DNA of 64,000 nt, taken from the NCBI RefSeq assembly GCF_003790525.1, contig NZ_CP033635.1, one strand, 5' to 3'. This DNA comes from Escherichia coli (GTDB taxonomy: Bacteria > Pseudomonadota > Gammaproteobacteria > Enterobacterales > Enterobacteriaceae). This document shows positions 1 through 64,000 of the stretch, piece after piece. The translations under genes and the position numbers were made by a program. Each line of letters starts with the position of its first letter. The first letter of the stretch is position 1. The notes beneath the pieces are model-generated. The model searched no databases. It saw only the letters and a program-made list of their open reading frames with translations, and had not been told where the DNA came from.

Positions 1-450
1 TATCGAAGCCGTATTCCGCGCCAGCTTTCTGTAATAACAAGAAATCGCCTTCACGACCAGCGCCAAAGCGGAAATCATCACCTACGGCAAGAAATTTTAC
101 CCGCAAATGCTTCACCAGAAGATCGCTGATGAAATTTTGCGCGGTTAACGCCGCGAAACGCCTGTCGAAACGCACGCACAGCACGTAATCAACGCCACAC
201 TCTGCAAGGTAACGCAGTTTTTCCCGCAGCCGGGTCAGCCGTGCCGGGGCTTTATCGGTAGCAAACAGTTCCAGTGGTTGAGGTTCAAAAAGCATCAACA
301 TCACCGGTAAGTTGCGCTTGCGCCCTTCTTCCTGCAAGCCCTGTAACAGCGCGCGATGACCGCGATGCACGCCGTCGAAATTACCAATAGTCAGCACACA
401 CCCTTCTTGCGGGGCCTGGCTGAGATTATGTATGCCGCGTATCAGCTTCA
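1..450 (-). CDS. ribF: Bifunctional riboflavin kinase/FMN adenylyltransferase, N-terminal ~150 codons; gene continues beyond the window start
   Basis: Minus-strand frame open to the window edge; reverse complement of 421-450 reads ATGAAGCTGATACGCGGCATACATAATCTC (MKLIRGIHNL), the RibF N-terminus as I recall it; divergent from rpsT as in K-12. Confidence 0.85.
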
Positions 451-458
451 TGTCTGGC

Positions 459-677
459 TCAAAACAGTGAAAATCGTCCGAGTATACCTTGTACAGCGGT
501 CAAGGTTAACCGGCGATTGAGTACCGAAATCAGAAAGAAGTGGCTTTTCATTGCCATGGCGCAAATCACGGGAAGAAACTGACCGCCTGCTGCAATTTTT
601 ATCGCGGAAAAGCTGTATTCACACCCCGCAAGCTGGTAGAATCCTGCGCCATCACTACGTAACGAGTGCCGGCACAT
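459..677 (-). CDS. yaaY: Small protein YaaY (72 aa), function unknown
   Basis: 72-aa ORF immediately upstream of ribF on the same strand; length and position match K-12 yaaY. Confidence 0.65.
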   Translation of the reverse strand: MCRHSLRSDGAGFYQLAGCEYSFSAIKIAAGGQFLPVICAMAMKSHFFLISVLNRRLTLTAVQGILGRFSLF

Positions 678-758
678 TAACGGCGCTTATTTGCACAAAT
701 CCATTGACAAAAGAAGGCTAAAAGGGCATATTCCTCGGCCTTTGAATTGTCCATATAG

Positions 759-1043
<285 letters not shown>

Positions 1044-1069
1044 TTGCCAATTTGCTGAAGCTTTGTGAA

Positions 1070-1095
1070 AAAGCCCGCGCAAGCGGGTTTTTTTA
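1070..1095 (+). terminator. rpsT intrinsic terminator
   Basis: GC stem cccgc(gcaa)gcggg followed by a run of 7 T immediately after the rpsT stop. Confidence 0.7.
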
Positions 1096-1450
1096 TGCCT
1101 GCACGCCTGGAAATTTCAAATGAAAGGCATATCTCTTTTACTTATTTCTGCCGCCATATATTTCCCCAAGTATAAAACATTTAACATTTCATCATAAAAG
1201 TTAAAATGTTTTATTCTCTGATAAAACGTGAACTGCATAACAAAATACAGAGAAACAAAGCCAAAAACGAATTAACGCAAACTTAAAACGAAAAATTATA
1301 ATTGTCGCCATCACTCTCCTTAACTAACCTCATTCCCACAACGTTGTTTAAATCATTAATAAATATGCATTAAGGAAAGTCAGTATGTATTTGCTTAGAA
1401 AATAAAAGCTTTTTTTCTGAGACAGGCATTCTTGTTCTGGAGAGAATATA

Positions 1451-2824
1451 ATGAGTTCCGTCATTGAAACTACTCAATCAACTTCATCCGATTCCTTACC
1501 TTTAATACAGCGGATTAGCTACGGCTCACTGGATGTTGCCGGTAATCTGCTCTACTGTTTTGGCTCTACCTACATTCTTTATTTCTACACCGACGTAGCA
1601 GGGATTAGTCTGGCGGTTGCAGGCATAATCCTACTGCTGGCGCGCATTGTAGACGGTATTGATGCGCCAGTGTGGGGAATCATTATCGATAAAACCCATT
1701 CGCGTTATGGAAAATGCCGTCCATGGTTTTTATGGTTACCATTACCTTTTGCTGTATTTAGTGCGCTTTCTTTCTGGTCACCCGATATCAGCATGACAGG
1801 GAAAGCTGTTTATGCAGCAATATCGTACATGTTAGCCAGCATTCTGTTCACTGGGTTGAATACACCATTAAGCGCTATATTACCGCTGATGACGCTGTCA
1901 CCAAAGGAACGCCTGGTATTAAACTCATATCGCATGACTGGTGGGCAAATTGGCGTACTATTAATGAATGCGACAGCATTGCCATTGGTCGCTTTCCTTG
2001 GTAATGGTAACGATAAAGCAGGCTTTATATATACTGCCATAGTCTTTGCCGTAATATCCTGTGCCTTAACGTTGTTTGCCTTTAAAAATATTCGCGAACT
2101 GGATACCGATAAAATACAGCAAGAACCACGACTGCCGATGAAAAAGAGTTTTTCGGCAATGAAAGGGAACTGGCCGTGGCTCCTGATGGTAGTGGCGAAC
2201 CTTATCTTCTGGATTGCCCTACAGCAGCGCAACACTACTATTGTTTACTATTTAACCTACAATCTGGATCGCAAAGATCTGGTCCCGCTGGTTAACAGCC
2301 TCGCCACCATTCAGATCCTGTTTATCATTGCCATTCCGTTCTTCAGTCGCTATCTCACCAAAACCTGGATTTGGATTACCGGGCTGCTGGTTGCGATGTT
2401 AGGCGGGGGCCTCATGTGGCTGGCTGCCGACAGCATCCCTTTGATGATCGCCGCCTGGGTACTCGCCAATATCGGCAGCGGTATCGCCTGTTCTATGCCT
2501 TTCGCGATGCTCGGTTTCGCCGTTGACTTTGGTCGCTGGAAAACCGGCATTAAAGCTACCGGCATTCTGATCGCCTTCGGCAGCACCTTCTGCATCAAGA
2601 TGGGCAGTGGTATCGGTACAGCTTTCGCTGCCTTTATTATGGACAGCTTTGGTTATATCCCCAACCAACAACAGACGGCTGCGGGGTTGGAAGGTATCAG
2701 CCTGGCATTTATCTGGGTCCCTGCGCTGCTCTTTGCTCTCGCGGCTGTACCACTGCTCTTCTTTCGCCAGTATGAAGCGATGGAAGGTCGTATCCAACAC
2801 GATCTGCAAGCCCACAATCGTTGA
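1451..2824 (+). CDS. GPH-family (glycoside-pentoside-hexuronide:cation symporter, MelB/YicJ-like) MFS transporter, 457 aa
   Basis: ATG with upstream GGAGAG; highly hydrophobic multi-span protein; GPH-type motif DGIDAPVWGIIIDKTHSRYGKCRPW in loop 2-3; not present at this position in K-12. Confidence 0.85.
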   Translation: MSSVIETTQSTSSDSLPLIQRISYGSLDVAGNLLYCFGSTYILYFYTDVAGISLAVAGIILLLARIVDGIDAPVWGIIIDKTHSRYGKCRPWFLWLPLPFAVFSALSFWSPDISMTGKAVYAAISYMLASILFTGLNTPLSAILPLMTLSPKERLVLNSYRMTGGQIGVLLMNATALPLVAFLGNGNDKAGFIYTAIVFAVISCALTLFAFKNIRELDTDKIQQEPRLPMKKSFSAMKGNWPWLLMVVANLIFWIALQQRNTTIVYYLTYNLDRKDLVPLVNSLATIQILFIIAIPFFSRYLTKTWIWITGLLVAMLGGGLMWLAADSIPLMIAAWVLANIGSGIACSMPFAMLGFAVDFGRWKTGIKATGILIAFGSTFCIKMGSGIGTAFAAFIMDSFGYIPNQQQTAAGLEGISLAFIWVPALLFALAAVPLLFFRQYEAMEGRIQHDLQAHNR

Positions 2825-2863
2825 ATTTAATCAACATGCCACTTGCTCCTGGGAGGAACAATT

Positions 2864-4903
2864 ATGTCGTTTATTAAGCAAGATCCCCACCGTCTGGTCT
2901 GGCAACAAGACGATCGTTATCTCTGGATTGAAGCCTGGGGCGAAAACAGCTTACGCGTGCGAAGCGGCCGCCATTTACCGGTAATGCGCAATGAAAACTG
3001 GGCGTTAACTCAGGATCCTGGCGATGCTGTCGCTCATATCACCTGGGATGAAAAACAGGCAACGCTGAGAAATGGTAAAATCACTGCCATCGTAAATCTT
3101 CAGGGCCAGCTCTCTTTCTGGCGTAATGATGATAAATGCCTGCTGCAAGAGTTCTGGCGTCAACGTGGCGAAATTGGTGAAGATGAGTCAGCACACGGCC
3201 AATATGTGAGCGCTCTTAATCTACAGGCCCGTGAATTCAAGCCTATTCCTGGCGGGAAATTTACGATTAAGGCACGATTTGAAGCCAACGATGGCGAGAA
3301 ACTCTTTGGCATGGGTCAGTATCAGCAACCAAACCTGGATTTAAAAGGTTGCATGCTGGAGCTGGCACAACGTAACTCGCAGGCTTCTGTTCCCTTCCTG
3401 CTATCAAATCAGGGTTATGGTTTTCTGTGGAATAACCCAGCAATTGGCCGCGTCACCTTCGCGCAAAACGGTACGGAATGGGTAGCAGAAGTCAGTGAAC
3501 AACTGGACTACTGGATCACTGCGGGCGATACTCCGGCTGAGATCAGTGAAGCCTATGCACGAGTAACCGGTACGCCACCGATGATGCCTGATTACGCAAT
3601 GGGGTTCTGGCAATGCAAGCTTCGCTATCGTAATCAACAAGAATTGTTAGAAGTCGCACGCGGCTACAAGCAACGCAATCTTCCGATCTCGGTGATTGTC
3701 ATCGATTTCTTCCATTGGCCGAATCAGGGTGACTGGATGTTCGATCTGCGTGACTGGCCCGATCCCGATGCGATGATCGCCGAATTAAAAGAAATGGGTA
3801 TCGAACTGATGGTTTCATTCTGGCCTACCGTAGATAACCGTACCGAGAGTTATCGGGAGATGAAAGAAAACGGCTGGCTAGTCCACACCGAGCGTGGTTT
3901 GCCTATCAATATGGATTTCCTTGGCAACACCACGTTCTTTGATGCGACACATCCTGGCGCACGGGAATATGTCTGGAACAAAGCCAAACGCAATTATTAC
4001 GATAAAGGCGTGAAACTGTTCTGGCTGGATGAAGCCGAGCCAGAGTTCGGTGTTTACGATTATGACAACTATCGTTACTACGCAGGGCCAGTGCTGGAAG
4101 TCGGTAATATCTATCCGCGTATGTACGCCAAAACGTTCTTCGATGGCATGCAGGCAGCCGGAGAAAAGCAGGTGATCAATTTGCTACGCTGCGCCTGGGC
4201 CGGTAGTCAGAAATATGGTGCCCTGGTGTGGTCAGGCGATATCCACTCCTCCTTCCGTTCTCTGCGCAATCAGTTTGCTGCGGGGCTGAACATGGGAATT
4301 GCCGGGATCCCGTGGTGGACGACGGATATTGGCGGTTTCCACGGTGGCAACATACATGATCCAAAATTTCATGAACTGCTTATTCGCTGGTTCCAGTGGG
4401 GGGTATTCAGCCCAGTAATGCGTTTACATGGCAACCGCGACCCGCAAGTTTTGCCTGAACAACCCTATCGTGATGGCATCGCACAATGTCCGACTGGCGC
4501 GCCGAATGAAGTCTGGAGCTATGGTGAAGAAACCGGTGAAATTCTCACTTCCTGCCTGCAGTTGCGTGAGAAGCTGAAACCTTATATCAGTAAAATTATG
4601 GCTGAGACGCACGAGAAGAACAGCCCGGTAATGCGCACGATGTTCTTTGAGTTTCCAGACCAGGCAGAAAGCTGGAATATTTATGATCAGTACTGCTTTG
4701 GCCCGGACCTTCTCGTTGCCCCTGTAATGCACGAAGGTACACGTTCACGTGATGTCTGGTTGCCTGCCGGAGAGACATGGATCGATTTTTATACCCATGA
4801 ACACTACGCGGGTGGGCAAAAGCTTCATCATTGCGCGCCGCTGCACCAGATACCGGTATTCATTCGTGAGAAAGGGAAATATCGCCAGTTATTACCCGTT
4901 TAA
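2864..4903 (+). CDS. Glycoside hydrolase family 31 alpha-glycosidase (YicI/YihQ-like), ~679 aa
   Basis: ORF track begins at TTG 2843, but ATG 2864 has a GGGAGG Shine-Dalgarno 7 nt upstream; GH31 motifs FWLDEAEPE (candidate nucleophile Asp) and WSGDIHS (candidate acid/base Asp); 19 bp after the transporter stop, so likely one operon. Confidence 0.85.
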   Translation: MSFIKQDPHRLVWQQDDRYLWIEAWGENSLRVRSGRHLPVMRNENWALTQDPGDAVAHITWDEKQATLRNGKITAIVNLQGQLSFWRNDDKCLLQEFWRQRGEIGEDESAHGQYVSALNLQAREFKPIPGGKFTIKARFEANDGEKLFGMGQYQQPNLDLKGCMLELAQRNSQASVPFLLSNQGYGFLWNNPAIGRVTFAQNGTEWVAEVSEQLDYWITAGDTPAEISEAYARVTGTPPMMPDYAMGFWQCKLRYRNQQELLEVARGYKQRNLPISVIVIDFFHWPNQGDWMFDLRDWPDPDAMIAELKEMGIELMVSFWPTVDNRTESYREMKENGWLVHTERGLPINMDFLGNTTFFDATHPGAREYVWNKAKRNYYDKGVKLFWLDEAEPEFGVYDYDNYRYYAGPVLEVGNIYPRMYAKTFFDGMQAAGEKQVINLLRCAWAGSQKYGALVWSGDIHSSFRSLRNQFAAGLNMGIAGIPWWTTDIGGFHGGNIHDPKFHELLIRWFQWGVFSPVMRLHGNRDPQVLPEQPYRDGIAQCPTGAPNEVWSYGEETGEILTSCLQLREKLKPYISKIMAETHEKNSPVMRTMFFEFPDQAESWNIYDQYCFGPDLLVAPVMHEGTRSRDVWLPAGETWIDFYTHEHYAGGQKLHHCAPLHQIPVFIREKGKYRQLLPV

Positions 4904-4924
4904 AGGACATCGTTTGTTCATTAG

Positions 4925-4949
4925 CACGCCCCGTATATAGCGGGGCGTG
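4925..4949. terminator. Perfect 9-bp stem-loop (cacgccccg / cggggcgtg) between the convergent GH31 and nhaR genes
   Basis: Seen directly; short T tract follows on the + strand. Confidence 0.4.
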
Positions 4950-4960
4950 AGTTTTAATAT

Positions 4961-5866
4961 CTATCGTGAGGCGGGAGAAAACAACGAAGAATAATCCGTA
5001 TTGCAGATTCGCTGTACCGCCGGGTGCTGAATCATCCGCTCAGCAAAAATAGCATGGTACTCTTCCATCACATTTTCGACGCGACCAATTTCTACGACAG
5101 TTTTATCGGCATAAAAGTCATATGCATAAAGCGTTGGGGCAACGAAGATTGCATTGTGCATCGCACCAAAAGCTTTCATCAACGCGGCATCATCAAACTC
5201 GCCGAGGATTTCTACGTTTAATCCCTGGGAGTTAAACCAGTTAAGCAATTTGCGCCCTAACATTGAACGTCGCCCAGGAATCAAAAGCCGCCGTTCTTCC
5301 AGACAAGCCGGGAACGGTTTTTCCGGTGGTGGATTTGTACACCAGAAACTCACGCCACATTCGCCAATTCTCACGGAGAACAGACCTTCCTGCTGCGTAG
5401 AATCTATCGGACAGTCGGAAATGATCATATCCAGTTTATGCTGACTTAATTGCTCCAGCAGCATTTCGTGGGTGGATTCGAAGCAGCGAAGATGAATCGG
5501 CTCGCCTTCTACCACTGCGGCGTTAAGTACGCTACTGACCAGGCGTTTAGAAAGTGCATCAGCCACGCCAACGTCAAACAATAAATTGGATTCTTTGCGA
5601 TAGTTCACGATATCCAGCATTTCCTGGCTTAAGGTGAACATTTTATCGGCATAGCGATAGACCAGCTCTCCCAGCTCGCTGGGCTCGAGGCCACGTCCCT
5701 TGCGCTTAAATAATTTGCCTTGCAGGCGCTCTTCCAGCGCCCGAATCTGTCCGGTAATGGTTTGTGGTGTTAAATAAAGCGCCTCCGCTGCGCCAACCAC
5801 GGAACCTTCTTTATAGACATGCCAGAAGTAATACAAGTGGTTGTAATTGATATGAGACATGCTCAT
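4961..5866 (-). CDS. nhaR: LysR-family transcriptional activator NhaR
   Basis: Translation from [41 protein letters not shown]...; 301 aa as in K-12 (ORF track extends 6 codons upstream). Confidence 0.93.
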
Positions 5867-5925
5867 TTCTCTCCCTGATAACAATGAAAAGGGAGCCGTT
5901 TATGGCTCCCCGGTAAACCGTCCTG

Positions 5926-7092
5926 TCAAACTGATGGACGCAAACGAACGCGTAACCAGCTGTATCCAATTACCGCCGAAGAGATAGAACCGACCAGGAT
6001 ACCGAGTTTCGCCCAGTTAATCAGTTCTGGATCTACGCTACCAAAGGCAAGGCTGGCAATAAAGATAGACATAGTAAAACCGATACCGCATAGGATCCCC
6101 ACCGCCATAATTTGCTGATAAGTCGTTCCCTCAGGCAGATGCGCCAGTTTCAAACGCAGCGCCAACCAGCAGAACAGACTAATACCCAGTGGCTTGCCAA
6201 TCAGCAAACCGGCGATGATCCCTAATGGCAGAATGGAGGTCAGGCCATCCAGCGTCACGCCTTGCAGAGATACCCCCGCATTGGCAAACGCAAACAACGG
6301 CAAAATCAGATATGCCACCCACGGATGCAAAACATGCTCCAGACGTTTAGCCGGAGAGCGCCCATGCTTCTCTTTTAACGGAATAAAGAAGCCGACAATG
6401 ACGCCAGCCAGCGTTGCATGGACACCTGATTTCAACACCGCTGTCCACAGTACCACGCCAACCAGAATATAAACGCCCGTGCGACGAACACCACAGATAT
6501 TCAGTACCGCGAGTACGGCAATCGCTACTGCCGCAACGCCGAGAGACGCCATCGATAAGTCATTAGTGTAGAACAATGCGATGATAATGATGGCCCCAAG
6601 ATCGTCGATAATAGCCAGAGCCATCAAAAAGATCTTCAGCGCTAACGGAACACGACTTCCCAACAGCGCCAGCACACCAAGTGCAAAGGCAATGTCAGTA
6701 GCCGCCGGGATCGCCCACCCTTCGCGGGTAATCGGATCGGCATAGTTAAAGGCCAGATAGAGCAATGCCGGCACAATCATCCCACCAATAGCGGCGATAA
6801 CTGGAAATGCGGCCTGGCGTAAGCTGGCTAGCGATCCTTGCATCAGTTCACGTTTAACTTCCAGACCGACTAACAGGAAAAATACCGCCATCAGCGCGTC
6901 ATTTATCCATAACAGCATGTTTTTGTTGATTTCGAGTGAACCAACCCGGAGCTGAACCGGCGTCTCCAGAAAGTCGTGATACCATCCACTGGTTGCGCCG
7001 CTATTGGCCATAATCATCGCCAGGATAGCGGCAATGATAAGAATAATGCCTCCCGAGGCATCACTGCTAAAGAATCGATGCAGATGTTTCAC
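5926..7092 (-). CDS. nhaA: Na+/H+ antiporter NhaA
   Basis: 388-aa polytopic membrane protein [51 protein letters not shown]... Confidence 0.95.
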
Positions 7093-7343
7093 TTTTTATT
7101 TCTCTTTCAGGTGAATAGATCGTTTTTACTATTTTACCCCGCACGAATCATCGTTAAAATCAGATTATAGTGTAGGAATAATTCGTTTTTTACGAACCAT
7201 TGAAGGATTTGTGCCATCAGCGATGAGATGATTTTTTGACGGCTGTAAGCGCTCACGAGTGACCCTAAGCCCTGATAATCATAGCTTAAGGTGAGGATTT
7301 CTGAGGGATTAATTAGGAAAAGTAATAATAAAATCGCACTGTG

Positions 7344-8588
7344 CTATAGCTGTTTATTCCAGAGATGCTTGAAAATATCTAATGTGGAGACAACATTGGC
7401 AGGCGACATTCGGTTTAATGAGGATAGAAAGGGATGAGACTCCAGGAAGTTGATAAAACGAGTCGCGCTTGCTAACGTCGAATACCGCATTTCATTTGCT
7501 TTCTTGTTTCCTGTAAGGTTACAAACAGCCATTGAATAATCACGGGCGGAAAATGTACGCCAAACATTATTTCTCACGCCACCACTCAAAAACAACCGCG
7601 GCGGCGTATCATAATGAGTCGTTTTCTCGCCGCGTTCTTTCACAAATGAAATATGGCACCGGCCTTGATGAATATGCTGTAAATTAGCCATCAGACAACC
7701 ACCTAATATAAAGCACTCGTGATCAAGGTAGTGTTGAATATTTATAGAATATGCTTCAGTCAGTGCTCTAACCAGTTCAAAATGGCGATACGCCGGAAGA
7801 ACCGGTTTCACCAACATCCCCGGATCGTTTTGATGTAATATCGCCCGACCATAATCAATATCAAATAAGGTATCACGCCGCATAGTAAGTAACTCCTTGC
7901 GTTGTACGTGATGCGCCAGTGTACCTGGAGACAAACGCTCTTCATAACTTGATGCATATTGATAATGCGACTCTACCGCTGATGGAGAATAATTTGTTGA
8001 AATAGCGACGACTCTACCGCTTTGTTCTTCTGCGGTAACAAGGCTATAAAGATAGTTATTACTACCGTTAAACTTTACGCGAAAAGCGCGGGTAGATAGA
8101 GAAATATCAGAAGCAGAAGAGTATTGGTAACTTTCTTTATAGTTTACTTCCCGGGCTAGTTTCATCAACTCACGGTTAAGCCCTGTGCTATTAAGAAGTA
8201 ATAATTTACGGATATCTGCAAGTGAAGCGCCTTGATCAATCATCAATGCTAAATGTGTTCTTCGCGGCGTTGTATTTACATGATCCAGAGTGATAAAAGT
8301 TCTGGAACAATGATGACAATACATTCTCCTCTGCCCCTGAGCTGAATAGCCATACTTTTTCAGAGATGTGCTTCCGCAAGCTGAACATTGTGGAACCAAC
8401 CCTCTCCATGAATGATTAACACGATTACGATAAATATTAAGAGATCGTTCAGATATCACAGGAAACAAGTAACCGCATTCCCGACATAAAATATTTTTTC
8501 CTTGTGCAATATAATCCTGGCTATTCAACAACCCCAGGTTTTTGCATCCTGGTGTTTTGCAACAATCAACATTTACGTTGGTAAACAT
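7344..8588 (-). CDS. Uncharacterised Cys-rich protein with two predicted CxxC...CxxC zinc-ribbon modules (InsA-like), ~414 aa
   Basis: ORF track starts at 8624, but the ATG at 8588 (MFTNVNV) has AGGGAG 6 nt upstream; motifs CKTPGC...CRECG and CSACGSTSLKKYGYSAQGQRRMYCHHCSRTF; C-terminal ~300 aa with no motif I recognise. Confidence 0.7.
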   Translation of the reverse strand: MFTNVNVDCCKTPGCKNLGLLNSQDYIAQGKNILCRECGYLFPVISERSLNIYRNRVNHSWRGLVPQCSACGSTSLKKYGYSAQGQRRMYCHHCSRTFITLDHVNTTPRRTHLALMIDQGASLADIRKLLLLNSTGLNRELMKLAREVNYKESYQYSSASDISLSTRAFRVKFNGSNNYLYSLVTAEEQSGRVVAISTNYSPSAVESHYQYASSYEERLSPGTLAHHVQRKELLTMRRDTLFDIDYGRAILHQNDPGMLVKPVLPAYRHFELVRALTEAYSINIQHYLDHECFILGGCLMANLQHIHQGRCHISFVKERGEKTTHYDTPPRLFLSGGVRNNVWRTFSARDYSMAVCNLTGNKKANEMRYSTLASATRFINFLESHPFLSSLNRMSPANVVSTLDIFKHLWNKQL

Positions 8589-8628
8589 ATTCACTCCCTG
8601 CGAATACCCGGATATTATCGTCATATGT

Positions 8629-8669
8629 CAAAGAAAAGAACCTGACTCAATGTGTAACATTGAATCAGG
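8629..8669 (-). terminator. Candidate intrinsic terminator/attenuator between the sulfatase gene and the Cys-rich gene
   Basis: 12-bp inverted repeat cctgactcaatg(tgtaa)cattgaatcagg; on the minus-strand RNA the stem is complete with one G-U pair and is followed by UUCUUUUCUUU. Confidence 0.45.
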
Positions 8670-8717
8670 CGGGCATGGCCCTGAAAGGCATACATTACAT
8701 TTATTATGGTTATCAGA

Positions 8718-10211
8718 TTAGCCCCAGGTTACCGCTTCCGGTTTATCACCTCTGGCTTTCATTAATGAATCATTATCAATATCGGCTTTATACTTTAAGA
8801 ACTTACCATACATTTGTTTTTCAATGTCTGGATTTTTACCTATCTGATTAATGGTCTCAAAACGATCGGTTTTGAGGTTGTATAGGTACTTTGGCTTATT
8901 GTTACGATCGATGATCATTTTCCAGTCACCATCACGTATCGCCCATTCGTCGGTTGGATCATCCTGGAATGGCATGTCAATTCCGAAGATTAATGGCTTT
9001 TCACGTTTTAGCGCTTTGTTCTCAAGGACAGGAACCAACGATTCGCCATCAAAAGTCCGGTCCGTCGGTAATTTGAAGTTCATCATTTTCGCCAGCGTAG
9101 GCATCCAGTCCAGACCATAAACAGGCGTATCTGAAACCATTCCCTTTGGAAGATGCTTTCCGTATTTAATAATCGCCGGAACACGGATGCCACCTTCCCA
9201 GAGATTATCCTTGCGACCACGTAATCCATCAGTTTCCCCTGCCAAATTCAGTTCATAAACTTTGCGCGCTTCACGCGTTACTGGTCCGTTATCACTGGTA
9301 AAAATAACGATGGTGTTATCTTCTTCACCCATCGCTTTGATTTTATCCAGTACTTTTCCAACCTGAGCATCCAGATAACTGATGTTGGCATAATATTCTC
9401 CTGTACCACGCCAGGGTTTATCCGCCCAGTCGCCATAAAATAAATCAGGATGCTGCTTCTGATAGTCGCTCATATATTGTGAGTACATGTCGAGGTATTT
9501 TTTGGGCGAAGCCAGGGGACTGTGCACTTCGGTAAAAGCGACATAAAGGAAGAAAGGCTTACTGTCCTTTTTGTTATCCAACCAGTTGACGACTTCCGAA
9601 CTGACATACTCACCACTCATTTTATCGGAACGTGGTGTGGGTTGCCCGTTACGCAACCAGCCCGTTGGATAGACCATGCCAAAACGGGGACGCTCCTTCG
9701 CATTATCCAGAGTAGCGTCGGTAACAAAACCCGCCGTATTAACCAGTGAGTAATCAAAGCCCATATCTTTTGCCTGCGGCTGATCGGTGCGATCGCCGCC
9801 TGCATTCAGATGCAGCTTACCCATCATGGCCGTGTCGTACCCTTGCGCTTTGAGTAGATTAGCAATCGTGAGTTCATTACGCCCTAATGCCACATCTTTT
9901 CCCGTTGGGATCCATGAGCGTATGCCGGTACGAAATGGCATCCGCCCTGTTAATAGTCCCGCCCGTGAAGGAGAACTTAAGGGGGCAGGTGCATAATAGT
10001 CGGTAAATTTGACGCCTTCCTGGGCAAGCCTGTCTATATTGGGCGTTTTAACGATCTGATGTCCATATGTTGCCAAATCACCATAGCCTAAATCATCCGC
10101 CATAATGATGACTAAATTGGGTTGTTTAGTTTCGGCGGCTACGGCTGGATTAAAAGCATTCCCTGTGCAAACTGCAAGGCCGATCAAACTGGCCATTAAT
10201 GTTTTCTGCAT
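8718..10211 (-). CDS. Secreted sulfatase (arylsulfatase family), Ser-type active-site motif SSPSR, ~497 aa
   Basis: Sulfatase signature PNLVIIMADDLGYGDL, active-site block PLSSPSRAGLLTGR (Ser at the formylglycine position), second signature GYDTAMMGKLH; N-terminal signal peptide MQKTLMASLIGLAVCTGNA; start chosen at ATG 10211 with AGGGA RBS (track ORF extends to 10247). Confidence 0.85.
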   Translation of the reverse strand: MQKTLMASLIGLAVCTGNAFNPAVAAETKQPNLVIIMADDLGYGDLATYGHQIVKTPNIDRLAQEGVKFTDYYAPAPLSSPSRAGLLTGRMPFRTGIRSWIPTGKDVALGRNELTIANLLKAQGYDTAMMGKLHLNAGGDRTDQPQAKDMGFDYSLVNTAGFVTDATLDNAKERPRFGMVYPTGWLRNGQPTPRSDKMSGEYVSSEVVNWLDNKKDSKPFFLYVAFTEVHSPLASPKKYLDMYSQYMSDYQKQHPDLFYGDWADKPWRGTGEYYANISYLDAQVGKVLDKIKAMGEEDNTIVIFTSDNGPVTREARKVYELNLAGETDGLRGRKDNLWEGGIRVPAIIKYGKHLPKGMVSDTPVYGLDWMPTLAKMMNFKLPTDRTFDGESLVPVLENKALKREKPLIFGIDMPFQDDPTDEWAIRDGDWKMIIDRNNKPKYLYNLKTDRFETINQIGKNPDIEKQMYGKFLKYKADIDNDSLMKARGDKPEAVTWG

Positions 10212-10230
10212 AATTATTCCCTGATGAAAA

Positions 10231-10992
10231 TTAGAAATCATAACCAAGCATATAAATCATTTGATCGCCAAAACCATCGTAGCCCAACTTATTATCGAAA
10301 TAACGCCACGTCACACTGGCTTTCCAGCGAGGATAGAACTTCCAGGCCACTGTTAAACCGCCATTTAGCCCATTCCGACCAAATTGTTGTTCCGCATAGG
10401 CATCATTTCTGTCCAGTTCTATTTCATTCCAGTTAGATAAAACAAATTTTTCGTCAAATAACGTAAAAGGTAATACTGCTGTCCAGCCAACAACATAACC
10501 ATTCCAGCCATTTGTTTGTCCATATTTGGCTGAGACGTAGTCTCCAGATTGATTATGTAATCCAATATACGGTTTAAAAAACCCCCATGAACCATTCCAG
10601 CCGAGGTAGCCCAAACCATAAAACATATCAAGATCGTCACCCCATGAGTTATCCCATTGACCATAGATCTTGCCAAAGAAAGTCATATTGGAGTCAAAGA
10701 GTCTGACATGTGTCATAGCAGAAACGGTATGATTACGCCCCGCTACGGCATGGTTAAGCACATTGCTTTCATAAAATGAGTAAAACTCGGCTTCTTTAAA
10801 ATTCACACCAAAGTCTGCAGTCACTTTCCATACTTCACCACGATGAGTGTTAACGAAGCCACTATTCCAGTCAGCATAACCTGCATTTATTGAGCCAAAG
10901 GAACCTTTATATTCTAATGAAGAATATGCAGGAAGGTGATAGAAAATCGTTGTCAGGGCACACGCAATAAGAAGCCGTCTTTTGGCAGACAT
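10231..10992 (-). CDS. Tsx/OmpK-like outer-membrane channel protein, 253 aa
   Basis: Signal peptide MSAKRRLLIACALTTIFYHLPAYS, Trp/Tyr/Gly-rich beta-barrel-like sequence, C-terminal Phe; WDNSWGDDLD block resembles Tsx; GGAGAG RBS; ends 19 bp upstream of the sulfatase start. Confidence 0.7.
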   Translation of the reverse strand: MSAKRRLLIACALTTIFYHLPAYSSLEYKGSFGSINAGYADWNSGFVNTHRGEVWKVTADFGVNFKEAEFYSFYESNVLNHAVAGRNHTVSAMTHVRLFDSNMTFFGKIYGQWDNSWGDDLDMFYGLGYLGWNGSWGFFKPYIGLHNQSGDYVSAKYGQTNGWNGYVVGWTAVLPFTLFDEKFVLSNWNEIELDRNDAYAEQQFGRNGLNGGLTVAWKFYPRWKASVTWRYFDNKLGYDGFGDQMIYMLGYDF

Positions 10993-11499
10993 ATAATATG
11001 CTCTCCATTCATTTTTTTTATGGTTCCATAGAAATCAATACATCAGATAATTCATTTTGATTAAGAACGACTCAGAAAGTATATTTAAAGGTGAATGGCA
11101 AAGCGTGATGGAGATCGCAGATTACTTTTACCCCCGGGTGTGGAGGTATCGTGTTTCAAAAAGTGTGTCGATTTTAAATATCACTCATTGATTTATAAAC
11201 ATTTTTCCTCACAAAAAGAAAATTCAATTCTGTACAAGAATATTTTGTATCTTCTATTACTTTCTCCAGTAATAACTCACCATTCAGGCATAACTTAAAC
11301 CTCTTGTTCATAATCTCAACTTTTGTAAATGAAAACGCACATAAGAGTTAAAATAAACAATGTACTAAAGATTGATTACGCAAAAATGCGAGGCGTCTTC
11401 AGGATTAGAATCGATAAAACAGAATGGGTTAAAGAGAGCGATATAATAGCGGCGGGTGCTTGAGGCTGTCTGTCTCAGGCATTAGCTGAACGGCAGATA

Positions 11500-11560
11500 G
11501 AGAAAAGCCCCGAGTGATATTTTACCATCAACCCGAGGCCCCCTATATGCAGAACACATG
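11500..11560 (-). ncRNA. sokC: sokC antisense RNA of the hokC/mokC type I toxin-antitoxin locus (approximate position)
   Basis: Placed by analogy with K-12, where sokC is antisense to the mokC start; not independently verified from the sequence. Confidence 0.35.
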
Positions 11561-11756
11561 TAGAGTGCCTCTTACTGACCGTAAGGTCAAGGAGAAGAGA
11601 GCAATGAAGCAGCATAAGGCGATGATTGTCGCCCTGATCGTCATCTGTATCACCGCCGTAGTGGCGGCGCTGGTAACGAGAAAAGACCTCTGTGAGGTTC
11701 ACATCCGAACTGGCCAGACGGAGGTTGCTGTTTTCACGGCTTACGAATCCGAGTAA
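11547..11756 (+). CDS. mokC: mokC, overlapping reading frame that couples hokC translation (69 aa)
   Basis: In-frame upstream ATG giving MQNTCRVPLTDRKVKEKRA fused to the HokC sequence. Confidence 0.6.
   Translation: MQNTCRVPLTDRKVKEKRAMKQHKAMIVALIVICITAVVAALVTRKDLCEVHIRTGQTEVAVFTAYESE
11604..11756 (+). CDS. hokC: Hok/Gef-family small membrane toxin HokC (50 aa)
   Basis: Translation MKQHKAMIVALIVICITAVVAALVTRKDLCEVHIRTGQTEVAVFTAYESE; 3' hairpin ggcgggg(agtgat)ccccgcc at 11764-11783. Confidence 0.85.
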   Translation: MKQHKAMIVALIVICITAVVAALVTRKDLCEVHIRTGQTEVAVFTAYESE

Positions 11757-11859
11757 GAGCAACGGCGGGGAGTGATCCCCGCCACTTTACAGGTGCTCGC
11801 ATATCTTCAACGCACCCTATTTTTACCCTGGCCTGCCCACGGGCAGGCTTTTGGGGAGG

Positions 11860-12990
11860 TTAGCGAGTCAGGTCGTCAAAAAACTTCTTCACACCATCAA
11901 AGAAGCTCTTTGAACGCGGGCTGTTGTGCTCGCCGGTTGGGCCACCGAAGCTTTCCTGCAGCTCTTGCAGCAGCTGTTTCTGCTTCTCGTTCAGACCTAC
12001 CGGTGTTTCGACGACAACGCGGCACAGCAAGTCCCCTTGCGCACCGCCGCGAACAGACTTGACGCCTTTACCACGCATACGGAACAGCTTACCGGTCTGG
12101 GTTTCGCCAGGCACTTTCAGTTTGACGCGACCATCAAGGGTCGGTACTTCGATTTCGCCACCCAGCGCTGCCATCGCGAAGTTGATCGGGACTTCGCAAT
12201 ACAGGTTGTTACCTTCACGCTCGAAAATCGGGTGCTGTTTAACCTGAACCTGAACGTACAGATCGCCTGCCGGTGCGCCATGCTCGCCCGCTTCACCTTC
12301 GCCCGCAAGACGGATGCGGTCTCCAGTGTCCACCCCTGCCGGGATTTTAACGGACAGCGTTTTGCTGCGCTCAACACGACCATGACCATGACATTTGTTG
12401 CACGGATCTTTGATCAGCGTACCGCGGCCCTGACAGTGTGGACAGGTCTGCTGTACAGCGAAGAAGCCCTGGCGCATCTGCACCTGACCAGAACCATGAC
12501 AGGTCGGACAGGTCTGCGGCTGTGTACCTGGTTTTGCACCGCTACCGTGGCAAACGTCACACTCTTCCAGAGTCGGAATGCGGATCTCTTTGGTCACGCC
12601 ACGTACAGCTTCTTCGAGGGTGAGCTCCATGTTATAGCGTAAATCAGCACCGCGCGCCGCACGTTGACGACCACGTCCGCCGCCAAAAATATCGCCGAAA
12701 ACGTCACCAAAAATATCGCTGAAGTCTGCGCCGCCGCCAAAACCGCCGCCGCCCATGCCGCCTTGCTCAAACGCAGCATGACCATACTGATCGTATGCCG
12801 CACGTTTTTGCGAGTCGGTCAGAACTTCATAAGCTTCCTTGATCTCTTTAAATTTCGCCTCGGCCTCTTTGTCACCCTGGTTACGGTCCGGGTGGTATTT
12901 CATGGCCAGGCGTTTGTAGGCCTTTTTGATTTCACGCTCTTCCGCTGTTTTGGAAACGCCTAAAATCTCGTAATAATCTTGCTTAGCCAT
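11860..12990 (-). CDS. dnaJ: Chaperone DnaJ (Hsp40)
   Basis: Translation from [47 protein letters not shown]...; 376 aa; Gly-rich and CxxCxGxG zinc-finger repeats. Confidence 0.96.
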
Positions 12991-13078
12991 CTTTTTTAAA
13001 TTGCCCCTAGATGAATGCACGGGCGGAGAGGAAATTCCCCTTCGCCCGTGTCAGTATAATTACCCGTTTATAGGGCGA

Positions 13079-14995
13079 TTATTTTTTGTCTTTGACTTCT
13101 TCAAATTCAGCGTCGACAACATCGTCATCTTTCGCGTTGTTTGCAGAAGCATCAGCACCGGCAGTCTGCTGCTGGGCATGTTGCTGCTGGGCGATTTCCA
13201 TCAGTTTCTGGGAAACCTGTGCCAGTTCCTGCATTTTCGCTTCGATAGCGGCTTTGTCTTCACCTTTCAGAGCAGTTTCCAGTGCAGTCAGTGCAGACTC
13301 GATAGCAGTTTTGTCGTCAGCCGGCAGTTTGTCGCCTGCTTCTTCAACCTGCTTACGGGTGCTGTGCAGCAGATGGTCGCCCTGGTTGCGAGTCTGTACC
13401 AGCTCTTCAAACTTACGGTCAGCTTCGGCGTTAGCTTCTGCGTCGCGTACCATTTTCTGGATTTCATCTTCGTTCAGACCAGAAGAAGCCTTGATGGTGA
13501 TCTTCTGCTCTTTACCGCTGTTTTTATCTTTCGCGGAAACGTGCAGGATACCGTCAGCATCGATATCGAAGGTAACTTCGATCTGCGGCATGCCGCGCGG
13601 TGCCGGGTTGATACCATCCAGGTTGAACTGACCCAGAGATTTGTTATCAGCCGCACGTTTACGTTCACCCTGCAGCACGTGGATGGTTACCGCAGACTGG
13701 TTGTCTTCAGCGGTAGAGAACACCTGGCTGTGCTTGGTCGGGATAGTGGTGTTTTTCGCGATCAGCGTCGTCATCACACCGCCCATGGTTTCGATACCCA
13801 GAGACAGCGGGGTAACGTCCAGCAGCAGTACGTCTTTCACGTCACCAGTCAGAACACCACCCTGAACAGCAGCACCGATTGCTACAGCTTCGTCCGGGTT
13901 AACGTCTTTACGCGGCTCTTTACCAAAGAATTCAGCAACTTTCTTCTGAACCATTGGCATACGAGTCTGACCACCAACGAGGATAACGTCGTCGATATCA
14001 GATACGGACAGGCCAGCGTCCTGCAGTGCAACTTTCAGCGGCTCAATGGAACGGTTTACCAGATCTTCAACCAGGCTTTCCAGTTTCGCACGAGTCACTT
14101 TGATGTTCATGTGTTTCGGACCGGTCGCGTCTGCAGTGATGTACGGCAGGTTAACGTCGGTCTGCTGAGCGGAAGACAGTTCGATTTTCGCTTTTTCTGC
14201 CGCTTCTTTCAGGCGCTGCATTGCCAGCGGATCGTTGCGCAGGTCAATGCCCTGATCTTTCTTGAATTCTTCAACCAGGTAGTTGATCAGACGGCTGTCG
14301 AAGTCTTCACCCCCCAGGTGGGTATCACCGTTGGTTGCCAGAACTTCGAAGGTTTTTTCGCCGTCAACTTCGTCGATTTCGATAATAGAAATATCGAAAG
14401 TACCACCACCCAGGTCATAAACCGCGATAGTACGGTTGCCAGTACCTTTGTCCAGACCGTAAGCCAGCGCAGCTGCGGTCGGTTCGTTGATGATACGTTT
14501 TACTTCCAGACCAGCGATACGGCCTGCGTCTTTGGTTGCCTGACGCTGAGCATCGTTAAAGTATGCCGGTACGGTGATAACAGCTTCAGTTACCGGTTCA
14601 CCCAGGTAATCTTCAGCGGTTTTCTTCATTTTTTTCAGCACTTCAGCAGAGATCTGCGGCGGTGCCATTTTCTGGCCTTTAACTTCGACCCATGCGTCGC
14701 CGTTATCAGCAGCAATAATTTTGAACGGCATGATGGAAACATCACGCTGTACTTCTTCGTCCTGGAAGCGGCGGCCAATCAGGCGTTTAATCGCAAACAG
14801 GGTGTTTTGCGGGTTCGTCACTGCCTGACGTTTAGCCGGCTGACCAACCAGAGTTTCACCATCCTGGGTATAGGCAATGATAGAAGGCGTGGTGCGATCG
14901 CCTTCGGCGTTCTCCAGTACACGAGGAGTGGTGCCATCCATAATCGCTACACAAGAGTTGGTAGTACCCAGGTCGATACCAATTATTTTACCCAT
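13079..14995 (-). CDS. dnaK: Chaperone DnaK (Hsp70)
   Basis: 638-aa translation [43 protein letters not shown]... Confidence 0.97.
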
Positions 14996-15042
14996 CTAAA
15001 CGTCTCCACTATATATTCGGTCATCATGTGGTTGTGAGTCTG

Positions 15043-15069
15043 TAATAGGGGCGAAACGTCTGGTTTCAA
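15043..15069 (-). promoter_or_regulatory. dnaK heat-shock promoter P2 (sigma-32 type)
   Basis: Minus strand reads TTGAAA-N14-CCCCTATTA, matching the sigma-32 consensus. Confidence 0.6.
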
Positions 15070-15117
15070 CTGCCCAATTTCATTTTTTTGCAGACTCACT
15101 CACTGCGGTTGACTACT

Positions 15118-15146
15118 AAATGGGGTCGTAACCCACGTCATCAAGG
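15118..15146 (-). promoter_or_regulatory. dnaK heat-shock promoter P1 (sigma-32 type)
   Basis: Minus strand reads CTTGATGACGTGGGTTACGACCCCATTT, i.e. a TTGA -35 element and a CCCCATTT -10 element. Confidence 0.65.
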
Positions 15147-15370
15147 GGGAGATGCAAAAATTTTTTGTGCTTTTGCGCAGAAATTTCGCGATATGGCAGG
15201 ACAAGACATGAAACTGACCGCAATTTTATTCATATAGAGAATGAATGACAGCCAAGACATTCATAGAAAAATTGTAATAAAAAGAAAATATTACGTACCT
15301 GAATCTTCTCTTTATCAGCAGTAAACTAGTGGGTATTCATCCCCTACCTCTCCCTACTAAGAGAATCCTT

Positions 15371-15775
15371 ATGAAATCCGTTTTTACGCTTTCCGCCAGC
15401 CTGGCGATTAGCCTGCTGCTGTGCTGCACGGCGCAGGCAAACGACCATAAAATCCTCGGCGTCATTGCAATGCCGCGAAACGAAACCAACGATCTGGCGC
15501 TGAAACTTCCTGTTTGTCGCATTGTTAAACGCATTCAACTCACTGCCGACCATGGCGATTTACAGTTAAGTGGTGCATCGGTTTATTTCAAAGCCGCCCG
15601 TAGCGCCAGTCAGAGCCTGAATATTCCTTCAGAAATAAAAGAAGGGCAAACCACTGACTGGATCAACATTAACAGCGATAACGACAATAAACGCTGCGTC
15701 TCAAAAATCACCTTTTCCGGCCATACGGTGAACTCATCGGATATGGCCACGCTGAAAATTATCGGCGACGACTAA
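15371..15775 (+). CDS. yaaI: Secreted protein YaaI (DUF2541), 134 aa
   Basis: Translation [30 protein letters not shown]... with signal peptide; track ORF begins 14 codons upstream. Confidence 0.85.
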
Positions 15776-15799
15776 CGCCAGAATATAGAAGCAAAAAAA

Positions 15800-16513
15800 A
15801 TGAATGTTAATTACCTGAATGATTCAGATCTGGATTTTCTCCAGCATTGTAGTGAGGAACAATTGGCAAATTTCGCCCGGCTGCTCACCCATAATGAAAA
15901 AGGCAAAACTCGCCTCTCCAGCGTACTGATGCGCAACGAACTGTTTAAATCGATGGAAGGACATCCCGAGCAACACCGCCGCAACTGGCAGCTGATTGCC
16001 GGAGAATTACAACATTTTGGTGGCGATAGTATCGCCAACAAACTGCGCGGACACGGTAAATTGTATCGGGCCATTTTGCTCGATGTTTCAAAACGATTGA
16101 AGCTGAAAGCCGACAAAGAGATGTCTACGTTTGAAATTGAGCAACAGTTACTGGAACAATTTCTGCGTAATACCTGGAAGAAAATGGACGAGGAACATAA
16201 GCAGGAGTTTCTGCACGCGGTCGATGCCAGGGTGAATGAGCTGGAAGAGCTGCTGCCGCTGCTGATGAAAGACAAATTATTGGCAAAAGGCGTGTCGCAT
16301 TTGCTTTCCAGCCAATTGACCCGCATTTTACGCACCCACGCAGCAATGAGCGTACTTGGGCATGGTTTGCTGCGCGGCGCGGGGCTGGGAGGCCCTGTAG
16401 GCGCGGCACTAAATGGGGTTAAAGCGGTCAGCGGCAGCGCCTATCGCGTGACGATTCCAGCCGTACTGCAAATCGCCTGCCTGCGCCGGATGGTTAGTGC
16501 CACTCAGGTCTGA
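15800..16513 (+). CDS. yaaW: Uncharacterised protein YaaW (237 aa)
   Basis: 237-aa ORF MNVNYLNDSDLDFLQHCSEEQLANFARLLTHNEKGKTRL...; position and length match K-12 yaaW. Confidence 0.85.
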   Translation: MNVNYLNDSDLDFLQHCSEEQLANFARLLTHNEKGKTRLSSVLMRNELFKSMEGHPEQHRRNWQLIAGELQHFGGDSIANKLRGHGKLYRAILLDVSKRLKLKADKEMSTFEIEQQLLEQFLRNTWKKMDEEHKQEFLHAVDARVNELEELLPLLMKDKLLAKGVSHLLSSQLTRILRTHAAMSVLGHGLLRGAGLGGPVGAALNGVKAVSGSAYRVTIPAVLQIACLRRMVSATQV

Positions 16514-16661
16514 TACCGGAAACCGGGGAAAATTTTCATTTTCCCTTCAAAAGATCGTAGACACTGCCCCACTGGCTGATTATTATGCCGCGCCCTGAAA
16601 ACACTACAGTTATTCAGGGAAATTATTTCACCATTCATTCGATGATGATTTTTGAGGAATT

Positions 16662-17228
16662 ATGGGCAACACTAAGTTGGCTAATCCGGCACCGCTGGGC
16701 CTGATGGGCTTCGGCATGACCACCATTCTGCTTAACCTGCACAACGTGGGTTATTTCGCTCTTGACGGTATTATTCTTGCAATGGGCATTTTCTACGGCG
16801 GCATCGCGCAAATTTTTGCTGGTCTGCTGGAGTACAAAAAAGGCAACACTTTCGGTTTAACCGCATTCACCTCTTACGGTTCTTTCTGGCTGACGCTGGT
16901 TGCGATTCTGCTGATGCCGAAACTGGGTCTGACCGATGCGCCAAATGCACAGTTCCTTGGTGTCTACCTGGGTCTGTGGGGCGTATTTACGCTGTTTATG
17001 TTCTTCGGCACGCTGAAAGGCGCACGCGTTCTGCAATTCGTTTTCTTTAGCCTGACCGTGCTGTTTGCCCTGCTGGCGATCGGTAACATTGTCGGTAATG
17101 CCGCGATCATCCACTTTGCCGGCTGGATTGGTCTGATCTGCGGTGCCAGCGCAATCTATCTGGCGATGGGTGAAGTGCTGAACGAGCAGTTTGGTCGCAC
17201 CGTTCTGCCGATTGGTGAATCGCACTAA
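16662..17228 (+). CDS. satP: Succinate-acetate/proton symporter SatP (YaaH)
   Basis: 188-aa membrane protein MGNTKLANPAPLGLMGFGMTTILLNLHNVGYF... Confidence 0.93.
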   Translation: MGNTKLANPAPLGLMGFGMTTILLNLHNVGYFALDGIILAMGIFYGGIAQIFAGLLEYKKGNTFGLTAFTSYGSFWLTLVAILLMPKLGLTDAPNAQFLGVYLGLWGVFTLFMFFGTLKGARVLQFVFFSLTVLFALLAIGNIVGNAAIIHFAGWIGLICGASAIYLAMGEVLNEQFGRTVLPIGESH

Positions 17229-17238
17229 TTGTTTTGAG

Positions 17239-17268
17239 ATCCCCCCGCCCGGGGGGATTTTTTTATTC
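17239..17268 (+). terminator. satP intrinsic terminator
   Basis: atcccccc(gccc)ggggggat hairpin followed by TTTTTTTATT. Confidence 0.55.
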
Positions 17269-17850
17269 GCTAACTTCGCGTCTTGCACTCTTCGGTCTGA
17301 ATGCAGCAACCACTTCCGGTGCCGTTTCAACGTATGGCCCTTCCAGCAACTGAATGCAGTACGGTACGCTGGCAAAAATACCGTGCACCACAACGTTACC
17401 CTCAGCGTCCTTTACACCTTCCAGCGTCTCTTTAATCGACTTCGGCTGACCGGGTAAGTTAAGGATCAGCGCCTGTTTGCGAATCACACCCACCTGACGA
17501 GAAAGGATCGCAGTTGGTACAAAATGCAGGCTGATCTGGCGCATCTGTTCACCAAAGCCTGGCATCTCGCGGTCCGCTACTGCCAGCGTCGCATCGGGCG
17601 TTACGTCACGACGCGCCGGGCCAGTTCCGCCCGTGGTGAGCACCAGATGGCAACTCATTTCATCCACCAGCTCACACAACGTTTGCTCGATGATCGCCTG
17701 CTCATCGGGGATTAAGCGGGTTTCCAGTTCAAACGGCGTGGTTAGCGCCGATGTCAGCCATTCTTCCAGCGCAGGGATGCCTTTATCCTGATAAACGCCG
17801 CTGGATGCGCGATCAGAGATGGAAACTAAGCCAATACGTAAAGTATTCAT
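17263..17850 (-). CDS. mog: Molybdopterin adenylyltransferase Mog
   Basis: Translation MNTLRIGLVSISDRASSGVYQDKGIPALEEWL...; 195 aa. Confidence 0.93.
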   Translation of the reverse strand: MNTLRIGLVSISDRASSGVYQDKGIPALEEWLTSALTTPFELETRLIPDEQAIIEQTLCELVDEMSCHLVLTTGGTGPARRDVTPDATLAVADREMPGFGEQMRQISLHFVPTAILSRQVGVIRKQALILNLPGQPKSIKETLEGVKDAEGNVVVHGIFASVPYCIQLLEGPYVETAPEVVAAFRPKSARREVSE

Positions 17851-17964
17851 CAAGATTTTTCCGTTTAAACAGTCTCGTTAAACAGAATGATACACTGCGA
17901 AGGGAGTGACAGACAGGCTTCAGAAGAGGTAGCGTGACCGACTTCCCGGTCACGCTAAGAATGA

Positions 17965-18918
17965 TTACAGCAGATCGCCGATCATTTTTTCCAGTTTTTC
18001 CTGGTCAACAGCAAACTTACGGATACCTTCCGCCAGTTTATCTACTGCCATTGGATCCTGGTTGTGCTGCCACAGGAACTCGGACTCAGTGATACGCGCC
18101 GGACGCGCTTTCACTTCGCCGGTGTAAGACAGTTTACGTTCGATAGCCCCTTCGCTCTCCGCCAGCTCTTTCAGCAGTGCCGGTGCGATGGTCAGACGGT
18201 CGCAGCCTGCCAGTTCCAGAATTTCGCCGATGTTACGGAAGCTTGCGCCCATAACCACGGTTTCATAACCGTGCTCTTTGTAGTACTGGTAGATTTCAGA
18301 TACAGAAACCACGCCCGGATCTTCTGCCGGAGCGTACTCTTTCTTATCGGTATTCGCTTTGTACCAGTCAAGAATACGGCCAACAAACGGCGAGATCAGG
18401 AACACGCCCGCTTCCGCACAAGCACGAGCCTGAGCAAAGGAGAACAGCAGGGTCAGGTTACAGTTGATGCCTTCTTTTTCCAGCTGTTCCGCAGCACGGA
18501 TACCCTGCCAGGTAGAAGCCAGTTTGATCAGAATACGATCGTTGCTAATCCCTGCATCGTTGTAGAGTTTGATCAGGCGTTTTGCTTTCGCAATTGACGC
18601 TTCGGTGTCATAGGAAAGACGCGCATCAACTTCAGTTGAGATACGGCCCGGAACCAGTTTCAGGATTTCCAGACCAATATTTACTGCCAGTTTGTCGGTC
18701 GCGTCCACGATCTGCTGCGCGCGATCGTTGCTCTGCTGTTTCGCCCAGGCGACAGCATCATCAATCAACTTACGGTATTCCGGAATCTGCGCTGCGTTAA
18801 GAATGAGAGAAGGGTTGGTTGTGGCATCCTGCGGTTGATACAGCTTCATTGCCGCGATGTCCCCAGTGTCGGCCACTACGGTGGTGTACTGACGAAGGGA
18901 GGTCAATTTGTCCGTCAT
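17965..18918 (-). CDS. talB: Transaldolase B
   Basis: Translation from [44 protein letters not shown]...; 317 aa (track ORF extends 21 codons upstream). Confidence 0.95.
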
Positions 18919-19196
18919 GATAGTATTTCTCTTTAAACAGCTTGTTAGGGGGATGTAACCGGTCTGCCCTGATGATATCACGACGCAACGTCAGCGCAAC
19001 CGCCGACAAGACGGTTATCGCCAGGCGAGACTGTTTCGGATTTCTGACACTGCGTTGATATCGCCCGCCATTTTTATACAAAACCTCATGTATGCTACGC
19101 AGAAGTTATCAAGTACCTCGTAGCGTATATACTTCTTAAACAATTGGTAACGTTTACACAGGAAAGTCATCGCGACCGGCAATAAGAGGGATATGC

Positions 19197-20627
19197 ATGC
19201 CAGATTTTTTCTCCTTTATTAACAGCGTCCTTTGGGGATCGGTAATGATTTACCTGCTCTTCGGCGCAGGTTGTTGGTTCACTTTTCGCACCGGATTTGT
19301 GCAGTTTCGCTACATCCGCCAGTTTGGCAAAAGTCTTAAAAATAGCATTCATCCACAGCCAGGCGGTTTAACCTCATTTCAGTCATTGTGTACCAGTCTT
19401 GCGGCGCGCGTGGGTAGCGGCAACCTGGCTGGCGTTGCGCTGGCTATTACCGCCGGTGGACCAGGTGCCGTCTTCTGGATGTGGGTTGCCGCGTTTATCG
19501 GCATGGCGACCTCGTTTGCCGAATGTTCCCTTGCACAACTTTATAAAGAACGTGACGTTAATGGGCAGTTTCGTGGCGGACCGGCATGGTATATGGCGCG
19601 CGGGCTGGGGATGCGCTGGATGGGCGTTCTGTTCGCCCTCTTTTTGCTCATCGCCTACGGCATAATTTTCAGCGGAGTTCAGGCGAACGCCGTTGCCCGA
19701 GCCCTGAGTTTTTCTTTTGATTTTCCTCCGCTGGTGACAGGCATTATTCTCGCTGTCTTTGCTCTGCTGGCAATCACTCGCGGTCTTCATGGCGTCGCCC
19801 GGCTCATGCAGGGGTTTGTCCCGTTGATGGCGATAATCTGGGTACTGACCAGCCTGGTAATTTGCGTAATGAATATCGGGCAACTTCCCCACGTCATTTG
19901 GTCTATTTTTGAGAGTGCTTTTGGCTGGCAGGAAGCGGCAGGCGGCGCGGCGGGATATACCTTAAGCCAGGCGATTACTAACGGTTTTCAGCGCAGTATG
20001 TTTTCCAATGAGGCGGGAATGGGGTCGACGCCAAACGCGGCAGCGGCAGCGGCGTCCTGGCCTCCGCATCCCGCAGCGCAAGGAATTGTCCAGATGATTG
20101 GCATTTTTATCGACACCCTGGTCATCTGTACGGCAAGCGCCATGCTGATATTACTGGCGGGTAACGGCACAACCTACATGCCGCTGGAAGGTATTCAGCT
20201 TATCCAGAAGGCGATGCGGGTGTTAATGGGTTCCTGGGGTGCTGAGTTTGTTACCCTCGTGGTTATTCTGTTTGCCTTCAGCTCCATCGTTGCCAACTAC
20301 ATTTATGCCGAAAACAATCTCTTCTTTTTACGCCTGAACAACCCTAAAGCGATCTGGTGTCTGCGGATCTGCACCTTCGCAACGGTCATCGGCGGCACCT
20401 TGCTAAGTCTTCCGCTGATGTGGCAACTGGCAGATATCATAATGGCCTGCATGGCTATTACCAATTTGACCGCCATATTACTGCTCTCGCCTGTGGTTCA
20501 TACCATTGCCAGTGATTATCTACGCCAGCGTAAACTCGGCGTGCGCCCGGTGTTTGATCCGTTGCGTTATCCGGAGATCGGTCGCCAGCTTTCTCCAGAC
20601 GCGTGGGATGACGTTTCGCAGGAGTAA
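19197..20627 (+). CDS. yaaJ: Alanine/glycine:cation symporter family transporter YaaJ
   Basis: 476-aa polytopic membrane protein; length and position match K-12 yaaJ. Confidence 0.92.
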   Translation: MPDFFSFINSVLWGSVMIYLLFGAGCWFTFRTGFVQFRYIRQFGKSLKNSIHPQPGGLTSFQSLCTSLAARVGSGNLAGVALAITAGGPGAVFWMWVAAFIGMATSFAECSLAQLYKERDVNGQFRGGPAWYMARGLGMRWMGVLFALFLLIAYGIIFSGVQANAVARALSFSFDFPPLVTGIILAVFALLAITRGLHGVARLMQGFVPLMAIIWVLTSLVICVMNIGQLPHVIWSIFESAFGWQEAAGGAAGYTLSQAITNGFQRSMFSNEAGMGSTPNAAAAAASWPPHPAAQGIVQMIGIFIDTLVICTASAMLILLAGNGTTYMPLEGIQLIQKAMRVLMGSWGAEFVTLVVILFAFSSIVANYIYAENNLFFLRLNNPKAIWCLRICTFATVIGGTLLSLPLMWQLADIIMACMAITNLTAILLLSPVVHTIASDYLRQRKLGVRPVFDPLRYPEIGRQLSPDAWDDVSQE

Positions 20628-20696
20628 TCACAACTATCGATCAACTCATTCTCTTTTTTTGCTAAAGTCGGCATAAATTTCCTGCAAGGACTGGAT

Positions 20697-21473
20697 ATGC
20701 TGATTCTTATTTCACCTGCGAAAACGCTTGATTACCAAAGCCCGTTGCCCACCACGCGCTATACGCTGCCGGAGCTGTTAGACAACTCCCAGCAGCTGAT
20801 CCATGAAGCGCGGAAACTGACGCCCCCGCAGATTAGCTCCCTGATGCGCATCAGCGACAAACTGGCGGGTATCAACGCCGCTCGCTTTCATGACTGGCAG
20901 CCAGATTTCACGTCGGAGAATGCCCGCCAGGCGATTCTGGCATTTAAAGGTGATGTCTACACCGGCTTGCAGGCCGAAACCTTCAGCGAAGACGATTTCG
21001 ATTTTGCCCAACAGCATTTGCGAATGCTTTCCGGCTTGTATGGCGTACTGCGCCCGCTCGATTTAATGCAGCCTTATCGTCTGGAAATGGGGATACGTCT
21101 TGAGAATGCCCGAGGGAAAGATCTGTATCAATTCTGGGGAGATATCATCACCAACAAGCTGAACGAGGCGCTCGCAGCACAAGGCGATAATGTGGTGATA
21201 AATCTGGCGTCAGATGAGTATTTTAAATCGGTGAAGCCGAAGAAATTGAATGCCGAGATTATCAAGCCAGTGTTCCTCGATGAGAAGAACGGCAAATTTA
21301 AGATAATCAGCTTCTACGCTAAGAAAGCACGCGGTCTGATGAGTCGTTTCATTATTGAAAATCGGCTGACCAAACCAGAGCAACTGACTGGTTTTAATAG
21401 CGAAGGTTACTTCTTTGATGAAGCTTCCTCCAGCAATGGCGAACTGGTGTTTAAACGCTACGAGCAGCGTTAA
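20697..21473 (+). CDS. yaaA: Peroxide stress protein YaaA (UPF0246)
   Basis: 258-aa [44 protein letters not shown]... Confidence 0.93.
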
Positions 21474-21512
21474 GTTTGCAGTAAATGCCGGATGGCAATC
21501 CGGCATTGATAT

Positions 21513-21809
21513 TTAGCGATGATGTTTGTCAGGCCCCGGACGATGATCGCCACGATGATCATTGTGCTTGTTATGGCGCGGCGATGGCGGCGGTCCGTGT
21601 GGGTGCCAGCGATTGCCTCGCCATTCATAATGTTGTTTCCACCAGCCGTGGTCGCGCCAGTGACCGCCATCCCAGTAATAGCCACGATTATCACGATCGC
21701 CTATCTGTAATTTTACTGACGGGACTAACGTAATTTCCGCAGCCTGTGCTGCCATGGGAGCGACCAGAACCAGGGAAAGTGCGAGTACGATAGATTGCAT
21801 CTTTTTCAC
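21513..21809 (-). CDS. yaaX: His/Trp-rich secreted small protein YaaX (DUF2502), 98 aa
   Basis: Signal peptide [23 protein letters not shown] followed by a His/Trp/Arg/Gly-rich repetitive sequence. Confidence 0.8.
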
Positions 21810-21963
21810 AGGTTACTCCTTTTATCATTGCCCGTTATGGGTCGATATCCGGAGATTACGCGATGAGAACGGCAGTTGTTATTCTCCGCAATCCTAATCT
21901 CTAAGTTACCGCATTTATTGAGAATTTCTCCTTTTTCCCTGTCGTTTTTCTCCATATTTTCTT

Positions 21964-22002
21964 CATAAAAAAGCCGGGCTGCATAAAAGCAAACCCGGCC
22001 TG
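21964..22002 (-). terminator. thrC intrinsic terminator
   Basis: Minus strand: ggccgggtttgcttttatgcagcccggc hairpin followed by TTTTTTATG. Confidence 0.6.
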
Positions 22003-22022
22003 ATTGAGATAATGAATAGATG

Positions 22023-23309
22023 TTACTGATGATTCATCATCAATTTACGCAACGCAGCAAAATCGGCGGGCAGGTTATGCGAAAGCAAGGGTAAATCAGC
22101 ACGTTCTGCCAGCTCTTTTGGCAGATCCAATGTTTCACCGAGAATCGCTTCCACGCTCTCTTTAAATTTCGCCGGATGCGCGGTGCCGAGGAACAAGCCA
22201 TATTCGCCTGGATGCAACTGGTCACGCAGCGCACGATAAGCTACGGCAGCGTGCGGCTCCGAGGTATAGCCCAGTTCTTTTAACTCACGCATTGTCTGTT
22301 GCGTGGTTTCATCATCCACGGCTGCATACCCCAGCTCTTTCAGTTGCCAGATTTTGCGGCGGAACAACTCTTCCACACGCGGCCAGTTGTTTGGCTGGCT
22401 AACATCCATCGCATTGGATAACGTCGCCTGAGTCGCTTTGGGTGACCACTGACCGTCGTGCAGGAAACGTGGCACGGTATCGTTCACGTTGGTCGCAGCA
22501 ATAAAACGTTTCACCGGCAGACCGAGTGACTTCGCCAGCAGACCCGCCGTCAAATCGCCGAAGTTTCCGCTTGGCACCGAGACAACCAGCTGGTTGCGCG
22601 CTTCCTGCGGCAGCTGCGCAACAGCTTCAAAGTAGTAGCAAATCTGCGCCAGCAAACGGCTGATGTTAATGGAGTTAGCAGAGTTTAGCCCCAGCGCCAC
22701 TTTCAGTTCTTCATCATCAAACGCCTGCTTCACCAGCGCCTGACAGGCATCGAAATCGCCGTCGATGGCAACAGTTTCGATATTGCCGCCCAATGTACAG
22801 AACAGTTTTTCTTGCAGTGGACTGATTTTGCCTCGTGGATAGAGGATAACCACTTTCACATTCGGTAAACCGTAGAAAGCATGAGCCACTGCCGCTCCAG
22901 TATCACCAGATGTCGCGGTCAGAATGGTCACTGGCTTATCGCCCGCAATATGGGTCAGCATTTGTGCCATAAAGCGACCGCCGAAATCTTTAAATGCCAG
23001 CGTTGGCCCGTGAAACAATTCCAGACAACCGACATCGCTTTCAACATTGGCGACCGGAGCCGGGAAGGCAAACGCCGCGCGTACGCGCTCTTCCAGGATT
23101 TCCTGCGGGATTTCATCACCAATAAACGCCGAGAGGATCTTCGCACTGCGGGTGACAAAATCCAGCTTCAGCATCTCATCAATTTCAGTCAGGCTGAATT
23201 CCGGCAGGTCGTGCGGGAAAAACAGCCCCTGATTTTTGCCCAACCCCTGGGTTACGGCTTGCGCAAAGCTGACCTGCTCATTGTGATCTTTCAGATTGTA
23301 GAGTTTCAT
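22023..23309 (-). CDS. thrC: Threonine synthase
   Basis: 428-aa translation MKLYNLKDHNEQVSFAQAVTQGLGKNQGLFFPHDLPEF... Confidence 0.97.
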   Translation of the reverse strand: MKLYNLKDHNEQVSFAQAVTQGLGKNQGLFFPHDLPEFSLTEIDEMLKLDFVTRSAKILSAFIGDEIPQEILEERVRAAFAFPAPVANVESDVGCLELFHGPTLAFKDFGGRFMAQMLTHIAGDKPVTILTATSGDTGAAVAHAFYGLPNVKVVILYPRGKISPLQEKLFCTLGGNIETVAIDGDFDACQALVKQAFDDEELKVALGLNSANSINISRLLAQICYYFEAVAQLPQEARNQLVVSVPSGNFGDLTAGLLAKSLGLPVKRFIAATNVNDTVPRFLHDGQWSPKATQATLSNAMDVSQPNNWPRVEELFRRKIWQLKELGYAAVDDETTQQTMRELKELGYTSEPHAAVAYRALRDQLHPGEYGLFLGTAHPAKFKESVEAILGETLDLPKELAERADLPLLSHNLPADFAALRKLMMNHQ

Positions 23310-24242
23310 TTAGTTTTCCAGTACTCGTGCGCCCGCCGTATCCAGCTGGCAAATATGAACAAAACCTTCCTGATTTTGCAGGTAGTTCTTACCCAACCAG
23401 TCGGCAACGCGCTGGGCGGTTTCCGGCTTGTCACACAGAGCGAACAAGGTCGGGCCGGAGCCGGAGATACCGCTCGCTACCGCGCCGATTTCCGCGACCG
23501 CCTGCCGCGCCTGCCGGAAGCCTGGCAGTAACCGTTCACGGTAGGGTTCAGCGATAACATCTTTCATCAGCTTCGCGGCAAGCTCAGGCTGACGGGAATA
23601 GCAGGCGTGAATGAAGCCTGCCAGATGTCGCCCGTGCGCAATGCAATCCTGGCGGCGATACTGCGCCGGTAAAATAGCCCGGGCTTCTGCCGTCGAGACT
23701 TTAATCCCCGGATACGCCAGCACCCACAGCCACTCATCAAACCCTGGCACTTGCTGACTGATGATGTCGTTTTCTTCGATCATCAACTGCATACCACCAA
23801 GAAAACACGGTGCCACGTTGTCGTAATGAATGCTGCCGGAGATACGGCCTTCCAGCTCGCCCATCAAAGCCAGCAAACGAGTGTCATTAAGCGGCTTGCC
23901 GCAGTGTTCATTCATCGCCATCAGCGCCGCGACCACCGAACAGGCACTGGAGCCTAAGCCCGAACCGATCGGCATATTCTTTTCCAGGGTCATCGCCACT
24001 GGAATTTGCTTACCCAGTTCCTGGCAAAAACGCTCCCAGCACTGATAAACGATATTTTCCCGTGGTTCTGACGGCAGCTTATCGGCAAAGCGTCCGAGGT
24101 TGTTGAGACTGAATGTCTCTGCCGCCTCAACCGTGACTACATCTCCGAGCAATGCACCATCAACAGGTGTCACCGCCGCCCCGAGCACATCAAACCCGAC
24201 GCTCATATTGGCACTGGAAGCCGGGGCATAAACTTTAACCAT
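23310..24242 (-). CDS. thrB: Homoserine kinase
   Basis: 310-aa translation [44 protein letters not shown]... Confidence 0.97.
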
Positions 24243-24243
24243 G

Positions 24244-26706
24244 TCAGACTCCTAACTTCCATGAGAGGGTACGTAGCAGATCGGCAAAGACACCAGCAGC
24301 TGTAACGTCATTGCCCGCGCCATATCCGCGCAGAACCAACGGCAGCGGCTGATAATAGTGGCTATAGAAGGCCAGGGCGTTTTCGCCATTTTTCACTTTG
24401 AACAGCGGATCATTGCCATCCACTTCGGCAATCTTCACGCGGCAGATGCCATCTTCATCAATATTGCCAACATAGCGCAAAACTTTGCCCTCATCACGAG
24501 CCTTCGCCACGCGTGCGGCAAAGAGATCGTCGAGCTGTGACAGATTCGCCATAAAAGCGGCAACATCACCCTCTGCGTTAAACTCTGCGGGCAGCACAGG
24601 TTCAATTTCAATATCCGCCAGTTCCAGTTCACGTCCCGTTTCACGGGCGAGAATCAATAGCTTACGCGCCACATCCATACCAGAAAGATCATCTCGCGGG
24701 TCCGGTTCGGTATAACCCATTTCCCGCGCCAGCGTGGTCGCCTCGGAGAAACTCATGCCTTCGTCTAACTTGCCGAAGATATAAGAAAGCGAACCAGAAA
24801 GAATGCCGGAGAACTTCATCAATTCATCACCTGCATTGAGCAGATTTTGCAGGTTCTCAATAACCGGTAATCCAGCCCCAACGTTGGTGTCATAGAGGAA
24901 TTTACGCCGCGATTTTTCCGCCGCATAACGCAACTGATGGTAGTAATCCATCGACGAGGTGTTGGCCTTTTTGTTCGGCGTGACAACGTGGAAACCTTCG
25001 CGCAGGAAGTCGGCATATTGATCCGCCACTGCCTGGCTGGAAGTGCAGTCAACAATGACCGGGTTCAGCAGATGATATTCTTTCACGAGGCGAATTAAGC
25101 GCCCGAGATTAAACGGCTCTTTGGCTTGCGCCAGTTCTTCCTGCCAGTTTTCCAGATTAAGGCCATGTACATTGGTGAGCAGTGCCTTCGAGTTGGCAAC
25201 ACCGCAGACACGTAAGTCGATATGTTTATTCTTCAACCAGCTTTGCTGACGCTTCAGTTGCTCCAGCAGCGCACCGCCAACGCCACCGACACCAATCACA
25301 AACACTTCGATAACCTGATCGGTGTTGAACAGCATCTGATGAGTAACGCGCACGCCAGTGGTCGCATCATCGTTATTGACCACGACAGAGATTGAGCGTT
25401 CAGAAGATCCCTGAGCAATGGCGACAATGTTGATATTGGCGCGGGCCAGCGCGGCAAAGAATTTCGCCGAGATCCCACGCAAGGTGCGCATACCATCACC
25501 TACCACCGAGATAATGGCCAGCCGTTCCGTCACCGCCAGCGGCTCCAGCAAGCCTTCCTTCAGTTCAAGATAGAACTCTTCCTGCATCGCCCGTTCAGCT
25601 CGCACACAGTCGCTTTGTGGAACGCAGAAACTGATACTGTATTCAGAAGACGATTGCGTAATCAGCACCACGGAAATACGGGCGCGTGACATCGCTGCAA
25701 AGACACGCGCCGCCATGCCAACCATCCCTTTCATCCCCGGGCCGGAAACGCTGAACATTGCCATGTTATTCAGATTGGAAATGCCCTTGACCGGTAATTC
25801 GTCTTCATCACGGCTGGCACCAATGAGCGTACCTGGTGCTTGAGGATTTCCGGTATTTTTAATCAGGCAAGGGATCTGGAACTGGGCGATAGGGGTAATT
25901 GTGCGGGGGTGAAGAACTTTAGCGCCGAAGTAGGAAAGCTCCATCGCTTCCTGGTAGGACATCGACTTCAACAACCTCGCATCGGGCACCTGACGCGGGT
26001 CGCAGGTATAGACCCCGTCAACGTCCGTCCAAATCTCGCAACAATCGGCGCGTAGACAGGCAGCCAGCACCGCAGCAGAGTAGTCGGAACCGTTGCGTCC
26101 AAGCACCACCAGTTCGCCTTTTTCATTACCGGCGGTGAAACCTGCCATCAGCACCATGTGATCAGCCGGAATACGACTTGCCGCAATACGGCGGGTGGAC
26201 TCAGCAATATCGACGGTAGATTCGAGGTAATGCCCCACTGCCAGCAGTTTTTCGACCGGATCGATAACGGTAACGTTGTGACCGCGCGCTTCTAATACGC
26301 CGGCCATAATGGCGATCGACATTTTCTCGCCACGGCAAATCAGCGCAGCGTTGATGCTATCCGGGCACTGCCCCAACAAACTAATGCCATGCAGGACATG
26401 TTTTATTTGGGCAAATTCCTGATCGACGAAAGTTTTCAATTGCGCCAGCGGGAACCCCGGCTGGGCGGCGGCGAGTCCCGTCAAAAGTTCGGCAAAAATA
26501 CGTTCGGCATCGCTGATATTGGGTAAAGCATCCTGGCCGCTAATGGTTTTTTCAATCATCGCCACCAGGTGGTTGGTGATTTTGGCGGGGGCAGAGAGGA
26601 CGGTGGCCACCTGCCCCTGCCTGGCATTGCTTTCCAGAATATCGGCAACCCGCAGAAAACGTTCTGCATTTGCCACTGATGTACCGCCGAACTTCAACAC
26701 TCGCAT
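24244..26706 (-). CDS. thrA: Bifunctional aspartokinase I / homoserine dehydrogenase I
   Basis: 820-aa translation [45 protein letters not shown]... Confidence 0.97.
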
Positions 26707-26732
26707 GGTTGTTACCTCGTTACCTTTGGTCG

Positions 26733-26770
26733 AAAAAAAAAGCCCGCACTGTCAGGTGCGGGCTTTTTTC
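26733..26770 (-). terminator. thr operon attenuator terminator
   Basis: Minus strand: agcccgcacctgacagtgcgggct hairpin followed by 8 U, between thrL and thrA. Confidence 0.8.
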
Positions 26771-26787
26771 TGTGTTTCCTGTACGCG

Positions 26788-26856
<69 letters not shown>

Positions 26857-27066
26857 TGTTGTGTACTCTGTAATTTTTATCTGTCTGTGCGCTATGCCTA
26901 TATTGGTTAAAGTATTTAGTGACCTAAGTCAATAAAATTTTAATTTACTCACGGCATGTAACCAGTTCAGAAGCTGCTATCAGACACTCTTTTTTTAATC
27001 CACACAGAGACATATTGCCCGTTGCAGTCAGAATGAAAAGCTGAAAAATACTTACAAAGGCGTTTT

Positions 27067-27753
27067 TTATTTGGTGATATTTTTTTCAATATCATGCAGC
27101 AAACGGTGCAACATTGCCGTGTCTCGTTGCTCTAAAAGCCCCAGGCGTTGTTGTAACCAGTCGACCAGTTTTATGTCATCTGCCACTGCCAGAGTCGTCA
27201 GCAATGTCATGGCTCGTTCGCGTAAAGCTTGCAGTTGATGTTGGTCTGCCGTTGCATCACTTTTCGCCGGTTGTTGTATTAATGTTGCTAATTGATAGCA
27301 ATAGACCATCACCGCCTGCCCCAGATTGAGCGAAGGATAATCCGCCACCATCGGCACACCAGTAAGAACGTCAGCCAACGCTAACTCTTCGTTAGTCAAC
27401 CCGGAATCTTCGCGACCAAACACCAGCGCGGCATGGCTCATCCATGAAGATTTTTCCTCTAACAGCGGCACCAGTTCAACTGGCGTGGCGTAGTAATGAT
27501 ATTTCGCCCGACTGCGCGCAGTGGTGGCGACAGTGAAATCGACATCGTGTAACGATTCAGCCAGTGTCGGGAAAACTTTAATATTATCAATAATATCACT
27601 AGATCCATGTGCGACCCAGCGGGTGGCTGGCTCCAGGTGTGCCTGACTATCGACAATCCGCAGATCGCTAAACCCCATCGTTTTCATTGCCCGCGCCGCT
27701 GCCCCAATATTTTCTGCTCTGGCGGGTGCGACCAGAATAATCGTTATACGCAT
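27067..27753 (-). CDS. yjtD: SpoU-family tRNA/rRNA methyltransferase YjtD (LasT)
   Basis: Translation from MRITIILVAPARAENIGAAARAMKTMGFSDLRIVDSQAHLEPATRWVAHGS...; 228 aa. Confidence 0.85.
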   Translation of the reverse strand: MRITIILVAPARAENIGAAARAMKTMGFSDLRIVDSQAHLEPATRWVAHGSSDIIDNIKVFPTLAESLHDVDFTVATTARSRAKYHYYATPVELVPLLEEKSSWMSHAALVFGREDSGLTNEELALADVLTGVPMVADYPSLNLGQAVMVYCYQLATLIQQPAKSDATADQHQLQALRERAMTLLTTLAVADDIKLVDWLQQRLGLLEQRDTAMLHRLLHDIEKNITK

Positions 27754-28151
27754 ATTGCCACTCTTCTTGATCAAATAACCGCGAACCGGGTGATCACTGT
27801 CAACTTATTACGCGGTGCGAATTTACAAATTCTTAACGTAAGTCGCAGAAAAAGCCCTTTACTTAGCTTAAAAAAGGCTAAACTATTTCCTGACTGTACT
27901 AACGGTTGAATTGTTAAAAAATGCTACATATCCTTCTGTTTACTTAGGATAATTTTATAAAAAATAAATCTCGACAATTGGATTCACCACGTTTATTAGT
28001 TGTATGATGCAACTAGTTGGATTATTAAAATAATGTGACGAAAGCTAGCATTTAGATACGATGATTTCATCAAACTGTTAACGTGCTACAATTGAACTTG
28101 ATATATGTCAACGAAGCGTAGTTTTATTGGGTGTCCGGCCCTCTTAGCCTG

Positions 28152-28292
28152 TTATGTTGCTGTTAAAATGGTTAGGATGACAGCCGTTTTTGACACTGTC
28201 GGGTCCTGAGGGAAAGTACCCACGACCAAGCTAATGATGTTGTTGACGTTGATGGAAAGTGCATCAAGAACGCAATTACGTACTTTAGTCAT
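28152..28292 (-). CDS. yjjY: Small protein YjjY (46 aa)
   Basis: Minus-strand ORF translating to MTKVRNCVLDALSINVNNIISLVVGTFPQDPTVSKTAVILTILTAT; divergent from arcA; too short for the ORF track. Confidence 0.55.
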   Translation of the reverse strand: MTKVRNCVLDALSINVNNIISLVVGTFPQDPTVSKTAVILTILTAT

Positions 28293-28387
28293 GTTACGCC
28301 GATCATGTTAATTTGCAGCATGCATCAGGCAGGTCAGGGACTTTTGTACTTCCTGTTTCGATTTAGTTGGCAATTTAGGTAGCAAAC

Positions 28388-29104
28388 ATGCAGACCCCGC
28401 ACATTCTTATCGTTGAAGACGAGTTGGTAACACGCAACACGTTGAAAAGTATTTTCGAAGCGGAAGGCTATGATGTTTTCGAAGCGACAGATGGCGCGGA
28501 AATGCATCAGATCCTCTCTGAATATGACATCAACCTGGTGATCATGGATATCAATCTGCCGGGTAAGAACGGTCTTCTGTTAGCGCGTGAACTGCGCGAG
28601 CAGGCGAATGTTGCGTTGATGTTCCTGACTGGCCGTGACAACGAAGTCGATAAAATTCTCGGCCTCGAAATCGGTGCAGATGACTACATCACCAAACCGT
28701 TCAACCCGCGTGAACTGACGATTCGTGCACGCAACCTGCTGTCCCGTACCATGAATCTGGGTACTGTCAGCGAAGAACGTCGTAGCGTTGAAAGCTACAA
28801 GTTCAATGGTTGGGAACTGGACATCAACAGCCGTTCGTTGATCGGCCCTGATGGCGAGCAGTACAAGCTGCCGCGCAGTGAGTTCCGCGCCATGCTTCAC
28901 TTCTGTGAAAACCCAGGCAAAATTCAGTCCCGTGCTGAACTGCTGAAGAAAATGACCGGCCGTGAGCTGAAACCGCACGACCGTACTGTAGACGTGACGA
29001 TCCGCCGTATTCGTAAACATTTCGAATCTACGCCGGATACGCCGGAAATCATCGCCACCATTCACGGTGAAGGTTATCGCTTCTGCGGTGATCTGGAAGA
29101 TTAA
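28388..29104 (+). CDS. arcA: Aerobic respiration control response regulator ArcA
   Basis: 238-aa translation [71 protein letters not shown]... Confidence 0.97.
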
Positions 29105-29121
29105 TCGGCTTTACCACCGTC

Positions 29122-29157
29122 AAAAAAACGGCGCTTTTTAGCGCCGTTTTTATTTTT
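29122..29157. terminator. Bidirectional intrinsic terminator between arcA and creD
   Basis: A7-cggcgc(ttttta)gcgccg-T run, symmetric, between convergent genes. Confidence 0.6.
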
Positions 29158-29162
29158 CAACC

Positions 29163-30515
29163 TTATTTCCAGATACGTAATTCATCGTCCGTTGTAACTT
29201 CTTTACTGGCTTTCATTTTCGGCAGTGAAAACGCATACCAGTCGATATTACGGGTCACAAACATCATGCCGGCCAGCGCCACCACCAGCACACTGGTTCC
29301 CAACAACAGCGCGCTATCGGCAGAGTTGAGCAGTCCCCACATCACACCATCCAGCAACAACAGCGCGAGGGTAAACAACATGCTGTTGCGCCAACCTTTC
29401 AATACCGCCTGCAAATAAATACCGTTCATTAACGCCCCAATCAGACTGGCGATTATCCATGCCACGGTAAAACCGGTATGTTCAGAAAGCGCCAGCAAGA
29501 GCAAATAAAACATCACCAATGAAAGCCCCACCAGCAAATATTGCATTGGGTGTAAGCGTTGCGCGGTGAGCGTTTCAAAAACAAAGAACGCCATAAAAGT
29601 CAGCGCAATCAGCAGAATGGCATACTTAGTCGCCCGGTCAGTTAATTGGTATTGATCGGCTGGCGTCGTCACTGCGACGCTAAACGCCGGGAAGTTTTCC
29701 CAGCCGGTATCATTGCCTGAAGCAAAACGCTCACCGAGATTATTAGCAAACCAGCTGCTTTGCCATTGCGCCTGAAAACCTGACTCACTAACTTCCCGTT
29801 TGGCTGGTAGAAAATCACCTAAAAAACTGGGATGCGGCCAGTTGCTGGTTAAGGTCATTTCGCTATTACGCCCGGCAGGCACCACAGAAAGATCGCCGGT
29901 ACCGCTTAAATTCAGTGCCATATTCAGCTTCAGGTTCTGCTTCCGCCAGTCCCCTTCGGGTAAAGGGATATGCACGCCCTGCCCGCCTTGCTCTAACCCG
30001 GTGCCGGGTTCAATGGTCAGCGCCGTTCCGTTAACTTCAGGCGCTTTCACCACACCAATACCACGCGCATCCCCGACGCTAATCACAATAAATGGCTTGC
30101 CAAAGGTGATATTTGGCGCGTCGAGTTCGCTAAGACGCGAAACATCGAAATCGGCTTTTAGCGTTAAATCACTGTGCCAGACCTGACCGGTATAAATCCC
30201 TATCTTGCGTTCTTCCACGTTCTGATTGCCATCAACCATCAATGACTCAGGTAACCAAAAATGGATAAAACTTCGTTTCCGCTCCACGGTTTTATCCTCT
30301 TCCTGCACCGTATAAAGCTCGGTCACAGGAATAGCGATGAGCGGCCCAACGAGTTTTTGCGGCCCGCTGGTACTTTGGCGAATCGCATCTTCCACATCGC
30401 TACGGTAATCGGCACGTTCGACAATCACCTGCCGAATCAGCATTATCGGAATCAACAACAGCAATACGGCACCAAACAGGGTGGTCATTTTCCAGAACAG
30501 GGGGGATTTCAACAT
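29163..30515 (-). CDS. creD: Inner membrane protein CreD
   Basis: 450-aa membrane protein MLKSPLFWKMTTLFGAVLLLLIPIMLIRQVIVERADYRSDVED... Confidence 0.93.
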   Translation of the reverse strand: MLKSPLFWKMTTLFGAVLLLLIPIMLIRQVIVERADYRSDVEDAIRQSTSGPQKLVGPLIAIPVTELYTVQEEDKTVERKRSFIHFWLPESLMVDGNQNVEERKIGIYTGQVWHSDLTLKADFDVSRLSELDAPNITFGKPFIVISVGDARGIGVVKAPEVNGTALTIEPGTGLEQGGQGVHIPLPEGDWRKQNLKLNMALNLSGTGDLSVVPAGRNSEMTLTSNWPHPSFLGDFLPAKREVSESGFQAQWQSSWFANNLGERFASGNDTGWENFPAFSVAVTTPADQYQLTDRATKYAILLIALTFMAFFVFETLTAQRLHPMQYLLVGLSLVMFYLLLLALSEHTGFTVAWIIASLIGALMNGIYLQAVLKGWRNSMLFTLALLLLDGVMWGLLNSADSALLLGTSVLVVALAGMMFVTRNIDWYAFSLPKMKASKEVTTDDELRIWK

Positions 30516-30572
30516 AGTCTTCTCCTTTGCAATGGCAGCAGGATACGAAGGCTATGTGGGAAGAATTTGAAG

Positions 30573-31997
30573 CTATGTGAAGTGACGGTGAAGTCGAAGC
30601 GAGGCCAGCACGCCACCTTCCTGCACGTTGTGCAGCGTGACTTCGCCGTTAAACAAACGGGCGACCTCACTGACGAACGCCAACCCCAGACCGCTGCTTT
30701 TTTGCCCATTTGCACGCGGCAAAGAGTAAAAGCGTTCAAAAATACGTGAAAGCGCGTAGTCAGGAATACCACTACCGGTATCCAGCACCTTAAGCGTGAC
30801 GTGTTCCTGCTCCACTTCGGCGCTTAGCGTTATACGACCGCTCTCGGGGGTAAAATCGATGGCGTTATCCAGTAAATTCCCCAGCGCCTGCTCCAGTAAC
30901 GTCGGTTCAGCAGCAACGTTAACCTCGGTGGGCATAACATGCAGAGTGATTTTTTTTTCTGCCAACTGCACGGTGCGCGCTTCGCTGACGCGGCGGAATA
31001 ATGCCGCCACATCAACAACAGTCAGAACGACTTCCTGACGATTCTCCAGTCTTGCCTGGCGTAGTAACGTTTCCACCAGTGCCTGCATACGCGCATTTTG
31101 CGTCAGAATGTTGTCAGTAAAACGAGCCACCACTTCCGGCGGCGGACCTTCGCGTAAAATTTCCGCCGCGCCACGAATCGCCGCCAGTGGGCTTTTTAGC
31201 TCATGGGTTAACGCATAAACATACTGCTCAATATAGTTTTTCCCTTCCAGCTTCACGCGCATACTTTCCAGCGCCTGCGCGAGTTTACGCAACTCGCTAC
31301 TACCGAGATCGGGGAGAGGAACGGGCTTATTGTCAGTGACGGAATCAGCATAGCGAGTGAGCCGGGCAATAGAGCGGTTGATCCACCAAACCATGCCTGC
31401 GCCAATCACCAGTGCAATCCCCAACAAAATGGCGCTGGCCCATAAAATTCGCCGCTCGCTACGCTTAATGACCGGAGCCATCGCCGCGTTCGGTTTGCCT
31501 ACGCTCAAAACGCCAATAAGCCGCGAGCCGTCCATAATCGGTGCGGCAACATACATCACAGAACTTTCGGGATCGGCAGGATTTTGCAACGTGCTGCGCG
31601 CACCATACTGACCACGCAACGTTAGCCAGACGTCATTCCAGCGCGAATAATCCTGTCCAACGGCTTTATTTGCCGAATCGAACAATACTTTGCCCTGCGC
31701 ATCGGTCATATAGACATGATATTCATTGCGCACTTTGTTAATGCCACCGATATTGGCGCGAAACGGGCGATGTTGTAGCTGATTAAACGCCTGCGCCAGT
31801 TGCCCATGCGTTGGGTCCCCAGAGAGCAAATCGGGACGCGCCAGCTCCGCCAGCAACGTTGCGGTGTCGATCAACGTCCCCTCCGTTGCTCTTCGCACGC
31901 CCGGTTTAACTTCTTTGACAAAAATGGCCAGTACGAACCAGGCTGCCACCGCCACCAGTAAAAAATAGCCCAGCAACAACCGCATGCCGATACGCAT
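30573..31997 (-). CDS. creC: Sensor histidine kinase CreC
   Basis: 474 aa; HisKA/HATPase features (HELKSPLAAIRGAAE, DTGSGIPDYA...GLGLAFV). Confidence 0.95.
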   Translation of the reverse strand: MRIGMRLLLGYFLLVAVAAWFVLAIFVKEVKPGVRRATEGTLIDTATLLAELARPDLLSGDPTHGQLAQAFNQLQHRPFRANIGGINKVRNEYHVYMTDAQGKVLFDSANKAVGQDYSRWNDVWLTLRGQYGARSTLQNPADPESSVMYVAAPIMDGSRLIGVLSVGKPNAAMAPVIKRSERRILWASAILLGIALVIGAGMVWWINRSIARLTRYADSVTDNKPVPLPDLGSSELRKLAQALESMRVKLEGKNYIEQYVYALTHELKSPLAAIRGAAEILREGPPPEVVARFTDNILTQNARMQALVETLLRQARLENRQEVVLTVVDVAALFRRVSEARTVQLAEKKITLHVMPTEVNVAAEPTLLEQALGNLLDNAIDFTPESGRITLSAEVEQEHVTLKVLDTGSGIPDYALSRIFERFYSLPRANGQKSSGLGLAFVSEVARLFNGEVTLHNVQEGGVLASLRLHRHFT

Positions 31998-32686
31998 TAC
32001 AGGCCCCTCAGGCTATATCCCATGCCGCGATGAGTATTAATCGGTGAAAGATCGGGGTTGATGGCGCGCAGCTTGGCACGCAGCGTTTTAATGTGGGTAT
32101 CGACGGTGCGATCGTAGGTGTCCTGCGCATCTTCCCACACGCTATCCATCAGTTGCTGGCGGGACCAGACGCGGCCTGGCGACTTGAGTAACGTCTTCAG
32201 CAATAAAAACTCATACCGCGTCAGCGTTAATGGCGTGTCAAACCAGCTGATCTGCGCCGCGGGTTCATTCAATTCAAAATGACCAATACGGATGACGGGA
32301 GACGGCGTCGAGAACTTCTTCACCCGACGCAGTAAGGTGCGCACCCTGGCGCACACTTCGCGGGGTGAAAACGGTTTAGCCACATAGTCGTCAGCGCCAA
32401 TTTCCAGCCCAAGCAGGCGATCGACCTCTTCACTTCGGGCCGTCAGGAACAGTACAGGTAACGCCGGATGGAGCGCCAGTAACTGGCGGCACAATTCAAA
32501 GCCGCTGATATCCGGCAGACCAACATCGAGAATCATGACGTCGGGTACCTGCTGGCGAGCTTTATCCAGCACCGGCAAGCCTCGCTCAAAGACCTCGACA
32601 GCAAAACCTTCCTGCTGCAACATGTAGACCAGCGTGTCGGCTATCCCTTGCTCATCTTCCACTAACCAGACCGTTTCCCGTCGCAT
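31997..32686 (-). CDS. creB: Response regulator CreB (OmpR family)
   Basis: 229 aa, MRRETVWLVEDEQGIADTLVYMLQQEGFAVEVF...; overlaps creC by 1 nt. Confidence 0.95.
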   Translation of the reverse strand: MRRETVWLVEDEQGIADTLVYMLQQEGFAVEVFERGLPVLDKARQQVPDVMILDVGLPDISGFELCRQLLALHPALPVLFLTARSEEVDRLLGLEIGADDYVAKPFSPREVCARVRTLLRRVKKFSTPSPVIRIGHFELNEPAAQISWFDTPLTLTRYEFLLLKTLLKSPGRVWSRQQLMDSVWEDAQDTYDRTVDTHIKTLRAKLRAINPDLSPINTHRGMGYSLRGL

Positions 32687-32698
32687 AAATCGCCTCTG

Positions 32699-33172
32699 TT
32701 ATTGCCGCCACGGCATGACAGGAACCGCGCTAATCGCGTTTTTCGGCGAACCTTCTACAACTTTGTCGGAGTAAGCCAGATAAGCGAGCGCGTTGCGTTT
32801 AGCGTCATAAAAGCGCACGACCTGTAACGACTTAAAGACCAGGGACGTACGTTTTTTGAATACTACCTCGCCCTGAGCTTTGCCGTTTTTAATACGATCC
32901 GACAGTTCAATCGGCCCGACTTGCTGACAAGAAATGGCCGCATCGGAGGTATCTTCCGCCAGACCCAATCCCCCTTTAATACCACCGGTTTTCGCCCGGC
33001 TCACATAACAGGTGACATTTTTCACATCGGGATCATCAAAGGCTTCCACAACAATTTTGTGATCCGGGCCGATCATTTTAAATACGGTGTCGACCGAACC
33101 AATCTCTTCTGCATGAGCCAATGGCCCCAGCATTATCAGGCTTAAAGACAGGATCAAATGCTTGTATTTCAT
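32699..33172 (-). CDS. creA: Periplasmic protein CreA
   Basis: 157 aa with signal peptide [21 protein letters not shown]. Confidence 0.9.
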
Positions 33173-33382
33173 ATTGTTACCATTTTTATCTATTACACGA
33201 GCAATTAGTTCGTCACGGTAAATAACATATTGATTAAGAACAAAATCTCAATACTTTTATTTCCGTCAAGTCCTAAAACATACTCTACTAAGAAAAAAAC
33301 ACTGAATGCTAAAACAGCAAAAAATGCTATTATCCAATTACCTGATGTCAGGTGCTCGTTGTTGAAAGGATGAGGATATTTT

Positions 33383-34252
33383 ATGGATCAGGCCGGCATT
33401 ATTCGCGACCTTTTAATCTGGCTGGAAGGTCATCTGGATCAGCCCCTGTCGCTCGACAATGTAGCGGCGAAAGCAGGTTATTCCAAGTGGCACTTACAGA
33501 GAATGTTTAAAGATGTCACTGGCCATGCTATTGGCGCGTATATTCGTGCTCGTCGTTTGTCGAAATCGGCGGTCGCACTACGCCTGACTGCGCGTCCGAT
33601 TCTGGACATCGCGCTGCAATACCGCTTCGACTCTCAACAGACATTTACCCGCGCATTCAAGAAGCAGTTTGCCCAGACTCCTGCACTTTACCGCCGTTCT
33701 CCTGAATGGAGCGCCTTTGGTATTCGCCCGCCGCTACGTCTGGGTGAATTCACTATGCCAGAGCACAAATTTGTCACCCTGGAAGATACGCCGCTGATTG
33801 GTGTAACCCAAAGCTACTCCTGTTCGCTGGAGCAAATCTCTGATTTCCGCCATGAAATGCGTTATCAGTTCTGGCACGATTTTCTCGGCAACGCGCCGAC
33901 CATTCCACCTGTGCTCTACGGCCTGAATGAAACGCGTCCGAGCCAGGATAAAGACGACGAGCAAGAAGTGTTCTATACCACCGCATTAGCCCAGGATCAG
34001 GCAGATGGCTATGTATTGACCGGGCATCCTGTGATGCTGCAAGGCGGTGAATATGTGATGTTTACCTATGAAGGTCTGGGAACCGGCGTGCAGGAGTTTA
34101 TCCTGACGGTATACGGAACGTGCATGCCAATGCTCAACCTGACGCGCCGTAAAGGTCAGGATATTGAGCGATACTACCCGGCAGAAGATGCCAAAGCGGG
34201 AGATCGCCCAATTAATCTGCGCTGTGAACTGCTGATTCCGATCCGTCGTTAA
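33383..34252 (+). CDS. rob: AraC/XylS-family regulator Rob (right origin-binding protein)
   Basis: 289 aa, MDQAGIIRDLLIWLEGHLDQPLSLDNVAAKAGYSKWHLQRMFKDVTGHAIGAYIRARRL... Confidence 0.95.
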   Translation: MDQAGIIRDLLIWLEGHLDQPLSLDNVAAKAGYSKWHLQRMFKDVTGHAIGAYIRARRLSKSAVALRLTARPILDIALQYRFDSQQTFTRAFKKQFAQTPALYRRSPEWSAFGIRPPLRLGEFTMPEHKFVTLEDTPLIGVTQSYSCSLEQISDFRHEMRYQFWHDFLGNAPTIPPVLYGLNETRPSQDKDDEQEVFYTTALAQDQADGYVLTGHPVMLQGGEYVMFTYEGLGTGVQEFILTVYGTCMPMLNLTRRKGQDIERYYPAEDAKAGDRPINLRCELLIPIRR

Positions 34253-34896
34253 CGCTGCAGCTCATCTAATGCAGGGGCGTCCAGATGCGAGATGTCCCCT
34301 GCGGTTTCAACGACCCAGCCAGACGCCAGCCACAGGCTTTCCTGATAATCCACGCGCGAAATAGAACAGTTACGCAGACGTAAGCGACGCTCTGCCCATG
34401 CTGGTAATCCGAGAATCGTACTCACCAGGCATCCCAGTGCAATACCGTGGCTCACCAGCAGCGGTCGGCTTCCCTGCGGTAAGTCCCGGCAAGATTCCAG
34501 TGCCGCATTGACGCGATCGCTGAGCTCCTGCATTGACTCTCCTTCAGGAATACGCCCGTCAACGGTGCCATTGACCAGCTGCCGACGCCAGTTCTCTTCT
34601 TCTTCGGTCAGAGAATCGATATGTCTTTTTTCCAGCACCCCCATGTTTAATTCACGCAGGCGAGAATCAAAGATGATGTCACAGCCGCAGGCCTGGGCGA
34701 TGATTTCCGCCGTACGCCGGGTGCGTCCTAAATCGCTACTGATGATATGCGTAATGCCAAGCTCTTTGGCACGGGTTGCCACCTGCATCGCCTGTTGCTC
34801 ACCTTTGGCGGTCAGCGGGCTGTCAGACTGGCCCTGAATACGTCGCTCGGCGTTCCACTGCGTTTCACCGTGGCGGACTAGGTATACCTGTAACAT
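34249..34896 (-). CDS. gpmB: Phosphoglycerate mutase family protein GpmB (YtjC)
   Basis: 215 aa, MLQVYLVRHGETQWNAERRIQGQSDSPLTAKGEQQA...; His-phosphatase RHGE motif. Confidence 0.93.
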   Translation of the reverse strand: MLQVYLVRHGETQWNAERRIQGQSDSPLTAKGEQQAMQVATRAKELGITHIISSDLGRTRRTAEIIAQACGCDIIFDSRLRELNMGVLEKRHIDSLTEEEENWRRQLVNGTVDGRIPEGESMQELSDRVNAALESCRDLPQGSRPLLVSHGIALGCLVSTILGLPAWAERRLRLRNCSISRVDYQESLWLASGWVVETAGDISHLDAPALDELQR

Positions 34897-34935
34897 GCTT
34901 TTTTTCCGTATACTGCTGTAACGTTAATTTTCTGA

Positions 34936-35798
<863 letters not shown>

Positions 35799-35830
35799 TT
35801 AGCGGGAGAAGCAAAATGCCTCCCCCGGTT

Positions 35831-35848
35831 GTACTCGCTAAAGAGTAC
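35831..35848. promoter_or_regulatory. trpR operator (TrpR autoregulation site)
   Basis: Palindrome GTACTCGCTAAAGAGTAC about 50 bp upstream of the trpR start. Confidence 0.55.
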
Positions 35849-35872
35849 GATAGCATATCATAAACGTGTGGA

Positions 35873-37810
35873 TCAGTAACGACGTCCCCATTCCGTGGCG
35901 CTCATCAACGTCGGTTTATCCCCCATGAAATAGCGGTAGTAAGCGTCATAAGCCAGCACGTTTTTCACATAACCGCGCGTCTCGGAGAATGGAATACTCT
36001 CGACAAATGCCACTGCGTCGATACGCCCTGCGCTGTTGCCAAGCCAGGTTCGCACCCGCCCTGGTCCGGCGTTATAAGCTGCTGAGGAGAAAATACGGTT
36101 ATTGCCAAACTGCTGATAAACATATTGCAGGTAACTGGTGCCAATGTTGATGTTTGTTTCCGGATCCAGCAATTGCCCAGGGCTGCTATAACCGGGAATA
36201 GAGAACATCTTCACCGTATGGGTCGCTGTACCCGGCATAATCTGCATCAGGCCGCTGGCTCCTACCGGCGATTTCACTTTCGGATTCCAGGCACTCTCCT
36301 GACGGGCAATCGCCATCGCATAGCTTTGCGGGATCTCCTTCCCACTGGTGTAACGTTTGAAAAGATCGTTGTAAGCCAGCGGGAATCTCTCTTCCAGATG
36401 ATCCCACAGCTTCCCGGCGATCGTTGCCTGAACGCTGAGATCCCACCATTGGTTATTGAAAGCATACCGCGCCAGTTGCGCCTGCTCTGTTTTTGACTTG
36501 CTCTTCACCAGATTGGCCCACTCGCTACGCGCGGTGTTATCGAGATTCCAGTACATCAACTCGCGCACGCGCGCCATCTCCGGCCCCTGAGTCAGGGCGC
36601 TGTCAACATTCTGCGGCGCTTTATCAATCTTCAGCTCATACTCTTCGCCGATGCGTTGTGCAGCAACCATCGGGTAGAAACCACGCTGTTGCATGAGTTG
36701 ATGCAAAATCTCTTTTGCTTCAGCTTCACGTCCGCGTTCAAGCAGTAAATCCGCCTGCCAGTAACGCCATTCATCTTTCTCTTTCGCCTCCATCGGCAGA
36801 CGCGCCAGCCAGGTATTCAGGCCGCGACGATCGCCGGTGCCAAGCGCCATTCGCACACGGCGTTCAATAAGCGAAGTAGATTGCGAACGCATAATGGCGT
36901 CATCACGCCATTTCGCCTGTTCGTCGGTGACATCGTTGCCCATCAAACGCCAGGCGACGATATCGCGCAGTTCCTGAATCTGATCTTCATTAAGCTGCTG
37001 TGCCTGAGCAAGCGATGGAATCATCAGCCGTGCATTTTCAGCATCCTGCCGCGCCACGCTGGCAAACGCCACCGCCGCCATTTGACGGGTAAAATCGGTC
37101 GCGCCGGTTGTACGCGCGAAGGTCAGTACCGTATTAGGGTTGTTCGCCAGTGAAATGATTGCCGAAGCGATAGTCTGGTAATCGGCAGGCATCTGCCCTG
37201 CCAGCACTGTTACCAGGCCGGTGTTACCCGCTTTCATCGCCAGACGGATACGCTCTAAATACGCCAGCGGATCTTGTTTACCTGACGCACGCCAGACGCT
37301 AAATAACTTGTCACAGGCGTTAGGCTGGCTCTTGCCGGTTAGCCACAGCTCTTTCGCCCCTTGCCAGGCTTCTTCACTCTGCCCGGTGTTCCATTTCGCA
37401 TAGTAGTAATTACATTGCGCTTCGGTAGTTCCGGGTTTTTCCGGGCTAAAGGCTAACAAGCCACGCCAGTCTTCACGCCGCGCCAGTTCATTGACGAAAC
37501 GAGATTGCAGCGTGCGAGCGGGAGGAAGCGTGGGGTTAGCGCGAACAAAGTTAGTGACCGTCACCGCCGGTTGATTCATCAGGTCATCGGTGATCTGGCG
37601 GTATTCCAGATAGGGATAAAGTGGATAATCCTTCAATCCAGGCATCATTTGTTCGACCACATCCATTTGTCGATTATCCCAGGCCTGCTTAATTTGCGCG
37701 TAACGGCTACGCTGCTCATCCAGTGAGTCGGCTCGCGCCACGCTGCTGACCGTCAGCAGACAGACACCGACAGCCAACAGCCGCCAGGTAACGTGTTTGG
37801 CTTTTTCCAC
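35873..37810 (-). CDS. slt: Soluble lytic murein transglycosylase Slt70
   Basis: 645 aa with signal peptide; translation MEKAKHVTWRLLAVGVCLLTVSSVARADSLDEQRSRYAQIKQAWDNRQMD... Confidence 0.95.
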   Translation of the reverse strand: MEKAKHVTWRLLAVGVCLLTVSSVARADSLDEQRSRYAQIKQAWDNRQMDVVEQMMPGLKDYPLYPYLEYRQITDDLMNQPAVTVTNFVRANPTLPPARTLQSRFVNELARREDWRGLLAFSPEKPGTTEAQCNYYYAKWNTGQSEEAWQGAKELWLTGKSQPNACDKLFSVWRASGKQDPLAYLERIRLAMKAGNTGLVTVLAGQMPADYQTIASAIISLANNPNTVLTFARTTGATDFTRQMAAVAFASVARQDAENARLMIPSLAQAQQLNEDQIQELRDIVAWRLMGNDVTDEQAKWRDDAIMRSQSTSLIERRVRMALGTGDRRGLNTWLARLPMEAKEKDEWRYWQADLLLERGREAEAKEILHQLMQQRGFYPMVAAQRIGEEYELKIDKAPQNVDSALTQGPEMARVRELMYWNLDNTARSEWANLVKSKSKTEQAQLARYAFNNQWWDLSVQATIAGKLWDHLEERFPLAYNDLFKRYTSGKEIPQSYAMAIARQESAWNPKVKSPVGASGLMQIMPGTATHTVKMFSIPGYSSPGQLLDPETNINIGTSYLQYVYQQFGNNRIFSSAAYNAGPGRVRTWLGNSAGRIDAVAFVESIPFSETRGYVKNVLAYDAYYRYFMGDKPTLMSATEWGRRY

Positions 37811-38020
37811 AAGCGCATCCTCTAAGTGTCAATACATCAATGCAGCGTCATGCCGCGTAATAGATTTATGCTAACCAGTCATTGCCGTTTACGCCACGTT
37901 ACGGACACTTTTTTACTTTTACTGCGAGGGTGATCGACCGGCTGGGATTAGATAAGGAAAAAGGCTACACTTCGCCTTTGAAAACTCATCATCACGATAA
38001 ACATAGAGGCGAAGTCCAAC

Positions 38021-39688
38021 GTGGCTCAATTCGTTTATACCATGCATCGTGTCGGCAAAGTTGTTCCGCCGAAACGTCATATTTTGAAAAACATCTCTCT
38101 GAGTTTCTTCCCTGGGGCAAAAATTGGTGTCCTGGGTCTGAACGGCGCGGGTAAGTCTACCCTGCTGCGCATTATGGCGGGCATTGATAAAGATATCGAA
38201 GGTGAAGCGCGTCCGCAGCCAGACATCAAGATTGGTTACCTGCCGCAGGAACCTCAGCTGAACCCGGAACACACCGTGCGTGAGTCCATTGAAGAAGCGG
38301 TTTCTGAAGTGGTTAACGCTCTGAAACGTCTGGATGAAGTGTATGCGCTGTACGCCGATCCGGATGCCGATTTTGACAAGCTGGCCGCTGAACAAGGCCG
38401 TCTGGAAGAGATCATTCAGGCTCATGACGGTCATAACCTGAACGTTCAGCTGGAGCGTGCGGCTGATGCGCTGCGTCTGCCGGACTGGGACGCGAAAATC
38501 GCTAACCTTTCCGGTGGTGAGCGTCGTCGCGTGGCGTTGTGCCGCCTGCTGTTGGAAAAACCAGACATGCTGCTGCTCGACGAACCGACCAACCACCTGG
38601 ATGCCGAATCCGTGGCCTGGCTGGAACGCTTCCTGCACGACTTCGAGGGTACCGTGGTGGCGATTACCCACGACCGTTACTTCCTCGATAACGTTGCAGG
38701 CTGGATCCTCGAACTTGACCGCGGTGAAGGTATTCCGTGGGAAGGCAACTACTCCTCCTGGCTGGAGCAGAAAGATCAGCGCCTGGCGCAGGAAGCTTCA
38801 CAAGAAGCGGCGCGTCGTAAGTCGATTGAGAAAGAGCTGGAGTGGGTACGTCAGGGAACTAAAGGCCGCCAGTCGAAAGGTAAAGCCCGTCTGGCGCGCT
38901 TTGAAGAGCTGAACAGCACCGAATATCAGAAACGTAACGAAACCAACGAACTGTTTATTCCACCTGGACCACGTCTGGGCGACAAAGTGCTGGAAGTCAG
39001 CAATCTGCGTAAATCCTATGGCGATCGTCTGCTGATTGACTCCCTGAGTTTCTCGATCCCGAAAGGGGCGATCGTCGGGATCATCGGTCCGAACGGTGCG
39101 GGTAAATCGACCCTGTTCCGTATGATCTCCGGTCAGGAACAGCCGGACAGCGGCACCATCACTTTGGGTGAAACGGTGAAACTGGCATCGGTTGATCAGT
39201 TCCGTGACTCAATGGATAACAGCAAAACCGTTTGGGAAGAAGTTTCCGGCGGGCTGGATATCATGAAGATCGGCAACACCGAGATGCCAAGCCGCGCCTA
39301 CGTTGGCCGCTTTAACTTTAAAGGGGTTGATCAGGGTAAACGCGTTGGCGAACTTTCCGGTGGTGAGCGTGGTCGTCTGCATCTGGCGAAGCTGCTGCAG
39401 GTTGGCGGCAACATGCTGCTGCTCGACGAACCGACCAACGACCTGGATATCGAAACCCTGCGCGCGCTGGAAAACGCCCTGCTGGAGTTCCCGGGCTGCG
39501 CGATGGTTATCTCGCACGACCGTTGGTTCCTCGACCGTATCGCCACACACATTCTGGATTACCAGGATGAAGGTAAAGTTGAGTTCTTTGAAGGTAACTT
39601 TACCGAGTACGAAGAGTACAAGAAACGCACGCTGGGCGCAGACGCGCTGGAGCCGAAGCGTATCAAGTACAAGCGTATTGCGAAGTAA
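38021..39688 (+). CDS. ettA: ABC-F energy-dependent translational throttle protein EttA (YjjK)
   Basis: 555 aa with two ABC cassettes (GLNGAGKST / GPNGAGKST Walker A, LSGGERRR / LSGGERGR signatures). Confidence 0.96.
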   Translation: MAQFVYTMHRVGKVVPPKRHILKNISLSFFPGAKIGVLGLNGAGKSTLLRIMAGIDKDIEGEARPQPDIKIGYLPQEPQLNPEHTVRESIEEAVSEVVNALKRLDEVYALYADPDADFDKLAAEQGRLEEIIQAHDGHNLNVQLERAADALRLPDWDAKIANLSGGERRRVALCRLLLEKPDMLLLDEPTNHLDAESVAWLERFLHDFEGTVVAITHDRYFLDNVAGWILELDRGEGIPWEGNYSSWLEQKDQRLAQEASQEAARRKSIEKELEWVRQGTKGRQSKGKARLARFEELNSTEYQKRNETNELFIPPGPRLGDKVLEVSNLRKSYGDRLLIDSLSFSIPKGAIVGIIGPNGAGKSTLFRMISGQEQPDSGTITLGETVKLASVDQFRDSMDNSKTVWEEVSGGLDIMKIGNTEMPSRAYVGRFNFKGVDQGKRVGELSGGERGRLHLAKLLQVGGNMLLLDEPTNDLDIETLRALENALLEFPGCAMVISHDRWFLDRIATHILDYQDEGKVEFFEGNFTEYEEYKKRTLGADALEPKRIKYKRIAK

Positions 39689-39696
39689 TGCGTAAA

Positions 39697-39850
39697 ATGC
39701 CGGGTGCGGCGTGAACGCCTTATCCGGCCTACAAACCAAGAAATTTCAATACGTTGTGAATCTCCAGGCCTGATAAGACGCGGTAAGCGTCGCATCAGGC
39801 ATTGAGCACCGAATGCGGGATGCGGCGTGAACACCTTTTCCGGTCTACAA
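39697..39850. repeat. REP/BIME cluster (three REP-like palindromic units)
   Basis: Units of the form gccggatgcggcgtgaacgccttatccggcctaca in alternating orientation after the ettA stop. Confidence 0.7.
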
Positions 39851-39995
39851 CAGCCTTAGCATCCTCAATTTCGTGGCGGGTCACCCGTGCAGGTTTTTTC
39901 AAACCTTGTTTAATCTCGACAGCCTCTTCCAGAGAGGTTTTCAACTCATCAAAAAAACTCATTTTATACCTCGCCTTTGAGCAGTTTCGTCACGG

Positions 39996-41228
39996 TTATC
40001 CTTGCTCCCCCATCATCTCCCGCACCAGCTCCACGCAGCGCAGGAAACGGCTGTCGTAATCGTCCTCTTCAACCCGCACGAATTCGATATTGTTCTCTTC
40101 CAGCATCTCCACCAGCAAGTTCTGGAACTCTTTGCGATCCACCGAACTGCCGAGGCTGCGTAAACCATCCGCCACCCACGGCGTGTTGTTCTCCAGCAGG
40201 ATCACCAGATCGAAACGGTATTCATCAATCAGCGCCTGCACGAACGGATGCTCACGCCCTTCGTACTTTTTGCAGAACGCCTGGGTAGTGACAAAATCGG
40301 TGTCAATAAACGCCACTTTATTGGCGTATTTCACTGCAAAATCAATGTATTGTGCGTGGCCCAACGCGATTTTATCGTAGTCGGAATACTGCAATGCGAT
40401 CTCATCACCGCCGAGGTGTGAAAAGACATAATCGCGGCCATATTCCCACGCACTGGTGGTGTTGAAGATATTGGCAAGTTTGTTTACCAGGGTGGATTTA
40501 CCGCTCGACTCGCCGCCAAGGATCGCCACGGTACGCACAAAGAATGGCTTCACTTCCGTAGGAATATATTCCCAGTAGCGGAACGGGTTTTCGCGGATCT
40601 GCGCACCGCTGATACTCATAAAGGTGCGTTTCGGATCGACCAGCACCGTTTCGATCCCCAGATGTTCCATATACTGTGGCGCATCGGCTTCTTCCGAGGT
40701 GTAGATCAGGTCCGGCTGGATCCCCTTTTCAGCCATAAACTTTTTGATGCCGTTGCTCCACACATCCCAGCCGTGTGGATACGGCTCCATGCCCTCTTCG
40801 TTGAAGGCATGAATGCGAATATTTTTCTGATATTTAAAGGTTTGTAATAACCAGCGCAAACGATCCGGCACCGTGGGCTGCTGCGACATGGCACTGTCTT
40901 CAAACAACGCACGGTCACGGGTATCGTCAAAGCCCATAATGATATGCAGTTCGTCAACCTGGCTACAGGCGCGCTGGATAAGGTAGATATGTCCGGTATG
41001 CAACGGGTAGAACTTACCGAATACCACGCCAATGGTTTTCTTTTGGCGGGGAAACTCAAGCCCCAAAAAACGGTGCAACGCCTCCAGTTTTTGCGCGCTG
41101 GGGCTTTTAATTTTGGCATTCAGTAACTGGCTTAAATACCCTTTGGTCATACCGCTGGCATCAGCCACCTGCTGTAGCGTACAGCCCTGTTGCTTAATGG
41201 CAGTTTTCAGGTAATCAAATGACGACAT
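39996..41228 (-). CDS. nadR: NAD biosynthesis regulator / NMN adenylyltransferase / ribosylnicotinamide kinase NadR
   Basis: Translation from MSSFDYLKTAIKQQGCTLQQVADASGMTKGYLSQLLNAKIKSPSAQKLEALHRFLGLEF...; 410 aa. Confidence 0.93.
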   Translation of the reverse strand: MSSFDYLKTAIKQQGCTLQQVADASGMTKGYLSQLLNAKIKSPSAQKLEALHRFLGLEFPRQKKTIGVVFGKFYPLHTGHIYLIQRACSQVDELHIIMGFDDTRDRALFEDSAMSQQPTVPDRLRWLLQTFKYQKNIRIHAFNEEGMEPYPHGWDVWSNGIKKFMAEKGIQPDLIYTSEEADAPQYMEHLGIETVLVDPKRTFMSISGAQIRENPFRYWEYIPTEVKPFFVRTVAILGGESSGKSTLVNKLANIFNTTSAWEYGRDYVFSHLGGDEIALQYSDYDKIALGHAQYIDFAVKYANKVAFIDTDFVTTQAFCKKYEGREHPFVQALIDEYRFDLVILLENNTPWVADGLRSLGSSVDRKEFQNLLVEMLEENNIEFVRVEEDDYDSRFLRCVELVREMMGEQG

Positions 41229-41248
41229 ATCTCCCTCCGTATCTCTCA

Positions 41249-42631
41249 TTATAAGTCGTCGAACACGCTAAGCGCGTCGGAGAGTTTTTTAACGCCAAAA
41301 ATCTGCATCCCTTCCGGCGCTTTTTTCGGCACGTTAGCCGCCGGAACAATCGCCCGCCGAAAACCATGTTTCGCCGCTTCTGAGATACGTTCCTGACCGC
41401 TGGGCACCGGGCGGATCTCCCCTGCCAGCCCGACTTCACCAAACACCACCAGATCCTGCGGCAGCGGTCTGTCGCGCAGGCTGGAAACCATCGCCAGCAG
41501 TAACGCTAAGTCGGCGCTGGTTTCCGTCACCTTCACGCCACCGACCACGTTAACAAACACATCCTGATCGGCCATTTGTAGACCACCGTGACGGTGAAGC
41601 ACCGCCAGCAGGATTGCCAGACGGTTTTGCTCCAGCCCGACTGCCACGCGGCGTGGATTCGCCATCATCGAGTGATCGACGAGCGCCTGAATCTCCACCA
41701 GCAGCGGACGCGTTCCTTCCCACACTACCATCACTGAGCTACCCGAGGTCACTTCATCACCGCGGCTTAAAAAGATTGCCGAAGGGTTGCTGACTTCACG
41801 CAGACCCTGTTCGGTCATTGCGAAGACGCCCAGCTCATTCACCGCGCCGAAGCGGTTTTTATGGCTGCGTAAGGTGCGAAAACGGGAGTCGGCATCGCCA
41901 TCCAGAAGCACCGAACAGTCGATACAGTGTTCCAGCACTTTAGGGCCAGCCAGCGAGCCATCTTTGGTTACGTGCCCAACCATGACAATCGCCACACCGC
42001 GCGTTTTGGCGAAGCGCGTCAGATAAGCCGCCGTTTCACGCACCTGCGCCACGCTGCCAGGCGATGATTGTACATCCGCCATATGCATCACCTGGATGGA
42101 GTCAATTACCATCAGCTTCGGTTGCTCTTCTTCGGCAATCAGGCAGATCTGCTCGATGCTGGTTTCCGACAACATATTGAGATTGTCAGTCGGCAGGCCA
42201 AGGCGATGAGCGCGCATTGCCACCTGTTGCAGCGACTCTTCGCCGGTGACATACAGCGTTTTCATCTGCTGGGCCAGTTTGCACAGCGTTTGCAACAGCA
42301 GCGTGGATTTCCCCGCACCTGGGTTACCGCCAATCAGAATGGCGCTTCCCGGCACCACCCCGCCGCCTAATACGCGGTCGAACTCTTTAAATCCGGTAGA
42401 AAAACGCGGCAGCTCCTCAAGGCTGATGTCGGAGAGTTTCTGGACTTTTGCCACTCCGGCGCTACCGGCATAGCCACTGAGACGCTCGTTACGCGCCACC
42501 GTTGGCGACGCAGCAAGACGCACCTCGGTGATGGTGTTCCAGGCATGACAGGCACTGCACTGCCCCTGCCAGCGCGGATAATCGGCCCCGCATTCATTAC
42601 AAACAAAGGCGCGTTTTGGAGCTTTTGCCAC
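41249..42631 (-). CDS. radA: DNA repair protein RadA (Sms)
   Basis: Apparent GTG start giving VAKAPKRAFVCNECGADYPRWQGQCSACHAWNT...; 460 aa; C4 zinc finger and Walker A GNPGAGKST. Confidence 0.9.
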   Translation of the reverse strand: MAKAPKRAFVCNECGADYPRWQGQCSACHAWNTITEVRLAASPTVARNERLSGYAGSAGVAKVQKLSDISLEELPRFSTGFKEFDRVLGGGVVPGSAILIGGNPGAGKSTLLLQTLCKLAQQMKTLYVTGEESLQQVAMRAHRLGLPTDNLNMLSETSIEQICLIAEEEQPKLMVIDSIQVMHMADVQSSPGSVAQVRETAAYLTRFAKTRGVAIVMVGHVTKDGSLAGPKVLEHCIDCSVLLDGDADSRFRTLRSHKNRFGAVNELGVFAMTEQGLREVSNPSAIFLSRGDEVTSGSSVMVVWEGTRPLLVEIQALVDHSMMANPRRVAVGLEQNRLAILLAVLHRHGGLQMADQDVFVNVVGGVKVTETSADLALLLAMVSSLRDRPLPQDLVVFGEVGLAGEIRPVPSGQERISEAAKHGFRRAIVPAANVPKKAPEGMQIFGVKKLSDALSVFDDL

Positions 42632-42679
42632 GGTGTACCTCGTTAATGCTGTGCCGCCCGCAGGATGACGGGCAGGCAA

Positions 42680-43648
42680 TTACTTCTGATTCAGGCTGCC
42701 AGAGAGGATGCAGAATACCCCCATCAGGTCAGCGTGACGGATGGTGACTTCCGTTTTTTCATTCACTTTTGGCTTGGCATGGTAGGCAATCCCCAGCCCT
42801 GCCGCTTTGATCATCGGCAGGTCATTGGCTCCATCGCCAATCGCCACGGTCTGCGCCAGCGGGATTTCATACTCCTGCGCGAGGCGAGTCAGAGTTTTCG
42901 CTTTGTACTGCGCGTCTACGATGTCGCCGATCACATTGCCGGTAAATTTACCGTCCATGATCTCCAGTTCATTGGCTACCACGGCTGTCAGGCGCAGCTT
43001 GTCGCGCAGGTATTCAGCAAAGAAAGTAAAGCCGCCGGAAGCAATCGCCACTTTCCAGCCCAGCGTTTCCAGCTTGAGCACCAGTTGCGTTAAGCCTGGC
43101 ATCAGCGGCAGATTTTCACGCACCTGTTGCAGGATATTGGCGTCAGCGCCTTTCAGCGTCGCCACACGGCTGCGCAGGCTGGCGGTAAAATCGAGTTCGC
43201 CGCGCATCGCCCGTTCGGTTACCTCCGCCACCATCTCGCCGGTTCCGGCCAGTTTGGCAATTTCGTCAATACATTCAATCTGAATGGCGGTGGAATCCAT
43301 GTCCATCACCAGCAAACCCGGAGAGCGCAGGTGCGGGATTTTCCCCAACGGCGCGACATCCAGTTGCGCTTCGTGGGCCAGGCGCGTAGCCCGCGCGGTG
43401 AGTGAACCTGCCAGACGAATCACCTGATAATCTTCCACGCACCAGGCGGCAACAATCACCATAGCCGCGCCCAGTTTGCTCTGGTATTGGGTCAGACGTT
43501 GTTTATCCAGCCCACGACCATACAGCAGCCAGCCGCTACGACCTGCGTGGTAATCCAGTGGCATCACTTCATCACCACTTAATGAAAGAGGCAGACCAGG
43601 CCATAAAGAGACATCTTCAGGCAGGTCGCACCAGGTAATGTTAGGCAT
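42680..43648 (-). CDS. serB: Phosphoserine phosphatase SerB
   Basis: Translation from MPNITWCDLPEDVSLWPGLPLSLSGDEVMPLDYHAGRSGWLLYGRGLDKQRL...; 322 aa; HAD motif DMDST. Confidence 0.93.
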   Translation of the reverse strand: MPNITWCDLPEDVSLWPGLPLSLSGDEVMPLDYHAGRSGWLLYGRGLDKQRLTQYQSKLGAAMVIVAAWCVEDYQVIRLAGSLTARATRLAHEAQLDVAPLGKIPHLRSPGLLVMDMDSTAIQIECIDEIAKLAGTGEMVAEVTERAMRGELDFTASLRSRVATLKGADANILQQVRENLPLMPGLTQLVLKLETLGWKVAIASGGFTFFAEYLRDKLRLTAVVANELEIMDGKFTGNVIGDIVDAQYKAKTLTRLAQEYEIPLAQTVAIGDGANDLPMIKAAGLGIAYHAKPKVNEKTEVTIRHADLMGVFCILSGSLNQK

Positions 43649-43753
43649 TAAGGCTCCTGTAAAATCGTTCGAAGCAGGGAAAATAACGCATGAGGCTACC
43701 TTGTATCCATTGCTTCTGGCAACATTAAGTCTCAAATTTTCAAAGGGTGGAAG

Positions 43754-44398
43754 ATGGCTCGCACAAAACTGAAATTCCGGCTGCATCGGGCAGTGATTGT
43801 CCTGTTCTGTCTCGCCTTGTTAGTGGCGCTGATGCAGGGGGCGTCATGGTTTAGTCAAAACCACCAGCGACAGCGTAATCCACAGCTGGAAGAACTGGCC
43901 CGCACCCTGGCGCGTCAGGTAACGCTGAATGTTGCACCGCTGATGCGTACCGACTCACCGGATGAAAAACGTATTCAGGCGATCCTTGATCAGTTAACGG
44001 ATGAAAGCCGCATCCTCGACGCGGGCGTGTATGACGAACAAGGCGATCTTATCGCCCGTTCTGGCGAAAGCGTCGAAGTGCGCGACCGGTTGGCGCTCGA
44101 CGGTAAAAAAGCGGGCGGCTATTTTAACCAGCAGATTGTCGAACCCATTGCGGGTAAAAACGGACCGCTCGGCTATCTGCGCCTGACGCTCGACACCCAT
44201 ACGCTCGCCACCGAAGCCCAACAGGTGGATAACACCACTAACATTTTACGCCTGATGTTGCTGCTCTCGCTGGCAATCGGCGTAGTGCTGACCCGTACGC
44301 TGCTACAGGGTAAACGCACCCGCTGGCAGCAATCGCCCTTCCTGTTAACCGCCAGCAAACCGGTGCCGGAAGAGGAAGAAAGCGAGAAAAAAGAGTGA
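43754..44398 (+). CDS. ytjB: Membrane protein YtjB (Smp)
   Basis: 214-aa ORF MARTKLKFRLHRAVIVLFCLALLVALMQGASWFSQNHQRQRN... Confidence 0.9.
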   Translation: MARTKLKFRLHRAVIVLFCLALLVALMQGASWFSQNHQRQRNPQLEELARTLARQVTLNVAPLMRTDSPDEKRIQAILDQLTDESRILDAGVYDEQGDLIARSGESVEVRDRLALDGKKAGGYFNQQIVEPIAGKNGPLGYLRLTLDTHTLATEAQQVDNTTNILRLMLLLSLAIGVVLTRTLLQGKRTRWQQSPFLLTASKPVPEEEESEKKE

Positions 44399-44425
44399 CC
44401 CATTACTACAAGAAAGGAAATCGTT

Positions 44426-45442
44426 ATGTCCACATTACGCCTGCTCATCTCTGACTCTTACGACCCGTGGTTTAACCTGGCGGTGGAAGAGTGTATTTTT
44501 CGCCAGATGCCCGCCACGCAGCGCGTTCTGTTTCTCTGGCGCAATGCCGACACCGTGGTGATTGGTCGCGCACAGAACCCGTGGAAAGAGTGTAATACCC
44601 GGCGGATGGAAGAAGATAACGTCCGCCTGGCGCGGCGCAGCAGCGGTGGCGGCGCGGTGTTCCACGATCTCGGTAATACCTGCTTTACCTTTATGGCTGG
44701 CAAGCCGGAGTACGATAAAACTATCTCCACGTCGATTGTGCTCAATGCTCTGAACGCGCTCGGCGTCAGCGCCGAAGCGTCCGGCCGTAACGATCTGGTG
44801 GTGAAAACCGCCGAAGGCGACCGCAAAGTCTCAGGCTCAGCCTATCGCGAAACTAAAGATCGCGGCTTCCATCATGGCACCTTGCTACTCAATGCTGACC
44901 TTAGCCGTCTGGCAAACTATCTCAACCCGGATAAAAAGAAACTGGCGGCGAAAGGCATTACGTCGGTACGTTCCCGCGTGACCAACCTCACCGAGCTGCT
45001 GCCGGGGATCACCCATGAGCAGGTTTGCGAGGCCATAACCGAGGCCTTTTTCGCCCATTATGGCGAGCGCGTGGAAGCGGAAATCATCTCCCCGGACAAA
45101 ACGCCAGACTTGCCGAACTTCGCCGAAACCTTTGCCCGTCAGAGTAGCTGGGAGTGGAACTTCGGTCAGGCTCCGGCGTTCTCGCATCTGCTGGATGAAC
45201 GCTTCACCTGGGGCGGCGTGGAACTGCATTTCGACGTTGAAAAAGGCCATATCACCCGCGCCCAGGTGTTTACCGACAGCCTCAACCCCGCACCTCTGGA
45301 AGCTCTCGCCGGGCGACTGCAAGGCTGCCTGTACCGCGCGGATATGCTGCAACAGGAGTGCGAAGCGCTGTTGGTTGACTTCCCGGAACAGGAAAAAGAG
45401 CTACGGGAGTTGTCGACGTGGATAGCGGGGGCGGTAAGGTAA
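44426..45442 (+). CDS. lplA: Lipoate-protein ligase A
   Basis: 338 aa, [89 protein letters not shown]... Confidence 0.95.
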
Positions 45443-45473
45443 CTCACTGATTTAAATATCCAGGGAAGGAAAT

Positions 45474-45737
45474 ATGATCGATCTGGAAAACCAGGAACGG
45501 GAGATTATCAATTTAATGTTCAGCCAGGGTATATCCTGGCTAACCGCCGTGCGTATCAGGCATAAACTATCACTTGCTGAAGTAAGTAAAATGTTAGGTA
45601 TCTCCATTAATTCTCTAAAACAGATCGAAAAGACGGAACGGCTTAGTTCAAACATCAAAAGCAAAATGGCAGGAATTTATGGTTGTCCACCAGAGTTGCT
45701 GATATGCCCTTCCTGGATGACGGCTGAACATAAATGA
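45474..45737 (+). CDS. Small XRE-family helix-turn-helix protein (87 aa), uncharacterised
   Basis: ATG with GGAAGGA RBS; HTH segment LSLAEVSKMLGISINSLKQIEKTERLSSNIKSKMAGIYGCPPELL; occupies the slot between lplA and deoD. Confidence 0.55.
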   Translation: MIDLENQEREIINLMFSQGISWLTAVRIRHKLSLAEVSKMLGISINSLKQIEKTERLSSNIKSKMAGIYGCPPELLICPSWMTAEHK

Positions 45738-45832
45738 ATAGATTCGTGAATAGATACTTGAATGGATTTTATTTTCTATCCATATGAAAAATAATAGTAA
45801 ATCTATAAATCAGTTGCTATTGATGAATAGAT

Positions 45833-45864
45833 ACTAAAAAGCCGGAGCAGTCTCCCGCTCCGGC
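45833..45864 (-). terminator. deoD (deo operon) intrinsic terminator
   Basis: Minus strand: gccggagcgggagactgctccggc hairpin followed by TTTTTAGTAT. Confidence 0.6.
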
Positions 45865-45897
45865 TTCACAAGGCAATCGCCTTTCAGCGAAACACAA

Positions 45898-46617
45898 TTA
45901 CTCTTTATCGCCCAACAGAACGGATTCCAGTGCGATTTTGATCATGTCGTTGAAGGTGGTCTGACGCTCAGCGGCAGTGGTCTGCTCGTGAGTGCGGATG
46001 TGGTCAGACACGGTGCAGATGGTCAGGGCTTTCGCGCCAAATTCTGCAGCGACGCCGTAGATACCAGCTGCTTCCATTTCCACGCCGAGGATGCCGTATT
46101 TTTCCATCACGTCGAACATTTCGCCGTCCGGAGAGTAAAACAGGTCAGCGGAGAACAGGTTACCAACGCGAGCATCAATGCCCAGTGCTTTAGCTGCATC
46201 TACCGCGTTACGCACCATGTCAAAGTCAGCGATAGCGGCAAAGTCATGGTCTTTAAAACGGATACGGTTAACTTTGGAATCGGTGCAGGCACCCATACCG
46301 ATAACGACGTCGCGCAGTTTTACGTGCGGCAGAACAGCGCCACAGGAGCCTACGCGGATAATTTTCTTCACGCCGAAATCGGTGATCAGTTCTTTGGTGT
46401 AGATGGAGCAGGACGGGATACCCATACCGTGCCCCATTACGGAAATTTTGCGGCCTTTGTAAGTACCGGTGAAGCCCAGCATACCGCGAACGTTGTTCAC
46501 TTCACGGGCATCTTCAAGGAAAGTTTCAGCAATATACTTCGCACGCAGCGGGTCGCCTGGCATCAAAACTACGTCAGCGAAATCGCCCATTTCTGCATTA
46601 ATGTGTGGGGTAGCCAT
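45898..46617 (-). CDS. deoD: Purine nucleoside phosphorylase DeoD
   Basis: Translation from [57 protein letters not shown]...; 239 aa. Confidence 0.96.
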
Positions 46618-46673
46618 TGTTTTATCCTTTTTGTGACATAACAAAGGCGGAGTCAACGCTCCGCCCAAATCCA

Positions 46674-47918
<1,245 letters not shown>

Positions 47919-47948
47919 TCAAATTTAAATGATCAGATCAGTATACCG

Positions 47949-49271
47949 TTATTCACTGATACGACGATAGACAGTTGGTGTGCTTTCCGGTGCTTTATCG
48001 GCAAGTTTAATTGCCGCTTTCACCGCTTTCGCCGCTTCCTGCCAGCTGTTTTCGTCTTTCGCGTGGATAACTGCCAGCGGACGCTGACCGTCTACCTGGT
48101 CGCCCAGACGCGCCATATCAGTAAAGCCGACGCTGTAATCGATGGTGTCAGATGCCTGACGGCGTCCGCCGCCCATTGCAACCACTGCCATCCCCAGCGC
48201 GCGGGTATCCATTTCACTGACAAACCCTTCGGTATCAGCATAGACTGCTTTCGTCAGCATCGCTGTCGGCAGATACTTCGCGTAGTTCTCAACGAAGTCA
48301 GTCGGGCCTTTTTGTGCCGCTACCATACGACCAAAGACTTCTGCCGCTTTACCGTTGTCCAGCACCGCCTGCAATTTCGCGCGCGCTTCGGCGTCATCTT
48401 TCGCCAGTTTGCCGGAGATAAGCATCTCTACGCACAGCGCCATTGTGACATCAAACAGACGCGGGTTACGATACTCACCCGTCAGGAACTGCACCGCTTC
48501 ACGAACTTCAACCGCGTTACCTGCACTGGAGGCCAGTACCTGATTCATATCGGTGAGCAGCGCGGTGGTACGCACGCCAGCGCCGTTAGCTACGCCAACA
48601 ATCGCTTCGGCAAGGGCTTCAGAAAGTTCGTAGGTCGGCATAAACGCGCCGCTACCCACTTTCACGTCCATCACCAGCGCATCCAGACCTTCCGCCAGTT
48701 TCTTCGCCAGGATCGAGGCAGTGATCAGCGGGATGGAGTCCACGGTTGCGGTAATATCACGGGTCGCGTAGAAACGTTTATCCGCCGGAGCCAGTGAGCT
48801 GGTCTGACCGATAATCGCCACGCCGACGTCTTTAATAATTTCGCGGAAACGGTTGTCATCCGGGAAAATGTCGAAGCCAGGGATGGATTCCAGTTTGTCG
48901 AGCGTACCGCCAGTATGACCGAGGCCGCGACCGGAGATCATCGGAATATAGCCGCCACAGGCAGCGACCATCGGCCCCAACATCAGCGAAGTCACATCGC
49001 CGACACCGCCGGTCGAGTGTTTATCAACAATCGGGCCATTCAGATGCAGGCTTTTCCAGTCGAGAACGGTTCCTGAATCTCGCATCGCCATGGTCAGCGA
49101 GACACGCTCAGGCATTGTCATATCGTGGAAGAAAATGGTCATCGCGAGGGCGGCAATCTGCCCTTCGGAGATAGTGTTGTCGCGAATGCCGTTGATAAAG
49201 AAACGAATTTCTTCATCACTCAGCGCATGACCATCACGTTTTTTACGAATAATTTCTTGTGCGAGAAACAA
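47949..49271 (-). CDS. deoA: Thymidine phosphorylase DeoA
   Basis: Apparent TTG start (rc of caa at 49269-49271) giving (M)[41 protein letters not shown]...; 440 aa. Confidence 0.93.
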
Positions 49272-49348
49272 GGTAACCTCCCGTGGAAAAGAGACGAGGT
49301 AATCGGGGAACCGGATGAGCATCGCTGCATCATCCGGCAAATCAAGCC

Positions 49349-50128
49349 TTAGTAGCTGCTGGCGCTCTTACCGTCGCCGTGGCCCAGAGCTTTCAGCAGG
49401 CTTGCCAGCAAGCTGGAAGCACCAAAGCGGTAGTGACGCGCATCAGCCCAGTCAGCACCGAACAGTTCATCGGCGATGGAGAGATATTTCTGCGCATCTT
49501 CCGCAGTACGCACGCCGCCCGCCGGTTTGAAACCAACGGTTTTTTCTACGCCCATATCGCGGATCACTTCCATCATGATGCGCGCGCTTTCCGGCGTCGC
49601 ATTCACAGCCACTTTACCGGTAGAGGTTTTGATGAAGTCAGCACCCGCTTTGATGGAGATTTCAGACGCTTTACGGATCAGCGCTTCGTCTTTCAGTTCT
49701 CCGGTTTCAATAATCACTTTCAGCAGGACGTTCGCCGCAGCGCAAGCCTCTTTACAGGCTTTCACCAGGTCAAAACCAACCTGCTCGTTACCCGCCATCA
49801 GCGCGCGGTACGGGAACACCACGTCAACTTCATCGGCACCGTAGGCGATTGCCGCACGGGTTTCTGCCAGCGCGATTTCGATGTCGTCGTTACCGTGTGG
49901 GAAGTTAGTTACCGTAGCGATACGGATTTCCGGGGTGCCCTGCTCTTTCAGAGTTTTGCGAGCAATCGGGATAAAGCGAGGATAGATACAGATAGCGGCG
50001 GTATTGCCGACCGGAGTTTTGGCCTGATGACACAGGGCGATCACTTTCTCATCGGTGTCGTCGTCATTCAGGGTGGTCAGGTCCATCAATTTCAGTGCAC
50101 GCAGGCTGCTTGCTTTCAGATCAGTCAT
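49349..50128 (-). CDS. deoC: Deoxyribose-phosphate aldolase DeoC
   Basis: Translation from [82 protein letters not shown]...; 259 aa. Confidence 0.96.
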
Positions 50129-50172
50129 TTCATTCTCCTGGCTTGTCGCCAATAAAATTCACCTTGCGAGTT

Positions 50173-50188
50173 TGTTAGTATTCTAACA
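50173..50188. promoter_or_regulatory. DeoR operator palindrome at the proximal deo promoter (O2)
   Basis: TGTTAGTATTCTAACA, 15/16 match to the TGTTAGAATTCTAACA palindrome, about 45 bp upstream of the deoC start. Confidence 0.65.
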
Positions 50189-50385
50189 TCTACTCCGCAA
50201 CACACTTCGATGTACATCACAATTAAGGAAATCTACTTACAAGTTTGCATCACTGTAATGCGATCTGGTTCAAATAATTCACTTTCAAATGAATGCGTCA
50301 GTGGTGGCAAACGCATCAGGATCAAAGTGAACATCACGAAACTTCTTACAATGGCGCATCACCTTCGGCATAAAAGGAAAAGAAG

Positions 50386-51936
50386 ATGCCCACTTCTCAT
50401 GAAAATGCACTGCAACAACGTTGCCAGCAAATTGTCACCAGCCCGGTACTTAGCCCGGAGCAGAAGCGCCATTTTCTGGCACTGGAAGCAGAAAACAATC
50501 TGCCTTACCCCGCGTTGCCTGCCGAAGCCCGCCGCGCACTGGATGAGGGTGTAATCTGCGATATGTTTGAAGGTCATGCGCCGTACAAACCGCGCTATGT
50601 CTTACCCGATTACGCCCGTTTTCTGGCGAACGGTTCCGAATGGCTGGAGCTGGAAGGCGCGAAAGATCTTGATGACGCACTCTCTCTGCTGACCATTCTT
50701 TACCACCACGTACCGTCGGTCACATCGATGCCGGTCTACCTGGGGCAACTGGATGCGTTGTTGCAACCGTATGTTAGAATTCTAACACAAGACGAGATCG
50801 ATATTCGAATAAAACGTTTCTGGCGTTACCTCGACAGAACCCTGCCAGACGCCTTTATGCACGCCAATATCGGCCCGTCTGATTCGCCCATCACCCGTGC
50901 AATCTTACGTGCAGATGCAGAGCTGAAGCAGGTTTCACCAAACCTGACCTTTATCTACGATCCTGAAATCACCCCTGATGACCTGCTGCTGGAAGTGGCG
51001 AAGAACATCTGTGAATGTAGCAAACCGCACATCGCCAACGGTCCGGTGCATGATAAAATTTTCACAAAAGGGGGCTACGGGATTGTGAGCTGTTACAACT
51101 CACTGCCGCTGGCGGGTGGTGGCAGCACGCTGGTACGCCTAAACCTGAAAGCCATTGCCGAGCGCAGTGAATCGCTGGAGGACTTCTTTACGCGCACTCT
51201 ACCGCACTACTGCCAACAGCAGATCGCCATCATCGATGCGCGGTGTGAATTCCTCTATCAACAATCACACTTCTTTGAGAATAGCTTCCTGGTGAAAGAA
51301 GGGCTGATTAACCCTGAACGTTTTGTGCCAATGTTTGGCATGTACGGACTGGCGGAAGCAGTTAACTTACTGTGTGAGAAAGAAGGAATTGTCGCACGTT
51401 ACGGTAAAGAAGCCACCGCAAATGAAGTGGGTTATCGCATCAGCGCGCAACTGGCGGAGTTTGTCGCCAATACCCCTGTGAAATATGGCTGGCAAAAACG
51501 CGCCATGTTACACGCACAGTCGGGGATCAGTTCCGATATCGGCACCACGCCGGGCGCGCGTTTACCATATGGCGATGAGCCAGATCCGATTACCCATCTG
51601 CAAACTGTCGCGCCGCATCATGCTTATTATTATTCCGGCATCAGCGACATTCTGACGCTCGACGAAACCATCAAACGTAATCCGCAGGCGCTGGTACAGC
51701 TTTGCCTCGGTGCCTTTAAAGCCGGAATGCGTGAATTTACCGCCAATGTCAGCGGTAACGATCTGGTTCGCGTTACCGGTTATATGGTGCGTTTGTCGGA
51801 TTTAGAAAAATATCGCGCCGAAGGTTCACGCACCAACACCACCTGGCTGGGAGAAGAAGCCGCACGCAACACTCGTATTCTGGAACGTCAGCCGCGCGTG
51901 ATAAGCCATGAACAGCAGATGCGCTTTAGTCAGTAA
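50386..51936 (+). CDS. yjjI: Glycyl-radical-enzyme-like protein YjjI (DUF3029)
   Basis: 516 aa; C-terminal RVTGYMVR resembles the glycyl-radical RVSGY motif; translationally overlaps the downstream activase gene. Confidence 0.9.
50772..50787. promoter_or_regulatory. DeoR operator palindrome at the distal deo promoter (O1), inside the yjjI coding frame
   Basis: Perfect 16-bp palindrome TGTTAGAATTCTAACA exactly 599 bp from the 50173 palindrome. Confidence 0.65.
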
Positions 51937-52771
51937 GATTATCCCCTTCTCCTGCGTTGACGGGCCAGGCAGTCGTCTGGCTCTGTTTTTGCAGGGCTGC
52001 AATCTGCGCTGCAAAAACTGTCACAATCCGTGGACGATGGGGCGCTGTAATGATTGCGGAGAGTGCGTGCCGCAGTGTCCGCATCAGGCGTTGCAGATTA
52101 TCGAAGGCAAAGTGGCGTGGAGCGCGGCTGTTTGCGAGCAATGTGATACCTGCCTGAAGATGTGCCCGCAACATGCCACGCCAATGGCGCAATCCATGAG
52201 CGTGGACGAGGTGCTTAACCATGTCCGCAAAGCGGTGCTGTTTATTGAAGGGATAACGGTAAGCGGCGGCGAAGCCACGACCCAGTTGCCGTTTGTGGTG
52301 GCGCTGTTTACTGCCATCAAAAACGATCCGCAACTGTGCCATCTCACCTGCCTCGTGGACAGTAACGGCATGTTGAGCGAAACCGGCTGGGAAAAATTGC
52401 TCCCGGTGTGTGACGGCGCAATGCTCGATCTCAAAGCGTGGGGGAGCGAATGTCATCAGCAATTAACCGGACGCGATAATCAGCAGATCAAGCGCAGCAT
52501 CTGTTTGCTGGCAGAGCGCGGTAAGCTGGCGGAACTGCGTTTGCTGGTAATCCCTGGCCAGGTGGATTATTTGCAACACATCGAAGAACTGGCGGCGTTA
52601 ATCAAGGGACTTGGCGATGTTCCGGTACGCCTGAACGCGTTTCATGCCCACGGCGTGTATGGCGAGGCGCAAAGCTGGCCGAGCGCCACGCCGGAGGATG
52701 TGGAACAACTGGCTGATGCGTTACGGGAGCGCGGGGTGAGTCGGTTAATATTTCCGGCGCTATATTTGTGA
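51908..52771 (+). CDS. yjjW: Glycyl-radical enzyme activating protein (radical SAM) YjjW
   Basis: 287 aa; radical-SAM CNLRCKNC (Cx3Cx2C) plus ferredoxin-like clusters [12 protein letters not shown] and [12 protein letters not shown]. Confidence 0.9.
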
Positions 52772-52800
52772 CATGCCGGATGTGGCCTACGAAGGGCAAA

Positions 52801-53583
52801 CTACCCACGCATGTTAAACACCTCATTCGTATTATTAAGCAACACTTCGGCAATCTCATCCGCGGGTTCCGGTCGTAACTCGCATAGCACAGCAAACACA
52901 CGGGCTGCCTGTTCAGGGCGATTAGGCTGCCCCTGAAAACCATTGAGCGGCATATCTGGTGCGTCGGTTTCCAGCAACAACGATGCCAGCGGCAGTTTTG
53001 CGATGACATCGCGGGTTTTACTGGCGCGTGGATAGGTGATAGTACCGCCTACGCCGATTTTGTAGCCCAGCTGTACAAACCGTTCAGCCTGTTGCTGGCT
53101 GCCAGAAAATCCGTGGACAACACCAGCACGCGATAAATCGTGGCGTTTAAGATGCATCGCCAGTTTGTCGTGCGTGCGCCGTGAATGCAGGATCACCGGC
53201 AGATCGTAGCGTTTCGCCAGTTTCAGTTGTTCATCAAGCAACCACTGCTGCCTCTCAAATTGCGGATCGTCACCAAAGAGATCCAGGCCGATCTCCCCCA
53301 CCGCCACCACCTTCGCCGGATGCCTTTCCAGCGCCTGCTGTAGCTGATCAAGAGACACATCGCTATGTTTTTCCAACATACCAGGATGCAAGCCCAATGC
53401 GGCATACAGCGGTTGATATTTTTCCGCTAACGCCTGCACGCGGGCAAAATTTTCCGCCTCTGTCGCCGGAACAATGATCTTGCCTACGCCAGCTTGTGCC
53501 GCACGTTGCAGGCTGGCCTCTTCATCGCCACTAAACGGCGGGAAATCAAAATGGCAGTGGGTGTCGATAAAACGGCAAATCAA
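52801..53583 (-). CDS. yjjV: TatD-family metal-dependent hydrolase YjjV
   Basis: 260-aa ORF MICRFIDTHCHFDFPPF... with the TatD HxH motif at the N-terminus. Confidence 0.9.
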   Translation of the reverse strand: MICRFIDTHCHFDFPPFSGDEEASLQRAAQAGVGKIIVPATEAENFARVQALAEKYQPLYAALGLHPGMLEKHSDVSLDQLQQALERHPAKVVAVGEIGLDLFGDDPQFERQQWLLDEQLKLAKRYDLPVILHSRRTHDKLAMHLKRHDLSRAGVVHGFSGSQQQAERFVQLGYKIGVGGTITYPRASKTRDVIAKLPLASLLLETDAPDMPLNGFQGQPNRPEQAARVFAVLCELRPEPADEIAEVLLNNTNEVFNMRG

Positions 53584-54653
53584 GCCAGATCCTCATTGTT
53601 AAATGTCGGGTCGTTCGCCTGCGGAGCGTCGCTCACTTCGGCAACCAACGTATCGTTGGCGACTGGCGCAGGCGGAATAACGATCGACTCCGGCGTCACC
53701 ACCGGCACCAGATGGCGGCTCAGCGGCGCTTTTTCAGTCAATAATTTACCGACCGTTGCCAGAAAATAACGCCCACATAAACGCCCAAGTTTATAGTCTT
53801 CACGCAGCGCCGGAATCCGACTGCCGAGCGCAATACTATGCAATGGCTTCGGCGGATAAATTTCGAATATCCGCAGCTGGCCCGGTGGTTTCTCAATAAA
53901 TTGCTGAATCTCACGATAGCTGGTTTCATGATGCTGCACCAGATTGACCAGCGGCTGCAGGCTACTGTCACCCAGCCAGCGTTCCATGCGTTTGAACCAC
54001 TGCGGCGTGTAGTACATTTGTGACGGCACAGTGCGGATGACGACCAACGTTTTTGCTCCCTGCCTTGCCGCCTCTTTAACCGGGATCGCATCACTGATCC
54101 CGCCATCCAGGTAGTTAATGCCTTCCAGCGACACTCCGCTACGATAAAAGCCAGGTATCGCACTGGAGGCGCGAATCACATCCAGCCAGTTTTGTTTGGT
54201 TGGTAAAAAGTAATTCGGCGCGTAGTCATCCTGACGACAGGCGCACATATAAAACGATTTGCCGCTGTCAAACAACCGCGCGGCGGTATCCATTTGCAAC
54301 GGCATCTGGCTTGCGGTGGCCTCCACCAGCCAGTCGAGATCGATAAGATTTCCTCCACGGACAAAGCGCAATGGATCGAAAAATTCGCGTTTTGTGGTAT
54401 AGCGCATGATGACTTTGCGCGCGTAACCGGGCTGATTACAGATATACGCCGAGAGGTTCTGCGCCCCGGCAGATGTGCCGAGATAAAGATCGAAAGGATT
54501 AAACTGCGCGCGCATAAACTCATCCAGCACGCCAGCCGTGAAAATTCCACGCTGTCCGCCGCCTTCGCACACCAGAGCAATCCGTCCAGGCTGGAACGGC
54601 CTTAGCGACAACGGCGCAATATTACCAAGCGTTACAGGTATTCGCTGCCCCAC
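53580..54653 (-). CDS. yjjU: Patatin-like phospholipase YjjU
   Basis: Likely GTG start at 54653 (VGQRIPVTLGNIAPLSLRPFQPGRIALVCEGGGQRGIFTAG...); patatin GGGxRG and GTSAG motifs; 357 aa. Confidence 0.88.
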   Translation of the reverse strand: MGQRIPVTLGNIAPLSLRPFQPGRIALVCEGGGQRGIFTAGVLDEFMRAQFNPFDLYLGTSAGAQNLSAYICNQPGYARKVIMRYTTKREFFDPLRFVRGGNLIDLDWLVEATASQMPLQMDTAARLFDSGKSFYMCACRQDDYAPNYFLPTKQNWLDVIRASSAIPGFYRSGVSLEGINYLDGGISDAIPVKEAARQGAKTLVVIRTVPSQMYYTPQWFKRMERWLGDSSLQPLVNLVQHHETSYREIQQFIEKPPGQLRIFEIYPPKPLHSIALGSRIPALREDYKLGRLCGRYFLATVGKLLTEKAPLSRHLVPVVTPESIVIPPAPVANDTLVAEVSDAPQANDPTFNNEDLA

Positions 54654-54774
54654 CTCTGCCTTCCTGTTTTTGTTGTGAAAGAATGACAAAGTAACGCAAT
54701 TTATTATTCGCTAAAACCGCAAAAGCCAGTCCGCTGGACTGGCTTTGGATAAAATTTTCTTAATGGTCTGAAAT

Positions 54775-54936
54775 CTAGGGTCGTTTTCGGCCCATGAACA
54801 AACTCACCAGGAACAGAATAATCCCGACGACAAAGACAATTTTAGCTGCGCCTGCAGCAGTACCGGCCAGACCACCAAACCCAAGTGCGGCGGCGATTAA
54901 CGCGATAACCAGAAATATGATGCCCCAACGAAACAT
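54775..54936 (-). CDS. ytjA: Small membrane protein YtjA (UPF0391), 53 aa
   Basis: Translation [53 protein letters not shown]. Confidence 0.7.
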
Positions 54937-55062
54937 AAGCGTCTCCTTTACCATAGTTAATGTCACCGCTTGATATGAGCGTGAAAATCACTCAATGCGA
55001 TATTTTTAGTGTGGCGCACATCGCGCCTCCCGACAAAGTTCGGGAGATCGAATTACGACGAA

Positions 55063-55668
55063 TTACTTAGTTTTCAGATCATTTTTAACGCTTTTCACAC
55101 CATCTACCGCTTTGGCGATACTTTCAGCACGGTCGCTCTGTGCCTGAGAATCTACGGTACCGGAGAGCTGGACCACGCCATCGGTGGTTTCAACTTTCAC
55201 ATGACGGGAAGGGACGATATCGTCCGCCAGCAGTTTGGCTTTGATTTCACTGGTGGTGGCGGTGTCACCCGCGTAGCCTTTCACAGAACTTTCTTTAGCG
55301 TCGCGAACGTGCAGTTTGTCGCTGACAGAGGTCACGCCTTCAACGCCTTTCGCCACTTTCACTGCCTCTTCGGCCTGGGCCTGGCTTTCAACGAAACCGC
55401 TCAGGGTCACGACTTTTTGATCGGTTTTGACAGAGATATCGGTGCTCTTGATGTTGTCATGATCCACCAGGGCCGCCTTCACTTTCGCGGTGATGGCGCT
55501 GTCATCCATGAAATTACCGACTTTATTCATAGAGCTATCGACTTTTTGCCCTGCGCTTTCATTGGTAGTCTGCGCGTTGTTTTCCGCGTAGGCAGAGCCG
55601 GTCGCGACGGCAGAGGTCAACATTACAGCCAGCAAAGTTTTCGAAATCTTCAGTCTTGTCATAGTCAT
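55063..55668 (-). CDS. osmY: Osmotically inducible periplasmic protein OsmY
   Basis: Translation from [70 protein letters not shown]...; 201 aa, two BON domains. Confidence 0.93.
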
Positions 55669-56060
55669 CGATTTATTCCTGTATGTTTGCTCGTAATTTG
55701 AGCCTGGCAACACGAGGTTGCATTGCTGAATAGGGAGAGACTTCACCCTCTACAAAAGTCAATGGCCGCCATCACAAAAGCGATGGGTGATGAATAACGA
55801 CCATTACAGCCTCTGAATCAGTTATTAATATCGGTAGAATGACAATCGACGGCTTTAGATACTGATATCTACGCATTGAACGGTATTTAACGCCGTCAGA
55901 AATGTCATTACTTTGTTAAATATAGATCACAATTTTGAAACCGCTCGGGATATCAGCGAAAACATAAGCAAAAGTGAATGTTTTAAGAACATTCCGTAAG
56001 CGGCTAATAAGGAAGGAAAATTGACAGGGCGCAGCGGCTACCGCGCCCTGGAGGCAAGAA

Positions 56061-57650
56061 TTAATGCTCGCGGGTCTGGTGGAACTGAACGTCCGGATAA
56101 CGTTCCTGCGCCAGGCGCAGGTTGACCATGCTGGTAGCGATGTAAGCGAGGTTATCGCCGCCATCAAGCGCCAGTTGGCTTTCGTTCTTACGCTTGAACT
56201 CTTCGAATTTCTTCGCGTCCGCACATTCTACCCAGCGGGCAGTGGCAACGTTGACTGACTCATACACTGCTTCAACGTTGTATTCGCTCTTCAGGCGCGC
56301 TACCACCACATCAAACTGCAGCACACCAACTGCACCAACGATCAGGTCGTTGTTGGAGATCGGACGGAACACCTGCACCGCGCCCTCTTCGGAAAGCTGT
56401 ACCAGCCCTTTGAGCAGCTGTTTTTGCTTCAGCGGATCTTTCAGGCGGATACGACGGAACAGTTCTGGCGCGAAGTTCGGAATACCGGTGAACTTCATCA
56501 TCTCACCCTGGGTAAAGGTGTCGCCGATCTGAATGGTGCCGTGGTTGTGCAGACCAAGGATATCGCCAGGATACGCTTCTTCAACGTGCGAACGGTCACC
56601 CGCCATAAAGGTCAGCGCGTCGGAGATCACCACATCTTTCGCAGTACGCACCTGGCGCAGCTTCATGCCTTTTTCATATTTACCGGACACCACACGCATA
56701 AACGCCACGCGGTCGCGGTGTTTCGGGTCCATGTTGGCCTGAATTTTAAATACGAAGCCGGTAAATTTATCTTCGCTCGCCTCTACGGTACGGGTATCAG
56801 TCTGACGCGGCATCGGCGCTGGGGCCCACTCCACCAGGCCATCCAGCATATGATCAACGCCGAAGTTACCCAGCGCAGTACCAAAGAACACTGGAGTAAT
56901 TTCGCCCGCAAGGAACAATTCTTTGTCGAACTCGTTAGACGCGCCTTTCACCAGTTCCAGTTCGTCACGCAGTTGCTGTGCCAGATCTTCACCAACCGCA
57001 GCGTCGAGATCCGGGTTATTCAGCCCTTTAACAATGCGGACTTCCTGAATGGTGTGGCCTTTACCGCTCTGATAGAGATAGGTTTCATCTTTATAAAGGT
57101 GGTAAACGCCTTTAAACAGCTTGCCGCAGCCAATCGGCCAGGTGATCGGTGCGCAGCCGATTTTCAGCTCGTTCTCAACTTCATCGAGCAGTTCCATCGG
57201 GTCGCGGATATCACGGTCAAGTTTGTTCATAAAGGTGAGGATCGGCGTATCGCGCAGACGGGTAACTTCCATCAGCTTACGGGTACGATCTTCAACACCT
57301 TTTGCAGCGTCGATAACCATCAGGCAGCAGTCCACCGCCGTCAGGGTACGATAGGTATCTTCCGAGAAGTCTTCGTGCCCCGGGGTGTCGAGCAGGTTAA
57401 CCAGGCAATCGTGATACGGAAACTGCATCACAGAAGTAGTAATGGAGATCCCACGCTGCTTTTCCATCTCCATCCAGTCCGACTTAGCGTGCTGGTTGGA
57501 ACCACGGCCTTTTACTGTACCGGCGGTCTGAATGGCCTGTCCGAACAGCAGCACCTTCTCGGTGATGGTAGTTTTACCGGCGTCCGGGTGAGAAATAATG
57601 GCAAAAGTGCGGCGCTTCGCCACCTCTTGCAAATAAGGAGACAACGTCAT
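56061..57650 (-). CDS. prfC: Peptide chain release factor 3 (RF3)
   Basis: Translation from [70 protein letters not shown]...; 529 aa. Confidence 0.96.
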
Positions 57651-57740
57651 AATTCTTTCTTCTTGAGTAAGCGGCATCGCGCCGCGCTTGTTGAAAACGA
57701 AAAATTGCGGCTATTTTACCCATCAACGGGGGGGAGGCAA

Positions 57741-58418
57741 TCAGTGTTTACACAGGAGCTGCTCCAGTTCGTGCAACGAAGAAACGGTCCAGGTGGGCGC
57801 GATGCCTTCTGGTTGCTCGCGATTGTGCGCATTCAGCCAGCAGGTCGCAAGCCCGGCGTTGATGCCACCGAGAATATCGGACTCGGCAGTGTCGCCAACC
57901 ATCAGCACGCGTGAACGGTCAGGATTGCCCGCCTGTTCCAGCGCATAATCGAAAATTTTCTTATTCGGTTTGGCAACGCCAACTTCTTCGGAAATCACCA
58001 GCAAATCGAAATAATCACGCAGGCCCGTGCGTTCCAGACGCACCTGTTGCAAGGCGCTAAAACCGTTGGTGATGATGCCGATTTTGGCATTGCCACGAAT
58101 GGCGTTAAGCAGAGAAACCGCGCCCGGCAACGGCGTACAGATTTCCGCCATCGCATTAATAAAGGCCTCGTTGAGTTTACCTGGCTCGACGTTCAGCCGT
58201 TCGGCCCAGCTCTCAAAACGCCCGTGCTGAAGCTGTAATGAAGTGATCGCGCCGTTTTGATAATCTACCCACAGGGGCTTGTTAACGGCCTGATAGTCCT
58301 GAAAATCTTCAGCGGTAAAAGTGACGCTGTAATCAAGAAACATCCGCTGCAGTCCGGTGAACGAGTCAAAGGTAAACAGCGTTTCATCGGCATCAAAGAA
58401 AATCCAGTCCCACTTCAT
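57741..58418 (-). CDS. yjjG: HAD-family pyrimidine 5'-nucleotidase YjjG
   Basis: 225 aa, [20 protein letters not shown]...; HAD motif FDADETL. Confidence 0.93.
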
Positions 58419-58432
58419 TATTCCACCTTGTC

Positions 58433-58879
58433 TTACATACTGATTGGCAACGCCATGATGATGGCGTCTTCGCGACCGTCCGTGGTGGGGTAGTAATTGC
58501 GGCGAATTGTCGCCTCGTTAAAGCCTAAACTTTCGTACAGGGCAATGGCGGCAGCGTTTGAAGCACGGACTTCCAGCCATAGCGTCGCCACGCCGCGTTT
58601 TTCCAGTTCGTCGATCAGATGTTCCAGCAGCGCCCTTCCCAATCCCTGACGCTGATAGTCAGGATCGACCGCAATATTGAACAATGTAGCTTCATCCAGC
58701 ACCACTTGCGTAATCGCAAACGCCGCCATTTTGCCGTTTTGCGTTAACTGAAAGTTGAGATAACGCTCGCCCTGATTACTGGCAAAGGTTTTTTCACTCC
58801 ACGGAAAGGCGTGGGCGCGTTGTTCAATGTGGTAAGCCGCTGGTAAATCAGTCGTTTCGAGGGAAGAAATCGTGTTCAT
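58433..58879 (-). CDS. rimI: Ribosomal protein S18 alanine N-acetyltransferase RimI
   Basis: 148 aa, [81 protein letters not shown]... Confidence 0.93.
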
Positions 58880-59261
58880 ATGCGCAAATTTGTTGCCATA
58901 ACGCGGCGCGTGCCGTTGGGTTTGCCCGTAATTCGGTGAGCGCCGGTGATGCCACCTGAGCGCCTTCCAGTGATAGCGGTTCGTCAGTACCCAACCGCCA
59001 GCTGTTGCAGCGACTGCCTTGCGGCAGCATCGCGATTTTTTCTGGCGTCAGTTGCAGCACTTGATCGGGGCTGACGGTTAATGCGCGCAGAACATCGCTC
59101 ACTAAAGGATCAGTCAGGGCGGGAAGATCGTTTGCCACCATCACCAGACGGACGTGTGCCGGGATCGCAATGGCAATCTCCCCCTGCAACGCGCCAGGGC
59201 GACGCAGCGACCACTGGGTAATGCCCAGTTGCTGTAACTGCCAGTCTCGTCGGGATGTCAT
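58848..59261 (-). CDS. holD: DNA polymerase III psi subunit HolD
   Basis: 137 aa, MTSRRDWQLQQLGITQWSLRRPGALQGEIAIAIPAHVRLVMVANDLP...; 3' end overlaps the rimI start. Confidence 0.93.
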   Translation of the reverse strand: MTSRRDWQLQQLGITQWSLRRPGALQGEIAIAIPAHVRLVMVANDLPALTDPLVSDVLRALTVSPDQVLQLTPEKIAMLPQGSRCNSWRLGTDEPLSLEGAQVASPALTELRANPTARAALWQQICAYEHDFFPRND

Positions 59262-59363
59262 AGCGAATCGCTCCTGTTGTCAGGGGCGCAAATATAGCAA
59301 ATTCGTCGATACCGCGCCAACATATGGCTATAATCGCCGCCAGTATCAATTGAGGAGCATTCC

Positions 59364-60395
59364 ATGTCTGCATTTACCCCGGCAAGTGAAGTCTTGCTGC
59401 GTCACAGTGATGATTTCGAACAAAGCCGTATTCTGTTTGCCGGAGACTTACAGGATGACCTGCCCGCGCGTTTAGATACCGCGGCCAGCCATGCTCATAC
59501 CCAGCAATTCCACCACTGGCAGGTGTTAAGCCGCCAGATGGGGGATAACGCCCGTTTTAGTCTGGTCGCCACGGCGAATGATGTCGCAGATTGCGATACG
59601 CTGATTTACTACTGGCCGAAGAACAAACCGGAAGCCCAGTTCCAGTTGATGAATTTACTTTCTCTGCTGCCAGTGGGCACGGATATTTTTGTCGTTGGCG
59701 AGAACCGCAGCGGCGTGCGCAGCGCCGAGCAGATGCTTGCAGATTATGCACCGTTGAATAAGGTGGACAGCGCCCGTCGCTGTGGCCTCTATTTTGGTCG
59801 TCTGGAAAAACAGCCGGTATTTGATGCCAATAAATTCTGGGGCGAATATAACGTCGATGGCCTGACGGTCAAAACGCTGCCTGGCGTGTTTAGCCGCGAC
59901 GGTCTGGATGTCGGTAGCCAGTTGCTGCTCTCGACGTTAACCCCGCACACGAAAGGTAAAGTGCTGGATGTCGGCTGTGGCGCGGGCGTACTTTCGGTTG
60001 CCTTTGCGCGCCACTCACCGAAGATTCGTCTCACGTTGTGCGATGTTTCTGCGCCAGCAGTTGAAGCCAGCCGTGCAACACTTGCGGCCAACGGTATTGA
60101 AGGTGAAGTCTTTGCCAGCAACGTCTTTTCTGAGGTGAAAGGTCGTTTTGATATGATCATCTCCAACCCGCCGTTCCACGATGGGATGCAAACCAGCCTC
60201 GATGCGGCGCAAACGCTGATTCGCGGCGCGGTGCGTCATCTTAATAGCGGCGGCGAGCTGCGAATTGTAGCGAACGCCTTCCTGCCTTACCCGGACGTGC
60301 TGGATGAGACATTTGGCTTCCACGAAGTGATCGCGCAAACCGGGCGCTTCAAGGTGTATCGCGCCATTATGACCCGCCAGGCGAAGAAAGGTTGA
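59364..60395 (+). CDS. rsmC: 16S rRNA m2G1207 methyltransferase RsmC
   Basis: 343 aa; SAM-binding [12 protein letters not shown] and NPPFH motifs. Confidence 0.95.
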
Positions 60396-60407
60396 GTATC
60401 CCGCCGC

Positions 60408-60575
<168 letters not shown>

Positions 60576-60695
60576 TTTCCTGATGGACATTTTTCCAGCA
60601 ATTACACCTCCGGCGATAATTAACTATTGACGAAAAGCTGAAAACCACTAGAATGCGCCTCCGTGGTAGCAATTCTTTTTAAGAATTGATGGTAT

Positions 60696-60781
60696 GCGAA
60701 GGTGGCGGAATTGGTAGACGCGCTAGCTTCAGGTGTTAGTGTCCTTACGGACGTGGGGGTTCAAGTCCCCCCCTCGCACCA
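60696..60781 (+). tRNA. leuQ: tRNA-Leu(CAG), copy 1 (leuQ position); 86 nt, one C shorter than copies 2 and 3
   Basis: GCGAAGGTGGCGGAATTGGTAGACGCGCTAGCTTCAGGTGTTAGTGTCCTTACGGACGTGGGGGTTCAAGTCCCCCCCTCGCACCA; 7 C after TCAAGT instead of 8. Confidence 0.85.
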
Positions 60782-60809
60782 AAAACCACGTTGATATTGC
60801 TCGCACTGG

Positions 60810-60896
60810 GCGAAGGTGGCGGAATTGGTAGACGCGCTAGCTTCAGGTGTTAGTGTTCTTACGGACGTGGGGGTTCAAGTCCCCCCCCTCGCACCA
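60810..60896 (+). tRNA. leuP: tRNA-Leu(CAG), copy 2 (leuP position); variable-arm C to T change
   Basis: 87-nt tRNA ending CACCA; GTGTTCTT in the variable arm where copies 1 and 3 have GTGTCCTT. Confidence 0.9.
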
Positions 60897-60930
60897 AACG
60901 AGGCGATATCAAAAAAAGTAAGATGACTGT

Positions 60931-61017
60931 GCGAAGGTGGCGGAATTGGTAGACGCGCTAGCTTCAGGTGTTAGTGTCCTTACGGACGTGGGGGTTCAAG
61001 TCCCCCCCCTCGCACCA
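60931..61017 (+). tRNA. leuV: tRNA-Leu(CAG), copy 3 (leuV position)
   Basis: 87-nt tRNA-Leu sequence with a long variable arm and encoded CCA. Confidence 0.9.
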
Positions 61018-61055
61018 ATTATCTTTACTTCCTTTCTTGTTGCTTCCCTGTTTTA

Positions 61056-61292
61056 TCATCCCTGCTTCAAATTCATTATCATCAGCATGATGCCAGCAAT
61101 AAGCGCCAGGCACGATGGCAGCAAAACGTAATGCCGCAACTGTTTGTGATACAGCATCACCGGCGTCAATACTAATCCCATCAGAATGATAATCCGCCAT
61201 TGATCCGGCGATAAATCCGCATACATCAGCCCTGCAATCAGCAATCCCGGCAGCAACACTCCCCAGCCACTGCCCAGCGTACGTTGCAACAT
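61056..61292 (-). CDS. yjjZ: Small membrane protein YjjZ (78 aa)
   Basis: Translation from MLQRTLGSGWGVLLPGLLIAGLMYADLSPDQWRIIILMGLVLTPVMLYHKQLRHYVLLPSCLALIAGIMLMIMNLKQG. Confidence 0.7.
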   Translation of the reverse strand: MLQRTLGSGWGVLLPGLLIAGLMYADLSPDQWRIIILMGLVLTPVMLYHKQLRHYVLLPSCLALIAGIMLMIMNLKQG

Positions 61293-61392
61293 GGTTTCAT
61301 CTCTTTCATTGATAATGATAACTAATATCATATGATAATTTTTATCATTTGCAAGCCAGAGAAATCCCTTGCTATCGGGTAAACCTATCGCT

Positions 61393-61411
61393 AGGATTAG
61401 CAATCATTATC
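61393..61411. promoter_or_regulatory. Candidate Fur box in the fhuF promoter
   Basis: AGGATTAGCAATCATTATC: 12/19 match to GATAATGATAATCATTATC with the 3' half AATCATTATC exact; about 20 bp upstream of the fhuF ATG. Confidence 0.45.
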
Positions 61412-61432
61412 ATTTAGATTACTATCGCGATT

Positions 61433-62221
61433 ATGGCCTATCGTTCCGCACCGCTCTATGAAGATGTTATCTGGCGAACGCATCTCCAGCCGCAGGATGC
61501 TGGGCTTGCACAAGCCGTACGGGCGACGATCGCCGAACATCGTGAACATTTGCTGGAGTTTATCCGCCTGGATGAACCCGCTCCGCTTAACGCCATGACG
61601 CTGGCGCAATGGTCATCACCGAATGCGCTAAGTTCTCTACTCGCGGTCTATTCCGATCATATCTATCGCAACCAACCTTTGATGATCCGCGAGAACAAAC
61701 CGCTGATCTCACTATGGGCACAATGGTATATCGGCCTGATGGTGCCACCATTAATGTTGGCGCTGCTGACGCAGGAAAAAGCATTAGATGTGTCGCCGGA
61801 ACATTTCCACGTTGAGTTTCACGAAACCGGACGCGCCGCCTGTTTCTGGGTCGATGTGTGTGAAGATAAAAACGCAACACCACATTCGCCGCAGCAGCGA
61901 ATGGAAACGTTAATCAGCCAGGCGCTGGTTCCGGTTGTGCAGGCATTAGAAGCGACGGGAGAGATCAACGGCAAACTTATCTGGAGTAATACCGGTTATT
62001 TGATCAACTGGTATCTCACTGAGATGAAGCAGCTGCTTGGCGAGGCGACGGTTGAATCGCTGCGCCATGCCCTCTTTTTTGAGAAAATGCTCACGAACGG
62101 TGAAGATAATCCACTCTGGCGTACCGTGGTACTGCGCGACGGCCTGCTGGTGCGCCGGACCTGCTGCCAGCGTTATCGCTTACCGGATGTGCAGCAATGT
62201 GGTGACTGTACGCTGAAATAG
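61433..62221 (+). CDS. fhuF: Ferric-siderophore reductase FhuF (2Fe-2S)
   Basis: 262 aa; C-terminal Cys cluster CCQRYRLPDVQQCGDC. Confidence 0.93.
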   Translation: MAYRSAPLYEDVIWRTHLQPQDAGLAQAVRATIAEHREHLLEFIRLDEPAPLNAMTLAQWSSPNALSSLLAVYSDHIYRNQPLMIRENKPLISLWAQWYIGLMVPPLMLALLTQEKALDVSPEHFHVEFHETGRAACFWVDVCEDKNATPHSPQQRMETLISQALVPVVQALEATGEINGKLIWSNTGYLINWYLTEMKQLLGEATVESLRHALFFEKMLTNGEDNPLWRTVVLRDGLLVRRTCCQRYRLPDVQQCGDCTLK

Positions 62222-62259
62222 AAAAATTTGCCGGGGAAGTAAACCCGGCATTAAGCGTA

Positions 62260-62937
62260 TTAATAGGGGTGCAACACGTTACTTGCTTCGCAATGACGCA
62301 TACATAACAGAATGTCTGCGGCCTCCAACAACCCTGCATCAGAACTGACGCCCAGTTTCGACATCACATTAAATTTATGTGCACGGATCGTTTTGATATT
62401 GCGTTTAAGCTGCTCGGCAATTTGTGTCATTGAGTAGCCACGCGACATAAAGCGCAATATTTCTCTCTCCGTCGGGCTTAACGTCCGGCTTTGGTTAATG
62501 TACCACTGATTGTTCAGTCGATCGGTCGCCTGACGTACACCATTTAATGACAAAAAGAGTTCCTGATGAAAAATCTCCAGCGTTGACGCTTTACTTAATA
62601 CACCGTCCAGCGGTGATGGCGACAATGAACCAATCAGCCGAGCTTCAATATCATCATCCGCAATAACTAAACGCCGGGTACGCGGAAACTTAATCGCCAG
62701 TTCAGTCAGGCAGGATAATCCCTCTCTGCGCGCACTTCTCATGGCAGAAAAAGAAAAAATGACCGCCGCAAACGAGATCCGCGACATGGCATCCTGAAAT
62801 GACTCCTGACTGGTATAGGTATGGAGCTTATAAGGGTTACCCGCAAACTTTCTGAATAAACTCTCAATACCGATACTGCTCATGACGCATTTTTCTATGA
62901 GTGCGACATTTCTCTTCTTAATTCGGCTGTGTTCCAT
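62260..62937 (-). CDS. bglJ: LuxR-family transcriptional activator BglJ
   Basis: 225 aa with C-terminal LuxR HTH ([45 protein letters not shown]). Confidence 0.9.
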
Positions 62938-63620
62938 TCTGCGGCATCTCCATAAACAGAAGGCAAGTTAAGTTCTCTTGCACCCTGCGCGCTATTTATC
63001 CATGCATACATTTCAGCGTTGCTGTGAATTGCCAGTCGACGCATCGCACTGTTTTTTTGGGCGCTGATAGTTTTATTACTTTTCTTAAGCAATGAAGCTA
63101 TCTGGTTGATGCCCCATCCTTTACCTAATAGCCGCAGCACTTTGCGCTCTGAAAGAGTGAGAATGACGGAGCGATAGCTAAAATCATGAGTTTCAGTCAT
63201 TGCCGGAGAGGTCAGCATGGCGCTGATACGCTCTGCGTGCGTATTGCCGGAACGTACGGTCTTGACCAGATTCTCAATGGGTTCAACATCAGACAATAAC
63301 GTCGCCGTAGGGCACATAAGCAGTTCTACTGCCTGGGAATACCAGGAGCGTGACACCATGAAAACCCAGTGAATTTCCCGATATTGCGAGATTAAAGAAT
63401 AATAATGTTCACAAACAGAACGTGGATCTTCACTTTCACCGGCTAAATCAGCAATGACTAATCCGGAACGACGTAATTGTAATAAGGTAAGGTCCTCCGC
63501 AGAGGCGCTGGATATTATTTCATATTCAGGGAAGTGAGTCCTCATGACCTCTTTTAACCCTGCTTGCATAACAGGTATTTTACTGATAACAATTCCATTT
63601 TTGCAGCATCCTGGCAACAT
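62895..63620 (-). CDS. yjjQ: LuxR-family regulator YjjQ
   Basis: 241 aa with C-terminal LuxR HTH ([43 protein letters not shown]); 3' end overlaps bglJ by 43 bp. Confidence 0.9.
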
Positions 63621-64000
63621 ATTTCCTCCACATCCACTGTCTAAAAATCATGATGGTTTATTCAGGATATTCATTCCTTAAATGTTTCCAGCAAATTAAT
63701 AGATTAAGCGAATAAATTATCCTTAGCATTCACTTTCATATCAGCATACTCCTGCTGCACAACAACTCCACTGCATGTGTCAGAAGGTTAGCATCAAATG
63801 ATAACCTGGTGAAATAGCCTGGAGACATTTAAAATATCTACATTAAGTTGTTAGAAATACTTAATGAAAAACAGAATTCTCATTCACTTAATTTATAATT
63901 AACTGATATCCCTTCCCGCAGGATGCAAAATCACACAATCAATATTTATTCAATAAAATCTGATAGTTTTAACTTGTTAAAATTAAAAAACGCGCCCAGT

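Follow-up and report, generated by a model that had tools for sequence, protein, structure and literature searches.

A GPH symporter-GH31 hydrolase operon in the rpsT-nhaR gap of Escherichia coli, predicted to act in alpha-xyloside catabolism

A two-gene operon encoding a GPH-family symporter and a GH31 hydrolase was found between rpsT and nhaR in a 64,000-nt stretch of Escherichia coli DNA (GCF_003790525.1 NZ_CP033635.1), referred to here as the window. We judge it probable, at roughly three chances in four, that the operon is a self-contained catabolic unit for a small alpha-D-xyloside and is ancestral in the rpsT-nhaR gap. It is an ordinary accessory operon, a member of the known type that pairs a GPH gene with a GH31 gene, and would give E. 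coli accessory metabolism a second, evolutionarily independent alpha-xyloside system. Within E. coli the operon occurs mainly in the pandemic ST131 lineage and in phylogroup F, and Salmonella has it too. Its site shows a clean three-state polymorphism, being either empty or occupied by the sugar operon or by a fimbrial operon accompanied by a type III effector, and the natural assumption that IS1 in K-12 marks the loss of operon genes is corrected here.

Organization of the locus

The cassette and its flanks were laid out as follows.

780-1043, plus strand: rpsT, left neighbour of the cassette
1068-1095, plus strand: rpsT intrinsic terminator, AAAAAGCCCGCGCAAGCGGGTTTTTTT, left edge of the conserved flank (from the sequence, the eight-taxon alignment and the BLAST breakpoints)
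1096-1450: leader, non-coding and AT-rich, 355 bp, 31% GC
1103-4970, no strand given: strain-variable segment containing the whole cassette (BLAST breakpoints)
1451-2824, plus strand: GPH-family (TC 2.A.2) sugar:cation symporter gene, 457 aa, Shine-Dalgarno GGAG at 1439-1442
2864-4903, plus strand: GH31 (subfamily 4, MeXyl31-type) gene for a predicted cytoplasmic alpha-xylosidase, 679 aa, Shine-Dalgarno GGGAGG at 2851-2856
4961-5866, minus strand: nhaR, conserved right flank outside the cassette, stop at 4961

Homology to K-12, O157 and CFT073 stopped at positions 1096-1102, and the right breakpoint fell within the last codons of nhaR. Between these points, segment 1103-4970 had no BLAST homology to K-12, O157:H7 or CFT073 at the rpsT-nhaR locus; the interval 1096-4960 that an earlier sequence-only reading had delimited agrees with it to within 10 bp. 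The last codons of nhaR vary with the state of the locus.

ORFs and profile matches bore out the description of this interval as a GPH symporter plus GH31 hydrolase unit lying between the rpsT terminator and the nhaR stop. The two genes are on one strand, 39 nt apart, with the sole terminator-like hairpin after the GH31 gene, and would be co-transcribed. The GH31 gene had been placed 19 bp downstream of its neighbour, a spacing that relied on TTG at 2843; this start was rejected because the TTG is not conserved. The ATG at 2864, which is also the RefSeq start and yields the 679-aa product, was kept together with its GGAGG Shine-Dalgarno sequence in 8/8 taxa aligned. An ORF scan between rpsT and nhaR found no ORF able to encode a regulator, as the sequence-only reading had stated. 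A mobile element or genomic island would be marked by an integrase or transposase gene, by direct repeats on either side or by a tRNA target; neither integrase or transposase ORFs nor flanking repeats were found at 1040-1460 or 4880-4980. The GC content of the operon (48-50%, versus 51% for the whole window) is near the genome average, with no compositional anomaly.

Family and predicted specificity of the hydrolase

The closest solved relative of the hydrolase was MeXyl31 (PDB 5ZN6), at 1035 bits and 64% identity over 664 residues, and the next four PDB matches were alpha-xylosidases or GH31_4 proteins of A. niger, X. citri, B. ovatus and C. japonicus. Pfam domains PF13802, PF01055 and PF21365 (precomputed hits of P0001 and P0002, database entries with 100% identity to the hydrolase) correspond to a GH31 catalytic domain with N-terminal beta-sandwich and C-terminal domains. 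The nucleophile D389 (FWLDEAEPE, WxDxxE motif) and the acid/base D459 (VWSGD) were invariant in 120/120 homologues and match YicI D416 and D482 by motif. A D281-F/Y282-F283 motif, likewise invariant in the 120 homologues and D281-F282-F283 in the hydrolase itself, was aligned with YicI D306-C307-F308. In YicI, C307 and F308, which follow the conserved Asp, are reported to keep out a C6 hydroxymethyl group by their hydrophobic bulk (Okuyama 2006, as cited in PMC10792220), and the aligned residues of the hydrolase may act likewise. MeXyl31 is reported, second-hand in PMC10792220, to be a GH31_4 member specific for pNP-alpha-D-xylopyranoside. The 64% identity to MeXyl31 thus points to alpha-xylosides as the probable substrate class of the operon.

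Matches to YicI (166 bits, 25% identity) and YihQ (5AED; about 109 bits) were far lower, and the score against NF007940, the equivalog model for YicI-type alpha-xylosidases, was 245.7 bits against a cut-off of 606. By these scores the hydrolase is not a YicI orthologue and lies outside both the YicI and the YihQ clades. Since NF007940 was not passed, the alpha-xylosidase assignment rests on the 64% identity to one characterised enzyme, and the substrate of the MeXyl31-type clade could even be a non-xyloside. A YihQ-type sulfoquinovosidase was ruled out by the score of about 109 bits and the missing sulfoglycolysis neighbours; no sulfoglycolysis genes lie nearby, the neighbours being rpsT and nhaR. 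MalZ, which the sequence-only reading had proposed for comparison, is not known to be a GH31 enzyme. A literature search returned no functional work or experiments on these E. coli or Salmonella genes or proteins.

The symporter

Labelled 'MFS transporter' in RefSeq, the symporter passed TIGR00792, 'GPH:cation symporter', with 363.8 bits (cut-off, 231.35), its residues 21-453 matching positions 1-435 of the 437 in the profile. It also aligned end to end with MelB structures, which have a 12-helix fold (residues 19-455 versus MelB 5-445; phmmer E value, 6e-43), the best-matching MelB chain in the PDB being, we assume, the D59C mutant. Identity was 28.5% to YicJ and 27% to YagG, the latter ruling out a recent yagG duplicate. 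The MelB-type Na+ site (D55, N58 and D59) is not kept, D, D and A being present instead (RIVDGIDAP versus RIWDAINDP in MelB). This difference bears on cation selectivity, not on membership of the GPH family; transport would be coupled to a cation, for which H+ is plausible from the residues present.

Leader elements and terminator

The following elements were recognized around the coding regions.

1227-1242, plus strand: CRP-like half-site pair CGTGA-N6-TAACA, tentative
1272-1302, plus strand: candidate promoter, conserved block TTAACGCAA followed by the -10 hexamer TATAAT at 1297-1302 (from alignments)
1392-1421, plus strand: TGCTTAGAAAATAAAAGCTTTTTTTCTGAG, the leader element with the highest conservation, forming an imperfect inverted repeat (CTTAGAAA/TTTCTGAG) some 30 nt ahead of the start codon
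4925-4949, plus strand: terminator hairpin with a 9-bp stem, CACGCCCCG-TATATAG-CGGGGCGTG, then AGTTTTAATA

The CRP pattern occurred at chance level in the window (21 matches versus 25 expected), which ruled out calling a site on pattern alone; its support comes from conservation only, the GTGA being invariant across taxa. A sigma-70 consensus scan of the leader called no promoter; the candidate at 1272-1302 was missed because its spacer would be 19 nt. Its -10 element is kept as nAnAAT in all taxa aligned, and a promoter may well lie here. The palindrome at 1392-1421 folded as RNA no better than shuffles (z, -0.65) and an Rfam search of the leader (1096-1450) gave nothing above noise, which together ruled out a riboswitch or known RNA leader in that interval. 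The element is retained where the cassette sits elsewhere in the chromosome (see below), and we regard it as a candidate operator for an unlinked regulator.

The hairpin proved to be the perfect 9-bp inverted repeat that had been claimed (4925-4933/4941-4949), with a 7-nt loop. The convergent nhaR stop is only 11 nt away, so the hairpin probably terminates both the operon and the nhaR transcripts.

Three states of the site in E. coli

In K-12, the rpsT-nhaR region carries IS1A, and alignment showed the GPH and GH31 genes to be absent there; their presence would have spoken against the sequence-only reading. That reading had further given IS1 as the only content of the K-12 site and raised the question of whether it had replaced the two genes. 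IS1A is indeed there, but not alone: 185 + 192 bp (377 bp) beside it are unrelated to the window and are a remnant of a fimbrial operon. Replacement of the GPH-GH31 operon by IS1 was ruled out, since the IS1A flanks are collinear with the fimbrial/espX1 segment of O157:H7. IS1A took the place of 6,506 bp, comprising a portion of a chaperone-usher fimbrial operon plus espX1, and represents a deletion that arose later within the fimbrial cassette.

Three exclusive states accounted for 5,423/5,426 complete E. coli genomes surveyed: 639 (about 12%) had the GPH-GH31 operon at the site, 4,226 (about 78%) were of the fimbrial type and 558 (about 10%) were empty. Both presence and absence occur within phylogroup B2, where the operon is present in EC958 and missing from CFT073, the flanks being 97.6-99.3% identical. 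In one genome (L092) the pair was intact with roughly 260 bp of leader at another chromosomal site, chaA-kdsA, and in another (H1) ISApl1 is inserted within the GH31 gene.

Alleles, selection and synteny

The order ileS-ribF-rpsT-GPH-GH31-nhaR-nhaA was observed in Salmonella, Citrobacter (rodentium, werkmanii, youngae and FP75), Klebsiella spallanzanii and Superficieibacter, and synteny was identical across five genera. Because rpsT-GPH-GH31-nhaR-nhaA recurs in other genera, the operon is most likely ancestral at rpsT-nhaR and was lost in most E. coli. The dS between E. coli and Salmonella was similar for the symporter (1.50) and nhaA (1.55). Frameshifts or premature stops, which the sequence-only reading had named as grounds against itself, were absent on comparison with homologues, the lengths of 457 and 679 aa being identical in Citrobacter, Salmonella and ST131.

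Two deeply diverged alleles exist in E. coli, the phylogroup-F/SMS-3-5 type, found in the window, and the ST131 type. Between them, dS was 1.10 for the symporter and 0.55 for GH31, with dN/dS of 0.028 and 0.038, respectively; at 0.03-0.04, these ratios indicate purifying selection on the operon genes. A dS of about 1 far exceeds typical within-species divergence, and the operon values were well above those of flanking rpsT, nhaR and nhaA (rpsT is identical and nhaR dS is 0.14). Along GH31, dS was 0.78 over codons 1-512 and dropped abruptly to 0.10 in the 3' end, which points to a mosaic gene.

Alternative explanations

The allele divergence raises the possibility, in our view a doubtful one, that E. 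coli did not inherit the cassette from its ancestor but took it up, in one or two events, from another enterobacterium through homologous recombination in the conserved rpsT/nhaR flanks; the cassette would then be a small island of metabolic genes in a recombination hot spot. The excess of allele dS over the flanks, the mosaic GH31 gene, the split between EC958 and CFT073 despite near-identical flanks and the cassette at chaA-kdsA all favor import, as does, weakly, the lack of Escherichia among the best 80 of 597 homologous loci (one genome per species). However, each E. coli allele has the other as its closest relative (dN, 0.02-0.03, versus 0.08-0.12 to Citrobacter and Salmonella), synteny is the same in five genera, and integrase, flanking repeats and compositional anomaly are lacking. 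One or both alleles may nevertheless have been re-acquired by flank recombination from an unsampled relative. Far less probable is that the operon is now cryptic and decaying, a remnant neither expressed nor useful. Such decay would fit the loss of the operon from about 88% of E. coli genomes, the ISApl1 insertion in at least one genome, the leader in which no strong promoter was called and the listing of STM0041 among genes gaining truncations in serovar Paratyphi A (PMC9241588). Against it, neither ORF is disrupted or shortened, dN/dS stays at 0.03-0.04 across a dS of about 1, every catalytic residue is retained, and the Shine-Dalgarno sequences and leader elements are conserved.

With regard to substrate, the operon might instead be an isoprimeverose/xyloglucan-oligosaccharide system, a functional duplicate of yicJ-yicI or of Lactobacillus pentosus xylP-xylQ using plant xyloglucan products in the gut, which we hold to be rather unlikely. 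The two-gene architecture matches yicJI, the bacterial GH31_4 enzymes CjXyl31A, BoGH31A and X. citri XylS act on xyloglucan oligosaccharides, and homologues of about 60% identity in gut Firmicutes (Blautia and Lachnospiraceae) adjoin sugar ABC transporters among the matches listed. Yet MeXyl31, the closest characterised enzyme, is reported to be inactive on isoprimeverose and xyloglucan (XXXG-type) oligosaccharides (PMC10792220). The hydrolase also apparently lacks the extra N-terminal, PA14-bearing part of the xyloglucan-active enzymes (679 aa versus 955-1020 aa; the match starts at their residues ~360-400) and is just 25% identical to YicI.

Proposed function

The preferred reading, an ancestral catabolic unit for a small alpha-D-xyloside, can be stated as a pathway. 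A promoter in the AT-rich leader would drive both genes, with probable catabolite control and, also probably, an unlinked regulator that acts at the 1392-1421 palindrome. The alpha-xyloside would enter together with a cation through the GPH symporter, and the GH31_4 enzyme, which has no signal peptide, would cleave it in the cytoplasm by a retaining double-displacement mechanism with D389 as nucleophile and D459 as acid/base, yielding xylose and an aglycone for central metabolism. The hairpin at 4925-4949 would end the transcript. The operon would be the ancestral rpsT-nhaR occupant for Escherichia together with Salmonella and Citrobacter; among E. coli genomes, the fimbrial/espX1 cassette would have replaced it in ~78%, with ~12% retaining it and ~10% having neither.

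More tentatively, the MeXyl31-type clade may target an alpha-xyloside other than isoprimeverose or xyloglucan oligosaccharides, with the operon acting as a niche determinant under an unlinked regulator at 1392-1421. Candidate substrates include an alpha-1,3-xyloside of host or dietary origin and a small-molecule glycoside carrying xylose. If true, this would set ST131, phylogroup F and Salmonella apart from most E. coli. The E. coli and Salmonella operons, being genetically tractable, would allow the natural substrate of MeXyl31-type GH31_4 enzymes to be tested directly. The clade takes in the E. coli operon, the near-universal Salmonella orthologue and many gut Firmicute homologues. Among the best 80 of 597 homologous loci (one genome per species), the only recurring neighbours were ABC/GPH transporters and YesM/YesN-like two-component regulators, and no companion glycosidase recurred.

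Comparison with known systems

The earlier suggestion of uptake and hydrolysis of one alpha-glycoside, in the manner of yicJ-yicI, is supported by homology and can be sharpened to the MeXyl31/GH31_4 clade. As in K-12 yicJ-yicI, a GPH gene directly precedes a co-oriented GH31 alpha-xylosidase gene and the pair has no regulator beside it, but identity is 28.5% (transporter) and 25% (hydrolase), and YicI has 772 aa and belongs to another GH31 subfamily. These identities of 25-28% ruled out a recent yicJI duplication; the two systems are distant paralogues. The sulfoquinovoside transporter and sulfoquinovosidase pair yihO-yihQ shares the GPH plus GH31 pairing but differs in its far weaker match (YihQ, about 109 bits) and in the sulfoglycolysis neighbours that the operon lacks. 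The xylP-xylQ pair of L. pentosus reportedly consists of an isoprimeverose:cation symporter and an alpha-xylosidase (Chaillou et al. 1998). By analogy instead of sequence comparison, it shares the logic of a GPH symporter with a cytoplasmic GH31 alpha-xylosidase; unlike the operon, it is controlled by XylR and adjoins xyl genes, and the substrate here may not be isoprimeverose.

MeXyl31 (PDB 5ZN6/5ZN7), from a soil metagenome, covers 664/679 hydrolase residues and shares its length, domain order, catalytic Asp pair and D-F-F-H-W motif. As 36% of residues differ, the aglycone (+1 subsite) preference of the E. coli enzyme may differ as well. The nearest whole system is the GH31/MFS pair between rpsT and nhaR of Salmonella enterica, presumably STM0041/STM0042 in LT2 numbering, of which we take STM0041 to be the Salmonella orthologue at this locus. 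It has the same order, orientation and lengths, with ~83% amino acid identity, and is nearly universal in Salmonella (protein indexed in 19,381 collection blocks), versus ~12% of complete E. coli genomes.

Structure of the rpsT-nhaR interval

The open reading frames and repeat positions confirm that a hairpin-bounded, two-gene unit, comprising a GPH symporter gene and a GH31 gene, lies between rpsT and nhaR, as the sequence-only reading had described. The features of the interval are as follows.

780-1043, + strand: rpsT
about 1068-1095, + strand: rpsT terminator
1096-1450: non-coding leader upstream of the symporter ORF, 355 bp, 31% GC
1227-1242: conserved leader block, candidate CRP-like CGTGA-N6-TAACA
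1297-1302: candidate -10-like TATAAT, preceded by AAAAACnAATTAACGCAA; conserved leader block
within the leader: conserved block TTAACTA
1392-1421: TGCTTAGAAAATAAAAGCTTTTTTTCTGAG, imperfect palindrome approximately 30 nt upstream of the start codon, the best-conserved leader element
1451-2824, + strand: GPH symporter ORF, 457 aa
2864-4903, + strand: GH31 ORF, 679 aa, start ATG at 2864
4925-4949: hairpin with a perfect 9-bp stem and a 7-nt loop, followed by AGTTTTAATA
4961, - strand: stop of nhaR, which is convergent to the operon

None of the ORFs scanned between rpsT and nhaR could encode a regulator, which bears out the earlier remark that the unit lacks one. The 19-bp gap first proposed between the two genes had to be corrected, since it needed a GH31 start at TTG 2843 that is not conserved even in ST131 and was ruled out in an 8-taxon alignment. 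ATG 2864 is kept in that alignment, with GGAGG before it, so that the GH31 start lies 39 nt beyond the symporter stop and yields a protein of 679 aa. The same DNA was found, identical, in strains 702/18 and SMS-3-5, where RefSeq names the products "MFS transporter" and "glycoside hydrolase family 31 protein"; the window is therefore from an SMS-3-5-like (phylogroup F) E. coli.

Elsewhere, the thr operon leader (26733-26852, - strand) and three tandem tRNA genes (60696-61014, + strand) are present, and the window therefore covers the conventional chromosome start in K-12 numbering. The window also has two naRNA4 (REP-type) elements, at 39767-39845 and 60474-60556. The space between nhaA and hokC/sok (sok RNA at 11454-11606) is occupied by a three-gene accessory block that is absent from K-12 (7344-10992, - strand). 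Its products are a sulfatase, OmpK and a 426-aa "IS1/IS1595 N-terminal zinc-binding domain" protein. This block differs unusually strongly from its ST131 counterpart, with 74-93% nucleotide identity in 200-bp bins.

Three states of the locus in E. coli

K-12 carries IS1A between nhaR and rpsT, as the sequence-only reading had stated, and its homology to the window ends at 1102 and starts again at 4971. The accompanying idea that IS1 had replaced the sugar operon did not hold, because the 185 and 192 bp flanking IS1A are unrelated to the operon and are collinear with O157:H7. In O157:H7 the gap is filled by a four-gene chaperone-usher fimbrial operon and the type III effector gene espX1. IS1A (NC_000913.3, 19796-20563; 5797-6564 of the K-12 locus L003) exactly replaces 6,506 bp of O157:H7 (2495-9000 of its locus L084), comprising most of the fimbrial operon plus espX1, and IS1A in K-12 has no target-site duplication. 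The collinear flanks and the exact replacement mark this as an IS1-associated deletion of the fimbrial/espX1 cassette, not of the sugar operon.

The operon was present in 639 of the 5,426 complete E. coli genomes covered: 73 at 99% identity or more to the window and 566 with a best match of 80-90%. In this second class, nearly all matches listed were about 87.3% identical, and they included EC958 and other strains labelled O25b:H4-ST131. Flanks of the K-12/O157 type were found in 4,226 genomes, where they nearly always matched at two sites apart from each other, so that a cassette lies between them. The "empty" junction of the CFT073 type, where nhaR and rpsT are only 95 bp apart, was found in 558. 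Since these classes total 5,423 genomes, the three states appear, from the sum of the hit sets, to be mutually exclusive. The C terminus of NhaR (window 4961-4975) varied with the state, reading ...SSLFSPASR with the operon, ...SALFSPAVR in the fimbrial/K-12 state and ...SALFTPASK in the empty/CFT073 state. The breakpoints of cassette exchange therefore fall within the coding end of nhaR, the right breakpoint in its last codons.

Ancestry, mobility and selection

The order ileS-ribF-rpsT-GPH-GH31-nhaR-nhaA was also observed in Salmonella, where the protein is the NCBI entry "MULTISPECIES ... [Salmonella]", indexed in 19,381 collection blocks. The same ileS-to-nhaA order with the pair was present in Citrobacter rodentium, C. 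werkmanii, C. youngae, Citrobacter sp. FP75, C. portucalensis, Klebsiella spallanzanii and Superficieibacter electus. The E. coli-Salmonella dS of the symporter gene (1.50) is about equal to that of nhaA (1.55). Given this shared gene order and the nhaA-like dS, the most economical view is that the site was ancestrally occupied by the operon, which most E. coli have since lost by replacement or deletion. On one enterobacterial contig (Logan SRR22685143; L092, 1151-4961), the pair lies instead between chaA and kdsA, with GH31 87% identical and the leader elements kept, so that pair and leader behave as a transferable unit.

The lengths of 457 and 679 aa recur in ST131, Citrobacter and Salmonella. 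The window and ST131 (EC958) alleles are about 87% identical in DNA and 94% and 97% in protein, with dN/dS of 0.028 for the symporter and 0.038 for GH31. Both genes are therefore under strong purifying selection, and these values speak against the view that the operon is a decaying remnant. Between the two E. coli alleles, dS was 1.10 for the symporter and 0.78 for GH31 codons 1-512, falling to 0.10 at the GH31 3' end and 0.14 in nhaR; identity to the ST131 allele (L002) rises from about 83% to about 97% near 3800-4400, in the 3' third of GH31 (3800-4900). The GH31 gene is thus internally a recombination mosaic. Either the alleles of ST131 and F are mosaic and very old, or one of them was acquired anew from an unsampled relative. 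The two alleles are mutual nearest relatives (dN of 0.02-0.03, versus 0.08-0.12 to other genera).

In strain 2016C-3878 (NZ_CP029747.1, 436201-441137), whose copy is otherwise identical, an IS30-family ISApl1 transposase is annotated inside the match span, where a GH31 protein and a "TIM-barrel domain-containing protein" are listed as separate entries. This annotation suggests that the GH31 gene may be split there and that loss may still be going on.

Leader elements

Alignments showed the four leader blocks to be conserved across genera and at the alternative locus; none was significant by pattern alone. The 1392-1421 palindrome is a reasonable candidate for the operator of an unlinked regulator. 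The leader matched no Rfam family, and its predicted RNA fold was unremarkable. Upstream of these blocks, the AT-rich leader also contains an imperfect inverted repeat at 1169-1217 (24 nt, 79% complementary), which is not conserved in other genera.

Predicted function of the operon

The hydrolase has all three GH31 Pfam domains. Among solved structures, MeXyl31 (PDB 5ZN6; 1035 bits, 64% identity over 664 residues) is much the closest relative; the group that characterised it assigned it to GH31_4 in a 2023 paper (PMC10792220). Next came the GH31_4 alpha-xylosidases of A. niger, X. citri, B. ovatus and C. japonicus (286-335 bits), followed by the K-12 alpha-xylosidase YicI (166 bits, 25% identity) and the sulfoquinovosidase YihQ (about 109 bits); the score against the YicI equivalog model NF007940 was 246 bits, below its cut-off of 606. 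In 120 homologues, the nucleophile D389 (FWLDEAE), the acid/base D459 (WSGD) and the D281-F/Y282-F283 motif, aligned to D306-C307-F308 of YicI, were invariant. Judged by eye, the N terminus (MSFIKQDPHRL) has no signal peptide, suggesting a cytoplasmic enzyme that would rely on the symporter for its substrate.

The symporter scored 364 bits against the GPH:cation symporter model TIGR00792, above its cut-off of 231, and could be aligned with MelB structures from end to end; its identity to YicJ is only 28.5%, and to YagG 27%. The MelB Na+ ligands D55/N58/D59 correspond in the alignment to D/D/A (residues ~64-72), which hints at coupling to H+ rather than Na+.

Outside the enterobacteria, Firmicute homologues (about 60% identity) usually adjoin a sugar transporter of the ABC type and a two-component system like YesM/YesN, and Sphingomonas homologues adjoin a GPH transporter; no recurrent companion glycosidase was found in the neighbourhoods of 80 homologous loci. 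Since transporters recur and a companion glycosidase does not, these neighbourhoods fit a module of a transporter plus one hydrolase for a small substrate. The earlier proposal of a unit for one alpha-glycoside is supported, and the 64% identity to MeXyl31 sharpens it to predicted alpha-xyloside uptake and hydrolysis of the MeXyl31/GH31_4 type.

The genes already carry generic annotation, and Salmonella commonly has orthologues of them; the weight of the finding lies in the natural substrate of the MeXyl31-type clade and in a locus polymorphism that falls neatly into three states. The operon is a remote counterpart of yicJI rather than a copy of it.

Follow-up and report, generated by a model that had tools for sequence, protein, structure and literature searches.

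A predicted XylR/CRP-type promoter and a conserved upstream dyad block at a strain-variable alpha-xyloside operon of Escherichia coli

We take xylPQ of Lactobacillus pentosus, a transporter and alpha-xylosidase pair for the uptake and hydrolysis of isoprimeverose, to be the described counterpart of the two genes considered here. In the Firmicutes, alpha-xyloside genes are found in XylR regulons (PMC2873477). In E. coli K-12, XylR sites span 37 bp, consist of two direct repeats and lie beside poor −35 and −10 elements (PMC3561964). At xylE, a CRP site, tandem XylR sites and an RNA polymerase site have been described (PMC6003448), and our own reading of the position of the xylE −35 element agrees with that RNA polymerase site. 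The divergent xylA-xylF pair carries the oppositely oriented XylR sites IA and IF, which are looped by XylR (PMC3561964). Here we compare with these systems the upstream region of an E. coli operon, in which a first-pass annotation had marked an imperfect inverted repeat.

The window, that is, the whole stretch of 64,000 nucleotides that was analysed, starts in the E. coli ribF-rpsT region. The rpsT gene for ribosomal protein S20 (780–1043, plus strand; placed from the open reading frame list and from the RefSeq annotation of the identical locus) is the upstream neighbour of a transporter gene on the same strand. It ends in a strong intrinsic terminator at about 1073–1094 on the plus strand, GCCCGC-GCAA-GCGGGT followed by a T run, which is the sole terminator returned by the scan. 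In an alignment with K-12, identity ends at about 1102, after ...TTTTTTTATGCCTGC, and the 348 bp from 1103 to 1450 are missing in K-12; with 30% G+C, they bear out the AT-rich region of 350 bp that had been noted upstream of the transporter gene. The spacer between rpsT and the transporter ATG at 1451 measures 407 bp in all.

The transporter (1451–2824, plus strand, 457 aa) belongs to the GPH family of sugar transporters (Pfam MFS_2, E = 1.4e-77) and shares about 50% identity with transporters from Lactobacillaceae, Paenibacillus and Negativicutes. It is followed by a gene for a GH31 alpha-xylosidase of 679 aa (2864–4903, plus strand; Pfam GH31 domains), which matches PDB 5zn6, the alpha-xylosidase MeXyl31, with 1035 bits in phmmer, the next matches being alpha-xylosidases too. 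Thereafter come nhaR and nhaA on the opposite strand. The operon most likely serves alpha-xyloside uptake and hydrolysis and, like L. pentosus xylPQ, joins a GPH transporter (about 50% identical to the lactobacillar ones) to a GH31 alpha-xylosidase under a tie to xylose regulation. No regulator gene lies between rpsT and nhaR, as had been said of this island, and no linked regulator was found in any of the enterobacterial operon loci examined; control of the operon must therefore come from unlinked factors. The likeness to the Firmicutes ends at this point: the Firmicutes XylR is a ROK-type repressor accompanied by CcpA/cre, whereas the regulators predicted here are an AraC-type activator and CRP, with the regulator unlinked.

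Of 5426 complete E. coli genomes, 639 (12%) carry the operon, always between rpsT and nhaR, and 5422 have xylR. Two E. coli alleles of the operon, 12.5% apart, were distinguished: the allele of the window (n = 73) and a commoner one (n = 566), whose carriers include ST131 genomes. The comparison of orthologues covered only nine lineages from at least five genera, all of them Enterobacteriaceae, with 12 orthologous leaders, as we call the segments that correspond to 1103–1450. Citrobacter and Enterobacter have the same arrangement of rpsT, operon and nhaR or nhaA; in Superficieibacter and in the lineages L093 and L094, rpsT is again the upstream neighbour and the downstream gene is different or was not seen. 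In Pseudescherichia vulneris, the operon is preceded by a Na/Ca-exchanger gene instead of rpsT. More distant homologues (L097–L099, about 54–59% identity) have unrelated neighbourhoods, in which LacI- or AraC-type regulators are linked to them or IS elements flank them, and say nothing about the enterobacterial upstream sequences discussed below.

Because an alpha-xylosidase releases xylose, the leader was compared with the three K-12 promoters that depend on XylR. A position weight matrix was built from their six half-sites, taken as 20-mers 21 bp apart; the half-sites were aligned for this analysis, and the published XylR consensus is given only in loose form. On the plus strand, 1266–1306 scores 24.15 bits with this matrix, more than any other of the 127,920 window positions, and the next position reaches 12.6 bits. 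True K-12 XylR sites score 11.0–20.7 bits when each promoter in turn is left out of the matrix, and upstream of K-12 yicJ, the other alpha-xylosidase operon, there is a borderline XylR-like dimer of 9.3 bits. In the predicted operator, half-sites of 20 bp follow each other as direct repeats with a 21-bp period, at 1266–1285 (AACGAATTAACGCAAACTTA) and 1287–1306 (AACGAAAAATTATAATTGTC). Within them the window reads GAATTAACGCAAA and GAAAAATTATAAT(TG), and the K-12 xylA half-sites read GAATTATCTCAAT and GAAATAACATAAT(TG). In all 12 orthologous leaders, drawn from nine lineages, the XylR box is the top match at +39 from the start of the CRP box, with 16–24 bits; P. vulneris, with its different upstream neighbour, keeps the top XylR match at that offset.

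The CRP-like box itself (CGTGAACTGCATAACA) lies at 1227–1242, with its centre at 1234.5, about −102.5 from the predicted transcription start. Across the nine lineages its GTGA and T..CA vary little or not at all, and several lineages have TGTGA. The box of the window allele departs from the CRP pattern at two positions, and in the window at large the pattern is not significant, 21 matches being found at up to two mismatches vs 25 expected. On the other side of the operator, a predicted −35 element, TTGTCG (1302–1307, plus strand), overlaps the end of half-site 2 and starts at its position 15, exactly as do TTGAGC in xylA, TTGTTT in xylF and TTGCCT in xylE. A spacer of 17 bp separates it from the predicted −10 element, TAACCT (1325–1330, plus strand), and eight of nine lineages keep TAnnnT with an identical spacer. 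From these elements we infer a transcription start near 1337. The predicted hexamers are weak (7 of 12 matches), and a sigma-70 promoter scan of 1000–1500 returned nothing that reached threshold. A TATAAT at 1297–1302 was rejected as a −10 element, being instead the AAT end of XylR half-site 2.

The segment 1266–1306 thus displays the predicted features of a XylR operator, namely matching direct repeats, a weak −35 element adjoining them and a CRP box upstream, and the unlinked regulator of the operon is most likely XylR, acting with CRP. The features shared with K-12 xylAB, xylFGH and xylE are two direct repeats of about 20 bp, 21 bp apart, with the pattern GAAA...(T/C)AAT(T)G; a weak TTGnnn −35 element that is overlapped by the second repeat; a CRP box further upstream that faces the same side of the helix; and a poor −10 element. 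The distance between the two boxes differs. The CRP-to-XylR offset is 18 bp at xylE, 28 bp at xylF (by our own reading) and 39 bp here, in steps of a helical turn, which places the CRP box of this operon one to two turns further from the XylR box than at those promoters.

Compared with the K-12 xyl promoters, the operon has a feature of its own in a predicted 5' UTR of about 114 nt that holds a conserved hairpin block. This block (1393–1421, plus strand; GCTTAGAAAATAAAAGCTTTTTTTCTGAG) is the most conserved stretch of the whole spacer. Within the minimum-free-energy fold, CUUAGAAA (1394–1401) pairs with UUUCUGAG (1414–1421) to give a putative RNA hairpin; 95.5% of cells across the orthologues pair, and the changes are of the U-A/U-G kind only when the plus strand is read. 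The block matched no Rfam family. A metagenome scan with the conserved 5'-UTR pattern returned four contigs, all of them with the known E. coli alleles, and no new lineages.

The inverted repeat lies at the opposite end of this region, and the clearest predicted XylR and CRP sites are found 15–90 bp downstream of it. The arms marked in the first-pass annotation, taaaacatttaac at 1173–1185 and gttaaaatgtttta at 1200–1213, are present as described, and one further base pairs on each side, so that the left arm becomes ATAAAACATTTAAC (1172–1185) and the right arm GTTAAAATGTTTTAT (1200–1214). The repeat comprises 14 pairs, interrupted by a single bulged A (1203), and its core is an exact 11-mer, ATAAAACATTT/AAATGTTTTAT. 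Read without gaps, 1169–1217 is a quasi-palindrome of 24+24 nt, 79% complementary, with its centre at 1193. Dinucleotide shuffling of the 348-bp leader gives gapped inverted-repeat scores of 8.0 ± 1.1; the repeat scores 12, a value attained in 11 of 1000 shuffles. The repeat is therefore real and locally unusual at about 1 in 100, a rarity that is unremarkable given a scan over all AT-rich spacers of the 64-kb window. Its distance from the transporter ATG, put at about 240 bp, came out at 237–279 bp. It had been described as part of a leader; relative to the predicted start, it occupies about −165 to −123 and so falls outside the transcribed leader.

When the leaders were anchored on the CRP box and the columns of the resulting stacks were counted, a conserved block with dyad symmetry about 1193 emerged beneath the repeat, at 1172–1215. 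It contains four pentamers, H1 (1173–1177, TRAAA), H2 (1187–1191, TTTCA), H3 (1195–1199, TRAAA, weaker) and H4 (1209–1213, TTTYA), in the pattern TGAAA-N9-TTTCA-N3-TGAAA-N9-TTTCA, with like-oriented pentamers 22 bp apart. Of its 43 columns, 22 are identical in at least five of six lineages, vs 1.6 ± 1.3 in randomly offset leader segments, for which the maximum in 2000 trials was 8. Such columns make up 7% of the positions upstream of 1171 and 51% of those over 1172–1215, against 50% in the CRP box and 59% in the XylR box. Similarity between genera begins abruptly at the left edge of the block, and upstream of 1171 it is at background. From 1172 to 1306, that is, from H1 to the XylR box, eight of nine lineages have zero indels. 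In at least five enterobacterial genera, block and CRP box are separated by a constant distance, and the block accompanies the operon where this stands in another genomic context; the distance is 5 bp shorter in P. vulneris, where the block is degenerate. Two short reading frames that overlap this region were rejected, a minus-strand frame of 40 aa at 1116–1238 and a plus-strand frame of 26 codons at 1206–1286 (found by eye), each of which has no start codon in the other allele and in the other genera.

The conservation does not extend along the arms of the repeat. H1 is kept in eight to nine of nine lineages and 1178–1185 is not conserved; only the outer hexamers ATRAAA and TTTYAT, 6 bp per arm, are. 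In the window these read ATAAAA (H1 hexamer, 1172–1177, consensus nTRAAA), inside the left arm, and TTTTAT (H4 hexamer, 1209–1214), inside the right arm. Complementary cells account for 86% at H1/H4 and 67% at H2/H3, vs 35–48% when one side is slid. For the repeat at full length, 64% of cells are paired vs 62% in shuffles, and a second test of covariation gave 76.4% vs 76.2%. The inner eight pairs are present in one to three of nine orthologues. To judge from these alignments, the conserved object is the four-pentamer block, and the long palindrome belongs to a single allele. The earlier proposal that an unlinked factor binds here therefore stands in part: there is no linked regulator and 43 bp are conserved, but the best predicted operator is elsewhere, at 1266–1306, and the full palindrome is not conserved. 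Measured against a classical palindromic operator, the repeat has non-random symmetry and conserved outer half-sites, but it shows neither conservation along the full arms nor proximity to the core promoter.

How the symmetry came to be extended is suggested by the comparison of alleles. Escherichia whittamii shares the window allele yet is without the innermost three pairs, and the commoner E. coli allele has no inner pairs at all and, along the left arm, shares only about 40% of its letters with the window; by megablast, identity between the two E. coli alleles starts at 1187, in the middle of the repeat. The left arm holds a 7-bp tandem repeat, AACATTT twice, at 1176–1189. At H4, eight of nine lineages have TTTCAT, and the window allele alone has T at 1212, the very change that perfects the symmetry. 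Correction of quasi-palindromes by template switching is a known mutational mechanism, and the present case resembles it in that several apparently compensatory differences, all in a single lineage, turn a weak symmetry into a near-perfect one; no intermediate allele was found. The extension from 6 to 14 bp per arm, seen in the window allele only, is probably a mutational by-product.

These same features would be expected if the extended palindrome were altogether neutral, perfected by template switching or slippage, and if the pentamers were nothing but bendable or curved DNA or a target for nucleoid proteins. All 73 carriers of the window allele are at least 99% identical over 1130–1260, which gives no sign of ongoing selection and is otherwise uninformative. 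The block, however, equals the CRP and XylR boxes in conservation, it includes specific G/C positions, and its spacing is fixed in eight of nine lineages, a degree of conservation that exceeds the needs of generic curvature; the repeat is, moreover, locally unusual in the shuffles described above. We regard a wholly neutral origin of this kind as improbable, and retain the reading in which a conserved block underlies an allele-specific palindrome.

A repeat with such complementarity could also act as a nucleic-acid hairpin, be it as an additional terminator or a processing site acting on rpsT read-through, as a leader attenuator or as a cruciform. Folded as single-stranded DNA, the repeat reaches −8.4 kcal/mol (z = −4.25), below all 200 shuffles. 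An Rfam scan of 900–1600 at a permissive E-value gave sub-threshold matches only; weak hits to microRNA precursors overlap the repeat, all far below their gathering scores, and merely reflect the palindrome. The stem consists of A/T pairs save for two G-C pairs, its loop is 14 nt long and no proper U tract follows; it lies after the strong rpsT terminator and before the predicted promoter; and there is neither covariation nor an Rfam family at threshold. Because of the A/T stem, the missing U tract, the strong terminator before it and the lack of covariation, a hairpin role is very unlikely.

A mobile-element origin, with the repeat as scar or terminal repeat, is still less probable, to the point of being negligible, and so is a recombination site that marks the edge of the island. 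The repeat does lie 70 bp inside the junction with K-12 sequence, and its left arm coincides with the onset of similarity between genera. Yet it is present as a single copy in each of the 73 carrier genomes, no matching repeat is found at the other end of the operon, and at up to two mismatches the window holds only three other matches, two of them inside a low-GC open reading frame. There is no integrase or transposase, and the same position between rpsT and nhaR or nhaA in Citrobacter and Enterobacter (next to rpsT in Superficieibacter) gives the look of an old, often-lost locus, not of a recent insertion.

Specific letters conserved at fixed spacing argue instead for protein binding on duplex DNA, and which protein this might be was considered next. 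One candidate is a dedicated, unlinked regulator other than XylR, for instance a dimer or tetramer of the IclR, ROK or DeoR type, for which the repeat would be a palindromic operator built of TGAAA-N9-TTTCA units and which would add a second operon-specific input. The dyad symmetry, with four half-sites over 43 bp, fits such a protein, as does the fact that the symmetry is above chance, and the centre of the block at 1193 is 41.5 bp, or about four helical turns, from the centre of the CRP box. The KdgR box is ATRAAA-N5-TTTYAT, and its two hexamers are those of the outer parts of the block; the spacing, N9 within a unit and N31 between the arms as first marked, is not N5 and does not fit KdgR, and there is no link to pectin or KDG metabolism. 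In NagC and Mlc operators, the only invariant is TT/AA at ±5,6 of a 23-bp quasi-palindrome (PMC4288165). The central TTTC-N5-GAAA of the block carries this TT/AA around 1193 in eight of nine lineages, but the criterion is too weak, being nearly uninformative in AT-rich DNA.

Several further observations speak against an operator of this sort. A simple repressor would not usually bind so far upstream of the promoter predicted here as the block lies, and the inner arms are not conserved. A search for the same motif elsewhere, which had been suggested for the repeat, showed no second copy and no excess in the 64-kb window, where TGAAA-N9-TTTCA with one mismatch occurs twice vs 3.1 expected. We hold an operator for a dedicated regulator to be rather unlikely. 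Upstream of the Firmicutes homologues, TGAAA-N9-TTTCA appeared enriched, with two exact matches vs 0.07 expected and eight vs 2.0 at one mismatch; the enrichment was gone under a control for spacing, in which N4 gave 13 matches, N1 seven and the reversed N8 nine. A comparison by eye with the consensus sequences of Zur, ArcA, IHF, TyrR, Cra and OmpR yielded for each no more than a half-site match, which the other genera do not share. No CRP site was found in 1172–1215 at up to two mismatches, the sole match in the leader being that at 1227–1242.

The alternative on duplex DNA is that XylR itself touches the block. In each of the nine sequences that made up the first set, the minus-strand 20-mer 1196–1215 scores 1.3–8.5 bits with the XylR matrix, where 0.5 bits marks the 99th percentile of the leader background. 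With a matrix enlarged by the proximal sites, no other half-site of the block outscores 1196–1215 in five of nine lineages (4.4–10.2 bits), and a second minus-strand half-site at a distance of 22 bp reaches 6.2 bits in three of nine; in these lineages the two sites exceed the 99th percentile of the background. The window allele scores low, at 1.9–4.4 bits, and no XylR-like half-site was found in the distal block of L093 or of P. vulneris. These scores mostly restate the conserved TGAAA, and TAAT, the second XylR box, is missing.

If this weak site is real, the layout would recall that of xylA-xylF, where an inverted XylR-like element comes first, then a CRP box, then a XylR site that leads into a gene. 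The differences are that the upstream element here drives no gene, that about 92 bp separate it from the proximal site vs about 161 bp in K-12, and that it scores far below true XylR sites and is without the TAAT box. A looser parallel is the looping of araO2 and araI by AraC. At xylE and xylF we saw no counterpart of the conserved 43-bp dyad block that lies upstream of CRP here. An auxiliary XylR site is the mechanism that we favour for the distal block, on tentative grounds; that the block is the site of another unlinked transcription factor or of a nucleoid protein is a possibility to which we give a like or slightly larger weight, and the balance falls to a block that has no specific function.

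Taken together, the comparison leads us, with moderate confidence, to view the inverted repeat as an allele-specific elaboration of a conserved dyad element at the distal edge of a sigma-70 promoter that would depend on XylR and CRP. Conservation, spacing and motif scores are direct observations on the sequences; the transcription start, the binding of XylR and CRP and any part played by the distal block are computational predictions. In such a promoter, xylose freed from an imported xyloside would activate XylR at 1266–1306, and cAMP-CRP at 1227–1242, set in helical phase, would add catabolite control. The distal block, if active, would work as protein-bound double-stranded DNA rather than as a hairpin, and a weak, inverted auxiliary XylR site there might cooperate or loop with the proximal site across the CRP box. 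Whether as the operator of an unlinked regulator or as a distal XylR loop site, the block could possibly provide a third input beyond proximal XylR and CRP, an idea that we put forward only tentatively.

What is new here, on the sequence comparisons reported, is a predicted XylR/CRP-type promoter on an alpha-xyloside operon, together with an extra conserved block upstream of it. The repeat adds a modest puzzle only, and current models of bacterial promoter control are unchallenged by it; if the third input is real, a strain-variable alpha-xyloside operon gains it in addition to the two predicted here. The operon probably serves gut Enterobacteriaceae in the use of alpha-xylosides derived from xyloglucan, and its predicted wiring into the core xylose regulon would explain how a two-gene cassette can work without a regulator of its own.

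The operon occupying window positions 1451-2824 (GPH transporter gene) and 2864-4903 (GH31 alpha-xylosidase gene) exists in E. coli as two alleles of one locus that, over 1451-4903 and in comparison with three further loci (L002, L004 and L005), lie 12.5% apart. The window carries the rarer of the two, found in 73 genomes. The proteins of this rarer allele match those of Escherichia sp. E1V33 and E. whittamii at 99-100% identity, which suggests that genetic exchange took place between E. coli and cryptic clades of Escherichia. In strain 2016C-3878, whose leader is identical to that of the window, the GH31 gene is interrupted by the IS30-family element ISApl1 (locus L001, 9556-10530); judged from this insertion, the operon is inactivated in at least one carrier. 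Beyond nhaA, the window holds a second low-GC stretch (7344-10992, minus strand, 37-44% G+C) with three ORFs encoding a 425-aa product with no Pfam match, a 508-aa sulfatase and a 252-aa Tsx-like channel protein, all on the minus strand. The content of K-12 at this position presumably differs.

Comparison of orthologous leaders placed the highest conservation of the entire spacer at 1393-1421 on the plus strand, 30-57 nt before the transporter ATG and within the predicted 5' UTR, where the block reads GCTTAGAAA(A/G)TAAAAGC..TTTTTCTG(A/G)G. A putative 8-bp RNA stem in this block is paired in 95.5% of cells, and its U-A/U-G changes are compatible with the plus strand only; no Rfam family matched the block. 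Farther upstream, the left arm of the inverted repeat flagged in the first-pass annotation contains a 7-bp tandem repeat, AACATTT AACATTT (1176-1189), which reaches into pentamer H2 of the distal block; past slippage in the lineage of the window's allele may have left it behind.

Exact TGAAA-N9-TTTCA palindromes were found in Propionispora and Lentilactobacillus (L037, 3840-3858, and L065, 3875-3893), about 85-146 nt upstream of homologous transporter genes, and the L037 copy is similar to the Citrobacter H1-H2 unit. Upstream of such genes, the N9 arrangement was not significant relative to other spacings. At yicJI, the resident alpha-xylosidase operon of K-12, the region upstream of yicJ (L086, 1931-2225) offers no more than a borderline XylR-like dimer, which scores 9.3 bits and adjoins a TCACA half-site, so that regulation there may differ from that of the window operon. 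In a distant homologue on a metagenomic contig (59% identity; L098, 348-5353), a gene for a classical AraC-type regulator lies directly upstream of the GH31 and transporter genes, an order consistent with AraC-family regulators governing operons of this kind elsewhere.

In Pseudescherichia vulneris (L091, 1142-1500), the operon is preceded not by rpsT but by a Na/Ca-exchanger gene and its terminator. It keeps predicted CRP and XylR boxes there, together with a degenerate form of the distal block, whose distance from the CRP box is shorter by 5 bp. The retention of these predicted sites behind another neighbour argues that the regulatory region of the operon moves together with its genes.

Follow-up and report, generated by a model that had tools for sequence, protein, structure and literature searches.

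We wanted to define the substrate of a glycoside hydrolase of family 31 (GH31) encoded in a 64,000-nucleotide stretch of Escherichia coli DNA (GCF_003790525.1, NZ_CP033635.1; hereafter the window). The initial annotation had hesitated between an alpha-xylosidase-like and a sulfoquinovosidase-like enzyme, and the second reading would have given the window two separate loci of organosulfur metabolism. The open frame runs from 2843 to 4903 on the plus strand, with an ATG at 2864 and a stop codon at 4901-4903, and direct reading of the sequence places a ribosome-binding site, GGGAGGA (2851-2857, plus strand), 6 nt upstream of this ATG. The gene first delimited at 2864-4903, with a product of about 679 aa, is thus supported by the frame, by the ribosome-binding site and by the RefSeq CDS, which in E. 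coli SMS-3-5 is WP_000008159.1, named 'glycoside hydrolase family 31 protein'; no literature mention of this protein was found by accession or locus tag. The N-terminus (MSFIKQDPHRLVW...) is devoid of signal-peptide character, and the enzyme is therefore expected to be cytoplasmic.

The assignment to GH31 was confirmed by three Pfam domains, PF01055 (TIM barrel; 269.9 bits for a cut-off of 23.5, E 4e-80), PF21365 (C-terminal; 96.4 bits, cut-off 24.4) and PF13802 (N-terminal; 31.7 bits, cut-off 27), as well as by the two catalytic blocks that had been recognized at first. The block WLDEAEPE (residues 387-394; 4022-4045, plus strand) contains the nucleophile D389 (codon 4028-4030), which aligned with YicI D416, YihQ D405 and BoGH31 D553. 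The block WSGDIHS (residues 456-462; 4229-4249, plus strand) contains the general acid/base D459 (codon 4238-4240), aligned with YicI D482, YihQ D472 and BoGH31 D630. No PA14 domain was matched by Pfam in the 679-aa protein.

The GH31 gene belongs to a cassette of two genes only, 3.9 kb long (window 1097-4955) and located between rpsT and nhaR. The other gene (1451-2824, plus strand) encodes a GPH-family cation symporter of 457 aa (Pfam MFS_2, E 1.4e-77), which scored 363.8 bits against TIGR00792 (gph), above the cut-off of 231.35, and did not reach the cut-off of any specific equivalog (YagG, UidB, MelB). Its closest solved relative is MelB (151 bits). The segment 1451-4903 is 100% identical to the corresponding one of E. 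coli SMS-3-5 and others, where RefSeq describes an 'MFS transporter' followed by the GH31 protein. Upstream of the symporter gene lies an AT-rich leader (1097-1450, plus strand; 31% GC), which is presumed to be the promoter/regulatory region. It contains a weak CRP-like site, CGTGAACTGCATAACA, at 1227-1242 with 2 mismatches. Since a consensus scan of 1097-1450 returned no sigma-70 match, the promoter function of the leader is a presumption only. No regulator gene is present in the cassette, and the two genes would be transcribed together. Downstream, an intrinsic terminator (4925-4959, plus strand) made of a strong hairpin at 4925-4949, with a 10-bp stem including 8 G-C pairs, and then a T-rich tail, separates the stop codon of the GH31 gene from that of nhaR, which is convergent.

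Comparison with the empty site of CFT073, in which nhaR and rpsT are 95 bp apart, placed the left junction of the cassette at about 1096 and the right one at about 4956. In K-12, the rpsT-nhaR site carries IS1A. A mobile-element origin of the cassette was considered and rejected, as neither an IS element nor an integrase nor flanking repeats were found at its junctions. The GC content recorded during this check was 47.6% for the cassette and 50.9% for the window.

Of 5426 complete E. coli genomes, 639 (about 12%) contained the cassette, always on the chromosome. Two allele classes occupy this single site, one at 99% identity or more in 73 genomes and the other at about 87.5% in 566. In Citrobacter species, the cassette lies at the syntenic position between rpsT and nhaR; dS against Citrobacter is saturated. 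The dN/dS calculated between the two E. coli alleles was 0.038 for the GH31 gene and 0.029 for the symporter gene. These values indicate that both genes are maintained by strong purifying selection and that the GH31 gene is a real, selected gene.

To which GH31 enzymes is the protein related? The top match in a PDB sequence search was the alpha-xylosidase MeXyl31 (5zn6; 1035 bits, residues 9-672), with 64.8% identity over 660 aa, end to end and with a single gap. Matches 2 to 5 were also alpha-xylosidases, namely 6dru (A. niger), 7kmp (Xanthomonas), 5jou (BoGH31A) and 2xvg (CjXyl31A), while YicI and YihQ (5aed) scored 166 and 108.8 bits, respectively. MeXyl31 comes from a soil metagenome (PDB 5zn6/5zn7) and resembles the E. 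coli protein in its size (687 versus 679 aa), in its three domains without PA14 and in the identical blocks DFFHWPNQGDW, FWLDEAEPE, WSGDI, WWTTDIGGF and RLHG. The initial annotation had also compared sizes, correctly giving YihQ (678 aa) as closer to the 679 aa of the query than YicI (772 aa), but the hint drawn from this was misleading because an alpha-xylosidase, MeXyl31, has nearly the same length. Two features set the E. coli protein apart from MeXyl31: it has a defined host (SMS-3-5 and 638 other complete E. coli genomes) and a dedicated GPH symporter. Moreover, 35% of the residues differ between the two proteins, and the activity of the E. coli one is predicted.

Structural comparison gave the same picture. 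An AlphaFold model, for which 26 family members were used (pTM 0.83), matched 5zn6 at rank 1 in Foldseek (TM-score 0.93, E 1e-89), followed by the alpha-xylosidases 6dru, 7kmp/7knc, 2xvk and 5jou. The first non-xylosidase, 6jr6, appeared at rank 12, and YihQ was absent from the best 50 matches. The pLDDT of the model is under 50 in three loops (99-127, 151-176 and 393-414), and as loop 393-414 comes directly after the nucleophile, details of the pocket are not readable from the model. Altogether, the E. coli gene is predicted to encode an ordinary intracellular MeXyl31-type alpha-xylosidase of subfamily GH31_4, on the basis of the Pfam, PDB and Foldseek matches. The GH31_4 label comes by homology from MeXyl31, which is placed in this subfamily in PMC10792220 (citing Matsuzawa 2016 and Nakamichi 2022). 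Of the two readings first set against each other, the alpha-xylosidase-like one thus stood and the sulfoquinovosidase-like one fell, with the precision that the nearest enzyme is MeXyl31 (GH31_4) and not YicI (GH31_3).

The active site was read by alignment with BoGH31, whose -1 subsite, defined on the covalent intermediate, consists of D441, D553 (nucleophile), R613, D630, D659 and H709 (PMC4967831). All six counterparts are identical in the E. coli protein (D281, D389, R442, D459, D488 and H522), and the aromatic residue stacking at the +1 subsite, W513 in BoGH31, is replaced by F352. These seven residues are invariant across the 26 family members. The six -1 residues alone are not proof of xylose specificity, because much of GH31 has them.

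Taken together, these results make it very probable that the cassette is a self-contained sugar-utilisation unit, in which the GPH symporter imports a small alpha-D-xyloside and the GH31_4 alpha-xylosidase hydrolyses it. The natural substrate would accordingly be a small alpha-D-xyloside entering the cell through the cation symporter. Once in the cytoplasm, it would be cleaved by the retaining GH31_4 enzyme through double displacement, with D389 as the nucleophile and D459 as the acid/base. Xylose and the aglycone would be released, and the xylose would be able to pass into the xylose catabolism of the host. At 65% identity, the alignment leaves room for an aglycone (+1 subsite) specificity that could differ from that of MeXyl31.

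We looked at the gene neighbourhoods of orthologues with 55-84% identity to the query, at 79 loci from as many species, and scored neighbours against a reference panel. A GPH symporter gene lies directly upstream of the GH31 gene at 10 of the 79 loci, and these are the ten Enterobacterales loci, all of which show this conserved pairing. At 47 loci, mostly Firmicutes ABC-transporter operons, an ABC permease gene is located within 10 kb, the usual order being histidine kinase, AraC-type response regulator, sugar-binding protein, two permeases and then the GH31 gene. In Lachnospiraceae/Oscillospiraceae operons, up to three alpha-xylosidase genes follow a two-component sensor and an ABC importer. 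A second GH31 gene was detected within 5 kb, with 11 YicI-like and 8 query-like matches in overlapping sets. Two kinds of protein are encoded by these second genes: YicI orthologues, at 11 loci and with 50-59% identity to the alpha-xylosidase of E. coli, and a paralogue of the MeXyl31 type. Judging from these sequences, the paired GH31 genes share a predicted alpha-xyloside theme.

The alternative that survives best, although we consider it unlikely, is that the protein is an alpha-xylosidase of the xyloglucan pathway, with isoprimeverose or xyloglucan oligosaccharides as its substrates, and is functionally redundant with YicI/YicJ. The presence of YicI orthologues in the operons of Firmicutes orthologues would agree with this, as would the layout of the cassette, since a GPH symporter gene followed by a gene for a cytoplasmic GH31 alpha-xylosidase is also what yicJ-yicI of K-12 looks like. 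YicI prefers isoprimeverose. It shares with the query the catalytic Asp pair and a phenylalanine at the position of YihQ Y508, but it belongs to GH31_3, has 772 aa and is only 25% identical, and its C307, W345 and K414 correspond to F282, S318 and W387 in the query. Moreover, E. coli is not known to have the other xyloglucan-degrading enzymes, which we count against such a pathway. Within GH31_4 itself, xyloglucan oligosaccharides are the specific substrates of CjXyl31A, BoGH31 and Xac1773 (PMC10792220, PMC4967831), and the six -1 subsite residues are all kept between them and the query. However, these are proteins of 955-1020 aa with PA14 and extra C-terminal domains that the query lacks, with about 23% identity to it in Foldseek and 256-270 bits in phmmer, where the match covers the catalytic half. 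The PA14 domain of the xyloglucan-oligosaccharide-specific GH31_4 enzymes is thought to bind extended oligosaccharides (PMC4967831), and its lack in the query also speaks against substrates of this kind. Finally, MeXyl31, the closest characterised relative, cleaves pNP-alpha-xyloside and is reported to be inactive on isoprimeverose and on the xyloglucan oligosaccharides XXXG/XLLG (PMC10792220).

An alpha-xylosidase acting on a small alpha-xyloside also has to be weighed against another alpha-glycosidase (alpha-glucosidase, transglycosidase or other), in which case the clade would hydrolyse xylosides only as a side activity. Predicting the specificity of GH31 enzymes is difficult, and homologues are called 'family 31 glucosidase' in some databases. 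All NCBIfam equivalogs also stay far under their cut-offs on the query, with 245.9 bits against 606 for the alpha-xylosidase model NF007940 (YicI equivalog) and 221 against 800 for MalA. In addition, MeXyl31 and AxyC have no known natural substrate according to PMC10792220, and the pNP-xyloside activity of MeXyl31-type enzymes could be a proxy for another alpha-glycoside. Nevertheless, when AxyC, a GH31_4 enzyme whose preference resembles that of MeXyl31, was tested on pNP substrates, pNP-alpha-xyloside was the only one cleaved (PMC10792220). All five nearest solved relatives of the query are alpha-xylosidases, and its orthologues co-occur with those of YicI, so that we regard this alternative as very improbable.

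Least probable is a sulfoquinovosidase freeing sulfoquinovose from SQ-glycerol or SQDG, which we rejected on the motif, similarity, fold ranking, gene context and gene content of the host. YihQ (GH31_13) is close to the query in length and has the GH31 fold and the catalytic Asp pair in common with it, but in EcYihQ and AtSQase the sulfonate and the side chain are recognised through the Q/E-RWY motif, formed by Q288, R301, W304 and Y508 (PMC12780224). None of these four residues is kept in the MAFFT alignment of the query to YihQ, where they read L273, P286, G289 and F492, respectively. Among the 26 family members, L273, G289 and F492 are invariant and P286 is kept in at least 90%. MAFFT, BLASTP and profile-profile hhalign gave one and the same register, with W291 of the query paired with YihQ W306 and DIGGF with DIGGY. 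By BLASTP, identity to YihQ is 26% and limited to the C-terminal 400 aa, and the YihQ equivalog NF007746 scored 200.1 bits, below its cut-off of 553. The initial annotation had itself held that a lack of the signature residues and a clear clustering with alpha-xylosidases would refute a sulfoquinovosidase, and both were observed.

The genes around the orthologues do not point to sulfoglycolysis either. YihR, YihS, YihT or YihV homologues were found within 10 kb at none of the 79 loci, and a YihU-like dehydrogenase gene at 1, 5.4 kb off and on the opposite strand. A GPH transporter gene adjoins the query as it does for yihO/yihP, but the identity of the symporter to YihP, YihO and YicJ is about 28% in each case, which makes it uninformative as a clue to specificity. 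Furthermore, SMS-3-5, a 100% match strain, already possesses its own complete yihO-yihV/csqR operon, 4.3 Mb from the cassette. Because non-canonical sulfoquinovosidases devoid of the RWY motif have been described (SqgH; PMC12780224), an enzyme of that type was also considered and judged unlikely: the SqgH clade, marked by R302, T377, K412 and F513 in AmSqgH, sits beside GH31_3 and GH31_6, and the E. coli GH31_3 enzyme has no PNPSQ activity (PMC12780224). The query probably lies outside this clade, being 25% identical to YicI and 65% to a GH31_4 enzyme, and it has W387 at the position of YicI K414, which by numbering is probably AmSqgH K412.

The nearby sulfatase cluster had been the other reason to think of sulfur. 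It does lie across nhaR/nhaA, as first noted, at window 7344-10992, its start being 2.4 kb from the GH31 stop codon. However, this cluster beside nhaA is present in 1281 genomes while the cassette is present in 639, and in CFT073 the cluster occurs but the GH31 gene does not, which indicates that the two are independent accessory loci. A sulfatase gene also adjoins the operon of the Blautia producta orthologue and one Lachnospiraceae orthologue. Sulfatases were found within 10 kb at only 2 of the 79 loci, so that the one next to the B. producta operon looks incidental. A functional link between the GH31 gene and the sulfatase cluster was thus rejected on the genome distribution and the neighbourhood survey, and the suggestion of two organosulfur loci in the window was not upheld.

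The main value of these results is to remove a false lead: there is no second locus for sulfoquinovose or organosulfur metabolism in the window, and the GH31 gene, which does not encode a second sulfoquinovosidase, has no link to sulfur metabolism. They also sharpen the annotation, from the RefSeq 'glycoside hydrolase family 31 protein' to a predicted MeXyl31-type alpha-xylosidase of GH31_4 that has its cognate GPH symporter, and they describe the cassette as a strain-variable carbohydrate trait of E. coli, syntenic with that of Citrobacter. For the family, we tentatively suggest that the MeXyl31-type branch of GH31_4 may target small alpha-xylosides that are not yet identified and do not derive from xyloglucan. 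The E. coli cassette belongs to this branch, as do the Lachnospiraceae/Oscillospiraceae operons, which are widespread. Because this class of enzymes has no known natural substrate, the cassette offers an easy genetic handle, and if the branch does target alpha-xylosides other than those of xyloglucan, SMS-3-5 with its 3.9-kb cassette would be a tractable genetic system for finding the substrate.

We looked at the polymorphism of the core genes beside the symporter-GH31 cassette and found nhaR and nhaA (window 4956-7332) to be unusually polymorphic among E. coli lineages. Over the last 387 bp of nhaR, CFT073 and the window are only 78% identical, and nhaA shows 92.8% identity between the window and EcPF7 with a dS of 0.32. 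In contrast, rpsT is 100% identical. These results suggest that the whole segment from nhaA to the symporter gene was imported by recombination. The cassette leader (31% GC) contains a CRP-like half-palindrome, CGTGAACTGCATAACA (window 1227-1242), with two mismatches to TGTGA-N6-TCACA; conservation of this leader reaches 83% in the second allele of E. coli and is slight in Citrobacter. E. coli strains 2016C-3878 and AR Bank #0349 each carry an ISApl1 element (IS30-like) inside the region matching the symporter and GH31 genes (matches H1 and H2, NZ_CP029747.1 436258-440782 and NZ_CP041996.1 4077558-4082082, equivalent to window 1451-4903). Their annotation splits the GH31 gene into two pieces, which suggests that the cassette was inactivated recently in both strains.

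The initial annotation had raised a possible link between the GH31 gene and organosulfur metabolism. The sole hint of any such sulfur connection is a sulfatase gene directly adjoining the operon of the orthologue in Blautia producta (L011 1702-3201) and in a Lachnospiraceae MAG (L031), where 42 bp separate it from the downstream GH31 gene. This arrangement is rare, being seen at two of the 79 loci in the survey and at the B. producta locus, which was fetched separately, and is probably a coincidence. In gut Firmicutes (Blautia L050 and L056; L046, L087, L088, and others), operons combine a histidine kinase, an AraC-type response regulator, and an ABC importer with up to three GH31 genes, namely a MeXyl31-type enzyme, a MeXyl31-type paralogue, and a YicI orthologue. 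They represent a conserved multi-alpha-xylosidase locus.

In the sulfatase cluster, a 426-aa ORF (window 7344-8624, minus strand) lies between nhaA and the sulfatase gene. Its RefSeq name derives from an IS1-type zinc-ribbon domain, to which it shows only a weak match at residues 80-111, and no Pfam domain was found in it. In CFT073 and EcPF7, homologues adjoin the same sulfatase cluster; in Citrobacter they are found near nhaA. At the nhaA-side locus of two Citrobacter (L017 and L018), an anSME radical-SAM maturase accompanies the homologue, together with an arylsulfotransferase and a sulfatase in L017. The ORF looks like a component of the sulfatase locus that awaits characterisation, rather than a transposase.

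Outside the window, SMS-3-5 carries a P2-like prophage integrated beside cpxP (NC_010498.1 4408933-4442221).

Finally, K-12 yihQ (L002 9241-11277), used as a query against the complete E. coli genomes, was present in only 3916 of 5426 (72%). Therefore, the sulfoglycolysis operon is itself accessory in E. coli.

Follow-up and report, generated by a model that had tools for sequence, protein, structure and literature searches.

Protein X, encoded directly downstream of a periplasmic sulfatase gene in Escherichia coli SMS-3-5, is predicted to have the architecture of a DDE transposase over its whole length and not just in its zinc ribbon. A sequence-only reading of this DNA had raised the possibility of a domesticated transposase, and this idea is strengthened by the occurrence of the gene as a single chromosomal copy, by purifying selection, by synteny across genera and by the lack of terminal repeats. 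The reading we favour, and to which we give about an even chance, is that X is a domesticated IS1-like transposase which acts as a local DNA-binding transcription regulator.

The window, meaning the whole stretch of 64,000 nucleotides analysed, corresponds in reverse complement to the beginning of the E. coli SMS-3-5 chromosome and matches NC_010498.1 at 100%. Read along the minus strand, the genes are dnaK, dnaJ, (mokC/hokC/sokC), a Tsx/OmpK-family channel gene, the sulfatase gene, X, nhaA and nhaR. The 414-aa open reading frame claimed by the sequence-only reading at 7344-8588 has a RefSeq entry with identical coordinates, WP_012311863.1, under the name 'IS1/IS1595 family N-terminal zinc-binding domain-containing protein', and the zinc ribbon of X is already flagged in databases. 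The ATG at 8588 is favoured as the start over an upstream ATG at 8624 because the MF... N-terminus is conserved in 23 orthologs. The main features of the locus are as follows.

7333..11374, no strand assigned: channel-sulfatase-X island, 4042 bp, absent from K-12
7344..8588, minus strand: X coding sequence, 414 aa, WP_012311863.1, with orthologs and a dN/dS of 0.09-0.13
8718..10211, minus strand: periplasmic sulfatase gene, with Ser at the formylglycine position in Escherichia (SSPSR)
10231..10992, minus strand: Tsx/OmpK-family outer-membrane channel gene, Pfam Channel_Tsx in orthologous loci

The border of the island lies 11 bp past the stop codon of X, and K-12 has an unrelated 113 bp at the island site. 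The sulfatase carries a signal peptide and X does not. A search of the region with Rfam returned nothing but sokC. X is present in B2/F-type E. coli (e.g. UTI89 and SMS-3-5), Salmonella, Klebsiella and Citrobacter. The island is the volatile 'putative cerebroside sulfatase' module adjoining nhaAR (Lescat et al. 2014, PMC4182557). Salmonella SL0037-SL0038 are listed in an SsrB ChIP/expression table (PMC2837388), mentioned here as context only.

The N-terminal part of X had been described as two CxxC...CxxC modules. Cysteines are found at positions 9, 10, 15, 35 and 38 and at positions 68, 71, 91 and 94. The second module, C68-x2-C71...C91-x2-C94, is exactly the peptide quoted in the sequence-only reading, whereas the first departs from the described spacing, being C10-x4-C15...C35-x2-C38. 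In an alignment of 44 sequences extending down to 17% identity, C10, C15, C35, C38, C68, C71, C91 and C94 are each either invariant or conserved at 90% or more. Thus the two zinc ribbons are real features, far beyond chance. The protein is divided as follows.

8457..8564, minus strand: zinc ribbon 1, residues 9-44 (C10, C15, C35, C38), Cys at least 90% conserved in 44 sequences, AlphaFold2 beta strands within 26-43
8289..8393, minus strand: zinc ribbon 2 of InsA/IS1595 type, residues 66-100 (C68, C71, C91, C94), from NF050000 and hhalign to InsA
8130..8276, minus strand: HTH-like region homologous to the InsA HTH, residues 105-153, aligned by hhalign to residue 141, AlphaFold2 helices 108-118, 123-130 and 134-153
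7659..8117, minus strand: predicted RNase H-like (DDE transposase/integrase) core, residues 158-310, lacking a conserved DDE triad
7347..7658, minus strand: extra beta sheet (311-357) and C-terminal helical bundle (364-413) in the AlphaFold2 model, with conserved W343 and N411

The resemblance of the second module to InsA, noted earlier from its motif, is true homology. NCBIfam NF050000 scored 31.8 bits on ribbon 2 against a cutoff of 28, and hhalign of the family profile against IS1 InsA gave a probability of 96.9% and an E of 2e-10. Since the aligned stretch covers residues 65-141 (InsA 5-84), the homology spans the ribbon and the HTH. This InsA-type DNA-binding head is kept in most family members, with Pfam Zn_ribbon_InsA matched in 8 of the 44. 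InsA is a sequence-specific DNA-binding repressor of IS1. Matches from a sequence profile search of the PDB were compositional C2H2 zinc fingers only and were discarded. Pfam searches with X and all 44 relatives gave weak zinc-ribbon matches alone and no DDE family, Pfam and NCBIfam found no radical SAM or SPASM domains in X, and the PADLOC models found 0 families in X and two relatives. Across Pfam, NCBIfam and PADLOC, no enzyme was matched by X.

The remaining ~300 residues had been considered unrecognisable. This is true of the sequence, as residues 155-414 gave no match in Pfam, among PDB sequences, to IS1 InsB or to the InsAB' profile. Alignment against InsB with hhalign showed no similarity (probability 0.3%) and the InsAB' profile aligned only over the ribbon and HTH head. 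The claim does not hold for the structure, where an HTH followed by an RNase H-like DDE transposase fold is recognised by AlphaFold2 modelling and structure comparison. The AlphaFold2 model, obtained from the 44-sequence alignment, has a mean pLDDT of 91.7 and a pTM of 0.92. Its core elements run beta(161-173), beta(178-187), beta(193-198), alpha(224-237), beta(258-260), alpha(263-280), beta(283-288) and alpha(292-307), which is the RNase H order. Foldseek against AFDB50 returned the same full-length fold, with TM of 0.75-0.84 at ~20% identity, in proteins of Vibrio, Photobacterium, Enterovibrio, Proteus, Serratia and Enterobacter. It is this core order together with the full-length matches that assigns the transposase architecture to the whole modelled protein.

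Among acidic columns within residues 155-414, E291 alone is always acidic family-wide, the next best columns being acidic in 75%, 68% and 66%. Eight acidic positions are invariant within the sulfatase clade and, by secondary-structure register, none of these columns falls in mid beta-1 or at the end of beta-4. Mapping by register would place the canonical first Asp (mid beta-1) at S165/T166 and the second (end of beta-4) at K261/P262, both of which are conserved. The conserved polar residues of the C-terminal domain are N199, Y211, R238, H269, E291 and W343, with R238, H269 and E291 invariant in the 44-sequence alignment. This set suggests that a pocket has been kept, perhaps one that is catalytic rather than regulatory.

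The earlier observation that X is surrounded by no IS features was confirmed. Neither X nor the island has flanking inverted repeats, and no partner transposase ORF lies beside X in the window. When X and the module were searched for inverted and direct repeats in E. coli, Scandinavium, Atlantibacter, Buttiauxella and Klebsiella, no terminal inverted repeats were found around them. The stop codon of X in Scandinavium overlaps the convergent neighbouring gene, thus there is no room for a transposon end. X was found in 1171 of 5426 complete E. coli genomes, always as one chromosomal copy at the same site; apparent orthologs in a plasmid collection were mislabelled chromosomes. The dN/dS of X is 0.09-0.13 at a dS of ~1 (SMS-3-5, UTI89 and E. 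albertii), indicating long-term purifying selection. The dN of X is 5-10x that of the neighbouring sulfatase and nhaA. Local regulators often evolve faster than neighbouring enzymes. The identity of X declines roughly along the host phylogeny. Given the single chromosomal copy, the absence of terminal repeats, the purifying selection and the lack of a family-wide DDE triad, X is not an insertion sequence or the remnant of one. The sequence-only reading had held that a DDE transposase domain accompanied by terminal inverted repeats would make X an IS remnant; the DDE-like C-terminal fold is present in the model, but it comes without the repeats, hence X is not such a remnant.

The linkage of X to the sulfatase, also claimed earlier, held wherever it could be followed. 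A pattern scan of contigs using one genome per species (alignment A1) added 21 loci to those already found. X lies directly 3' of the sulfatase gene, with or without a radical-SAM/SPASM maturase gene (anSME), in all 26 loci having upstream DNA, while the 27th ends at a contig end (tblastn). The maturase gene is located between the sulfatase gene and X in 18/27 loci, with X starting 24-35 bp after it. In the other 9 loci, from 8 species and four genera, the maturase is missing and X is kept; these are four Escherichia species, two Klebsiella, Phytobacter massiliensis and Kluyvera intermedia. The module occupies the dnaJ-nhaA site in most genera and other sites in Scandinavium, Atlantibacter, the Buttiauxella/Franconibacter group and C. 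amalonaticus, making five or more different chromosomal sites in the Enterobacteriaceae. In Salmonella and Citrobacter the channel gene is divergent and shares its orientation with a 5'-nucleotidase-family gene. An arylsulfate sulfotransferase gene often flanks the module.

The wider family was examined with an exhaustive HMMER search, which yielded 98 representatives, apparently all gammaproteobacterial. Searching for homologs with a profile from alignment A2 extended the family no further than a search with a single sequence. All 7 distant relatives (22-33% identity) placed on contigs adjoin nucleoside/nucleotide scavenging genes, four of them divergently.

L008: divergent from nupC and a PNP/Udp gene
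L009, Photobacterium: downstream of a PNP/Udp gene
L010 and L037 (Agarivorans): divergent from (nupC-)deoC-deoA-deoB-deoD and flanked on the opposite side by Bmp-type ABC transporter genes
L035 (Proteus) and L039 (C. amalonaticus): divergent from a 5'-nucleotidase gene
L036, Vibrio aquaticus: 52 bp downstream of a 5'-nucleotidase gene

A paralog of X (26% identity, 376 aa) occurs in Salmonella and, among 5426 E. coli genomes, in ~1181. It is located between metF and metL and is divergent from a 5'-nucleotidase gene, which is a classic regulator/target layout. The 132-bp intergenic region separating the two genes contains a perfect CRP site. The paralog of E. coli and Salmonella retains both ribbons and the RNase H domain but lacks the HTH segment, thus the common function of the family may not need the HTH. 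The 5'-nucleotidase found in the sulfatase cluster of Salmonella shares 54-55% identity with the 5'-nucleotidases that accompany the Proteus and C. amalonaticus paralogs, and this identity ties the sulfatase clade and the paralog clade to one functional theme. Enrichment of k-mers in the intergenic regions beside the 7 distant relatives gave nothing above shuffled controls; CCTGACT was considered as a shared motif and dropped, being found in 3/7 regions, which is within chance. Literature searches found no description of the X family, its DDE-fold body, its fixed synteny or its association with nucleoside and sulfatase genes.

The DNA 5' of the first gene of the module has a recurrent layout. 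In 13 of the 16 loci scanned, a AAATCAATAAGTTA-like block is followed by a AACACnTTTTTGnCACTC-like block, a spacer of ~30 bp, a CRP-like site and, ~20 bp further on, a -10 element. Loci with a divergent channel gene show the same layout, block 2 included, in front of the sulfatase gene. The elements in the window, together with a hairpin within the island, are as follows.

11179..11196, minus strand: block 1, consensus AAATCAATAAGTTA, compatible with the IHF consensus and similar to the inner part of the IS1 inverted repeats
11150..11169, minus strand: block 2, consensus AACACnTTTTTGnCACTC, a candidate operator at a fixed distance from the CRP-like site across genera
11104..11119, minus strand: CRP-like site TGCGATCTCCATCACG, lying ~41 bp before the inferred transcription start, provided that TATACT is the -10
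11078-11083: putative -10 element TATACT
8640..8670, minus strand: terminator-like hairpin with a T tract and a 14-bp stem, between the sulfatase gene and X, in Escherichia

The CRP-like site fits 8-10 of 10 consensus positions in those 13/16 loci. Block 1 was at one stage taken for a fossil transposon end or operator on account of its likeness to the IS1 inverted repeat (AACTTAYTGAT); AACTTATTGAT is identical between block 1 and the inner IS1 inverted repeat in Atlantibacter. This interpretation was set aside as the block fits the IHF consensus WATCAANNNNTTR. The ends of IS1 themselves contain an IHF site, therefore the resemblance is unusable as evidence of binding by X. Judged by its sequence, block 1 may be either an IHF site or an X site, and block 2 appears to be the best operator candidate. 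The hairpin at 8640-8670 is kept by compensatory changes in five Escherichia lineages, and its conservation in front of X fits low-level expression of a regulator.

Three other explanations of X were considered. Under the explanation that X is a functional or recently decayed transposase with the channel-sulfatase module as cargo, that is a large IS1-family transposon or an IS remnant, the combination of a DDE-type fold with an IS1-type DNA-binding head, the scatter of the module over five or more sites, the island border 11 bp past the X stop and the likeness of block 1 to the inner IS1 repeat would all be accounted for. It is, however, at odds with a single copy at a constant site across 1171 E. 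coli genomes and no copy on a true plasmid, with modules from five genera that have no terminal inverted repeats, with the overlapping stop codon in Scandinavium that leaves no space for an end, with long-term purifying selection at saturated dS, with an identity that falls roughly with host phylogeny, and with a family that has neither a family-wide DDE triad nor profile similarity to IS1 InsB. We consider this explanation very improbable. A cytoplasmic accessory factor for the sulfatase, which holds or delivers the unfolded pre-sulfatase for formylglycine formation or aids its export, is somewhat less improbable though still hard to credit. Such a role, which the sequence-only reading had put forward, would suit the strict adjacency of X to the sulfatase, its position 24-35 bp past the maturase gene in 18/27 loci and the ability of zinc ribbons to mediate protein-protein contacts. 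It is disfavoured by the 9 maturase-less loci (8 species, four genera) in which X is kept, by relatives which are found without any sulfatase and beside nucleoside/nucleotide genes, by the absence of a signal peptide from X and by an architecture which is that of a DNA transposase throughout.

An explanation that we also think unlikely, though deserving of more weight, is that X is not a transcription factor and instead serves nucleotide/nucleoside (or sulfated-nucleotide) metabolism as an enzyme or ligand-binding protein with a remodelled RNase H-like pocket, e.g. a nuclease or a nucleotide-binding factor. The family is associated only with nucleoside/nucleotide scavenging genes (Tsx-like channel, NupC, Deo operon, PNP/Udp and 5'-nucleotidase), a single 5'-nucleotidase subfamily at 54-55% identity accompanies both the Salmonella sulfatase clade and the paralogs, R238, H269 and E291 are invariant, and the paralog does without the HTH. 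Against this, only a single acidic residue is invariant family-wide, most members retain the InsA-type head, the neighbouring enzymes are periplasmic while X is cytoplasmic, and no enzyme was matched in Pfam, NCBIfam or PADLOC.

The interpretation of X as a domesticated regulator is favoured by its InsA-homologous head, its predicted DDE-type fold with E291 as the one family-wide acidic column, its non-mobility, the selection acting on it and its synteny. It is favoured further by relatives beside catabolic genes, often in divergent orientation, and by the paralog divergent from the 5'-nucleotidase gene, as well as by the conserved promoter architecture with block 2 and the terminator hairpin before X. 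It is weakened by the position of X as the last gene of the module rather than a divergent one, by the equally good explanation of block 1 as an IHF site and by the lack of a motif common to the intergenic regions of the distant relatives. The HTH-less paralog, the conserved polar pocket residues and the eight invariant acidic positions of the sulfatase clade weaken it also. The transcription-factor role suggested in the sequence-only reading, with the porin-sulfatase genes as target, is plausible in view of the InsA-type head and the often divergent relatives.

On this reading X keeps the transposase DNA-binding head, two zinc ribbons and an InsA-type HTH, and this head would confer sequence specificity. 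The RNase H-like body is kept too, lacking the catalytic DDE triad and transposon ends, and the gene is held as a single-copy host gene within the channel, sulfatase, (maturase) module. X would bind the promoter region of the module and modulate its transcription. Its candidate target is the stretch upstream of the CRP-like site (11104-11119) that takes in block 2 (11150-11169), and the former catalytic domain may serve in oligomerisation and/or ligand sensing. The homology, fold, copy number, selection and synteny of X are observed, while its DNA binding, its target and its regulatory role are inferred. More tentatively, and as a proposal that we would not expect to hold in full, X and its relatives may constitute an undescribed gammaproteobacterial family of domesticated IS1-like transposases that combine two zinc ribbons and, as a rule, an HTH with an RNase H domain whose catalytic site has been remodelled. 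The members would be ligand-responsive transcription factors for modules that scavenge periplasmic nucleotides, nucleosides or sulfated substrates (Tsx-like channel, 5'-nucleotidase, NupC/Deo and sulfatase), with the former DDE site as the sensor pocket.

Host regulators derived from domesticated DDE transposases are well documented in eukaryotes and barely so in bacteria. X offers a tractable case in a model organism, as a single-copy gene under selection with a confident structural model, and the paralog paired divergently with a 5'-nucleotidase gene makes a clean genetic test bed. The role of X would help to explain the function of the channel-sulfatase island adjoining nhaAR. If the proposal for the family is true, these ligand-responsive proteins would be a bacterial counterpart of the eukaryotic transposase-derived transcription factors.

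Comparison with known systems places X closest in its head to IS1 InsA/InsAB', with a C4 zinc ribbon followed by a homologous HTH (hhalign 96.9% for InsA and 95.3% for the InsAB' profile). As in the IS1 transposase, the DNA-binding head precedes an RNase H-type domain, predicted in the case of X, and the beta-4 motif VKPVLPAY of X may correspond in position to IS1 'TDGWPLY'. Unlike IS1, X has an extra N-terminal zinc ribbon and is a single ORF with no frameshift. It also differs from IS1 in having no detectable InsB similarity, no inverted repeats, no conserved DDE and only one copy per genome. The IS1 transposase model NF033558 gave 28.1 bits against a cutoff of 100 bits, from the N-terminus only, and the InsB DDE domain PF03400 was not matched in X or its 44 relatives. 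With the IS1595/IS256-type zinc-ribbon domains (NF050000 and NF048018) X shares a domain that passes the NF050000 cutoff, and this is the basis of its RefSeq name. The label is, however, domain-level only, and no Pfam or NCBIfam model of an IS1595 or IS256 DDE domain matches X. The predicted beta-beta-beta-alpha-beta-alpha-beta-alpha core is like that of the DDE transposase/retroviral integrase superfamily. Compared with the DDE cores of ISCth4 (IS256/Mutator family), Mos1, retroviral integrases and Tn5, the identity is 7-12% and, by register, the catalytic Asp positions are not conserved in X. X is unlike the anaerobic sulfatase-maturating systems (anSME/AtsB-type) in that it has no radical SAM/SPASM domain and anSME is a separate gene.

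Domesticated transposase-derived DNA-binding proteins include CENP-B, FHY3/FAR1 and ZBED in eukaryotes and the TnpB-derived TldR repressors and TnpA-REP in bacteria. We know of no described bacterial domesticated protein of IS1-like DDE origin. By analogy with these proteins, X appears to have kept a DNA-binding module and lost catalysis while becoming a single-copy host gene under purifying selection, but in contrast to all of them it would derive from a bacterial IS1-like DDE element.

The sulfatase encoded in the window at 8718-10211 carries serine (SSPSR) at residue 79, the formylglycine position, in all five Escherichia orthologs compared (SMS-3-5, UTI89, E. albertii, E. whittamii and E. 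sp.), and a gene for the radical-SAM/SPASM sulfatase maturase, anSME, is absent from beside the sulfatase gene in the same five. Cysteine (CSPSR) was found at this position in each of the 14 non-Escherichia orthologs checked, four of which likewise have no anSME gene at the locus. The dN/dS of the sulfatase gene is 0.02-0.03, indicating strong purifying selection. Either a different maturase acts on the serine-type Escherichia enzyme or the chemistry of the enzyme is altered.

The gap between the sulfatase gene and the gene for the zinc-ribbon protein, hereafter X, contains the following element.

8640-8670, - strand: terminator-like hairpin, 14-bp stem followed by a T tract

The hairpin is kept across five Escherichia lineages with compensatory base changes and takes the position held by the anSME gene in other genera.

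Upstream of the channel gene, a promoter layout of three elements on the - strand is common to several genera.

11104-11119, - strand: CRP-like site, at roughly -41
11150-11169, - strand: AACACnTTTTTGnCACTC block, conserved across genera
11179-11196, - strand: block fitting the IHF consensus and also similar to the inner IS1 inverted repeat

The cluster in Salmonella and Citrobacter has in addition a 5'-nucleotidase-like gene of the UshA/CpdB/SoxB superfamily (2168-3730 in the Salmonella locus L002), lying in the same orientation as the Tsx-like channel gene, which is divergent there. Two genes for arylsulfate sulfotransferases are present as well. These additional genes hint that the module could act on a sulfated nucleoside or nucleotide, or else could combine the scavenging of sulfate with that of nucleotides. 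In Salmonella, SL0037-SL0038 presumably correspond to the gene for anSME and the ortholog of X. This pair (STM0036 and the next gene) is a two-gene unit which shows a 4-fold SsrB-dependent change in a ChIP/expression table and has an SsrB binding peak in its 5' intergenic region (PMC2837388).

About 1181 of 5426 E. coli genomes have a second island, in which a gene of the 5'-nucleotidase family and the gene for a 376-aa X paralog are divergently oriented; the paralog is without the HTH segment.

1816-4632 of locus L042: second island in the metF-metL region of E. coli M7424, with a counterpart in Salmonella Senftenberg (L040)

The 132-bp gap between the two genes holds a perfect CRP site, TGTGAGAGTAATCACA. 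At 5313-8249 of the C. amalonaticus locus L039, the paralog and its divergent 5'-nucleotidase partner both seem to be frameshifted in the assembly, with two ORFs in place of one for each gene, and either a pair of pseudogenes or an error in sequencing could account for this. The plasmid collection includes several records that are really chromosomes or chromosome fragments, namely L040 (NZ_LN868945.1), L041 (NZ_CP141089.1) and hits H51-H53; one mislabelled 'plasmid' is 4.9 Mb long, and another record, a 148-kb 'plasmid 3', has katG-metF-metL-metB-metJ.

The nhaR-rpsT interval of SMS-3-5 (window 2843-4903, + strand, and upstream) contains genes for an MFS transporter and a GH31 glycoside hydrolase; the K-12 counterpart is IS1A. 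This stretch is a further variable module at the locus.

When window 5926-10992 was compared with UTI89 (L038), the nucleotide identity between these two E. coli strains was found to change steeply along the module.

Nucleotide identity of SMS-3-5 genes to UTI89
Channel gene: 99.7%
Sulfatase gene: 91.5%
X gene: 80.6%, dS about 1.0
nhaA: 92.2%

The X of SMS-3-5 is as distant from that of UTI89 as it is from that of E. albertii (dS about 1.0). Two classes of X allele occur in E. coli, one at least 95% identical (230 genomes) and the other about 81% identical (941 genomes). Divergence of nhaAR between B2 and non-B2 E. coli has been described previously (PMC4182557), and the split in X alleles together with the gradient along the module extends it.

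Follow-up and report, generated by a model that had tools for sequence, protein, structure and literature searches.

What does a stem-loop between the second and the third gene of a three-gene operon do? It may divide two transcription units, or it may set the dosage of the downstream product within one of them. The question is raised by an accessory island of Escherichia coli, which is located between mokC/hokC and nhaA and carries all three genes on the minus strand. The island is described here as it occurs in strain SMS-3-5, and coordinates refer to the window, the whole stretch of 64,000 nucleotides that was analyzed. The first gene (10231..10992) codes for an OmpK/Tsx-like outer-membrane channel, and its end is 19 nt from the start of the second gene (8718..10211), which codes for a sulfatase with an N-terminal signal peptide, as judged from the RefSeq annotation, the translation and a Pfam Sulfatase match (E = 3.9e-59). 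Its signature SSPSRAGLLTG assigns this sulfatase to the Ser-type. The third gene (7344..8588) encodes a protein of 414 amino acids that was at first described as Cys-rich, and its Shine-Dalgarno sequence GGGAG (8594..8598) is part of a longer ribosome-binding block, UAUUCGCAGGGAGUGAAUAUG. Since the sulfatase stop codon is at 8720-8718 and the third-gene ATG at 8588-8586, a gap of 129 bp separates the two genes. The original prediction for this gap was that it holds an intrinsic terminator or attenuator, which partly insulates the third gene from porin-sulfatase transcription, and that the third gene may have its own promoter there.

About one in four complete E. coli genomes (1281/5426) carries the island, which O157 Sakai lacks. 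It occurs in E. coli as two diverged alleles. The examined B2 strains (LF82 and E2348/69) carry an allele diverged from that of SMS-3-5, with about 88% identity over the intergenic stretch, and this B2-type allele is the commoner one among island-bearing E. coli. When SMS-3-5 is aligned with LF82 (L002; window 7238-8637), the island is most diverged in the third gene and the spacer following it, with 67-88% identity per 100 nt as against 80-97% in the channel and sulfatase genes. The spacer directly past the U tract is nearly unalignable between SMS-3-5 and the B2 allele. The Salmonella enterica island shares its chromosomal site with that of E. coli but differs in gene content: an arylsulfate sulfotransferase gene lies between the third gene and nhaA (L060:7376-9091), and the Tsx-like channel gene is oriented divergently. 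No literature on this locus was found under its Salmonella, EPEC and UPEC locus tags; a "putative cerebroside sulfatase" module beside nhaAR is only drawn in one paper (PMC4182557).

In the minus-strand RNA, the gap contains a terminator-like hairpin (8640..8670), recognized by folding, by a terminator scan and by covariation. Its helix consists of 14 pairs, two of them G-U, formed by 8670-8657 with 8653-8640 around the loop UAC (8656-8654). The inverted repeat had been described correctly in the original prediction: the arms 8641-8652 (cctgactcaatg) and 8658-8669 (cattgaatcagg) have a single asymmetric position, 8646 (c) versus 8664 (a), where the minus-strand RNA has a U-G wobble and the plus strand a C-A mismatch. 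The second wobble is found at the base of the helix. The folding check that had been proposed favors the same strand. The minus-strand RNA folds with -21.5 kcal/mol (z = -4.09), which is matched by none of 200 shuffles, and the plus-strand RNA is less stable (-17.1 kcal/mol, z = -2.85). The stem is long and A/U-rich, with only 5 G-C pairs out of 14. It is immediately followed by the U-rich tail UCUUUUCUUU (8630..8639), which together with U8640 reads UUCUUUUCUUU (8640-8630). Both this tail and the 129-bp gap are as originally described. The tail has 8 T within its 10-nt window and is interrupted by C at two positions. The hairpin with its tail lies 49 nt past the sulfatase stop codon.

A consensus terminator scan lists this site as terminator-like, and no other hairpin on either strand of the 64-kb window combines 12 or more contiguous pairs with 7 or more T in a tail of 10 nt. 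A covariance-model search of the window likewise gave one significant match, the element itself. Each of 1275 E. coli genomes has the element at a single place, and a dispersed palindrome of the REP, BIME or ERIC type was therefore rejected. An Rfam scan of 8300-9000 returned only chance-level matches (E-values 1.4 to 9.7). Another inverted repeat, GGTCTCAAAAC...GTTTTGAGGTT on the plus strand, is situated inside the 3′ part of the sulfatase coding sequence (8851-8881); it has 13 pairs when G-U pairs are counted and sits about 130 nt before the stop codon.

Comparative data are a much stronger argument for a strand-specific RNA stem-loop than the single sequence was. A search with the third protein gave 20 genome loci, and a DNA-pattern scan of metagenomes added 27 copies of the element. 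Among these, the hairpin and U tract directly follow the sulfatase stop codon in 30 distinct sequences from at least eight enterobacterial genera: Escherichia (four species), Salmonella, Citrobacter, Klebsiella, Kluyvera, Phytobacter, Kosakonia and one further enterobacterial genome. In the alignment of these 30 sequences, pairing in the core helix of 12 pairs amounts to 98.3%, with 7 of these pairs changed on both sides. The covariation score is 0.373 as against 0.197 in shuffles, none of 500 shuffles reaches the observed value, and pairing falls to 23-45% when the partner is slid by 1-3 columns as a control. On the sense strand, 52 cells of the alignment are G-U and 4 are A-C (27 and 4 when the basal pair is left out). 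This excess indicates that the structure has been selected as RNA of the operon strand, and not as a DNA palindrome. The tail, too, is conserved in a form like UUCUUUUAUUU, and its UUUU core is invariant in 30/30 distinct sequences. Together, the covarying pairs, the G-U excess and the UUUU core support the original reading of the element as an intrinsic terminator or attenuator.

The clue on which strand specificity was first argued has a different status. The G-U pair at 8664/8646 is a strain-level SNP: the exact 51-mer of SMS-3-5 is present in only 23 of 1275 island-bearing genomes, and the position is a perfect A-U pair in other non-B2 E. coli. A perfect palindrome of 13 bp is seen in most E. 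coli alleles. The B2 allele carries another wobble (A-U to G-U) and a compensatory change from U-A to C-G next to the loop, and in E. albertii the B2 wobble position has turned into G-C. In the more distant relatives Franconibacter, "E. pulveris" and C. amalonaticus (L023, L024, L025), stable hairpins that are not homologous to the element occupy the corresponding place between sulfatase and maturase genes, that of C. amalonaticus without any U tract. The sulfatase and maturase genes of Buttiauxella (L022) nearly abut and have no hairpin between them.

The genes past the hairpin tell how the downstream part was originally arranged. Comparison of the gap 8589-8717 with loci L009-L013, L017, L019-L025 and L060 revealed that in most genera the next gene past the hairpin encodes a radical-SAM/SPASM sulfatase maturase (anSME), and that in these anSME-bearing genera the third gene of E. 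coli, which encodes a zinc-ribbon protein, begins 24-33 nt past anSME. The distance from the end of the U tract to the anSME ATG is 11 nt in Salmonella enterica, where the Shine-Dalgarno sequence abuts the U tract, and it is similar in Citrobacter, Kosakonia and Phytobacter, with an overall range of 11-25 nt. Eleven nucleotides leave no room for a promoter, so that the maturase gene and the zinc-ribbon gene of these genera need read-through transcripts. The anSME gene is absent from Escherichia, K. oxytoca, K. spallanzanii, P. massiliensis and Kluyvera intermedia. The gaps without anSME are 129 to about 330 bp long, and this variation suggests that the gene was lost independently. Because of the loss in Escherichia, the ATG of the Cys-rich gene came to lie 41 nt past the U tract; in E. 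coli the block UAUUCGCAGGGAGUGAAUAUG lies about 20 nt past it, and comparison of alleles and loci shows that this block is kept with either anSME or the hairpin upstream. The same loss leaves a Ser-type sulfatase (SSPSR) without its cognate maturase.

How strong is the terminator? Its stem is stable and closed by a short loop, the U tract follows immediately, and pairing is kept on the sense strand, as in Rho-independent terminators. By a d'Aubenton-Carafa-type score, which was combined with modern energy parameters and is thus a rough guide and not a measure of efficiency, the element reaches about 4-6 in E. coli and from -6.9 to 22 over ten family variants, as compared with 30-52 in four of five other terminator-like hairpins of the window; the family member of UBA3516 falls below zero. 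This marginal score is in keeping with a tuned, leaky terminator inside an operon, and so are the richness of the stem in A/U and the C residues that interrupt the U tract in a conserved manner. An antitermination switch of the BglG/SacY type with a RAT sequence was rejected, since the folds showed no conserved alternative pairing with the terminator arm and the operon has no gene for a PRD or CAT-domain protein.

The element is probably a leaky Rho-independent terminator or attenuator that ends the sulfatase cistron, serves also as a protective 3′ hairpin and sets a step in dosage. Most transcripts of the ompK-like and sulfatase genes would then end in the U tract at about 8631-8637, and the hairpin would also shield the 3′ end of that mRNA. 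A minority of polymerases would read through and express whatever lies downstream: two genes in the ancestral operon of four, for anSME and for the transposase-derived zinc-ribbon protein, and the latter alone in Escherichia, where anSME has been lost. The element would act as a high-to-low step within one operon, and not as the divider of two transcription units. We infer from sequence comparison that polymerases do terminate here, that only a part of them do so, and that the third gene of E. coli depends on read-through.

A simple terminator does not explain everything that is conserved here. Directly upstream of the hairpin lies a 22-nt motif (8671..8692, minus strand), UAUGCCUUUCAGGGCCAUGCCC in SMS-3-5 and UAUGCCACUUAGGGCnnUGCCC as family consensus, which exceeds the stem in conservation, with a mean pairwise identity of 84% as against 69-72% in the stem arms, 58% in the linker and 30% downstream. 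The motif contains a mini-hairpin of its own, in which GGGC (8681-8678) pairs with GCCC (8674-8671) across the loop 8677-8675, and which abuts the terminator stem. Apart from K. oxytoca, all sequences have the same mini-hairpin stem; of the three loop positions, two vary freely. Upstream of the motif, an A/U-rich linker (8693..8717) extends to the sulfatase stop codon, and A-rich runs of the AAU/AAG type are found in its sequence in all genera. From 5′ to 3′, the module is thus made of an A-rich linker, a near-invariant UAUGCCACUUAGGGC, a GC mini-hairpin, the terminator and a U tail. The motif matches the window once, where 0.03 matches are expected by chance. The metagenome pattern matched 34 times; 27 of these matches are complete elements that follow a sulfatase gene, and seven are chance matches without a hairpin. 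In the window and the metagenome scan together, the motif was found solely in the context of a post-sulfatase hairpin. An apparent second copy after the third gene (7269-7283) was dismissed as a chance match, as it is not conserved in B2 or in other species.

The third protein is the other conserved companion of the sulfatase. Two 4-Cys zinc ribbons and a helix-turn-helix are predicted at its N-terminal side, followed by an RNase-H-like transposase/integrase fold; RefSeq labels it as containing the N-terminal zinc-binding domain of IS1/IS1595. An AlphaFold2 model built from a 42-sequence alignment has a pLDDT of 91 and a pTM of 0.91. No invariant D-D-E triad is present in this alignment, where only E291 is nearly invariant. 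By protein search the family is restricted to Enterobacteriaceae, and the gene is single-copy and syntenic across genera. The predicted fold and this distribution point to a protein that is probably a domesticated transposase and plausibly a DNA-binding regulator. Two distant relatives were seen in other surroundings, one with 28% identity beside another radical-SAM/SPASM gene, and one with 22% identity standing alone and divergent from a nucleoside transporter gene. The E. coli strain VTB96815v (L005:599-2911) has IS66 (tnpA, tnpB, tnpC) at the very start of the third gene, just past the conserved ribosome-binding site, and this insertion represents a natural knockout of the gene.

Against this background other readings of the element can be weighed. 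Taken in full, the original proposal would have an efficient terminator end the porin-sulfatase unit and a promoter in the gap drive the third gene. A perfect TTGACA at 8631-8626 (minus strand), overlapping the end of the U tract, and a GATAAT at 8619-8614 speak for such a promoter, yet their partners are poor: 17 nt past TTGACA stands GGTATT, which matches a -10 element in 3/6 positions and leaves no usable one, and the -35 hexamer belonging to GATAAT is GGTTCT (1/6). No sigma-70-like site was found on the minus strand of the gap in SMS-3-5 at 9 of 12 matching positions, nor at a relaxed 8 of 12. Neither hexamer is kept in the B2, E. whittamii or E. albertii alleles, and other Escherichia alleles have 8-of-12 sites only. 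Genera with larger gaps do have promoter-like sites, such as the 9-of-12 site placed 37 nt upstream of the ATG in the 232-nt gap of K. oxytoca, but the ancestral spacings, 24-33 nt past anSME and 11-25 nt past the U tract, indicate downstream genes built for read-through. Since a sigma-70-like pair is missing and the hexamers are not conserved, this reading is not supported and the full model is unlikely, while a weak, activator-dependent or non-sigma-70 promoter in the gap is possible. On the plus strand, a 9-of-12 promoter-like site (TTCACT, 17 nt, TATTAT; 8590-8618) points antisense into the hairpin. The first interpretation was half right: its reading as a terminator or attenuator is upheld, and its separate promoter is not supported. 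It is likewise improbable that the hairpin brings about no useful termination and serves as an intercistronic stabilizer or processing barrier, which stops 3′-to-5′ exonucleases after endonucleolytic cleavage further downstream, so that the porin-sulfatase segment outlives the distal one. The long A/U-rich stem and the C-interrupted U tract would allow a mainly stabilizing 3′ hairpin or processing site, as would the marginal terminator score and the hairpin of C. amalonaticus, which keeps the same position with no U tract, and the outcome for dosage would be the same as with a leaky terminator. A pure exonuclease barrier, however, has no need of a conserved U tract with a UUUU core kept in about 30 sequences.

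The motif raises a further alternative, doubtful at present, which would add to the role as terminator and not replace it. The module may be a new 3′UTR-derived sRNA of Enterobacteriaceae, released from the mRNA, or a platform for Hfq, ProQ or another factor, with the invariant UAUGCCACUUAG(GGC) acting as seed or recognition site; or it may be a factor-responsive attenuator, in which a protein recognizes the motif and so sets read-through into the genes for the maturase and the putative regulator, a part that the co-inherited zinc-ribbon protein of transposase origin might play. This alternative draws on the excess of motif conservation over the adjoining arms, on the near constancy of the motif while the stem sequence turns over by compensatory change, on its restriction to this one context, and on the A-rich, ARN-like run upstream and the U tail downstream. 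It is weakened by the lack of a matching Rfam family and by the searches for a partner. Duplexes of the motif with the initiation regions of the operon's own genes in 11 loci were no better than shuffles (z from -1.9 to +2.0), the complement of the motif occurs in the window as a single chance-level site with three mismatches, and no conserved complementary 8-mer exists in the 15 fetched loci, a match to the anSME codons CPK being limited to two of them. Conservation of the motif could, alternatively, reflect an RNase E site or an element for terminator efficiency. Finally, the feature could belong to the DNA, as a palindromic operator or as the relic of a transposon end to which the transposase-derived third protein binds. 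The perfect 13-bp palindrome of most E. coli alleles and the adjacent gene for a zinc-ribbon/HTH protein with a transposase fold would suit this idea, which is nevertheless very hard to sustain: pairing is conserved and the stem sequence is not, the G-U cells break DNA symmetry one way only, and a 1.2-kb anSME gene stands between the element and the third gene in most genera. The element is moreover single-copy, and the search for terminal inverted repeats around the third gene gave one chance-level 12-nt pair (7272-7283 with 8705-8716) and no inverted repeat matching the element beyond the third gene.

Taken as a leaky intra-operon terminator, the element can be compared with known systems. 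It resembles canonical Rho-independent terminators of enterobacteria, such as the thr leader terminator (window ~26734-26771), in its stem-loop followed by a U-rich tract, in its position after a stop codon, and in the pairing kept by compensatory change. It differs from them in its longer, A/U-rich stem, in its C-interrupted U tract without an A tract upstream, in its location inside an operon instead of at the end, and in its rough score of about 5 against 30-52 for four of the five other terminator-like hairpins in the window. Partial terminators and intercistronic stem-loops inside operons are known from rpsU-dnaG-rpoD, from the rplL-rpoB attenuator, from the REP hairpin of malE-malF and from the Rhodobacter puf operon. 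As in these cases, the hairpin stands before genes needed in smaller amounts, here those for the maturase and the putative regulator, and the next cistron probably begins too soon after it for a promoter of its own. Unlike the malE-malF REP, it is single-copy with no relation to REP or BIME, and it has a conserved sequence motif attached. Several sRNAs, namely CpxQ, SroC, DapZ, SdhX and NarS, derive from 3′UTRs and share the terminator of their parent mRNA. The module is like them in having a conserved, largely single-stranded segment upstream of a terminator, a U tail and an A/U-rich stretch that may contain an RNase E site; it is unlike them in having no Rfam match and no local target found. 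Sulfatase and anSME genes are also paired in Klebsiella atsBA and in E. coli ydeN-ydeM. The present operon follows these pairs in placing a Ser-type periplasmic sulfatase beside a radical-SAM/SPASM maturase in most genera, and departs from them in the order sulfatase-hairpin-anSME, in the extra transposase-derived gene and in the loss of anSME in Escherichia.

As gene-dosage control, the element is of an ordinary kind, and no general principle is changed by it. What deserves attention is the conserved 3′UTR motif, a Ser-type sulfatase that lacks a maturase, and an apparent domesticated transposase co-inherited with the sulfatase genes. If the reading as a leaky terminator is true, expression of the third gene in Escherichia would be tied to the operon promoter and not be independent. 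It would also explain how one accessory operon, which is found in Salmonella, Citrobacter and Klebsiella too, can yield much porin and sulfatase together with little maturase and putative regulator.
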